This document shows positions 1 to 32,000 of a DNA stretch of 32,000 nucleotides, in pieces; position 1 is the first letter of the stretch, and every line of letters starts with the position of its first letter. A model generated the notes under the pieces. It was not told the origin of the DNA. It saw only the letters and a list, made by a program, of their open reading frames with translations, and searched no databases. This stretch comes from an uncultured Lentisphaeria bacterium. Lineage in GTDB: Bacteria; Verrucomicrobiota; Lentisphaeria; JABSQK01; JAJFLO01. A program made the position numbers and the translations under genes. The stretch lies in contig OX638337.1 in assembly GCA_951812855.1 (NCBI GenBank), positions 630,001 through 662,000 of the forward strand. Direction: 5' to 3'.

Positions 1-427
1 AAAGGATAAATCGTGATTTGCGATGAAACATCCAGCTAACCGCTCCGCTATTTGCCAGATTACCATTTGCTTTCGCGAAAATATTACGAATGTCTGCAGC
101 AGTTCTATTTCGGTTATCAGAAAGACAATCAACAATAATAGCAACTCCTCCGGCCGCATACCCTTCGTAATTTAATTCTTCAAGCATTTGTCCACCAAGC
201 TCACCTGCTCCCTTTTTAATTGCCCGATCGATATTGTCATTTGGCATATTTACATTTTTTGCAGCAGTAATTGCACTGCGTAAACGTGGATTTGTATCCG
301 GCTCCTTACCACCAAGTTTTGTTGCTAACATAAGTTCTTTACTGAAACGTGAAAAAATTTTGCCTTTTTTGGCATCGACAGCAGCCTTTTTATGCTTAAT
401 AGATGACCATTTATTATGTCCTGACAT
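1..427 (-). CDS. yebC: YebC/PmpR-family transcriptional regulator (probable), truncated at the window edge
   Basis: The reverse-complement translation from the ATG at 425-427 reads MSGHNKWSSIKHKKAAVDAKKGKIFSRFSKELMLATKLGG..PRLRSAI..AK..NMPNDNIDRAIKKG. This is the typical YebC N-terminus. This ORF is not in the supplied track because the window edge cuts it. Confidence 0.85.
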   Translation of the reverse strand, partial: MSGHNKWSSIKHKKAAVDAKKGKIFSRFSKELMLATKLGGKEPDTNPRLRSAITAAKNVNMPNDNIDRAIKKGAGELGGQMLEELNYEGYAAGGVAIIVDCLSDNRNRTAADIRNIFAKANGNLANSGAVSWMFHRKSRFIL

Positions 428-683
428 TTTTTTAATACCTTACATAATTATGTTACTTTTTATATATAGAATACTTGCAAGAGAACCGACTAAGTCTATG
501 TTGTACTTCTTTCTTCCGATAACAATAGTATACTGCAGGCAGTCGTTTTTTCGACAATCCTTTATCACTTTCGGTGGGCAGTTTGCAGAAACCTGTCGAA
601 AACCCGTTCGATTTCAGTGTTACACATTATTAGAATTTAGATTTTGGAATTATCCTCATTACCTGTAATCAGGAATTAAAACA

Positions 684-1610
684 ATGGAAAATGTCGTTAT
701 AATAGGAACCGGTGCTGCGGGGTACACAGCAGCTATCTATACTGCAAGAGCACAACTGAATCCGCTGATGATCTCAGGGCAATTACCCGGAGGTCAGCTT
801 ACTCAGACAACGGATGTTGAAAATTATCCTGGTTTTTCAGATGGCATTCTGGGTTTTGATTTGATGGACTCAATGCGAAAACAAGCAGAACGGTTTGAAT
901 GTCGAATTCAATCAAATACCGTTACAGATGTGAATTTTAAAAATGGGGGTCCGCAGGAACTCATATTGGATAATGGTGAAACCATCACCAGTAAGACTGT
1001 AATTATCAGTACCGGGGCATCTCCGAATTGGCTTGGTTTAGATTCAGAGGAAAAATTGAAAAACAAGGGTGTCTCCTCCTGTGCAACCTGTGATGGTGCT
1101 TTCTTTCGAGACGTCCCGATTTGTGTTATTGGCGGGGGCGACACCGCTATGGAAGAAGCAACATTTTTAACTCGATATGCAAGCAAAGTTATTATTGTCC
1201 ATCGTCGAAATGAATTCAGAGCCTCCAAAATCATGGTCGGCCGTGCCCTGAATAACCCTGGAATAGAGGTATCGTGGGATAGTGTTCCAGTAGAATTTCT
1301 GGATGTAAATGAAGGAAAAGTTACCGGACTAATTGTTAAAGATGTAAGAACTAACGAGCAAAAAACCATCGAATGCGGTGCAATTTTTGTAGCAATTGGG
1401 CATCGTCCCAATACCGCCGCCTTCCGGCAGGTGATTGAACTGGATGAAAACGGCTACATTAAGGTGCAGGATGTAACTGCGCGTACAAATATCAGTGGAG
1501 TCTTTGCTGCAGGTGATTGTGTCGATCATGTTTACAGACAAGCAGTGACCGCTGCGGGTATGGGCTGCAAAGCTGGAATCGATGCAGAACGCTGGTTGGA
1601 AGCACAGTAG
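684..1610 (+). CDS. trxB: Thioredoxin-disulfide reductase
   Basis: 308 aa. It has an N-terminal GTGAAG FAD motif, the redox-active CATCDG motif, and a second [15 protein letters not shown] motif. Confidence 0.95.
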
Positions 1611-1677
1611 CTGTGAGTAAAATGTACTTAAAGTAAAATTTTTTAAACTGGATAATTTACTGTATCATTTATAAAAA

Positions 1678-1761
1678 GCTCGGGTGGCGGAATTGGCAGA
1701 CGCGCCAGGTTGAGGGCCTGGTGGGGTTAAACCCGTGCGGGTTCGAGTCCCGCTCCGAGCA
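1678..1761 (+). tRNA. tRNA-Leu (anticodon GAG)
   Basis: Acceptor GCTCGGG pairs with TCCGAGC. The anticodon stem is CCAGG/CCTGG with loop TTGAGGG. It has a long variable arm and a T-arm CGGG-TTCGAGT-CCCG. CCA is not encoded. Confidence 0.9.
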
Positions 1762-1796
1762 CTACGGTTCAACTAATAAATCAATACTGTAGATTC

Positions 1797-3083
1797 CTAG
1801 ACAACCTCTCCTGTGATCATATCATCGTCAACAGTTTCAAGCTTAACCGGAATCAACCTGTTGGACAAATCCAAATCCGATTTGACTTTTACTCTGGCAT
1901 AATGATCTGTAAGGCCTTGCCAGTATCCATTCTTGAGCTGCTCAAATAACACAGGTTCCACATTATCAATTAATTTACTGTAAAACTCGTGTTTTTTGTG
2001 AAGACTCAGTTTTCTTAAAATTGAACTTCGTTTTTGAATATTCGGCACTGACACTTGATTTGGCAGTTTCTTACTTTTTGCCAGTTCCCTTTCTGAATAA
2101 CTGAACACATGAAAATACGCAAACGGAAGCGAATTGAGAAAATCAAACGTTTCATCGAATAATGAATTATTTTCACCCGGATATCCAACAATTACATCAG
2201 TTCCCAGACATACATCTGTTATATTATTGTACGCTTCCAACAGAAAATTCTGATAGTCATTAACCGTATATTTTCTGTTCATCTTAAACAATAATGTGTT
2301 ACATCCGCTTTGAAGCGGAATATGTAAATGGCGACAGAGTATCGAATTAGGGTTCATTTTTGAGATGATATCTTTAGGAATGGTCGTTGGCTCAATGGAA
2401 GAAATGCGTAACCGGGATAATCCATCTATGTTTTCCATCGTGTTGATAATATCTAAAAAAGTCTTCCCTTCATTAGAATAACATCCAATATTAACTCCGG
2501 TTAGTACAATTTCCTTAAAATCCGCTGCGACAAAATTTTTAGCTTCCCGAATCAGATCATCAAACTGTCTGCTTCGTGCACTGCCCCGTACATATGGAAT
2601 CACACAAAATAGACAATAAAAATCACAACCGTCCTGTATTTTCAGGTTTGCTCGTGTATGACTATGATCATAACCGATGGTTGAAATAGTAAAATCATTT
2701 TTAGGGATAGGATCAACATTTACAATGGGTGATGGTTTTTCATTGGATTGATCAATAAATTCTAATAAATCCATTTTATGGGCATTTCCAATCACCCAAT
2801 TAACATTTGGCAATGATAAAAGTGTCTCGCCCTGAGCTTGAGCTTGACAACCCAGGAGTGCTATTTTTGAATCTGGATGACGGCGAGCAATTTTTTTCAC
2901 CATTTTTTTTGTATCTGCATCACCATTTTTCGTCACAGTACAGGTATTTACAACACAAATATCTGAGGGAGAGTCAATATCAACAACATGATACCCTCTA
3001 TCTCTAAAGCTATTTTCTATCGTCGATGTTTCAGCTTGATTTAAGCGACATCCAAATGTAAAAAATGAAACACGTTTTTTCAT
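1797..3083 (-). CDS. mtaB: Radical-SAM methylthiotransferase, MiaB/MtaB family (MtaB-like)
   Basis: 428 aa. The N-terminal FTFGCRLNQ..E block and VVNTCTVT mark the MTTase N-domain cysteines. The radical-SAM CDFYCLFC (CxxxCxxC) motif is present, followed by a C-terminal TRAM-like tail. Confidence 0.85.
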   Translation of the reverse strand: MKKRVSFFTFGCRLNQAETSTIENSFRDRGYHVVDIDSPSDICVVNTCTVTKNGDADTKKMVKKIARRHPDSKIALLGCQAQAQGETLLSLPNVNWVIGNAHKMDLLEFIDQSNEKPSPIVNVDPIPKNDFTISTIGYDHSHTRANLKIQDGCDFYCLFCVIPYVRGSARSRQFDDLIREAKNFVAADFKEIVLTGVNIGCYSNEGKTFLDIINTMENIDGLSRLRISSIEPTTIPKDIISKMNPNSILCRHLHIPLQSGCNTLLFKMNRKYTVNDYQNFLLEAYNNITDVCLGTDVIVGYPGENNSLFDETFDFLNSLPFAYFHVFSYSERELAKSKKLPNQVSVPNIQKRSSILRKLSLHKKHEFYSKLIDNVEPVLFEQLKNGYWQGLTDHYARVKVKSDLDLSNRLIPVKLETVDDDMITGEVV

Positions 3084-3780
3084 ATGATATTTTTCTGTGG
3101 TATACCAACAATTTTATGTTATTGTTCGTTTCCGGTATTTATAAATCAAATAATTTTACTGTAACATCGGAGAATCAGAAGAATAAAATCAAACTCTGCA
3201 TTATTTATTCGTTAATATTTTCCATCTCTATTTTGTTCATCAGGTTGTAATATTATCGAATTTTTTAAGAGTGATAAAAAGGAAGTTAAACGCACTATCG
3301 ATAAAATAAAGGTTGCGATAAATAAAAATGATTGGACAACAAGTGAAGGAAAAACCTATAGTAATAAATTGATTAAAGGCAAAGTAAAATCTAAAGGAAT
3401 GGACAAGTTTCGAGCGTCAATTGATAATTTACCTGATGACCGCATGGCATTCATGATGCAAATTGACAGTATAAAGAAATTTGTTACAAAAATTACATCA
3501 CGATTAAAAATTTGAAATGCCGCAGGAGACAGTGATAATAGTATATGACAATCTTTATATACCTGGGTTAAAAAAGGTACACAATGGCATTTCAATGAAG
3601 TTAAAGACCTTACAATAAAACAAGGTAATGGAAATACCGCCTATAACACTAATTCAAGAAAAAATCACGTAAAAAGTGAGATAAAAAGTCAATGCTTTAT
3701 GATTCCTGAATAAACGCTTTTTGTCTCCTTGTTCAAAGTGAAAACATCTGTCAATAAATGTAATCAGAAAGGAAGTTATT

Positions 3781-4410
3781 ATGCCCGTATTACCAGATTT
3801 ACCCTACGCTTTTGACGCATTAGAGCCACATTTCGACAGTCGTACTATGGAAATTCACCATGACAGACATCATGCCGCTTATACCTCAAAATTAAATGCC
3901 GCATTAGAGGGAACAGATTTTGAAAATACATCGATTCCCGCAGTTCTTTCCATGCTTGACAAACTACCGGAAAGCAAACAAAATGCAGTTCGAAACAATG
4001 GCGGTGGTTATGTCAATCATAACTTGTTTTGGGAAATTCTAGGCCCGAATTGCGGCGGTTCTCCGAAAGGAAATATAGGAACTGAAATTGATAATAATTT
4101 TGGAAGTTTCGATAATTTCAAACAAAAATTTTCAGATGCAGCAGCAACACGTTTTGGAAGCGGTTGGGTTTGGCTTGTTTTAAAAAGTGATCTTACTCTG
4201 GACGTTTACAGTACCCCGAATCAAGACAGTCCCTATATGACCTGTGATACACCCATTTTAGGTCTTGATGTATGGGAACATGCTTATTATTTAAACTATC
4301 AAAATCGCAGACCCGATTATGTTAATGCATTTTGGAACGTTGTAAATTGGGAAAGAGCAGACTCTATTTTTAAAGAGGCTAAAGAAGACCTTGATAAAAC
4401 GGCATGCTGA
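3781..4410 (+). CDS. Fe/Mn superoxide dismutase
   Basis: 209 aa. It reads [28 protein letters not shown] ... [20 protein letters not shown], which is the canonical Fe/Mn-SOD signature. A GGA-rich RBS (aggaag) lies upstream. Confidence 0.95.
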
Positions 4411-4559
4411 TTGAGTTGTTTTATAGTGATTATACCATCAAAAATTGGAAAAAACGGGATGAGATTCAGGAATTTAGGTTATACCATCACTGTTAATATC
4501 TGAAGCAGCACCAGCAAATCTGAAATCATTCAACCCTGATAAATCGGCCTTTAGTCAAA

Positions 4560-5657
4560 TTATTCAGCATTATCGAACATGATTCTGGATTGTTGTCTCA
4601 ACGCCAGGTCGATCAGTACAAGTGCCGTCATTGTTTCAACAATCGGTACCGCTCTGGGAACAACACAGGGGTCATGCCTGCCTCTTGCTTCTAAAGTTAC
4701 CGGAATCCCATCAAGATCAACGGTTTCCTGTGGTTTGCCAATTGTGGCTGGTGGCTTAAAGGCGATATTAAAAATGATTGGCTCCCCATTGGTAATACCA
4801 CCCTGCACACCGCCGCTGTTATTTGTTCGGGTCCCCAATACATTACCATTCTTAAAAAACATATCATTGTGTTCCGATCCTGGAACACGCGTTCCACTAA
4901 ATCCAGACCCAATTTCAAATCCCTTGGTTGCAGGCAATGACATCATCGCCTGAGCTAACTTCGCCTCGATTTTATCAAAAACCGGTTCTCCCCAACCTGC
5001 AGGAACGTTTTTGCAAATACATGAAACAACCCCACCTAATGAATCATGACTGTTTTTTGCATCTTTTATTGCCTGCATCATCAACTCTCCTATCCTAAGA
5101 TCAGGACAACGAACCAGTGATTTATCTACCAAATTTCTACTTATTTCATCCAGGTCAAGATTATTGACCGAAATATTTCCCACAGAATTCACCCATGAAA
5201 TTATTTCGATTCCATATCGCTCATTTAATATTTTTTCGGCAATCGCACCGGCAGCTACGCGTCCAATGGTTTCCCGGGCACTGGATCGCCCCCCCCCTGA
5301 AGATGCCCGTATACCATACTTCATTTGATAACTATAATCGGCGTGAGACGGTCTGGGAATAGAGGACATGTCGGCATAATCATCGGGTCGTTGATCACGA
5401 TTCGCTACAAATAACCCGATTGGGGTTCCCAGAGTAACCCCATTTTCGGTACCTGAAAGAATTGATACCTTATCCTTTTCATCCCGTGCGGTCGTAACAT
5501 CGCTCTGCCCGGGACGCCTGCGATCTAATTGAACCTGAATGTCATCTTCAGTCAATGACAGGCTTGGGGGACAACCGTCGATAACAACACCCACACCTTT
5601 GCAATGTGACTCTCCAAATGTGCTTATCTTAAATAATGTTCCGAATATACTCGACAT
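4560..5657 (-). CDS. aroC: Chorismate synthase
   Basis: 365 aa. Blocks seen: [30 protein letters not shown] and [13 protein letters not shown]. Confidence 0.95.
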
Positions 5658-5843
5658 TGCGAAATCTTTCAGTTCAGACGAAATTTAGGTTAATCGTTTA
5701 AGATCAGGTCTGATTTTTTTCAGGGTTAAGTCGTCAAGCAAAAACACTGGGAAAATTCCCAATGACAGTTACCGATTCTGATTGTTTACTGTGAACCGCA
5801 TAGACGGGGTCTAATTGCGGTGGGATGGTTCATTAACTGCTGT

Positions 5844-6095
5844 TCAAATTGGTTTTGAAAGACTCTCTAATATATCCTGACCTTCCAATTCTCCCAATTG
5901 AAATATTAACTCTTCTAACACTACTGAGGGATCATCAGAATCCTTAATATTAAACTCTGCAATGTGGTCGCCTAAAGCCAATAAATATTCGGCAAATGTT
6001 TCTATTGTTAATGAGTTATCATTAATTAAGTCAGAGGCAAATATCAACATATCGGCATTAAGGTTTTTTAAAATGAAGGTTTTAGATAGTTTCAT
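5844..6095 (-). CDS. Hypothetical small acidic protein
   Basis: An 83-aa ORF with no recognisable motif. It lies between aroC and tRNA-Thr. Confidence 0.35.
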   Translation of the reverse strand: MKLSKTFILKNLNADMLIFASDLINDNSLTIETFAEYLLALGDHIAEFNIKDSDDPSVVLEELIFQLGELEGQDILESLSKPI

Positions 6096-6179
6096 TCTAT
6101 TCAGTGCATAAAGGGCTTCAAGAAAACGTAAATTATTAAGATAATTTTTATTGAAAAATCAGATTGGGAGAGAGTAATA

Positions 6180-6255
6180 TGGAGCCAGCGATCGGACTCG
6201 AACCGATGACCTGTGCATTACAAGTGCACTGCTCTACCAACTGAGCTATGCTGGC
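6180..6255 (-). tRNA. tRNA-Thr (anticodon UGU)
   Basis: The reverse complement is GCCAGCATAGCTCAGTTGGTAGAGCAGTGCACTTGTAATGCACAGGTCATCGGTTCGAGTCCGATCGCTGGCTCCA. It folds as a 76-nt cloverleaf with anticodon loop CTTGTAA and an encoded CCA. There is one A7-C66 mismatch. Confidence 0.9.
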
Positions 6256-6575
6256 CAAAATCAAATAAATAAATACACTTTAGATAAATGTTTGAGATAC
6301 TATAAAATTGGTAAATGATTAATTCAAAATAGTTTTTTGATTAATCCTTAATCAATTGCTCTATGTCAGTAAAGAAAAATTAATTTCAGACAGGCATGCT
6401 TTCTGCCACCCTAAATCTAATCGTGCCACGATGTTACAATTAAGCCCGGCCACCCCGTTTATTAAGTGTCTATGTTCTATTATATTTAAGCAAGTTACAA
6501 CTCAAAACATATCATCGGCACCTCTTGTGCTGTCAGCTAATAGAAATTAAAAATCTTACATAAAGGAATATAATA

Positions 6576-9152
6576 ATGAATGCCAATAATTATACAGAAA
6601 AATCACAGGAAGCATTAAGTGATGCTTATAATTTAGCTGTTAAGTACAATCATCAGTCTTTGCTGCCCATTCATCTTATGCATGTATTAGTAACACAAGA
6701 AGGAGGTACCGTTAAAAAAATAATTAATAATATCATCACTATTTCATCTGAATTAGAGCAAGATATTCTGGATTCAATCAAAAAAATTCCTCAGGTAACA
6801 GGCCCGGGAACTGGAAATGTTGCGGCATCACGTGAATTTTCTAAAATAAACATAGATGCAAATGAAATTGCCAAAGCACATAAAGATGAATTTATCAGTG
6901 TTGAACATTTGTTTGCAGCTTTACTGAAATGTGACGAAGACTGTAGGCTTATTGCTCAAAAACACGGTATTAATGATGAGAACTTTCTGGAAGGGTTAAA
7001 GTCTGTTCGGGGGAATAGTCGTATTACATCACAAAATCCGGAAACTGCCTTTCAAGCCCTGGAAAAGTATACGTGTGATTTAACTCAGGCAGCTCGACAT
7101 CATAAGTTAGATCCTGTAATTGGTCGGGACAGCGAGATTCGCAGAGTCGTTCAAATACTATCTCGCAGAACTAAAAATAACCCTGTATTGATCGGAGACC
7201 CCGGTGTTGGAAAGACCGCTATTGTTGAGGGGCTTGCCCTGCGAATTCTTAAAAACGACATTCCGGAAGGATTAAAGAATAAAAGGCTTTTAGCACTTGA
7301 TATGGGTGCCCTTATTGCAGGAGCAAAATATAGAGGAGAATTTGAGGAACGCCTAAAAGCGGTTCTTAAAGAGATTACTGCCGCTGACGGAAAAATTATT
7401 CTATTTATCGATGAACTGCATACTGTTGTTGGTGCTGGTGCTGCTGAGGGTGCAATGGATGCTGGAAACCTCCTTAAGCCAATGTTGGCAAGGGGCGAAA
7501 TCAAGTGTATTGGAGCAACCACTTTAAATGAATACCGAAAATATATTGAAAAAGACAAGGCATTAGAGCGTCGTTTCCAAACCGTATCGGTTGATCAGCC
7601 TACGGTTGAGGATACAATCTCAATCTTGCGAGGATTATGCGAGCGATATGAGGTACATCATGGCGTAACAATTCGTGATTCAGCATTAGTCAGTGCTGCA
7701 ATCTTGTCAGATCGCTACATAAACGATCGTTTTCTGCCTGACAAAGCGATTGATTTAGTTGATGAAGCAGCAGCAAAACTACGGACAGAAATAGATAGCA
7801 AGCCAATTGAAATTGACGAAATTGTACGTAGAAAAATGCAATTAGAAATAGAAACAGCCGGATTAAAAAAAGAAAAAGATACGCTTTCTCATAAACGTTT
7901 AAGACTTCTGGAAAAAGAACTGGAAGACGTGAATTCAGATTTAGATAAACTTGAAAGTAAATGGGCCGATGAAAAAGATATTATTAGCAGCAATCAGTCA
8001 ATCAGAGAAGCACTTGAAACTGCCAAAATAAGTCTATCAGAAGCTGAACGTAATTATGATCTAAATAAAGTTGCAGAATTAACACATGGCACAATACCAA
8101 ACCTGGAACAGCAATTGGAGAAAGCAGAAAATCAGTTAAACGAATCAAGCGGAGAACAAATGCTTAAACAGGAAGTTGATGAAAATGACATTGCTGAAGT
8201 TGTAAGTCGATGGACTCATATACCTGTAACAAAATTACTCCGGGGCGAACGTGAAAAGTTATTAAATTTAAGTGATTTACTAAAAAAGCGTGTCATTTCG
8301 CAAGACAACGCGGTTCAAGCAGTTTCCGATGCCATTATACGTTCCCGGGCTGGCATGAGTGACCCGAACCGGCCTATAGGCAGTTTCTTGTTCTCAGGCC
8401 CTACCGGAGTTGGGAAAACTGAATTGGCCAAGGCATTAACAAGTGTCTTATTTAATGATGAACACTTACTTATCCGAATTGATATGTCTGAATATATGGA
8501 AAAACACAGTGTTGCACGACTTATCGGTGCTCCTCCCGGATACATTGGTCATGATGAAGGTGGGCAGCTGACAGAAGCGGTGCGACGTCGTCCATATGCT
8601 GCAATACTCTTCGACGAAATTGAAAAAGCTCATTCAGATGTTTCTAATATACTTCTGCAAATTCTGGATGAGGGACGGTTAACCGATTCACATGGTCATA
8701 GTGTTGATTTTAAAAATACAGTCATCATTATGACATCGAATATTGGCAGTCAAATTTTAACTGAAAATACTTTAGATTTATCGGAAAAAGAAACACTGAT
8801 TTTTAAGGAATTACAAAATCATTTTAGACCTGAGTTTCTTAACCGACTTGAAGATATTATAATATTCAACCCACTGTCCAGGGATGATATTTTTGATATC
8901 ATTGATATTCAGCTGGCTAACCTTAACAATCGATTACCAGCCGAGCACAATATCAGTGTAAAATTATCAACTGAGGCCAAAAATCAGATCGCGAATGAAG
9001 GATATGATGCCGTTTACGGTGCTCGACCTTTGAAAAGAGTTATCACAAAGCGAATCGAAACTCAACTCGCAAAAATGATCATTTCAGATAAATTGAAGAA
9101 ATCCGGAACACTTACGGTTACCTGCAAGAATGGAAATTTTGAATTTAACTAA
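6576..9152 (+). CDS. clpB: ATP-dependent chaperone ClpB
   Basis: 858 aa. It has two AAA+ modules (GDPGVGKT and GPTGVGKT Walker A motifs), a long coiled-coil middle domain, and a Clp N-domain. Confidence 0.97.
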
Positions 9153-9258
9153 TCGCCTAAATTCTGTAATAAAATATGTGGTTCACAGCGATTATCTCAA
9201 TACCAAACGAAGATTCATTACTAATATGAATCATTATCTATAAATGATCAGATCGTGA

Positions 9259-9754
9259 TTATAAAAACTCAGGATGAATGCAATGTCCTTTAACCGATTT
9301 CATGGTGTAAAAAACATTATCCTCTTGATCAACGCTTAATTCATAAACCGGAACTATACCGGGGTGTTCCAGCTGAGCTGTTACCTGTGCTTCAACAATA
9401 AAACGAAGTATTTGATCATTGATTGCCTGCTTTGTATCGGTAACGACTTTTACAGCCACGTTACGCCGGCAATTCATATCCCCGGCGTTAAGTATGAGCC
9501 CCATTCCCCCTCTGACCAACATATGGCCAATGGAATATTTAGGTGTTTTCCCCGCATGCAAAAGATCGGACATTGGTGTCAGATTCGAAATCGTTATCCA
9601 GCGATATAGTGCCCTCAATGCCCTTTTGCGTCATCAGTTGTAGAACAGTTGCTCCTTCACGTTGAATCGCACCGCAGATATAACCAGTATCGTGGATTGT
9701 TGGCAAATCTGATAGTGAATTTGAATCAGAATCCGAATCAGAATCAGATTTCAC
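9259..9754 (-). pseudogene. Ser/Thr protein kinase remnant (frameshifted and 3'-truncated)
   Basis: Two overlapping minus-strand ORFs lie in different frames. ORF 9539-9754 (GTG start) encodes MKSDSDSDSDSNSLS... ORF 9259-9618 carries kinase subdomains I-IV only: YSIGHMLVRGGMGLI, VAVKV, EAQVTAQLEHPGIVPVYE, then a stop. No HRD or DFG lobe follows before clpB. Confidence 0.6.
9723..9748 (-). repeat. Tandem hexanucleotide repeat (GAATCA/GAATCC x4) encoding an (SD)n tract
   Basis: The sequence reads gaatca gaatcc gaatca gaatca ga. It encodes the SDSDSDSDS N-terminus of the kinase remnant. Confidence 0.8.
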
Positions 9755-9776
9755 TTAATATTTCCTTTATTACACT

Positions 9777-11459
9777 TTATTCTGCTGAAACGGGCGACGA
9801 TAAAACAGTCGATACTTTTTCATTGTTATTCGTATCATAATCGGGTTCATGACCAATATTTACACGTGATTTTACATTTATTGTACCACCGTCGACTAAT
9901 TTACTCTTTTCTAATAAAATCGACTCGCTCACCGTTTCCCTTACATTAACATCAAAAAATTCTATCTCCTGCTGATGACCATCAATATCAACTGTAAGAA
10001 ACATATGAGAAAGTCTTTCTGTCCCGGTATTTTGTGCTGAAATGAGTAATCGAATGTGATCTTCACTCTCATAGTTTACATCGATATAATGATCACCGAT
10101 AGATGCATCGAAAATTCCGGGAATATGACGATCTTGAATGTCGCCGACATTTAATGTTCCGACCCCATATACAGGATCTGCACCCGGAGCACCTCTGTCA
10201 TTTGTATTTTCTAATACAACATTTAACGCCTCATTTGCGTTAAGTTCAGGATTTTTAGATGATTCAGATGCAAGTGCTGCTGAGATAAACGGAGCCGCAG
10301 CTGACGTGCCGGAAAAACTGACGATACCTTCGTCTCCCCAGGCAGCAGGTATACCAATCCCGGGTGCGGACACGTCAACCTCATACCCAATATTTGCGAA
10401 ATCCGGATGTTGTCCCAGCACATCATTTGCGGTGACGGCAATGACACCCTCATATCGGGCAGGATACGTTATTTCATTAAGACCATCATTCCCTGATGCC
10501 GCAACAATATTTACATCGTGGGAAAGTGCATACTCAACAGCATTCTTCAATACAGGTGAATGTCCCCAGGTACCGAGGCTTAAATTAATGGGATTTGCAC
10601 CCCGGTCAACGGCTTCAACGATACCTGACGCCAAAGTAAACGCATCACCTTCGCCATTATTATCCAATACTCTAATGCTCAAAATTTCTGCATCGGATGC
10701 TATTCCCTTTACCTCAGGAGAATCTCCAACGATAAGTGATGCTACCGCGGTTCCATGGCTTGAATAAGTTTCATCCTCAATTTCCGGTTCACCTTGAATT
10801 AAATCAATTACTTCTCTAACCTTCCCGGCCAGTGCGGGATGATTTTCGTTCACTCCAGTATCTAATACTGCAATCAATGCTCCTTTGCCCGTAAAAGAAT
10901 CATCCGGATGCAGTCCCAAAAGTGGTAAAACGTGTTTCCCAAATGGTATCGTTTGGTTTGATCTTACTTCAAAGGGAAAATCAGAAACTAAATCAGGAGT
11001 ATTCACATAATAGTTTGGTGAGTATTCCACACGGTCGGCGTAGTCGTCTAAAATTGTGTTAAAATTTTGCGTGTCATTTACTCTTACTCTTAAGCTGTTG
11101 AATTTACTTAACACATCAAGTACTTCAAATTCACCATTATTAGACCTGTTAAGAAAATGTATCCTGTCTTCAATGGTTTCGAATGTTAACACAACTTCAC
11201 CCTCAATAACATCCTGTTCATCACGTTTGCTATTTTCGTTCTTTTCATCTTCATTTGATGATAACTGAATAGTTTCGATTAAAATATCTTGTTGAGGTGT
11301 AATTAGTTGACCGGAATTTGAAATCTCACTTCCCCCATTTTTTACTGATGATTCTTGATTTATAGATTCTACTAAGTGACGATGTCTAAGAATATAGTTA
11401 ACAAATAAAACGTATATTGGTATAAAAAGAAGGAAAATTAATAGTTTTTTAAATTTCAT
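9777..11459 (-). CDS. Subtilisin-like serine protease (peptidase S8) with an N-terminal membrane anchor or signal
   Basis: 560 aa. The N-terminus is hydrophobic (KKLLIFLLFIPIYVLFV). The catalytic triad blocks are AVLDTGV, HGTAVASLI and SGTSAAAPFISAA. Confidence 0.9.
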   Translation of the reverse strand: MKFKKLLIFLLFIPIYVLFVNYILRHRHLVESINQESSVKNGGSEISNSGQLITPQQDILIETIQLSSNEDEKNENSKRDEQDVIEGEVVLTFETIEDRIHFLNRSNNGEFEVLDVLSKFNSLRVRVNDTQNFNTILDDYADRVEYSPNYYVNTPDLVSDFPFEVRSNQTIPFGKHVLPLLGLHPDDSFTGKGALIAVLDTGVNENHPALAGKVREVIDLIQGEPEIEDETYSSHGTAVASLIVGDSPEVKGIASDAEILSIRVLDNNGEGDAFTLASGIVEAVDRGANPINLSLGTWGHSPVLKNAVEYALSHDVNIVAASGNDGLNEITYPARYEGVIAVTANDVLGQHPDFANIGYEVDVSAPGIGIPAAWGDEGIVSFSGTSAAAPFISAALASESSKNPELNANEALNVVLENTNDRGAPGADPVYGVGTLNVGDIQDRHIPGIFDASIGDHYIDVNYESEDHIRLLISAQNTGTERLSHMFLTVDIDGHQQEIEFFDVNVRETVSESILLEKSKLVDGGTINVKSRVNIGHEPDYDTNNNEKVSTVLSSPVSAE

Positions 11460-11733
11460 TTTCTAATCGTCATAGGTTTACTTTGAAACCTGTTGGGCAG
11501 GCTTCCCCAAATGAAGTCAAATTTTGTTCTGAATATCACCCAATTTTGCATTTTTTACGGTAAGTTGATTTCAGGTAAAATTACCTGTATCGTCGATATA
11601 TTGAATCTGCTTACCGTCGACTGACAGATTCTTTAGCGGGATTTCTTTGAGAATCAATAAATCTTGTTCAACCAAACCATTAATCACTAACTCATGAATT
11701 GGCATAGATATCACGTCGTATCGTCGATATCAT

Positions 11734-11925
11734 TTATTTTACCGGGTCTTGTTCGGGGGGCATAAACCCCGGAATGCTCATAATCTGTCCTGAAATTGTC
11801 TTTATTGAACGATTGACTTCTTTATCTGAAATTATTGAATCAATGGAATCATTTTCGTGATCAGGACTTAATGTGATCTTGACAGGCTGGTATTCATAGT
11901 GTCTGTATAATAATGCACAAATATT
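11734..11925 (-). pseudogene. Possible second protein-kinase fragment (activation-segment-like)
   Basis: This start-less open frame reads ..YEYQPVKITLSPDHENDSIDSIISDKEVNRSIKTISGQIMSIPGFMPPEQDPVK*. The segment IPGFMPPEQ resembles the kinase GTPxYMAPEQ segment. VKIT resembles the strand that precedes DFG. It is a weak by-eye call. Confidence 0.25.
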
Positions 11926-11958
11926 TTATATGCCTACAGCCCCGCTGTGTCATTATTT

Positions 11959-12639
11959 TTAGTGTTGCGATTGGCGGATTAATGTATAGAAACGGTCTTC
12001 GTATTTCTCAAAAACACCAAGTTTTTTTAGTTTATTACCTAAAAAATTTATACGTGTTCTATCGGTAGAAGCTGCAATGAATTCAGATTCAATTTCGTCT
12101 TTCATATCCTGATTTGAAGCCAAATTAAACTGAGAAAGTTCATTCAAATTCACTGAAGCAGATTGCTGTAGATAATCAACAAAAAATTTCAATAAGGAAA
12201 CTTCCCAAAACTCGTCGGCACCAACAATGATTGCAGACATGTTATCTTCTTTATTTAATACCTTATCTTTTACTCGTTTTGAAACATCATCTATAGTTCC
12301 GGAAAGTAATTCTTCTGAAATTTTCTCTTTGCGAAAATGTAATCCAAACTTCAATATTTTGATCATTTCACCATTATCCATAAGCCATTCGGCATATTCA
12401 CGTGCTTTATCCCCAAATCCTTCTAACAACTGTGATGCAAAATGAGACGGCGTAATGATTTGCGGTCTTTCTGAACACATACTTCCGGCTCTCAATCTAA
12501 CTTTATTCACTTCATCCATCAGTTCACTTAACAAATGGTAACGAATTGTTGTCCTGCCAAATGTTTCGAGTGACTGTTTGGGTGCATGAACCACTTTTGT
12601 AACATTCACTGCGTACCAGATATCCTCTTGCTTACCCAT
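11959..12639 (-). CDS. Hypothetical protein
   Basis: A 226-aa ORF of non-repetitive composition. I recognise no motif. Confidence 0.55.
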   Translation of the reverse strand: MGKQEDIWYAVNVTKVVHAPKQSLETFGRTTIRYHLLSELMDEVNKVRLRAGSMCSERPQIITPSHFASQLLEGFGDKAREYAEWLMDNGEMIKILKFGLHFRKEKISEELLSGTIDDVSKRVKDKVLNKEDNMSAIIVGADEFWEVSLLKFFVDYLQQSASVNLNELSQFNLASNQDMKDEIESEFIAASTDRTRINFLGNKLKKLGVFEKYEDRFYTLIRQSQH

Positions 12640-12820
12640 AGTTAATCCATTAAATCTTGAAGTTTGTACATTTAATATTTCACTGCTATAATTTTTGAAA
12701 GTCAGAAAATTGGGAGTTTGTATTTTACATTGGGGCGAAAAAATTACCAGTATTGTTTATTTCAAAATATTCAAGATATGTCGATAAATTGAATTTATAA
12801 TATCAAAAAACTTCGGGTTT

Positions 12821-12979
12821 ATGAGATTAGAATTCGACTATTTTCAAAATCAAATCTATGAATTTAGGTATCTGCTCTCTAATCTTAATTCGGTTCAAGA
12901 TGACGATTTAAGTCATAATGAATATTCTTATATTAAATTAATCAGTATTGCCTTAAAGTGTATAAACAAGAAATTTTGA
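12821..12979 (+). CDS. Possible small ORF (52 aa), unannotated
   Basis: It starts at an ATG and reads MRLEFDYFQNQIYEFRYLLSNLNSVQDDDLSHNEYSYIKLISIALKCINKKF*. It is below the track cutoff and has no known motif. Confidence 0.25.
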   Translation: MRLEFDYFQNQIYEFRYLLSNLNSVQDDDLSHNEYSYIKLISIALKCINKKF

Positions 12980-13005
12980 CAGTTCGAGTAGGATTAAATA
13001 AAATT

Positions 13006-13428
13006 ATGCTGCCGCTAAGGAAAAAAAAGTTTAGTGAATTACGTAAAGCTCATATCTTATTTGGACAAAAAGGTGAAAAAATAGCCTGTGATCTATTACA
13101 AAATCTCGGACTGACTATACTGCATCGTAATTTTAGAGGCCCTCACGGTGAGATCGATATCATTGCACGCGATCAAGCAGTTTTATGTATTGTTGAGGTA
13201 AAAACTCGACACCGATCACCATTTTCCCGACCTGCAGATGCCGTAACATTGAAAAAGAAACAAAACATCGTAAAAACTGCAAACAGATATCTGCGACAAC
13301 TGGGGCGTCCATCAATAATTTATCGATTTGATATAGTGGAAGTTATTTTTAATCAAAGAAGACTGATCGATATAAGATATTGGCCCAACGAGTTTTCAGC
13401 CTCAGAATTAAATCAGGGCGTATATTAA
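13006..13428 (+). CDS. yraN: YraN-family (UPF0102) endonuclease-like protein
   Basis: It shows the GEKIACDLLQNLGLTILHRNFRGPHGEIDIIARDQAVLCIVEVKTR signature. I prefer the ATG at 13006 over the track's GTG at 12958, because typical YraN proteins are about 120-140 aa. Confidence 0.85.
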   Translation: MLPLRKKKFSELRKAHILFGQKGEKIACDLLQNLGLTILHRNFRGPHGEIDIIARDQAVLCIVEVKTRHRSPFSRPADAVTLKKKQNIVKTANRYLRQLGRPSIIYRFDIVEVIFNQRRLIDIRYWPNEFSASELNQGVY

Positions 13429-13759
13429 CTGACGATTGGAAATATTTTTTCTGGACTAAAAGTTACATATCCTCATGTTTAAACAAAAAATGAGTTGCTC
13501 AGAGCTGAATTAATTATGACTGGCAATATCAATTATTGTTCTGTTGATCCACGAGTTGCGTTTAATACTGCTCTACATAATCGTGTTGCCAAAATTATCT
13601 TAGAACATTTACATCCATCAGACCGGGTTCATTTTCATCATCGAAATTGAAAATAATTCTAAACCTGACAAAAATATGTCGAATCCAGGTTAAATATACT
13701 CTTTAAGGTTTGACCGGTTAAGTTGACTGGATTTTTTTGACAAACAATTATTTTACAAC

Positions 13760-14077
13760 TTGATTTTGATATATTTCAAATACGATGAAAAAAGAGAGCG
13801 ATTTGAAACTGGAGAATTAGACCTGGGCTTACATCAGCGAAAATTCAAGACTGGTACAGTCATTAAAATGTATTCTTATGATCTTCCGTCAGGATCACGT
13901 TCAGTAATTTCCCGTGTTCTTAACCAAAGTATTGATGAATATTTATTCAATCCGGCACTGCCAATCTTAACTGTTGATAAACCAGAACGCTATCCAGGCG
14001 AGAAGATGTTCAAAGCTGGATCGAAAGTCAGAAAACAGATAGTGGTAAGAACGGGCAGAGAGGATGATTTTCATTGA
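13760..14077 (+). CDS. Hypothetical ORF abutting the island (possibly a junction artefact)
   Basis: 105 aa with a TTG start and host-like AT-rich composition. Its TGA stop overlaps the TTG start of the methyltransferase (TTGA at 14074-14077). No motif was recognised. Confidence 0.3.
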   Translation: MILIYFKYDEKRERFETGELDLGLHQRKFKTGTVIKMYSYDLPSGSRSVISRVLNQSIDEYLFNPALPILTVDKPERYPGEKMFKAGSKVRKQIVVRTGREDDFH

Positions 14078-16824
14078 ACACCGTTGAAATAGAAGAAGCG
14101 ATATCCGCGTTAGCGGCAGAGCCGTTCGACGCGGCGGAATTCCCCTATGCGTTTCTGGAAGCGTTTGACAATAAGGCCACCACCATCAAGCGGTTGCGGT
14201 ACGGCAATGCCAACAAATCGGATATCGATGGCGGGGTTTTACAGCGCAACAACATCCATTTGGCTGTATGCAAGCAGGATAAAGTCTCCGACACCCTGGT
14301 GTTGCTCAAAGACAGTCCGGCCACAATAAAAGGCAAGACAAAATTCATACTGGCAACAGACGGCATTGATTTTGAAGCAGAAGACATAACCTCTGGTGAC
14401 ACCCTTGCTTGTAAATACAGTGATTTTCCCGACCGCTTTGGTTTTTTCCTTCCTCTTGCAGGCATTAGCACGGTCAGGCAAATCCGTGAGAACTCTGTTG
14501 ATATTCGAGCTGCCAGCCGCTTAAACAAATTGTATGTCGAGTTGCTAAGGAATAACCCTGATTGGGGTACCTCCGAACACCGCCATGATATGAACCACTT
14601 TATGGCCCGGCTAATTTTCTGTTTCTTCGCTGAAGATACCGACATATTCAACGGCGATAATTTGTTTACCGCAACCATCGAACAAATGAGTGCAAAAGAT
14701 TCGTCGAATACCCATGAGGTAATCGGTGAAATCTTTCGATCGATGAACGTTAAAATCACTGATCGAAAGAAAAAAGTATTGCGTTCATGGGCGAATGGTT
14801 TTCCCTACGTAAATGGCGGGCTTTTTTCAGCAGATACAGAAATACCGGAATTTACCAGAATTGCACGTTCCTATCTCTTACACGTTGGAAGGCTGGATTG
14901 GCAAAAAATCAACCCCGATATTTTCGGTTCGATGATACAGGCGGTGGCAGACGATGAAGAACGCGGCAGTCTCGGCATGCACTACACCAGCGTTCCCAAT
15001 ATTTTAAAGGTTCTCAATCCACTGTTTTTGGATGATCTTCATCGTCAACTGAAGCAGGCAGGAAATAACGCCAGAAAATTATTAAACCTGCGGCGGCGGA
15101 TATCGACTATTCGTGTATTTGATCCCGCCTGTGGGTCGGGTAATTTTCTTGTCATTGCGTATAAAAAACTGCGTGAAATCGAAGCTGAAATAAATGATCG
15201 GCGCGGTGAAAAAGGTCGGTCAACGGATATTCCGCTTACCAACTTCAGGGGCATTGAGCTGCGGGATTTTCCCGCCGAGATTGCACGGCTGGCGTTGATT
15301 ATAGCGCAGTACCAATGCGACTTGCGATATCTCGGTCAGAAATTAGCACTGGCTGAATTCTTGCCGTTAGACAGGGAAAATTGGATTACTTCAGGCAATG
15401 CTCTGGAAATCGATTGGCTTTCTATTTGTCCATCTACTGGAACGTCAGTAAAAATGATGGGTGATGACTTATTTAATAAACCAGTCGATCAGGCAGAGGT
15501 AGAATTTGAAAACAAAGGCGGTGAAACCTATATCTGTGGTAACCCTCCTTACCTGGGAAGTACATGGCAGTCTAAAGAGCAAAAAGCCGATTTAAAACAT
15601 ATTTTCGACGGTAAAACTAAAAACTGGAAATCGCTGGATTATGTTTCCGGCTGGTTCATGAAGGCAGCAGAGTATGGGCGTCAAACAAACGCTGTAAGTG
15701 CGTTTGTTGCGACAAATTCTATATGTCAGGGACAACACGTACCGATTTTGTGGCCGCTCATTTTCAGCACCGGTCATAAAATCGACTTCGCCCACACCTC
15801 CTTCAAATGGGCAAACCTCGCCAGCCACAATGCCGGCGTGACGGTGGCAATTATTGGGATTTCCAACAGACCCCGGAAGTACCGAAGCCTTTACTCAATC
15901 TCAGAGGAAGGAAATCCGATAGAAAAAAGAACCGGGAATATCAATGCTTACCTGATTTCAGGTGCAAATGTCATTGTTGAGAAGTCATCCAGACCTGTAT
16001 GCGAATTATCTGAAATGAAATTTGGCAACAAGCCTGTTGATGGCGGCAACCTCCTTTTGTCGAAGGCGGAGGTTTCTGAACTGGGTCTGTCTAAAAAACA
16101 ACATCGTAAATTTATCCGTCGCATAGTTGGCTCTGCGGAATTTATAAAAGGCCTGCAACGTTATTGCCTTTGGATCGAGGATCAACATTTAGATGAGGCA
16201 ATGGCTATAGAGCCGATTCAAAAACGCATAGAGGCTGTTCGAGAAAAACGCCTGGCCAGCCGAGATAAAAGTGCGAACGATATGGCGAAGCGTTCCCACC
16301 AGATGCGTGAGATGAATATTGGGAAAAGCCATTCTATCGTCGTTCCGCGTGTCAGCTCGGAAAACCGCGATTATCTGCCCTGCGGCCTGCTTCCGTCGGG
16401 AACAATCGTTTCGGACAGCTGTTTTGCACTCTATGACGCACCGCTCTGGAACATGGCAATAATAGCCTCCCGCCTGCATCTGGTTTGGATTGGTACGGTA
16501 TGCGGCAGGCTTGGAACCGGCTATAGGTATTCCAACACGCTTGGCTGGAACACTTTTCCAATCCCAAAATTGACTGAAAAGAACAAAGAAGATTTAGAAC
16601 GCTGCGCCGAGGATATACTCCTGGCACGGGAAGCACATTTTCCCGCCACCATCGCCGATCTCTATAAACCGGAAAAAATGCCGGAAAACCTCCGCCGCAA
16701 CCATGAGCAAAATGATGAAGTGTTAGAACGCATCTATATCGGCCGCCGCTTCCGCAACGACACCGAACGCCTCGAAAAGCTCTTCGAACTCTACACCCGT
16801 ATGACGAAGAAGGGGGCGGCATGA
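14074..16824 (+). CDS. MmeI/PglX-like gamma-class N6-adenine DNA methyltransferase with a C-terminal TRD
   Basis: 916 aa. Motif I is VFDPACGSGNFLV (15121-15147). Motif IV is GNPPYLG (NPPY at 15541-15552). Blocks I recall from the MmeI family: LIFCFFAEDTDIF, FPYVNGGLF, LDWQKINPDIFGSMIQ, GMHYTSVPNILKVLNPLFLDDL, KFGNKPVDGGNLLL, RYCLWI, VPRVSSENRDYLP, GRLGTGYRYSNTLGWNTFP, LYKPEKMPENLRRNHEQND. The start is TTG, with GAGAGGA 9-10 nt upstream. Confidence 0.9.
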   Translation: MNTVEIEEAISALAAEPFDAAEFPYAFLEAFDNKATTIKRLRYGNANKSDIDGGVLQRNNIHLAVCKQDKVSDTLVLLKDSPATIKGKTKFILATDGIDFEAEDITSGDTLACKYSDFPDRFGFFLPLAGISTVRQIRENSVDIRAASRLNKLYVELLRNNPDWGTSEHRHDMNHFMARLIFCFFAEDTDIFNGDNLFTATIEQMSAKDSSNTHEVIGEIFRSMNVKITDRKKKVLRSWANGFPYVNGGLFSADTEIPEFTRIARSYLLHVGRLDWQKINPDIFGSMIQAVADDEERGSLGMHYTSVPNILKVLNPLFLDDLHRQLKQAGNNARKLLNLRRRISTIRVFDPACGSGNFLVIAYKKLREIEAEINDRRGEKGRSTDIPLTNFRGIELRDFPAEIARLALIIAQYQCDLRYLGQKLALAEFLPLDRENWITSGNALEIDWLSICPSTGTSVKMMGDDLFNKPVDQAEVEFENKGGETYICGNPPYLGSTWQSKEQKADLKHIFDGKTKNWKSLDYVSGWFMKAAEYGRQTNAVSAFVATNSICQGQHVPILWPLIFSTGHKIDFAHTSFKWANLASHNAGVTVAIIGISNRPRKYRSLYSISEEGNPIEKRTGNINAYLISGANVIVEKSSRPVCELSEMKFGNKPVDGGNLLLSKAEVSELGLSKKQHRKFIRRIVGSAEFIKGLQRYCLWIEDQHLDEAMAIEPIQKRIEAVREKRLASRDKSANDMAKRSHQMREMNIGKSHSIVVPRVSSENRDYLPCGLLPSGTIVSDSCFALYDAPLWNMAIIASRLHLVWIGTVCGRLGTGYRYSNTLGWNTFPIPKLTEKNKEDLERCAEDILLAREAHFPATIADLYKPEKMPENLRRNHEQNDEVLERIYIGRRFRNDTERLEKLFELYTRMTKKGAA

Positions 16825-17225
16825 GCCAGTTCGCACCCATCCCCTATGCCGCGCTCAATTCGCGCCAGAAGGAAAACTACAACTTCCACAAGGTCGCTGC
16901 GCGTATGGCCGATTACGGCTTCAACTGCCTGCGGCTGACCGACGACTGGCAGGGGGCGGATTTCATCGCCTGCCACATCGACGGCGAGACCTTTCTGAAG
17001 GTGCAGCTCAAGGGGCGTCTGGTCATCAACCGCAAGTATCAGGGGAAGGGTATCCACGTCGCCTTCATCGATCGGGAGCGGGTGTTTGTCTATCCGCATG
17101 ATGAGATGGTCAGGCAAGCTGAAGGGCACATCAACAACACCGCGTCGTGGCGTGATCGCGGTGCTTATACGTGGCCATCAACGCCCGCCTGGGCAATCAA
17201 TTTTTTAGAAAAGTTCAGGATTTGA
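16821..17225 (+). CDS. Small PD-(D/E)xK-like (YraN/restriction-endonuclease-like) protein, putative
   Basis: 134 aa. Its ATG overlaps the methyltransferase stop (ATGA). The segment GADFIACHIDGETFLKVQLKGR (D47 at 16959-16961, QLK at 17004-17012) mirrors the YraN core GEIDIIARDQAVLCIVEVKTR found in this same window. Q replaces the usual E. Confidence 0.6.
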   Translation: MSQFAPIPYAALNSRQKENYNFHKVAARMADYGFNCLRLTDDWQGADFIACHIDGETFLKVQLKGRLVINRKYQGKGIHVAFIDRERVFVYPHDEMVRQAEGHINNTASWRDRGAYTWPSTPAWAINFLEKFRI

Positions 17226-17227
17226 CC

Positions 17228-19273
17228 ATGACCAATAATATTCCCTCCGTTTCCGTCACCTATGCCCGAAACGGCAGCTCCACCAAATCGAACGAGCTTG
17301 GGATGCGCCCGATGCAGGAGCTTGCGTATGAGAAGCGGGGCGAGCAGTATCTTCTGATAAAGTCTCCTCCCGCTTCTGGTAAAAGCCGTGCACTGATGTT
17401 CATCGCACTCGACAAGCTGCACAATCAAAACGTGGATAAAGTCATTATAGCCGTCCCTGAAAAGTTCATTGGTTTCAGCTTTGCCAATGAGCCGCTCTCT
17501 CAGTATGGCTTTTATTGGGATTGGAAAGTCGAGCCAAAGTGGAATTTGTGTAATGCACCGGGAGAAGATGGCGGCAAAGTAAACTCTGTTAAAGCTTTTC
17601 TCGACAGCGAGGATCGCGTTCTGGTCGCGACCCATGCGACCTTCCGCTTTGCCATGGACAAGTTCGGGATTGAAGCTTTTGATGATTGCCTGATCGCAGT
17701 GGACGAGTTCCATCATGTCAGCACCAACCCGGATAACAAACTCGGCAATCACCTCGGTCAGCTTATTGAACGTGACAAGGTGCATATTGTCGCTATGACG
17801 GGCTCATATTTCCGGGGCGACGCCGAAGCGGTCTTGTCCGCTCAGGACGAAGCTGAATTTGAGACGGTAATATATACCTATTACGAACAGCTCAATGGTT
17901 ATGACTGCCTGAAAACCCTGGATATAGGGTATTACTTCTATTCAGGTTCTTATGCAGACAGTATTTTGGATGTTCTGGATGCCACTGAGAAAACCATTAT
18001 TCATATTCCCAATGTCAATTCCAGAGAGAGTACAAAGGATAAACATAAAGAAGTCGAACATATTATTGAAGCACTCGGTTCATGGAAAGGTGTGGATGAG
18101 AATACAGGCTTTCATTTAGTGAAAACCCCCGATGGCACACTGCTTCGTATCGCTGATCTGGTAGACGATGAGCCCGCAAGGCGAGACAAGGTTTCGGCGG
18201 CTGTCAAGATGCCTTCAGAAAAAAATAATAGAGACTATATTGATATCATTATTGCCCTCGGCATGGCCAAAGAAGGCTTTGATTGGATATGGTGTGAGCA
18301 CGTTCTTACAATAGGCTACAGGGCAAGCCTGACTGAAATAATACAAATCATAGGCCGTGCCACTCGCGATGCTAAAGGTAAAACCCACGCCCGTTTTACC
18401 AACCTGATTGCAGAGCCGGATGCCTCTGAAGAAGCTGTAACAGATGCTGTGAATGATACGCTGAAAGCCATTGCTGCTTCCCTGTTGATGGAGCAGGTGC
18501 TCGCTCCGAAGTTCAACTTTACCCCGAAAGTGTCAACCAGCAGCCCCGGGGAAGGGTTTGACTACGGCGAAAATGGTTATGATCCAAGCAGGGAAAATGT
18601 CGGTTTCAATAGCGACACTGGCCAATTCCAAATTGAGATTAAGGGGCTTGTAGAGCCTAAGTCTGAAAATGCACAACGAATTGTCCACGAAGATTTGGAC
18701 GAGGTCATTACCGCCTTTGTTCAGGATAAGACCGCAATAGAACGCGGCCTGTTTGACGATGAGATCGTACCCGAAGAACTGACACAGCTTCGTATGGGTA
18801 AGATCGTCAAAAATAAATATCCTGAGCTTGATGAAGGTGATCAGGAAGCAGTTCGACAATATGCAATAGCCGCTTTTAATCTGACTCAAAAAGCCAAGGA
18901 AGTGGTAAATGATTCGGCAGAGTGTCAAGCTGCAGGCAATACAGCACTGATCGACGGCATTCGCAAATATGCTATGGATGTGCGTGAGCTCGATATCGAT
19001 CTGATAGATCGAATCAATCCGTTTGGAGAAGCCTACGCAATCCTTTCAAAGGCTATGAGTAAAGAAAGCCTGAAACAGGTTGCCGCCGTTATTTCTGCTA
19101 AACGAGTAAATCTTACGCCTGAAGACGCAAGGGATTTAGCCAAACGAGCGCTGAAGTTTAAGATTGAGCGCAAACGTTTGCCTGATATTAATTCTCAAGA
19201 CCCATGGGAAAAAAGAATGGCCGAAGGGGTTGCTTACTTAGCCAGAATGAAGGCGGAGGCATCTAATGGTTAA
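17228..19273 (+). CDS. SF2 DEAD/DEAH-box (ResIII-like) helicase/translocase with a long C-terminal extension
   Basis: 681 aa from the ATG at 17228, with AGGA 8 nt upstream. The track's 17171 start would overlap the previous ORF. Motif I is SPPASGKS (GKS at 17378-17386). Motif II is DEFH (17702-17713). Motif III is MTGS. Motif VI is QIIGRATR (18344-18367). Confidence 0.9.
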   Translation: MTNNIPSVSVTYARNGSSTKSNELGMRPMQELAYEKRGEQYLLIKSPPASGKSRALMFIALDKLHNQNVDKVIIAVPEKFIGFSFANEPLSQYGFYWDWKVEPKWNLCNAPGEDGGKVNSVKAFLDSEDRVLVATHATFRFAMDKFGIEAFDDCLIAVDEFHHVSTNPDNKLGNHLGQLIERDKVHIVAMTGSYFRGDAEAVLSAQDEAEFETVIYTYYEQLNGYDCLKTLDIGYYFYSGSYADSILDVLDATEKTIIHIPNVNSRESTKDKHKEVEHIIEALGSWKGVDENTGFHLVKTPDGTLLRIADLVDDEPARRDKVSAAVKMPSEKNNRDYIDIIIALGMAKEGFDWIWCEHVLTIGYRASLTEIIQIIGRATRDAKGKTHARFTNLIAEPDASEEAVTDAVNDTLKAIAASLLMEQVLAPKFNFTPKVSTSSPGEGFDYGENGYDPSRENVGFNSDTGQFQIEIKGLVEPKSENAQRIVHEDLDEVITAFVQDKTAIERGLFDDEIVPEELTQLRMGKIVKNKYPELDEGDQEAVRQYAIAAFNLTQKAKEVVNDSAECQAAGNTALIDGIRKYAMDVRELDIDLIDRINPFGEAYAILSKAMSKESLKQVAAVISAKRVNLTPEDARDLAKRALKFKIERKRLPDINSQDPWEKRMAEGVAYLARMKAEASNG

Positions 19274-20480
19274 GTCTACTTTTACGCAAGAAGACGATAA
19301 GCTGTTAGCAGAGCTTGGTGTTGTAGTTGAGAAAAAAAAGAAAGCCGCCATGACTCCACGGCAAGAGCGAATTATTGCAGGCTTTGAAGATATTCAGCAC
19401 TTTGTCGAGGAGTACGACCGGCCACCATTGCACGGTGAAAACAGAGACGTTTTCGAGCGTTTATACGCAACAAGGCTGGATCAAATTCGCACTCAAGACG
19501 AATCTCGTCAGTTAATCAAAGCGTTGGACTATCAAGGATTACTGTCTGATAACCTGAAAATAGCTGAACCTGACGCTGAATATGAAACCGATGACGAGCT
19601 TCTGGCTGCTCTTGGTGTCGAAAGACCAACAAAAGAAGGTGATATTGCCTTTCTTAGGCATGTTAAATCGCAAGCTGAAAGAAAAGCGGCGGAAGAAATA
19701 GCCAGCCGAACCCCTTGTAAAGACTTTGAAAAGTTCAAACCACTTTTCGATAAAGTGCAAAGTGATTTAAAACATGGTCTGGTAGAGGCAAAGTTGCTTG
19801 AAGATCAAAAAGGGCAATCTGTGATGGCCCAGATAAACCAGGGCGACTGGTTTATCGTAAACGGGCAAAAAGCCTACGTTGCAAAATTAAGTGATCGGCG
19901 TATCCATGGTTTTGATAACAACGACTATCGCTTACGGGTCATCTACGATAACGGAACCGAAAGTGACCTGCTGCTGCGGTCGTTGCAAAAAGCACTCTAT
20001 GAAGATGAGGCAGGTAGAAGGATCATCTCACGTTCTGCCGGGCCGCTATTTGATGATGTTGCAGAGGAAGAAGATTTGGCGAGTGGGACAATTTATGTGC
20101 TTAGAAGCAAATCCAATCATCCCGTGATCGAAGAGAATAGAGCGGTGATTCATAAAATCGGAATTACCGGGGGAGACGTAAAAACGAGAGTATCAAACGC
20201 CAAACTTGATCCTACCTATCTTATGGCAGAGGTTGAAATCGTCGCTACTTACGATCTGTTCAATATCAGTCGAGGTAAACTGGAAAATCTACTTCACAGG
20301 TTTTTTGAGAGTGCCAGGCTCGAAATAGAAGTGCCAGATAGATTTGGTAATCCTGTAATCCCACAAGAGTGGTTTCTGGTGCCTCTGCCTGTTATTAATG
20401 AAGTGGTAGAAAAAATCAAAGACGGGAGTATTGCCGGCTATAAATATGACCGTAAAAAGGCAATGCTTGTTAAGGACTAA
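19266..20480 (+). CDS. T5orf172/MUG113 (GIY-YIG superfamily-like) domain protein
   Basis: 404 aa. The C-terminal block, about aa 274-385 (nt 20085-20420), reads GTIYVLRSKSNHP..HKIGITGGDVKTRVSN..KLENLLHRFF..PQEWFLVPL. It matches the T5orf172 pattern as I recall it. The N-terminal half is unassigned and carries a duplicated DDxLLAxLGV motif. Confidence 0.8.
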   Translation: MVKSTFTQEDDKLLAELGVVVEKKKKAAMTPRQERIIAGFEDIQHFVEEYDRPPLHGENRDVFERLYATRLDQIRTQDESRQLIKALDYQGLLSDNLKIAEPDAEYETDDELLAALGVERPTKEGDIAFLRHVKSQAERKAAEEIASRTPCKDFEKFKPLFDKVQSDLKHGLVEAKLLEDQKGQSVMAQINQGDWFIVNGQKAYVAKLSDRRIHGFDNNDYRLRVIYDNGTESDLLLRSLQKALYEDEAGRRIISRSAGPLFDDVAEEEDLASGTIYVLRSKSNHPVIEENRAVIHKIGITGGDVKTRVSNAKLDPTYLMAEVEIVATYDLFNISRGKLENLLHRFFESARLEIEVPDRFGNPVIPQEWFLVPLPVINEVVEKIKDGSIAGYKYDRKKAMLVKD

Positions 20481-20553
20481 GGCTCGTTTGTTTGTTATTG
20501 ATTGAGGATGTAATGAACTGCAGCATTTTGAATAAGTTTGATCAGGTTTCAGA

Positions 20554-20817
20554 TTATGTGTGCCAGGTTTCCACTATTTCATCCTCCAACAACGTCCTTA
20601 GATCCTGTAAAATTTCCATTTCCGCTTCCAATTGTTCTTCACTGAACAAACTACATGCTTTACCAAATCCAACTATCGCCGGGACATTAAGAGTTCCGGA
20701 GCGCAGCCCGTTTTCATGCCCGCCTCCATGAATTACAGGTACTAAATCATCCTTAATTTCATTTTTTATACACCCGTTAATCAAATATTCTTCGAGCAGA
20801 TAGGATCTCCCACTCAT
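20554..20817 (-). pseudogene. Cysteine desulfurase (NifS/IscS-family) internal fragment
   Basis: An 87-aa ORF contains [28 protein letters not shown], the conserved HGGGQE-GLRSGT-NV block of class V aminotransferase desulfurases. The N-terminal PLP-binding half and the C-terminal active-site Cys region are both absent. Confidence 0.7.
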
Positions 20818-21060
20818 CTAATTGACGGTGTAATCTCATATTATAGAAACCTGTCAAACAACCTGCATCTGCCGACTGTTTTCCACTTCTCCGTTCTGAA
20901 AATGCTCTGTATTTTCGGACTCCTGGAGGTCTCCTGGCGGGTATGGCAACTGTCCCGTGATCGGCATCATGAGATTTTTTGTAATTTCGTGAGCGTCTTC
21001 AGTGTAGATTGTTCTGTCCTGAATATGACGGTTTTTGTCCGCTGCTCGACAGTTTGGATT

Positions 21061-21145
<85 letters not shown>

Positions 21146-21351
21146 CGAATAATGACACAGATAATTATAATTTTTCACATTACAGTATTATACTAACAGA
21201 GATATTGGATTTAGAAATTAAATAACTTTAACTCGTTTTACAATTTCAACTGCTTAAATTTTCTAAACAGTAATTTCATGTTCTTTTTATGCCGGAATCT
21301 AAAACTTTCAGGCTCATTAAATAACTAATATTATCCGATTTATAAGAGGAA

Positions 21352-22803
21352 ATGATAATGCCCCGAAAACCTGTTTCTAAAAAAGGAAGTACTCAAAAAA
21401 TTATGGATGTGCTAATTAACCGGGAAAACGGTTGGCTTAAAGTCAATGAATCAGAACGAAAACGAATTTTTTCATTTTGTGATCACTATCGTAATTTTTT
21501 AAGCGATGTCAAAACCGAGCGCCAGGCAAATAGGCGGGGAATCGACTTAGCAGAAAAAAACGGTTTCAAAAATCTAAATTATTTCATTGATCAAAAAAAG
21601 AGACTGTCGCCCGGGGACAAGGTGTATGTTACCATTTCCGATAAAACATTAATATTGGTTGCCATCGGAAAGAACAGCCTTGAATCCGGAATGAGAATCA
21701 TCGGAGGCCATACCGATTCGCCACGACTTGACCTAAAACCAAGACCACTTTATGAAGATGGCGAAATGGGCTTATTAGATACCCACTATTATGGTGGTAT
21801 TAAAAAGTATCAGTGGGTTACCATTCCTCTTGCATTACACGGAGTTGTAAGTAAGAAAAATGGGGATCAAATCTCCATTTCTATTGGGGAAAATTCGAGC
21901 GATCCTGTTTTTAATATAACTGATTTACTACCGCATCTTGGTAAAGATCAGGCGGGAAAAAAACTTAATGAGGGCATCTCAGGCGAAGGATTAAACGTTC
22001 TTTTTGCCAGCATTCCCCAAAAAAATAAAGAAGCAGGCGAAAGGATTAAATTAAACGCAATGGAACTGCTTTATCAAACCTACGGTATTGTGGAGGATGA
22101 CCTGGTCAGTGCTGAATTAGAACTGGTTCCTGCCGGTCCGGCTCGTGATTCGGGAATCGACAGGTCAATGATCCTGGGATATGGTCAGGATGATCGTGTA
22201 TCGGTTTATACCGGATTACAGGCGTTGCTTCATCAGAAAAAGATTCCTGCTGCAACAAGTGTATGCATTCTCACCGACAAAGAGGAAATCGGATCAGTAG
22301 GTTCAACCGGTATGTATAGCTTTTTATTCGAAAACGTTATGGCAGAAATCATTAACCTGACAACCAGAGATTATTCAGATTTAATATTGCGACGCTGCTT
22401 AAAAAATTCAAAAATGCTGTCCGCAGATGTTAATGCACTTCATGATCCGAATTATCCTGAAGTCAGTTCACCCAACAATAATATGGCAAAACTAAACCAC
22501 GGATTGATTTTAACAAAATATGTTGGTGCAAGAGGGAAAAGTGGATCAAATGATGCCCATGCTGAATACCTTGCTGAACTTCGTAAAATTTTCGACGATG
22601 CAAACGTCATTTGGCAAACCGGAGAAATCGGCAAAGTCGATCAGGGCGGCGGCGGTACGATTGCATTCATGATGGCACGATATGAAATGGACGTGGTCGA
22701 CTGCGGAATAGGACTGTTAAGCATGCATGCACCCTGGGAAATTTCCGGAAAACTGGATATCTATATGGCTTATAAAGGATACAAAGCCTTTTATGATTCA
22801 TGA
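21352..22803 (+). CDS. M18-family aminopeptidase
   Basis: 483 aa. Blocks seen: IIGGHTDSPRLDLKP, HYYGGIKKYQW, DDRVSVY and SMHAPWE. The start could be 21352 or 21358. Confidence 0.88.
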   Translation: MIMPRKPVSKKGSTQKIMDVLINRENGWLKVNESERKRIFSFCDHYRNFLSDVKTERQANRRGIDLAEKNGFKNLNYFIDQKKRLSPGDKVYVTISDKTLILVAIGKNSLESGMRIIGGHTDSPRLDLKPRPLYEDGEMGLLDTHYYGGIKKYQWVTIPLALHGVVSKKNGDQISISIGENSSDPVFNITDLLPHLGKDQAGKKLNEGISGEGLNVLFASIPQKNKEAGERIKLNAMELLYQTYGIVEDDLVSAELELVPAGPARDSGIDRSMILGYGQDDRVSVYTGLQALLHQKKIPAATSVCILTDKEEIGSVGSTGMYSFLFENVMAEIINLTTRDYSDLILRRCLKNSKMLSADVNALHDPNYPEVSSPNNNMAKLNHGLILTKYVGARGKSGSNDAHAEYLAELRKIFDDANVIWQTGEIGKVDQGGGGTIAFMMARYEMDVVDCGIGLLSMHAPWEISGKLDIYMAYKGYKAFYDS

Positions 22804-23084
22804 GATTAAAACTCGACTTTACTAACGTTTAACTTCCACTCAAATATTAACAACATTGTTAATTAATATTATCTTGAAACAAATCTACAGAGTACAGTAT
22901 ACAGCCTTTTACTATGGGAGTTTCCCTCTGATTATATTTGCAACGTCAACCCGATTTCATTGAAAAGAGTCGTAGAATTAGACGCTGTCAGATTTGTTTT
23001 TGTAATCAAAATTTCATCTGTACTAAACACTTTGGCTCTAGTCCAGGAATAACCTTAAATCAATAAACATAGCGAATAATTCAA

Positions 23085-23873
23085 GTGATCGATATTCATT
23101 CACATATTCTGCCGGGAGTAGATGATGGTGCATCGGATATGAAGACAAGCCTGGAAATGTGCGAAATTTCAGTTAACGATGGGGTAACGGTTATGGCCGC
23201 GACACCCCATATGCTTGACGGTACTTATAATGTTGAGAGAGAAACAATCATATCCGGCGTCAAAGAATTACAAAAAGAGCTTGATAAAAATAATATCAAC
23301 CTAAGAGTTGTGCCCGGGGCTGATATCCACATAAATGTTGATTTTGTCAATTTAAATAAATCAGGAGGCATCGTAACATTAAATGATACGGGTAAATATG
23401 CCTTAATTGAGTTTCCGCCTTTAATAATTCCGCATAAAGTGGATGAATTTTTATTTTCAATGCAAATCAATGGTATTACCCCCGTCATCACCCATCCTGA
23501 ACGAAATCAATCTGTCCAAAAGCATCCGGAACAAACGTTAAAATGGGCACAATCTGGAAATATTATTCAGATGACAGCTGCCAGCATCACAGGTGAATTG
23601 GGCAAAGAAGCCAAAGAGTGTTCAATGAAATTACTGGAGGCAGGTCTTGTCCATGTTATTGCGAGTGATTCACATTCTCCAACCTGGCGGGCACCCGGTT
23701 TATCTGAAGCAAGAGCCATTATTGCCGAATTAATCTCTGAAGAGGAGGCAGATTTAACAACTAAACATCGACCTGAATCGATTATAAATGGTAATTCGAT
23801 TGATTTACCTGAACCAAAAGAAATTATGACTGCAAAAAATAAACATTGGTTTTTCAAATGGTTCAGTAAATAA
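23085..23873 (+). CDS. CpsB/YwqE-type PHP-domain tyrosine-protein phosphatase
   Basis: 262 aa with a GTG start. Blocks seen: IDIHSHILPGVDDGA, ATPH, ITHPER and ASDSHS. Confidence 0.85.
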   Translation: MIDIHSHILPGVDDGASDMKTSLEMCEISVNDGVTVMAATPHMLDGTYNVERETIISGVKELQKELDKNNINLRVVPGADIHINVDFVNLNKSGGIVTLNDTGKYALIEFPPLIIPHKVDEFLFSMQINGITPVITHPERNQSVQKHPEQTLKWAQSGNIIQMTAASITGELGKEAKECSMKLLEAGLVHVIASDSHSPTWRAPGLSEARAIIAELISEEEADLTTKHRPESIINGNSIDLPEPKEIMTAKNKHWFFKWFSK

Positions 23874-24178
23874 CGATCTTCAAAAACCATTTTCAGCTTT
23901 TACTGATTGAATTGTATCTGTTTCTAAATAATTAACTTCCGACAATTTTGATTTCTCATTATCAATTACACGAATGCGTTAAAACATTATCGGAATTGGA
24001 AATTATACGGGCCGGATTTAATATTTTTTCAGGAATATTTTTTCAGGAAGAGTAATTTTTATCCGTTCTGCAACGATAGATTTAACAGCCTGTCCTGGAT
24101 TCGGTTGAATAAACTTGAAAGCCTCAACACAAACCCCTATTTTGTCGATTTCATAATTTAGTAAATACAGGAGTAATT

Positions 24179-24862
24179 TTGAAACTCTCCGTCATTGTCC
24201 CGGTTTATAATGAAGTTAATACCGTCCTCGATGTTATCGAGAAGATAGAATCGGTCTGTATTGACAAAGAAATTATAATTGTCAACGACTGCTCAACGGA
24301 TGGAACAAAAGAAAAATTAAATACGTTGGCAGGCAAAGATCATATCAAAATTTTGCATCACCAGAAAAATCAGGGTAAAGGTGCGGCGATCCGGACCGCT
24401 CAGTCAAACTTAACCGGCGATGTCATTATTATCCAGGATGCGGATTTAGAATACTCACCAAAGGAATATCCTAAACTGTTACAGCCAATTGCTGAAAATA
24501 AAGCCGACGTTGTATTTGGAAGCCGCTATTCAGGCACCGAGATACGCGTTGATACATTCTGGCATTATATTGGAAATAAGGTCTTAACAACCTTTTCGAA
24601 TAGTCTGTCAAATATTCATCTCACAGACATGGAAACGTGTTACAAGATGATTCGTTCCTCCATTTTTAAGGAGATAAATATTGAGTGCAGCGACTTTGGA
24701 TTTGAACCGGAAATAACAGCCAAACTGTCCAGAAAGAATTGTCGAATTATCGAAGTCCCGATTACTTATCAGGCACGACGTTTTGACAAAGGAAAAAAAA
24801 TCGGCTGGACAGACGGAGTAAAAGCTCTGATATATATTGTGAAATTCAATTTATTTCGATAA
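24179..24862 (+). CDS. Family 2 glycosyltransferase (DPM1-like)
   Basis: 227 aa with a TTG start. Blocks seen: LSVIVPVYNE, IIVNDCSTDGT, GKGAAIR and IIQDADLEY. Confidence 0.85.
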   Translation: MKLSVIVPVYNEVNTVLDVIEKIESVCIDKEIIIVNDCSTDGTKEKLNTLAGKDHIKILHHQKNQGKGAAIRTAQSNLTGDVIIIQDADLEYSPKEYPKLLQPIAENKADVVFGSRYSGTEIRVDTFWHYIGNKVLTTFSNSLSNIHLTDMETCYKMIRSSIFKEINIECSDFGFEPEITAKLSRKNCRIIEVPITYQARRFDKGKKIGWTDGVKALIYIVKFNLFR

Positions 24863-25026
24863 AGATTTTACTAAAAATATTAATTCCGGCTTGCGGGGGA
24901 TTAGTCCCGTTTATAACTGGTGTTTCTTCAGGGTTATTGCTTTAAAATCGTATTATACAATCTAAAACATATCGCATCGAAGCTGCTTCAGTGAAGACAG
25001 ACCAAAAATATTACAGTTACTTTTAT

Positions 25027-25110
25027 GCCCGGGTGGCGGAATTGGCAGACGCAACGGACTTAAAATCCGTTGACCGCAAGGTCGTGGGGGTTCGAGTCCC
25101 CCCCCGGGTA
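25027..25110 (+). tRNA. tRNA-Leu (anticodon UAA)
   Basis: The sequence is GCCCGGGTGGCGGAATTGGCAGACGCAACGGACTTAAAATCCGTTGACCGCAAGGTCGTGGGGGTTCGAGTCCCCCCCCGGGTA. The anticodon loop is CTTAAAA. It has a long variable arm. The track ORF 24991-25248 is spurious. Confidence 0.9.
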
Positions 25111-25159
25111 TTTTTTCGTTTTCATACTCTTACTCTTAATATGATCCTTACCGGCCGCC

Positions 25160-25189
25160 TTCCAGTTCCACCGAACAACGGGGCTGGAA
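25160..25189 (+). terminator. Stem-loop downstream of tRNA-Leu(UAA)
   Basis: TTCCAGTTCC (25160-25169) pairs with GGGGCTGGAA (25180-25189). This gives 10 bp including 2 G-U pairs, with a 10-nt loop. No immediate U-tract follows, so a terminator function is uncertain. Confidence 0.3.
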
Positions 25190-25789
25190 CCCCGAGTAAA
25201 ACTAAGGCCCCCCCCAATTTATTTTTCAAAAAATTTTTGCCTTGTTAAGCTCGATTTTTATTAAAACTGTTATTATAAAGGTTATAGAAACGTTATTTAT
25301 TGCTGTTTTTTCCTATCATTTTTTAACATTAACGTAAAATACCTACTTGCCCCTTACTTTGCTTTTATTTTGCAATATTTCGGTATTTAAAGGCAAAATG
25401 TGGATATAACGAGTTTTTTGTTTGTTCCGGTATGGTTGTTTTTACTATGATGACGAAGACTGTTTCGTTAACATCCGGATTTTATGTGATTCTGAGTAAT
25501 AGAATAATGCTTTAGCCGTTAGATTGACTGTTGTTGTATAATAAGCCTTGTTTTTAGCTTTTAAGGTTCAGGGAATAGTAAATTCAGGTAATGTAAGCAT
25601 GTCTTTATGCCTGTCAGTTTTAAAGTACTTGCGTTTCTAATGCTTTTCAATGAGTTTGATAACTCATTCTTGCATACTTTCAATGTATGCGGGTATTGAT
25701 TCCTGGTTTACCGGGAATCGATTATGAACCCGTATACATTTTTACGACCAAAGGGAGTATGCTTTTATGCTTTTCAGGCTTTTCAGTTG

Positions 25790-25820
25790 TTGAACTGTTG
25801 CGATTATGGAAACAGTTCAA
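25790..25820. repeat. Perfect 10-bp inverted repeat (hairpin)
   Basis: TTGAACTGTT (25790-25799) and AACAGTTCAA (25811-25820) are separated by an 11-nt loop. Confidence 0.7.
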
Positions 25821-25952
25821 GTCAGTTATCATCATACAAAAACAGCAATAATCCATTAACATGCTGTTTTTATGAATTAATACCGTAACCCGTGGTTTAA
25901 CTCGTATTTTGTTGTTTAACGTGATTTTAACGGTGTAATAACGCTGTCTCTC

Positions 25953-25988
25953 TTTTTTTTTATATATATAATATATATATTTTTTTTT
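25953..25988. repeat. T9-(TA)n-T9 low-complexity tract
   Basis: The sequence reads ttttttttt atatatata atatatatat tttttttt. Two T-runs flank about 20 nt of alternating TA. Confidence 0.8.
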
Positions 25989-26067
25989 AAAGCTTTTAAA
26001 TACTAAAAAGAATCCCGTCAAATCGCGCGCCCGTGTGCACGCGAGGCATTTATACAGTTGCATCAAC

Positions 26068-26149
26068 AATATTATGCGACGTTGTAAATTGATTTTCAGC
26101 CTCAAAAAAGCAGGTTTATGTAAGGCTTAAATAATATTATGCGACGTTG
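26068..26149. repeat. Two copies of the 17-mer AATATTATGCGACGTTG
   Basis: The copies are at 26068-26084 and 26133-26149. An inverted copy of the core, GTCGCAT, lies at 26170-26176. An 8-bp inverted pair GCCTCAAA (26099-26106) / TTTGAGGC (26182-26189) brackets copy 2. Confidence 0.75.
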
Positions 26150-26449
26150 GTTTTATTGTGGTTAATGCGGTCGCATTGCAGTTTGAGGCTAATTGTAAGT
26201 AAGTTTTGGAAGTTTAGTTTTTAAAAGTTGGTTTTAAATCCGGTTTGAATGCGATTTGAGGGATTTTCATGTCAGATGATATATATAAATATTAAGCTCC
26301 CTGGTTAAGCTCCCCGATTAGCGGGAACAGCTTTGGCTTCGCAGAATGTAACGGTAATTATTGTGTTTGTAATTACTCTGTTAACTGTTATAGGTACAGT
26401 TTGAGTAACTGATATCCCGTATGAAAAATATTAAACGGCAGGAACAGGA

Positions 26450-27361
26450 ATGGAAAAAGAAACGCTGGTGTCCGTAATAACTCCAGTTCACAATTGCGAA
26501 ACTTATCTATCAAAATCCATCGAGAGTGTTTTGCATCAGACCCATAATAATTTAGAATACATTCTCATAGACGATTGTTCTTCTGACAGCTCTCGTGAAA
26601 TCATAAAATACTATTCCGGCAGGGATTCCAGAATTAAATTTCACTTCCAATCAGAAAACAGAGGGCCGTCAAAAGCAAGAAATGAAGGGATAGCCTGCTC
26701 AAAGGGTGAGTATATTGCGTTTATAGATGCAGATGATCTTTGGGTAGATAATAAATTGGAAGAGCAGTTAAATGCATTTTTGAAAAATGATAAACTGGGT
26801 TTGATTGGGACGAATGGTTATGTTATTGACGAATCCGGGAATGGAAAAGGGAAAATGTTAGCAGATTCAAAAATTAAAGCAGGCAAAATATCTGCAAAGG
26901 AATTTATACTTGAGGGAGTTCCGGTTGCGACATCAGCAGCAATTATCAAGCATGAATGTATTAATACCTGCGGGTGTTTTAATGAAGACTATTTTATAGC
27001 AGAAGATTATCTGCTATGGCTAAAAATTTGTCAGAAATATGATATGTGTATTTTAAATATACCCCTGATATACTATCGGCAGCACGAACAGAGTCTCACA
27101 GGAAATAAGGTTAGAAACAGAAGGGAGAAATTACGTTTATTTGAAAACGAAATTATTACAGATCCCGAATTAATGAAACAATTGGGAGAAGAGTTTCAAT
27201 ATAAACTTCAAAGGATGTACTGTTCATTAGGTAATATGTATCGAAAAGAAGGTAAAAGAGAGGATGCCGAAGAACAATTTAAAAAGTCTTTCAAGTATAA
27301 TATCAACCTGTTTGTTACTTTGAAAACTCAGTTATATCGAATGTTTTTGGCTCTTCACTGA
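26450..27361 (+). CDS. Family 2 glycosyltransferase
   Basis: 303 aa. Blocks seen: VSVITPVHNCETYL, ILIDDCSSDSS and FIDADD (DxD). Confidence 0.85.
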   Translation: MEKETLVSVITPVHNCETYLSKSIESVLHQTHNNLEYILIDDCSSDSSREIIKYYSGRDSRIKFHFQSENRGPSKARNEGIACSKGEYIAFIDADDLWVDNKLEEQLNAFLKNDKLGLIGTNGYVIDESGNGKGKMLADSKIKAGKISAKEFILEGVPVATSAAIIKHECINTCGCFNEDYFIAEDYLLWLKICQKYDMCILNIPLIYYRQHEQSLTGNKVRNRREKLRLFENEIITDPELMKQLGEEFQYKLQRMYCSLGNMYRKEGKREDAEEQFKKSFKYNINLFVTLKTQLYRMFLALH

Positions 27362-27439
27362 AATCTGTAAAAATCATAGATTCCCCAGGTAGCTATTTTA
27401 ATATAACTGTCACTTTGTAAATAACTTATAGTTGCTGAT

Positions 27440-29017
27440 ATGAATCAATTACTAACAATAAAGGAAGCGAGTCTGTGGGCAAGCTCTCACTTGGGAAAAA
27501 ATATCACCACCTCAAATATCTCCTATCTGATACAATACGGCAAAATTAGAAAATATAGAGAAAATGGAATAACTGCCATCAGCAAAACAGAGCTGATTAA
27601 TTATTACAAAAGTTTTAATGGTCAGCGTGAAAGCATCTGGCGGGAAAAACTGGGTGACGATCTTAACTGGGCATTATCGTTTGACCATCTAAAGGAAAAA
27701 GATACCACAAAACATGTGCATCGTCTTCATCCGTATAAAGGGAAATTTATTCCACAACTTGTAGCGTATTTTATTGATAATCATATTGACGATTTTAAAA
27801 AAGAAAAATTCTTTCAAAATGGAGACATCATATTAGATCCTTTTTCGGGAAGCGGAACGACTATGGTGCAAGCCAACGAGCTTGGTATTCACGCCATAGG
27901 TGTAGATATTTCGGCATTCAATGTGTTAATTTCTAATGCAAAGATTACCAGGATTGATATTCAGAATTTGAATAGCGAAATACATAAAATTACTTCTTTA
28001 TTAAGAGAGTTCATTTTAAAAAACAAAAATACAGCATTTGAAAACGAATTACTCAAAGAGCTGAATTTCTTTAATAAAAAATATTTCCCATCCCCTGGAT
28101 ACAAGATAAAAATCCGGAAAAAAGAGATCATTGAAGCACAATATACGCCGATTAAAGAAAAAGAATTTTCCCAAATATTTTATAAATTACAGAATAAATA
28201 TCAGTTAAAAATTGAACAGGATAAAAACGAAACTTTCTTAGAAAGATGGTATCTTGAGCCGGTAAGAAGAGAGATAGATTTTGTATTTGAGCAGTTGCAA
28301 AAAGTAGAAAATTTGGCAACCAAAAAGATCCTGACCATCATTCTCAGCCGCACAATTCGTTCATGTCGAGCAACAACACATGCCGATTTAGCTACACTGA
28401 AACATCCGGTTACTAAGACTTATTATTGCAGAAAACATGGAAAGATTTGCAAACCGCTTTTTTCAATTTTTTCCTGGTGGAACAGATACAGTAAAGACAC
28501 AATAAAACGTCTTTATGAATTTGAAAATTTACGAACAAATACACATCAAAAATGCTTACAGGGAGACGCCAGAAATATTAATATTTTCGATGTATTATCA
28601 GTAAAAGACCCAGAATTTGGGGAGCTGGCAAAAAACAAGAAGATAGCAGGTATATTTTCAAGTCCTCCTTATGTCGGGATGATTGATTACCACGAACAGC
28701 ACGCCTATGCATATGATTTGTTTGGATTTAAACGCAACGATACATTGGAAATAGGCCCACTTTGCAAAGGCCAAGGCAAAGCAGCAAGGGGTACCTATGT
28801 TGATGGAATTTCTCAAGTTTTGAACAACGCAAGACAGTATATGCAGGACAATTTTGATGTGTTTTTTGTCGCCAATGATAAGTTTAATATATATCCCATC
28901 ATTGCGGAAAAATCCGGCATGAAAATTGTCAGCCAATATAAAAGACCCGTCTTAAACAGGACAGAAAAAGACAAATCAGCTTATTCTGAAATAATATTCC
29001 ACCTAAAGGAAAAATAA
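27440..29017 (+). CDS. Type II DNA methyltransferase (amino-MTase; SPPY suggests N4-cytosine or N6-adenine)
   Basis: 525 aa. It has HPYKGKF..ILDPFSGSGTT (motif I, 27836-27862) and SSPPYVGMIDY (SPPY at 28661-28672). Its stop overlaps the start of the downstream REase (ATAATGG). Confidence 0.85.
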   Translation: MNQLLTIKEASLWASSHLGKNITTSNISYLIQYGKIRKYRENGITAISKTELINYYKSFNGQRESIWREKLGDDLNWALSFDHLKEKDTTKHVHRLHPYKGKFIPQLVAYFIDNHIDDFKKEKFFQNGDIILDPFSGSGTTMVQANELGIHAIGVDISAFNVLISNAKITRIDIQNLNSEIHKITSLLREFILKNKNTAFENELLKELNFFNKKYFPSPGYKIKIRKKEIIEAQYTPIKEKEFSQIFYKLQNKYQLKIEQDKNETFLERWYLEPVRREIDFVFEQLQKVENLATKKILTIILSRTIRSCRATTHADLATLKHPVTKTYYCRKHGKICKPLFSIFSWWNRYSKDTIKRLYEFENLRTNTHQKCLQGDARNINIFDVLSVKDPEFGELAKNKKIAGIFSSPPYVGMIDYHEQHAYAYDLFGFKRNDTLEIGPLCKGQGKAARGTYVDGISQVLNNARQYMQDNFDVFFVANDKFNIYPIIAEKSGMKIVSQYKRPVLNRTEKDKSAYSEIIFHLKEK

Positions 29018-29816
29018 TGGCATTGACAAAAACACAAATTGAATCGGTTGAAAGTATTATCAGGGATAGCTTACTTAATAAACTTGAAACCTATCATCCG
29101 GAGCCGGCGGTAATGCCATTCCACACAAGGTTACTCGGCAAAGACAGACTCGCACTTTACGCATTTATTCATTCATTGAATACTAATTTTGGTACAACAA
29201 TATTTGAACCCGTTACGGTTGCGCTTGCCTCAAAGCAATTTAAAATAGCAAGACATAATGTGAAATCAGGCAATCAAATGAGTGCTGATGCTCAGCGTGA
29301 AATTCAAAATATTATGGATGGGCTCACGGCTACTAATCAAAGGCCTGATAAGTCGAAAGAGATTGAGATCATTCGCAATATTTGTCAAACGGGTGAAATG
29401 CGAATAGTGAAACCCACAAAGGTGGATATCTGGCTTGAAGATGAAAATGGAGAAATCTATTTGATAGATATAAAAACGGCAAAGCCTAATAAGGGTGGTT
29501 TTAAGGAATTTAAGCGAACATTATTAGAATGGACAGCTACAGTCTTATCAGAAAATCCCACCGCAAAGATCAATACGCTTATAGCTTCCCATATAATCCT
29601 TATGCACCAAATCCATACAGTAGATGGACAATGGCAGGCATGCTTGATTTAGACAATGAACTGAAAGTTGCAGAAGAGTTTTGGGACTTTCTTGGTGGAA
29701 AAGGTGCATACGAAGATTTACTTGGGTGTTTTGAACGTGTAGGTATTGATTTGAAAAATAAGATAGATAATTATTTTTTAAAATTTAACAACCCTGATAA
29801 GCAGCCTTTAGTTTGA
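29017..29816 (+). pseudogene. TdeIII-like type II restriction endonuclease, disrupted by a 1-nt frameshift near 29586
   Basis: Frame A (29017-29652) reads ..PFHTRLLGKDRLALYAFIHSLNTNFGTTIFEP..IYLIDIKTAKPN..INTLIAS, then nonsense. Frame B (to 29816) continues FPYNPYAPNPYSRWTMAGMLDLDNELKVAEEFWDFLGGKGAYEDLL. Restoring one T in atagcTTccca would join them as ..LIAFPYNPY.. Confidence 0.75.
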
Positions 29817-30170
29817 TGCCACCGTTAGCTTAGTGGCTATTTGCTGTTGAGTCTGAGATGCGATTATACAATTAAAAACCTGATGAGATATTAACCATGC
29901 CAAGACCTGCACTAATAAACGACGAAAACTCCTTCAGAGTTTTTTCTGGAGGTGCTGAAAGAGCACCCTTTATACAGCCACCGAGAGCGATTCACCTGGC
30001 ACGCAGGAAACTTGAGTGAGTTCTCATCCTTGACGGGATCCCTTGCGATTGGAAGGACTTCAAAATCCACCGTGGAGCTATTTGACGAAGCTACGAAGAA
30101 CTTTCAAGAAGCGGAGTTCGAAGAGAGTCCCAATACCAGTCAGTATTTTTGAAAGGGGTGTCCGCTATTT

Positions 30171-30533
30171 TTATAATAAGGTTACAATGACATTGGTCGT
30201 TCTAATTATGACTAATAATTCATTGAGCAGTTTATAAAACCGCGTGTTGCCCAGTTCACCAATTTCACCTGCACCAAATTCATATTCTTTACTAATCGCT
30301 GTATTCTCGACAGCAATTGATACAGATGAAAAAACCTTATCCTCCCCTTCATCATATTCCATACCCTGGATATCGAAGGACATATCATAACTTTCCGGTT
30401 CTTTTATCTGGTCACAGCCTTCTATGTCAATTGACAGATGGTGATCAGAAAAGGAGTCCATTAACAGTTTTTTCAATTCAGAATAATTAATATCAATTTC
30501 TTTTACATCTATAAATGCGGCGATTTTGATCAT
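30171..30533 (-). CDS. Hypothetical acidic protein
   Basis: A 120-aa ORF with no recognised motif. Confidence 0.4.
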   Translation of the reverse strand: MIKIAAFIDVKEIDINYSELKKLLMDSFSDHHLSIDIEGCDQIKEPESYDMSFDIQGMEYDEGEDKVFSSVSIAVENTAISKEYEFGAGEIGELGNTRFYKLLNELLVIIRTTNVIVTLL

Positions 30534-30570
30534 TTTTCCCCAATGGTTTCAAGTGATAAAAAAAGTAATT

Positions 30571-31587
30571 CTACACGTCGGTTAACCAACCATGATTATC
30601 AGGAAGTTCACCAAATTGAACAGCACGGACTTTTTCATACAAGTGTCCTAAAACCGGACCGAATCCAGTTTTCGGACCAACCTCAATAATTCGGTCACCG
30701 CGTTCGATTCGATTAACTGGTGTAATGACAACTGCTGTGCCACAGGCCCCAACTTCAACTAAATCCTGTATTTCATCAAATTGAATGGGACGTTCTTCTA
30801 TTTTCATTCCTGATTCTTTAGCAAGTGTCATTAATGATTTGTTCGTAATACTCTTCAATATCGAATTTGATTCAGGTGTGATGTAGGTGCCGCATTTCGT
30901 AATAGCAATAAAATTTGATGTTCCAAATTCATCGATAAAACGGTTTTCTTTTGCATCCAGATATAAATTGATCGGATAGCCCATTTCCTGTGCGATCTTT
31001 CCGGGTTCCAAACCGGCCGCATAATTCCCGGCAACCTTTACCTGCCCGACACCGTTTGGAGCAGACCTGTCAAAACCGTCAATGACCACTGCACTGACCG
31101 GTTCAATTCCTCCCTTATAATAGTCGCTGACAGGCAGCACAAAAATTATAAAGGTATATTCCCCTGCCGGTTGAACGCCGATACGCGGTCCTGAACCAAA
31201 TAATAACGGTCTGATATATAACGAACCTCCGCTTCCATATGGCGGGACGTACTCAAGATTCTCACGGACAATTCGCCTTACAGCGTTCATGAACATCTCT
31301 TCTGGAATGGCAGGCATCAATATGCGTTTTGCCGTTCTCTCCATACGTCTGGCATTCTCTTCAACACGGAATATTTTTACCTTGCCGTCTTTACAGGTAA
31401 ATGCTTTTAATCCTTCAAAGGCTGCTTGTCCATAATGAAGTGCAGTGGCGGCAATATGTATGTTAAGATACGGATCCTCTTGAAGTTCTCCGCTATCCCA
31501 GCAACCATTTTTCCAGGTATAACATATATGGCTATTCGTATCCATATATGAAAAACCCAGTGATTGCCAATCAATCTCTTTATCCAT
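30571..31587 (-). CDS. ilvE: Branched-chain amino acid aminotransferase
   Basis: 338 aa. Blocks seen: HYGQAAFEGLKAF, IRPLLFG, KVAGNYAA and GTAVVITPV, all typical of fold-type IV BCAT. Confidence 0.92.
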   Translation of the reverse strand: MDKEIDWQSLGFSYMDTNSHICYTWKNGCWDSGELQEDPYLNIHIAATALHYGQAAFEGLKAFTCKDGKVKIFRVEENARRMERTAKRILMPAIPEEMFMNAVRRIVRENLEYVPPYGSGGSLYIRPLLFGSGPRIGVQPAGEYTFIIFVLPVSDYYKGGIEPVSAVVIDGFDRSAPNGVGQVKVAGNYAAGLEPGKIAQEMGYPINLYLDAKENRFIDEFGTSNFIAITKCGTYITPESNSILKSITNKSLMTLAKESGMKIEERPIQFDEIQDLVEVGACGTAVVITPVNRIERGDRIIEVGPKTGFGPVLGHLYEKVRAVQFGELPDNHGWLTDV

Positions 31588-31860
31588 AAAACAGTCTCAT
31601 TTTCAATAATTAAATCCAATACCTGAATTAAGCGGCTGGATTCTGTATTCAACGGAACTCTAACGGCCCTGAATCAGGTAATAAATAACTAAAAATCAAT
31701 CCTGGTTTCCAATCAGAATCAAAATTTAAAGCTAATACGGTTTTTGCCTAAAAACAATTCAATCATAAAAAGTTAATATCAGATTGTATACTCAAAATAG
31801 ATCCCGATATTATAGGGGTTTGATATTTCACTCAGCCAAAATAAAATACGCAGGTACTAA

Positions 31861-32000
31861 ATGATTTTCACGATTGCCGGAATTACCTTTGCCGTTCTAA
31901 TTATTTCAGCAGCTTTCAGTGTTTGGAAGATCTTTCCTAAAAATAAAGATTTATGGCGAATTATTCCTCGAGAAAAACGATTCGGCTCAGTGCTGGGGTT
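31861..32000 (+). CDS. Possible membrane protein, 5' part only (runs off the window)
   Basis: The ATG at 31861 opens MIFTIAGITFAVLIISAAFSVWKIF..., a hydrophobic N-terminus. The window end truncates it. Confidence 0.3.
   Translation, partial: MIFTIAGITFAVLIISAAFSVWKIFPKNKDLWRIIPREKRFGSVLG

Follow-up and report, generated by a model that had tools for sequence, protein, structure and literature searches.

The window analysed here, a stretch of 32,000 nucleotides from an uncultured Lentisphaeria bacterium (contig OX638337.1, positions 630,001 to 662,000), carries four tightly packed open reading frames (ORFs) on its forward strand at 14074-20480. The first (14074-16824) starts from TTG and encodes a methyltransferase (MTase) of 916 aa; the second (16821-17225) overlaps it at an ATGA and encodes a protein of 134 aa; the third (17228-19273) follows after a 2-nt gap and encodes a helicase of 681 aa; and the fourth (19266-20480), which overlaps the helicase gene by 8 nt, encodes a YeeC-like T5orf172 protein of 404 aa. 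A mechanical ORF list opens the helicase at an upstream GTG (17171) and not at ATG 17228; the TTG start of the MTase is kept in relatives. A recheck of the ORFs bore out the packing and the junctions described in an earlier sequence-only reading, and likewise its view that the block is compositionally foreign, with a GC content of 0.469 inside the four-gene block versus 0.375 outside and a maximum of 42 G or C in 60 nucleotides. The upstream partner in the TTGA overlap that it listed at 14074 is an unsupported 105-aa ORF (13760-14077) that had no match in four libraries and is missing from all related loci.

Both edges of the acquired DNA can be recognized. In a different frame, the 105-aa ORF runs through the decayed remnant of the 3' end of an HTH_17 (AlpA-like) regulator gene (13990..14073, forward strand), which was identified by comparison with the related loci L090-L092, where an HTH_17 gene of 60-65 aa stops 7 nt upstream of the MTase. 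The window retains '...RREDVQSWIESQK' versus 'FKKEDIDQWIEEQK' of the relatives, and the frame is broken by stops. This remnant, across which the GC content climbs, forms the left boundary of the acquired DNA. The right edge is a truncated cysteine desulfurase gene, an IscS/NifS/DndA-like internal fragment of about 60 aa on the reverse strand (20554..20817), which spans only model positions ~216-280 and scores 54 bits for DndA and 43-49 bits for IscS/NifS, all far under the NCBIfam cut-offs. A tRNA-Leu(tag) gene adjoins the insertion (21061..21145, reverse strand; ARAGORN and Rfam); a repeat scan found no att-like direct repeat.

The 916-aa protein is, by sequence, a full-length homologue of MmeI and a predicted gamma-class N6-adenine methyltransferase with its own TRD. 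It is matched by all five MmeI domains of Pfam, scores 978 bits over its full length with the PADLOC model REase_MTase_IIG, and aligns with MmeI (5HR4) from aa 90 to aa 912 in a PDB search (E 7e-143). An N-domain (aa 1-159; 14074-14550) is followed by a helical spacer (aa 171-251), a catalytic domain (aa 327-607) with motif I FDPACGSGNF (aa 349-358) and NPPY (aa 490-493; 15541-15552), a TRD (aa 630-833; 15961-16572), and a C-domain (aa 835-912), and both the motifs and the TRD are intact. The sequence-only reading had called this protein "nuclease-less", which is correct for the catalytic residues but not for the domain: MmeI_N is still present at 116 bits (Pfam), while the ExK half of the D-X9-ExK nuclease motif is gone. 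In an hhalign comparison, D50 pairs with D70 of MmeI, A64 with E80, and C66 with K82, in an MmeI N-terminus whose numbering matches the PDB-search alignment from residue 109 onward. A profile of the N-terminal region did not retrieve MmeI from the PDB, and an alignment of the subfamily contained no invariant E or K from D50 to D96. Since the N-domain lacks ExK, other proteins presumably carry out cleavage, in an ATP-dependent manner.

Translational coupling links the MTase to an intact SF2 helicase and a T5orf172/GIY-YIG-type protein, and both assignments, which had been made from the sequence alone, were upheld. Although the helicase has only weak Pfam matches (DEAD, ResIII, and Helicase_C), every SF2 motif is kept, namely PPASGKS (motif I, aa 47-53; 17366-17386), DEFHH (motif II, aa 159-163; 17702-17716), TGS (aa 191-193), and QIIGRxTRD (aa 373-381), and all are invariant among homologues of 43-80% identity. 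The last ~250 aa form a helical C-terminal region. Plasmid-borne relatives carry the annotation DEAD/DEAH box helicase and are flanked by a DNA methyltransferase and a GIY-YIG protein. PDB searches gave no close solved structure, so that a translocase behaviour is suggested from the motifs. The YeeC-like protein consists of a helical N-terminal region, a beta-barrel-like middle domain, and a C-terminal T5orf172/MUG113 (GIY-YIG-type) domain (aa 274-384; 20085-20417), which scores 44 bits for T5orf172 and 55 bits for MUG113, both over the Pfam cut-off. GIY-YIG-like residues are kept, the invariant ones being G274, I276, Y277, K297, I298, G299, R308, E340, and E368-W-F, and NCBI gives homologues the name "GIY-YIG nuclease family protein". 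Its AlphaFold2 model is of moderate confidence (pLDDT 68.5); in Foldseek searches the model matched viral T5orf172 and GIY-YIG proteins, and had no significant match in the PDB, solved GIY-YIG structures included.

The order MTase, helicase, GIY-YIG protein recurs on plasmids of Klebsiella, Pantoea, Vibrio, and Niallia, and in Aurantivibrio, Microbulbifer, and Teredinibacter, with full-length identities of 34-66% for the MTase, 43-80% for the helicase, and 29-75% for the T5orf172 protein. This trio is conserved across Proteobacteria, Bacillota, and plasmids, and it is the YeeA(DnmA)-YeeB-YeeC cluster, a known but poorly understood system; the earlier suggestion of an undescribed system has to be withdrawn. 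Morgan et al. (2009) defined a second group of MmeI homologues whose neighbours are "invariably" a DEAD helicase resembling YeeB and a GIY-YIG protein resembling YeeC, found no endonuclease activity in expressed YeeA or in a second member of this group, and proposed a split, Type I-like restriction mechanism (PMC2731913). Experimental follow-up came later (Makarova 2011; Nye 2020, PMC7261158; mBio 2023, PMC9973331; and a study of Vibrio crassostreae, bioRxiv 10.1101/2021.05.05.442762). The window shares with YeeABC the MmeI-like MTase-TRD without a PD-ExK motif, the DEAD-type SF2 helicase and T5orf172/GIY-YIG protein that follow it, the single strand and tight coupling, the lack of a second methyltransferase, and the mobility of the cluster in defence-island contexts. 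It differs in an extra 134-aa gene of the PD-(D/E)xK fold, which the examined plasmid and gammaproteobacterial relatives lack.

Several features of the family are signs of a role in defence. The TRD is hypervariable (mean p-distance 0.57 versus 0.30 for the rest of the MTase); distances in the N-domain follow those of the helicase (r 0.69) and the T5orf172 protein (r 0.66), not those of its own TRD (r 0.16); helicase and T5orf172 protein distances are themselves correlated (r 0.86); and the neighbourhoods of relatives hold mobile and defence genes (McrBC, ArdA, relaxases, integrases, and Tn7 genes). A plain single-chain Type IIG/IIL (MmeI-type) RM enzyme beside unrelated neighbours would explain the REase_MTase_IIG score and the MmeI_N match. 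We nonetheless regard it as highly improbable. The ExK residues are missing and unconserved in the subfamily, expressed group-2 proteins had no endonuclease activity (PMC2731913), and in 54 of 80 loci the MTase is syntenic with the helicase and T5orf172 genes, both of which co-evolve with its N-domain. With MmeI and the Type IIL/IIG family the protein shares homology from residue ~90 to the C-terminus, which covers the helical spacer, the gamma-class MTase domain with its NPPY, the TRD, and the C-domain, and probably also modification of a single strand; it differs in always having conserved partner genes, of which MmeI has none. The operon of the window also has a mosaic similarity profile, and we read it as horizontally acquired, a mosaic of alpha- and gammaproteobacterial versions in a non-proteobacterial host.

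Taken together, the block is probably a horizontally acquired mosaic operon of the YeeA(DnmA)-YeeB-YeeC type, a split, ATP-dependent RM-like defence system in which the 134-aa gene is an optional accessory. A split RM-like mechanism had been suggested from the sequence alone; it is sound, but the same division of labour was already proposed by Morgan et al. (2009). Following that proposal, with Type I and Type ISP enzymes as models, the MmeI-like subunit would read an asymmetric site and methylate one adenine on one strand, protecting the host. At an unmethylated site, the degenerate N-domain may dock the helicase, which would translocate along the DNA, and the GIY-YIG-type subunit would cut.

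Type ISP enzymes modify an asymmetric site on one strand. Those enzymes (LlaGI and LlaBIII) unite the same functions, a PD-(D/E)xK nuclease, an SF2 motor, a gamma-MTase, and a TRD, whereas in the window these lie on separate polypeptides together with a GIY-YIG-type protein, and the PDB searches turned up no Type ISP chain of similar sequence. Type I RM systems are likewise multi-subunit, need a methylase/specificity module to direct a separate motor-nuclease, and tolerate cargo genes such as RhuM within the operon. In the window, however, HsdS is absent, the TRD forms part of the MTase chain and would read a contiguous site, motor and nuclease are encoded separately, and the presumed nuclease is of the GIY-YIG type in place of the PD-(D/E)xK domain of HsdR. 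The MTase cores of BREX PglX and DISARM DrmMI are distant relatives (weak matches to PADLOC and NCBIfam models), PglX models scoring 24-28 bits against cut-offs of 400-900. As the sequence-only reading had maintained, no BREX, DISARM, or Type I partners turned up in library searches, and PADLOC and NCBIfam detected none of PglZ, BrxC, BrxL, or DrmA/B/C in the window.

Results from Bacillus subtilis lend some weight to another explanation, that the operon is a non-functional relic in which the MTase alone matters, as an orphan epigenetic regulator of the kind proposed for DnmA. DnmA makes m6A at GACGAG (PMC7261158). The B. subtilis cluster does not restrict plasmids or phages, deletion of dnmA, yeeB, or yeeC leaves phage sensitivity and transformation unchanged, and phages show no depletion of the DnmA site (PMC9973331, PMC7261158). 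For the operon in the window this explanation appears unlikely. All four ORFs are intact with every catalytic motif kept, the block is foreign in composition with signs of recent recombination, and change accumulates far faster in the TRD than in the remainder of the MTase. Moreover, Vibrio homologues do protect against phage, yeeAB of V. crassostreae 7F1_18 conferring resistance to one phage group (bioRxiv 10.1101/2021.05.05.442762), and according to the mBio authors YeeB and YeeC of B. subtilis are missing stretches at their C-termini (PMC9973331), whereas the helicase and YeeC-like protein of the window are full-length.

The 134-aa protein was matched by no Pfam, PADLOC, NCBIfam, or PHROG model, but its AlphaFold2 model (pLDDT 93.2) predicts with high confidence a PD-(D/E)xK nuclease fold resembling Hjc, in agreement with the first assignment of this ORF. 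The best Foldseek matches in the PDB were Hjc, I-Ssp6803I, and the nuclease domains of SPARDA and DrdV. With Hjc and I-Ssp6803I it shares a similar size, a minimal fold, and the helix-1 Glu, strand-2 Asp, and strand-3 xK, at TM-scores of only 0.4-0.5 and identities of 16-21%. Candidate catalytic residues are E18, D47 (16959-16961), and Q62-L-K64 (17004-17012), a Gln (QxK) taking the place of the third acidic residue. The family (2796 homologues; 951 representatives at 50% identity) shows 55-76% identity and 25 invariant columns, among them D41, D42, D47, H52, Q62, K64, and R66; E18 is likewise invariant, and no counterparts of D41, D42, H52, and R66 were assigned in Hjc or I-Ssp6803I. Tandem-duplicated members suggest that it acts as a dimer.

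When 80 species-level loci were sampled with the 134-aa ORF alone as the query, 54 carried all four genes in the same order, with the 134-aa gene between methylase and helicase, a co-occurrence far beyond chance. About half of these 54 have a gap of 0-20 nt to the MTase, and the gap to the helicase start is most often 6 nt. Such a fixed place, the strong conservation of the protein, the moderate correlation of its distances with those of the helicase (r 0.52) and the N-domain (r 0.55), and a fold that matches nuclease domains including that of the MmeI relative DrdV would all suit an integral subunit in a four-gene sub-lineage. In that case the operon would correspond to a Type ISP enzyme divided completely into separate chains, with a second nuclease that, together with the GIY-YIG protein, enables the complex to cut both strands. 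We hold this to be possible but the weaker account. The close three-gene relatives (Klebsiella, Microbulbifer, and Teredinibacter) lack the gene although their helicases are 73-80% identical to that of the window; plasmid records with it number 9, versus 266 with the helicase; at least 16 of the 80 loci carry it alone among metabolic genes, with no recurrent neighbour; and other cargo genes may part it from either neighbour. Its base composition (GC 0.565, GC3 0.75) is also unlike that of the neighbouring genes (GC 0.44-0.47). The four-gene set inferred earlier is therefore syntenic across many genomes but not obligate.

The MTase-helicase junction elsewhere hosts genes for PDC-S67, PDC-S11, ParE, Schlafen/AlbA_2, RhuM, and PDDEXK_4. 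We accordingly read the 134-aa protein as an optional accessory outside the core of the system, encoded at a junction that receives other cargo as well. It is most likely a small dimeric nuclease, either auxiliary or independent; its gene probably arrived with a swapped TRD segment from an operon of the alphaproteobacterial type. The less familiar element at this locus is thus the small nuclease-fold gene, which most YeeABC copies lack.

The four forward-strand ORFs at positions 14074-20480 each have their own start and stop codons. The first (14074-16824, with a TTG start) encodes a methyltransferase (MTase) of 916 aa in which Pfam recognizes all five MmeI domains. The second, a small ORF of 134 aa (16821-17225), overlaps it in an ATGA and has no match in Pfam. 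The third encodes a helicase of 681 aa, which begins at an ATG (17228) separated from the small ORF by a gap of 2 nt and gives only weak DEAD, ResIII and Helicase_C matches, and the fourth (19266-20480), of 404 aa, overlaps the helicase gene by 8 nt and carries T5orf172 and MUG113 matches above the cut-off at aa 274-384. The sequence-only reading had placed all four ORFs, the gap and both overlaps exactly so, and its description of the block as compositionally foreign is borne out by a GC content of 0.469, compared to 0.375 for the rest of the window.

Residues 90-912 of the MTase align to residues 109-904 of MmeI (PDB 5HR4) with an E-value of 7e-143 (phmmer), and the first ~90 residues lie outside the alignment. 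Both motif I (FDPACGSGNF) and NPPY have been preserved, as in a gamma-class MTase with a fused target recognition domain (TRD). A profile of the N-terminal 180 aa did not retrieve MmeI from the PDB. When 19 syntenic homologues were aligned over their N-terminal 180 residues, D50 was invariant, and no invariant E or K occurred between D50 and D96. When the MmeI N-terminus (with a numbering that agrees with the phmmer alignment from residue 109) was compared by hhalign, D50 paired with D70 of MmeI, and A64 and C66 fell opposite the catalytic E80 and K82. Because the ExK residues are replaced and not conserved while D50 is kept, the N-terminal, MmeI_N-type domain (N-domain) is, as judged from these alignments, retained but catalytically dead as a PD-ExK nuclease. 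The earlier term "nuclease-less" was therefore right in substance: the domain is present, and it is the ExK residues of D-X9-E-X-K that have been replaced.

PADLOC classifies this protein as REase_MTase_IIG (978 bits), and the NCBIfam BREX PglX models score it at 24-28 bits, where the cut-offs are 400-900. The gamma-class motifs (FxPxCGxGxF and NPPY) and the fused TRD are common to the MmeI, Type IIL and Type IIG enzymes, but those enzymes are stand-alone genes, whereas the MTase described here lacks the catalytic D-X9-E-X-K and is accompanied by conserved partner genes. In Type ISP enzymes, the nuclease, SF2 motor, MTase and TRD reside in one polypeptide, unlike the four ORFs of the window, and no Type ISP chain (LlaGI or LlaBIII) was found among the PDB sequence matches of the MTase or the helicase. 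PglZ and BrxC are not in the locus, and the partner genes of BREX, DISARM and the Type I and Type III systems are absent from it, as had been noticed from the sequence. BREX, DISARM, MADS, Type I and Type III were accordingly rejected on missing partner genes and sub-threshold scores.

The operon is instead the YeeA(DnmA)-YeeB-YeeC (YeeABC) system rediscovered. The gene content of that cluster is found in the window: an MTase without ExK, a helicase, a GIY-YIG-type gene, and no second methyltransferase (none in the gene list within 10 kb on either side). Morgan et al. (2009, PMC2731913) divided the MmeI homologues into two groups, one with the PD-ExK motif and a second without it, in which the first ~100 residues differ and the remainder is MmeI-like. 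They found the second group to be "invariably" adjacent to two genes, one for a DEAD helicase resembling YeeB and one for a protein with GIY-YIG motifs resembling YeeC, and reported that expressed YeeA and a Moraxella homologue lacked endonuclease activity. They proposed that the MmeI-like subunit provides specificity and protective single-strand methylation, and that the N-domain, in its altered form, serves to recruit both helicase and nuclease (PMC2731913). The set of genes had been presented to us as a candidate undescribed system; it is thus already known, together with the same hypothesis, and the mechanism suggested for it was correctly read in outline and is that of the 2009 proposal.

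Later work has characterized this cluster in two organisms. DnmA of B. subtilis (formerly YeeA) produces m6A at GACGAG and does not restrict transformation (Nye et al. 2020, PMC7261158). The dnmA-yeeB-yeeC synteny is conserved, no phage protection was found in B. subtilis, and an "uncharacterized protein family" nearby was mentioned as a possible further member in some bacteria (mBio 2023, PMC9973331). In V. crassostreae 7F1_18, resistance to one group of phages is conferred by yeeAB (bioRxiv 10.1101/2021.05.05.442762). Methylation (m6A at a non-palindromic site) is known only for B. subtilis DnmA, and protection against phage only for V. crassostreae yeeAB (PMC7261158; bioRxiv 10.1101/2021.05.05.442762). 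Our literature searches found no newer name or mechanism for the cluster.

The relatives of the operon agree with this assignment. Helicase homologues, which fall into two identity bands, occur in 266 plasmid records. In the Klebsiella pVA684, Pantoea, Vibrio pSEA1 and Niallia plasmids, the helicase has a "DNA methyltransferase" on one side and on the other a "GIY-YIG nuclease family protein" (the name that NCBI gives to homologues of our YeeC-like protein), and the three proteins align over their full lengths to those of the window. The nearest relatives of the YeeC-like protein belong to marine Gammaproteobacteria (75% identity), whose operons have the order HTH_17 regulator, MmeI-like MTase, helicase and T5orf172 protein. 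The YeeB-like helicase gene is directly downstream of the MTase gene in these plasmids and genomes; in the window, the small ORF intervenes.

Across helicase homologues of 43-80% identity, the motifs PPASGKS, DEFHH, TGS and QIIGRxTRD are invariant. PADLOC returned only weak, Cas3-like matches for the helicase and nothing for the T5orf172 protein, and a search of PDB sequences with the helicase profile gave nothing usable. Invariant residues of the YeeC-like protein include G274-x-I-Y, K297-I-G, R308, E340 and E368-W-F. Its AlphaFold2 model is of moderate confidence (pLDDT 68.5), and the order of secondary structures in aa 274-386 fits a GIY-YIG-type fold. In Foldseek, this model matched viral T5orf172, GIY-YIG and intron-endonuclease models with E-values of 6e-5 to 1e-2. 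No PDB structure was matched at E<1e-3, the eIF5A/EF-P-like matches to the middle beta domain being insignificant, and a single-sequence PDB search with the YeeC-like protein found nothing.

The small ORF is a genuine gene under strong conservation, with 2796 homologues (identity 58-76% among the matches listed) that reduce to 951 representatives at 50% identity. In the family alignment, 25 columns are invariant, and some 185,000 species genomes include 430 with this gene. There is no model for it in Pfam, PADLOC, NCBIfam or PHROG, a single-sequence PDB search was empty, and neither it, the helicase nor the YeeC-like protein has an above-cut-off match in PADLOC, NCBIfam or PHROG. Its nuclease-like fold, suspected earlier from the sequence, is upheld by an AlphaFold2 model (pLDDT 93.2) with a core alpha-beta-beta-beta-alpha-beta fold, for which the best PDB matches by Foldseek are all PD-(D/E)xK nucleases. 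These are Hjc resolvases, I-Ssp6803I (a homing endonuclease), and the nuclease domains of SPARDA and of DrdV, the latter a relative of MmeI (probability 1.00, E-values down to 3e-4, TM 0.4-0.5). In the model, the usual catalytic positions appear to be held by the invariant E18, D47 and K64, with an invariant Gln (Q62) in the middle acidic position. QxK variants are active in HinP1I. In some members of the family, the sequence is duplicated in tandem and the first copy is degenerate; these pseudo-dimers suggest that the small-ORF protein acts as a dimer. Other members carry a fused Nmad3 (nucleotide-modification-associated) domain or fused ankyrin repeats (both kinds are among the homologous proteins P0245, P0246, P0253, P0291 and P0254). 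A phage origin or a homing-endonuclease lifestyle was considered and set aside, with only 4 of 2.9 million viral contigs carrying the small ORF; in one of the four, it lies inside a full operon.

Whether this gene belongs to the system was examined in the 80 best species-level loci, which were reached through the small ORF alone. In 54 of them, its three partners (MTase, helicase and T5orf172 protein) are all encoded and arranged as in the window; 10 loci are partial or cut by contig ends; and the remaining 16, with at least 3.5 kb on both sides, contain none of the three partners. The expected co-occurrence and synteny thus hold for the majority of loci, but not for the 16 orphan copies or for the close three-gene relatives, from which the small ORF is missing. 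The helicase and T5orf172 genes themselves are syntenic with the MTase gene in the same 54 loci and in every three-gene relative examined. No recurrent neighbour of the orphan copies was found. Such copies (loci L013, L019, L026, L073, L077, L097, L098 and others) sit among ordinary metabolic genes, e.g., that of DsbA; the Chromobacterium copy follows a CsoR/multicopper oxidase pair, and that of L097 overlaps a GNAT acetyltransferase gene.

Other genes occupy the MTase-helicase junction in related loci (L002, L003, L016, L040, L048 and others), including PDDEXK_4, RhuM, a ParE toxin and a Schlafen/AlbA_2+HATPase_c_4 ATPase. Also found there are PDC-S67 and PDC-S11, both of them PADLOC candidates, and two unknown families, one of 253 aa (8 loci) and the other of 273 aa (3 species). 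Because of these alternative occupants, the orphan copies, the three-gene relatives devoid of it and its scarcity on plasmids (9 records, versus 266 for the helicase), the small ORF is interpreted as an accessory gene, optional to the system, that occupies a cargo slot at this junction. On the other side, its position is fixed, mostly 6 nt ahead of the helicase gene, and, in a comparison of 46 loci with all four genes complete (L001, L006-L085), its pairwise distances correlate moderately with those of the helicase (r 0.52) and the N-domain (r 0.55). On these grounds, a subunit in this sub-lineage is a real possibility. A more far-reaching proposal, which we regard as rather unlikely, is that the small ORF is the first member of a new family of dimeric PD-(D/E)xK (QxK) nucleases of minimal size and is a true extra YeeABC subunit in several hundred, mostly alphaproteobacterial, species, docked beside the dead N-domain and replacing the lost cis nuclease. 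If so, the small nuclease and the GIY-YIG subunit would bring two different nuclease chemistries into one complex, and the operon would be a natural, fully disassembled Type ISP-like machine.

Over the same 46 loci, the distances of the helicase and the T5orf172 protein are tightly correlated (r 0.86). Those of the N-domain follow both the helicase (r 0.69) and, about equally, the T5orf172 protein (r 0.66), much more closely than the MTase core of the same protein (r 0.42), and they hardly follow its TRD (r 0.16). That the N-domain tracks its presumed partners fits a docking role, although segmental recombination could produce the same co-variation. The TRD is hypervariable, with a mean p-distance of 0.57 compared to about 0.30 elsewhere in the MTase, as is expected of a specificity module under diversifying exchange. 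In such a system, the MTase would methylate one strand, the helicase would translocate by ATP, and the GIY-YIG-type subunit would cleave; the small nuclease may also play some part.

Recombination has left its mark on the locus. A GC-rich patch at 15500-17500 takes in the 3' half of the MTase gene along with the small ORF and reaches into the beginning of the helicase gene. It coincides with a switch of the closest relatives from gamma- to alphaproteobacterial operons, and the locus is therefore a recombinant (mosaic). By segment, the closest operons are alphaproteobacterial for MTase residues 481-840 and the small ORF, and gammaproteobacterial for residues 61-240 of the MTase and 121-300 of the T5orf172 protein. 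GC content is 0.565 in the small ORF (GC3 0.75), compared to 0.47 in both the MTase and the helicase gene and 0.44 in the T5orf172 gene. From segment similarity and GC by gene, the small gene probably arrived within the TRD-containing recombination patch.

The left recombination edge is marked by a decayed remnant (13990-14073) of the 3' end of a regulator gene of the HTH_17 (AlpA-like) type; gammaproteobacterial relatives have this gene in intact form, stopping 7 nt short of the MTase start. A 105-aa ORF with a TTG start and host-like GC (13760-14077), whose stop overlaps the MTase start, was considered as a fifth gene and rejected; it has no match in Pfam, PADLOC, NCBIfam or PHROGs, is missing from all related loci and overlies the decayed HTH_17 end, which argues that it is probably not a gene. 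Farther upstream, a 226-aa ORF on the reverse strand (11959-12639), itself upstream of a UPF0102/YraN-like gene, has no Pfam match. At the right edge is tRNA-Leu(tag), the only Rfam match. Between it and the operon lies an internal fragment of a cysteine desulfurase (20554-20817, reverse strand, ~60 aa), truncated at both ends and matched best by NCBIfam DndA, then NifS and IscS, all far below the cut-off; it could be a remnant of the site's earlier occupant. No integrase was found at the locus, a repeat scan detected no att-like direct repeats flanking the block, and promoter and terminator scans gave no signal beyond shuffled controls. The flanking M18 aminopeptidase (21352-22803) is closest to those of Lentisphaeria MAGs (61-64% identity; 57-64% when Elusimicrobia MAGs are included). 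Tentatively, the host is thus probably no proteobacterium, and the operon seems, by this comparison, to have crossed phyla from Proteobacteria.

What is new here is modest: a PD-(D/E)xK family without models as an optional fourth gene, a cargo slot at the MTase-helicase junction, and a dead N-domain that co-varies with its presumed partners. YeeABC-type clusters are very common, as judged by at least 7999 matches to the YeeC-like protein at E <= 1e-5 and by the spread of the helicase over plasmids, and PADLOC 2.0 detects their MTase alone, under the misleading label "Type IIG". The experimental results conflict, with protection in Vibrio and silence in Bacillus, and the operon in the window, which is intact and was transferred recently, would be a sensible choice for reconstitution. 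These findings do not overturn the current understanding but fill a known gap: the small nuclease and the cargo slot provide handles on how a dead N-domain recruits its partners, and on whether accessory nucleases alter the outcome.

Follow-up and report, generated by a model that had tools for sequence, protein, structure and literature searches.

The 916-residue protein encoded in the window (the whole 32,000-nucleotide stretch of Lentisphaeria DNA that was analyzed) appears, from its sequence, to fall within a previously described group of MmeI-family proteins in which the nuclease motif is missing. Its N-terminal domain probably couples site recognition to a helicase and a nuclease acting in trans, both encoded just downstream; this is the explanation we favor for the locus as a whole. 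The initial annotation had proposed that the nuclease normally carried in cis was lost. That observation is confirmed but is not new, the specific claim having been published in 2009 (PMC2731913).

Domain architecture of the methyltransferase

The features of the locus are listed in Table 1. The translation of window positions 14074-14520 is identical to the one quoted in the initial annotation, and homologs open with the same M-N-A-V-E-I-E-E, so the TTG start is correct. The methyltransferase and target recognition blocks are intact, as had been claimed: Pfam models MmeI_Mtase, MmeI_TRD, and MmeI_C are matched, and FDPACGSGNF and NPPY are both present. Methyltransferase activity is predicted from these intact motifs I and IV. 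The protein aligns with MmeI (PDB 5HR4) from residue 90 onward (phmmer, E 7e-143). Homologs number at least 8000, counted as clusters; the best 120, with the self-match excluded, share 71-78% identity and come from several phyla.

Table 1. Features of the methyltransferase gene and its operon, by position in the window.
Feature	Position	Strand	Evidence or remark
MmeI-family N6-adenine methyltransferase/recognition protein (predicted), YeeA/DnmA type, 916 aa	14074..16824	+	TTG start; all five MmeI Pfam domains
N-terminal domain, residues 1-165, MmeI_N-type without PD-ExK residues	14074..14568	+	Pfam MmeI_N residues 1-159, E 2.7e-33
Beta-hairpin, residues 54-66, GVLQRNNIHLAVC, aligned with MmeI D70...E80-x-K82 catalytic strands	14233..14271	+	hhalign; AF2 strands 54-57, 61-65
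C-terminal half of N-terminal domain, residues 89-165, homologous to MmeI 108-176	14338..14568	+	hhalign 97.6%, E 4.8e-12
Helical spacer domain, residues 171-251	14584..14826	+	Pfam MmeI_hel E 3.6e-26
Gamma-class N6-adenine methyltransferase domain, residues 327-607	15052..15894	+	Pfam MmeI_Mtase E 4.4e-115
Methyltransferase motif I, FDPACGSGNF, residue 349	15118-15147	+	
Methyltransferase motif IV, NPPY, residue 490	15541-15552	+	
Target recognition domain (TRD), residues 630-833	15961..16572	+	Pfam MmeI_TRD E 3.6e-89
C-terminal helical domain, residues 835-912	16576..16809	+	Pfam MmeI_C E 1.3e-17
134-aa protein, predicted PD-(D/E)xK fold, no family annotation	16821..17225	+	ATGA overlap with methyltransferase stop codon
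SF2 DExH helicase, YeeB type, 681 aa	17228..19273	+	Weak Pfam DEAD, ResIII, Helicase_C; PHROG DNA helicase E 1.9e-9
YeeC-type protein, 404 aa, C-terminal T5orf172/MUG113 (GIY-YIG superfamily) domain	19266..20480	+	

Existing labels say little of this. The PADLOC model "Type IIG restriction enzyme-methyltransferase" spans the entire protein (E about 1e-295), and relatives are named merely "class I SAM-dependent DNA methyltransferase" in their source records. The value of the present assignment for annotation is that both labels hide the absent nuclease site, and hide as well the membership of the gene in a helicase/GIY-YIG operon.

Loss of the catalytic residues

Morgan et al. 2009 took PD-ExK residues aligned with D70, E80, and K82 as the criterion for including a protein among the MmeI/Type IIL enzymes (PMC2731913), and these three residues are invariant among 113 MmeI-type N-terminal domains. 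The MmeI sequence block cited in the initial annotation, ..FVD70LFWPGILLIE80MK82SRG.., agrees with the sequence of PDB 5HR4. Profile-profile comparison by hhalign matches our N-terminal domain to the 113 MmeI-type domains with a probability of 96.5%, and it pairs D70/E80/K82 with G54/A64/C66 of the 916-residue protein, at low local confidence. K67, which is the lysine of the V-C-K reported at this place in the initial annotation, is not conserved, and relatives usually have A, P, or S there.

A second test does not depend on cross-family alignment. No pair of columns conserved at 70% or better as [D/E/Q/S]-x-K occurs in the N-terminal domain in either of two alignments of relatives, one of 32 diverse sequences reaching down to 40% identity and one of 74 sequences, while the same test applied to the MmeI set recovers E80-x-K82. 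Among relatives of the 916-residue protein, the stretch from residue 51 to 95 includes no conserved acidic position. The residues that are invariant among relatives are F23, H62, G97, A102, D143, A146, and L150; the only conserved lysine is K88, and D96 aligns with the invariant D115 of MmeI. Since it has none of the catalytic residues, the domain, judged on sequence, cannot cut DNA by PD-ExK chemistry.

Descent of the N-terminal domain

The AF2 model of the domain (pLDDT 87.8) places helices at residues 23-30 and 35-43, the hairpin at 54-57/61-65, and strands at 91-95 and 99-104, in agreement with the layout proposed in the initial annotation, a helical segment followed by a beta-hairpin and then the rest. 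Its further reading, that the domain is a dead copy of the MmeI nuclease domain, appears only half borne out. The catalytic residues are gone and residues 89-165 are homologous to MmeI (Table 1), whereas residues 1-88 show no significant profile match to MmeI 1-107 (hhalign probability 0.9%, E 0.064), the sole match there being one of 14 columns that aligns FPYAFLEAFG to PFLIDFFEVFG.

A plausible though less likely reading is that the catalytic half was exchanged for an unrelated segment, now residues 1-88, and that descent from the MmeI endonuclease domain holds for residues 89-165 alone. The gulf between the hhalign probabilities for the two halves points this way, as does the start of the phmmer alignment to MmeI at residue 90; the N-terminal domain alone, searched by phmmer against PDB sequences, does not find MmeI. 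Helix 35-43 of the model lies where MmeI reportedly has strand beta-1, bearing E51 (PMC2731913). No PD-(D/E)xK structure appears among the Foldseek matches of the model, which against the PDB include nothing at E <= 0.001 and no nuclease, the top matches being tRNA-synthetase domains with TM about 0.26. Morgan et al. themselves wrote that the group "substitutes a domain" (PMC2731913). Against replacement, the whole-domain alignment is collinear, the hairpin and the weak match near the N-terminus fall where they should, and beyond the first helices the elements follow one another in the same order, a hairpin, helices, three strands, and a helix. In addition, Pfam MmeI_N by itself covers residues 1-84 above its gathering score (E 8e-8) over model positions 1-102, to which MmeI 11-104 aligns as well, although the model may have been built from both sequence types. 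Structure 5HR4 models MmeI residues 156-906, and residues 1-155 are absent from it (PMC4833311). In BFVD, the only Foldseek match to the domain model is an 868-residue phage adenine methyltransferase (E 4e-8, TMq 0.65); tblastn of a phage collection did not find that protein.

Whatever the origin of its first half, the domain is conserved. Mean pairwise identity within the N-terminal domain is 0.71-0.78. The methyltransferase domain reaches 0.81, and the TRD, at 0.62, has the lowest value of any domain. With conservation close to that of the methyltransferase domain, the N-terminal domain is repurposed rather than decaying. It is under strong purifying selection.

A translationally coupled operon

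The four genes of the operon are translationally coupled: the 134-residue protein's gene overlaps the methyltransferase stop codon as ATGA, the helicase gene begins 2 nt past the next stop (a start that agrees with the ENA record), and the gene for the 404-residue protein overlaps the helicase gene by 8 nt. Helicase motifs are seen in the 681-residue protein as ..SPPASGKSR.. (Walker A), ..VDEFHH.. (DEFH), and ..QIIGRATRD... In the 404-residue protein, residues 274-384 match Pfam models MUG113 (E 1e-14) and T5orf172 (E 3.4e-11). The initial annotation had remarked that the three downstream genes would fit effectors acting in trans, and they do: they are coupled, they include genes for a DExH helicase and a T5orf172/GIY-YIG protein, and their arrangement is that of Morgan et al. 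2009 (PMC2731913).

The linkage is not peculiar to this genome. Helicase and T5orf172 genes follow the related methyltransferase in 51 loci from other species, wherever the contig allows. The same gene order is found in related loci L002-L006, with L002 having the three-gene form that lacks the 134-residue protein. The operon forms a higher-GC island within a low-GC (39%) genome, and no attachment-site direct repeats were found around the island. Its neighbors in the ENA annotation are ClpB, peptidases, YraN, and capsule genes. An upstream ORF at 13760-14077 was rejected as part of the system, having no homolog in 86 loci and being uncalled in the ENA record. Related loci sit among defense and mobile-element genes, including relaxases, OLD/UvrD, Mrr, ArdA, and toxin-antitoxin pairs.

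A small gene at the methyltransferase-helicase junction

Homologs of the 134-residue protein fall in 2796 clusters, none of which has a Pfam domain. Its AF2 model (pLDDT 93.3) matches Hjc, I-Ssp6803I, SPARDA, and RecU by Foldseek (probability 1.0, E 4e-4, TM 0.4-0.5). The PD-(D/E)xK core is defined by an alpha-beta-beta-beta-alpha-beta arrangement with Glu in helix 1, Asp in strand 2, and (D/E)-x-K in strand 3. The invariant residues of the protein are E18, D47, Q62, and K64, which leaves an invariant Gln, Q62, at the second acidic position of that core. On the basis of the model we predict a PD-(D/E)xK fold for this small protein.

The suggestion that this protein is the MmeI nuclease core, split off as a separate gene, was rejected, as hhalign comparison with MmeI-type and YeeA-type N-terminal domains gives a probability of 1% or less. 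Exclusivity of the gene to these operons was rejected also: 28 of 80 species-level loci have no methyltransferase, helicase, or T5orf172 genes nearby. The gene is best described as an optional accessory at the methyltransferase-helicase junction, frequent there but neither universal nor exclusive. We regard as a minor possibility that it encodes a dedicated fourth subunit, a trans nuclease that works with or instead of the GIY-YIG protein and restores the lost double-strand cleavage in a four-gene variant of YeeABC, or, in a related alternative, that it is a homing-endonuclease-like selfish gene whose target is the junction.

Proposed mechanism

In the scheme we favor, the methyltransferase domain and TRD would recognize an asymmetric site and methylate one adenine. 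The N-terminal domain stands where MmeI has its PD-ExK endonuclease domain and shares the C-terminal half of that domain; its role would most likely be to couple site recognition to the co-transcribed YeeB-type helicase and YeeC-type T5orf172/GIY-YIG protein. ATP-dependent translocation and DNA cleavage would be provided in trans by this pair, and the whole would amount to a restriction system of the Type I-like or Type ISP-like kind that modifies a single strand. The role of the N-terminal domain as an adaptor and the cleavage of DNA by the downstream proteins are what we infer from this arrangement, and the methyltransferase may depend on its trans effectors, as the initial annotation had supposed.

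It is improbable that the 916-residue protein effectively functions as an orphan or regulatory methyltransferase, with downstream genes that no longer restrict and an N-terminal domain that modulates DNA binding or localization. Findings from Bacillus subtilis lend this some weight: DnmA alters promoter activity, deletion of dnmA causes no growth defect, and plasmid transformation efficiency is nearly the same in the wild type and the dnmA deletion strain, so that no restriction is seen there (PMC7261158). In the operon described here, however, both the helicase gene and the T5orf172 gene remain intact, are tightly coupled to the methyltransferase gene, and accompany it across many species; the locus is a higher-GC island, and related loci lie among defense and mobile-element genes. 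Moreover, a yeeAB locus of Vibrio confers phage resistance (bioRxiv 10.1101/2021.05.05.442762).

That the N-terminal domain is still a nuclease, with a non-canonical active site built from D50, H62, D96, E103, and D143, is highly improbable, for although these residues are invariant or nearly so and D96 aligns with the invariant D115 of MmeI, there is no [DEQS]-x-K pair, K88 is the sole conserved lysine, the domain model has no structural match to any nuclease by Foldseek, YeeA lacked endonuclease activity under MmeI-family assay conditions in earlier work as relayed by PMC7261158, and a protein-protein interface would explain the conservation equally well.

The YeeA-YeeB-YeeC class, with its 8000 or more clusters, is very widespread. 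A well-delimited locus that has both a strongly conserved N-terminal domain and an optional small PD-(D/E)xK partner is a reasonable candidate for biochemistry.

Comparison with known systems

BREX PglX and DISARM DrmMI share with the 916-residue protein a related gamma-class adenine methyltransferase core and, most likely, a reliance on partner proteins instead of a fused nuclease. Both identities were rejected. NCBIfam PglX models score 24-28 bits, in local matches only, against cut-offs of 400-900, and the PADLOC DrmMI match is partial (residues 469-888, E 1e-26). The annotation of the locus contains no Brx or Drm partner genes, and the locus encodes no DUF1998 protein.

Type I systems (EcoKI/EcoR124I) and Type ISP systems (LlaGI/LlaBIII) combine, as this operon does, a methyltransferase-recognition module, an SF2 helicase, and a nuclease, and they probably share with it a way of working in which translocation, driven by ATP, sets out from an unmethylated site. 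The operon differs in having no separate S subunit, the TRD being fused as in MmeI; in carrying its predicted nuclease as a separate GIY-YIG/T5orf172 protein rather than as a PD-(D/E)xK/Mrr domain fused to the helicase; and in the single-strand modification expected of it. Accessory genes do occur between subunit genes in Type I loci, which the insertion of the 134-residue protein's gene resembles.

With MmeI and other Type IIL enzymes (NmeAIII, RpaB5I, and others; 5HR4) the protein shares a five-domain layout in one polypeptide of about 900 residues, 916 as against 919, including methyltransferase motifs, TRD, C-terminal bundle, and a homologous C-terminal half of the N-terminal domain. Unlike them, it has no counterparts to MmeI residues D70, E80, and K82, nor to E25 and E51. 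MmeI-type genes stand alone without conserved neighbors, whereas this one belongs to a four-gene operon. A further mark of the MmeI/Type IIL enzymes is that each cuts DNA unaided, about 20/18 nt from its site.

The closest likeness is to YeeA/DnmA-YeeB-YeeC, drawn here from the published description rather than from the YeeA sequence: an MmeI-like protein whose first 100 or so residues differ and lack PD-ExK, with the rest similar, and downstream of its gene, on that strand, a gene for a DEAD/DExH helicase and then one for a GIY-YIG/T5orf172 protein, with no second methyltransferase nearby. The "second set" of MmeI homologs in Morgan et al. 2009 is the same class, with the same gene arrangement and the same proposal of trans effectors (PMC2731913). 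DnmA (YeeA) of B. subtilis is an active methyltransferase that makes m6A at GACGAG (PMC7261158), and the order dnmA-yeeB-yeeC is conserved (PMC9973331). Two differences set our locus apart. Its host has a low-GC genome in which the operon stands out as an island of higher GC. In the published systems, the helicase gene comes first after the methyltransferase gene (PMC2731913; PMC7261158; PMC9973331), while here the gene for the 134-residue protein is inserted between the two, and the helicase and T5orf172 genes therefore take the second and third downstream positions.

N-terminal domain of the methyltransferase and the PD-ExK residues

Positions 14074-14520 are the first 149 codons of the ORF for a 916-aa MmeI-like methyltransferase, and their translation is identical to the one quoted in the initial annotation, which took this N-terminal module for a catalytically dead copy of the MmeI nuclease domain. 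The TTG start is the right one, because more than 100 homologs share the N-terminus M-N-A-V-E-I-E-E; GAGGA lies upstream of it. Five of five MmeI domains are found by Pfam (see the table of features), and methyltransferase motifs I (FDPACGSGNF, residue 349) and IV (NPPY, residue 490) are both intact, as had been read from the sequence. The top PDB-sequence match is MmeI itself (5HR4, E 7e-143), in an alignment that opens only at query residue 90, MmeI residue 109; a search of PDB sequences with the N-terminal 169 aa alone did not find MmeI. PADLOC model PDLC03598, "REase_MTase_IIG", matches the protein over its whole length (E about 1e-295) despite the absent nuclease motif, and automatic defence-system annotation would therefore call it a Type IIG restriction enzyme.

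The MmeI catalytic block had been given correctly: the 5HR4 sequence reads SRGFVD70LFWPGILLIE80MK82SRG. Among 113 MmeI-type N-domains, D70, E80, K82, Q94 and D115 are invariant, and E25 and E51 nearly so. Relatives of the 916-aa protein, gathered down to 40% identity, align collinearly with that set by profile-profile comparison (96.5% probability), placing D70/E80/K82 opposite G54/A64/C66, with low local confidence. An alignment-independent test sought column pairs i, i+2 with [D/E/Q/S] and K at a conservation of at least 70%; applied to the MmeI set it picks up E80-x-K82, and in the family of the 916-aa protein it finds no such pair. That family has no conserved acidic residue between positions 51 and 95, and K67, the lysine of the "V-C-K" originally pointed out, is not conserved among homologs. 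Since proper alignment and conservation analysis reveal no conserved D and ExK in the N-domain, the observation that the acidic pair is missing at the MmeI catalytic position stands. That the domain harbours a cryptic, non-canonical nuclease site is very improbable.

Descent and constraint of the N-domain

The reading as a dead copy is borne out only in part. The homology of residues 89-165 to MmeI 108-176 is clear (97.6%, E 4.8e-12). Residues 1-88 show no significant similarity to MmeI 1-107 (probability 0.9%), the sole match being 14 columns, FPYAFLEAFG to PFLIDFFEVFG. Residues 1-84 alone do score against Pfam MmeI_N (E 8e-8, above the gathering score), over the stretch of the model that MmeI's own N-half also covers, which would favour common descent of the two; the model was perhaps built from both sequence types, so this match is not independent evidence. 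In the AlphaFold model of the N-domain (pLDDT 87.8), three helices lead into a hairpin (54-57/61-65), which is followed by two helices, three strands (91-95, 99-104, 110-114) and more helices; this matches the layout first described, a helical segment followed by a beta-hairpin. The hairpin is at the expected place of MmeI strands 2 and 3, and helix 35-43 at that of MmeI's reported strand 1. Foldseek against PDB gave no significant match, and the MmeI crystal model is without residues 1-155 (PMC4833311); among viral proteins the one match was an adenine methyltransferase of 868 aa from a phage (E 4e-8, TMq 0.65). We hold it possible, if somewhat doubtful, that the N-half replaced the nuclease core and is not a degenerate form of it; this reading is compatible with the same coupling mechanism as proposed below.

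Across 120 homologs, pairwise identity averages 0.71 in residues 1-88, 0.78 in 89-165, 0.81 in the methyltransferase domain and 0.62 in the TRD, the most variable part of the protein; F23, H62, G97, A102, D143, A146 and L150 stay invariant even in relatives with only 40% overall identity. By these measures the N-domain is not decaying and therefore serves a function of its own. The best 120 homologs show 71-78% identity across the full 916 aa, with sources named as Alphaproteobacteria, Gammaproteobacteria, Nitrosomonas and Cyclobacterium (Bacteroidota). Such conservation across phyla is unusually high and implies recent horizontal spread. An 887-aa YeeA-type homolog (40% identity), likewise without D...ExK, occurs in the Ralstonia "phage" record ON170331.1 (L087, 5950-8613), an unverified record with an inovirus label; the locus sequence remaining after it, about 1.3 kb, has no same-strand helicase ORF of at least 100 aa.

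Operon and the methyltransferase-helicase junction

Features of the operon and its surroundings
Feature	Position	Strand	Remarks
YraN/UPF0102 gene	12958-13428	+	small PD-(D/E)xK-type protein, GEIDIIA...VEVKTR
105-aa ORF	13760-14077	+	TTG start; 4-nt overlap with methyltransferase start
916-aa methyltransferase ORF	14074-16824	+	TTG start
MmeI_N	residues 1-159		Pfam, E 2.7e-33
MmeI_hel	residues 171-251		Pfam
MmeI_Mtase	residues 327-607		Pfam, E 4e-115
MmeI_TRD	residues 630-833		Pfam
MmeI_C	residues 835-912		Pfam
Methyltransferase/134-aa gene overlap	16821-16824		ATGA
134-aa gene	16821-17225	+	stops 2 nt before helicase start codon
681-aa helicase gene	17228-19273	+	8-nt overlap with 404-aa protein gene
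404-aa protein gene	19266-20480	+	C-terminal T5orf172/MUG113 domain, GIY-YIG superfamily (Pfam)
tRNA-Leu gene	21061-21145	-	right edge of operon, about 0.6 kb past its end
Junction, L003	7167-9430		related locus
Junction, L004/L005	7240-9052		related loci
134-aa homolog without system genes	L014, L025, L049, L070-L079, L081, L082, L084-L086		loci listed

Four genes, methyltransferase through 404-aa protein, are translationally coupled. The 681-aa protein has weak Pfam DEAD, ResIII and Helicase_C matches, a PHROG helicase match, and GKS, DEFH and QxxGRxxR motifs. GC content is 43-53% in the operon (14000-20500) versus 32-40% in the flanks, which hold housekeeping genes (ClpB, S8 peptidase, YraN, M18 peptidase, capsule genes) and no second methyltransferase. 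No integrase or flanking direct repeats were found around the operon, probably an island that was acquired horizontally long ago; related loci keep the order methyltransferase-helicase-T5orf172, amid mobile-element and defence genes. The YraN/UPF0102 gene, some 650 bp upstream, has the look of a housekeeping gene of the host with no part in the system. The 105-aa ORF is unlikely to be a real gene: it has no family match, is missing from the public annotation and has no counterpart in any of 86 related loci.

The 134-aa ORF has no match in Pfam, NCBIfam, PHROG or PADLOC, and 2796 homolog clusters in public data; E18, D47, Q62 and K64 (Q62-x-K64) are invariant. Its AlphaFold model (pLDDT 93.3) matches PD-(D/E)xK nucleases (probability 1.0, E about 4e-4, TM 0.4-0.5), namely Hjc resolvases, homing endonuclease I-Ssp6803I, the SPARDA nuclease domain and RecU, and a PD-(D/E)xK fold like that of Hjc and I-Ssp6803I is predicted with high confidence. 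Profile comparison with the MmeI N-domain found no similarity. In 52 of 80 species-level genome loci that carry it, the gene has a YeeA-type methyltransferase on one side and the helicase on the other, its stop usually exactly 6 nt before the helicase start; in the other 28, methyltransferase, helicase and T5orf172 are all absent nearby, and the ten inspected have unrelated neighbourhoods (DctM, multicopper oxidase, CcmF, RuvB, transposase). In this it resembles a small gene that is mobile or stands alone. It is missing from the Cyclobacterium locus, and B. subtilis has yeeB and yeeC directly downstream of dnmA (PMC7261158). The gene is thus a common passenger of the junction, though neither obligatory there nor confined to it; elsewhere the junction holds a 253/273-aa uncharacterised protein, RhuM, or an RHH-ParE toxin-antitoxin pair, and it behaves as a cargo slot. 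The 134-aa gene may encode a subunit, serve as a defence gene in its own right or be a selfish element.

Proposed mechanism and relation to the YeeA/DnmA class

By analogy with MmeI and DnmA, and from the motifs present here, the methyltransferase-TRD part would recognise an asymmetric site and methylate one strand. The N-domain, non-catalytic but constrained, would most likely couple recognition of unmodified sites to the DExH translocase and GIY-YIG nuclease, which would cut in trans. We consider this picture as a whole fairly likely. A regulatory or inactive system seems unlikely here; such a state appears to hold in B. subtilis. YeeA (DnmA) of that species produces m6A at GACGAG; endonuclease activity was absent under MmeI-family assay conditions and transformation assays showed no restriction (PMC7261158). 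In Vibrio, a yeeAB locus provides resistance to some phages (bioRxiv 10.1101/2021.05.05.442762).

Morgan et al. 2009 (PMC2731913) had already defined the class to which the locus belongs: further MmeI homologs, their second set, that lack the PD-ExK motif and whose neighbours are "invariably" a DEAD helicase resembling YeeB and a GIY-YIG protein resembling YeeC; the order dnmA-yeeB-yeeC is kept across species (PMC9973331). Those authors proposed that the MmeI-like subunit supplies specificity and protective methylation, its N-terminal domain contacting separate helicase and endonuclease subunits (PMC2731913). Given that description and the DnmA and Vibrio reports, the initial annotation independently reproduced published work: its observation is confirmed, and its interpretation, partly supported, was already in print. 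What is mildly new relative to this class is limited to the small unannotated gene for a predicted PD-(D/E)xK-fold protein and to the junction's behaviour as a cargo slot.
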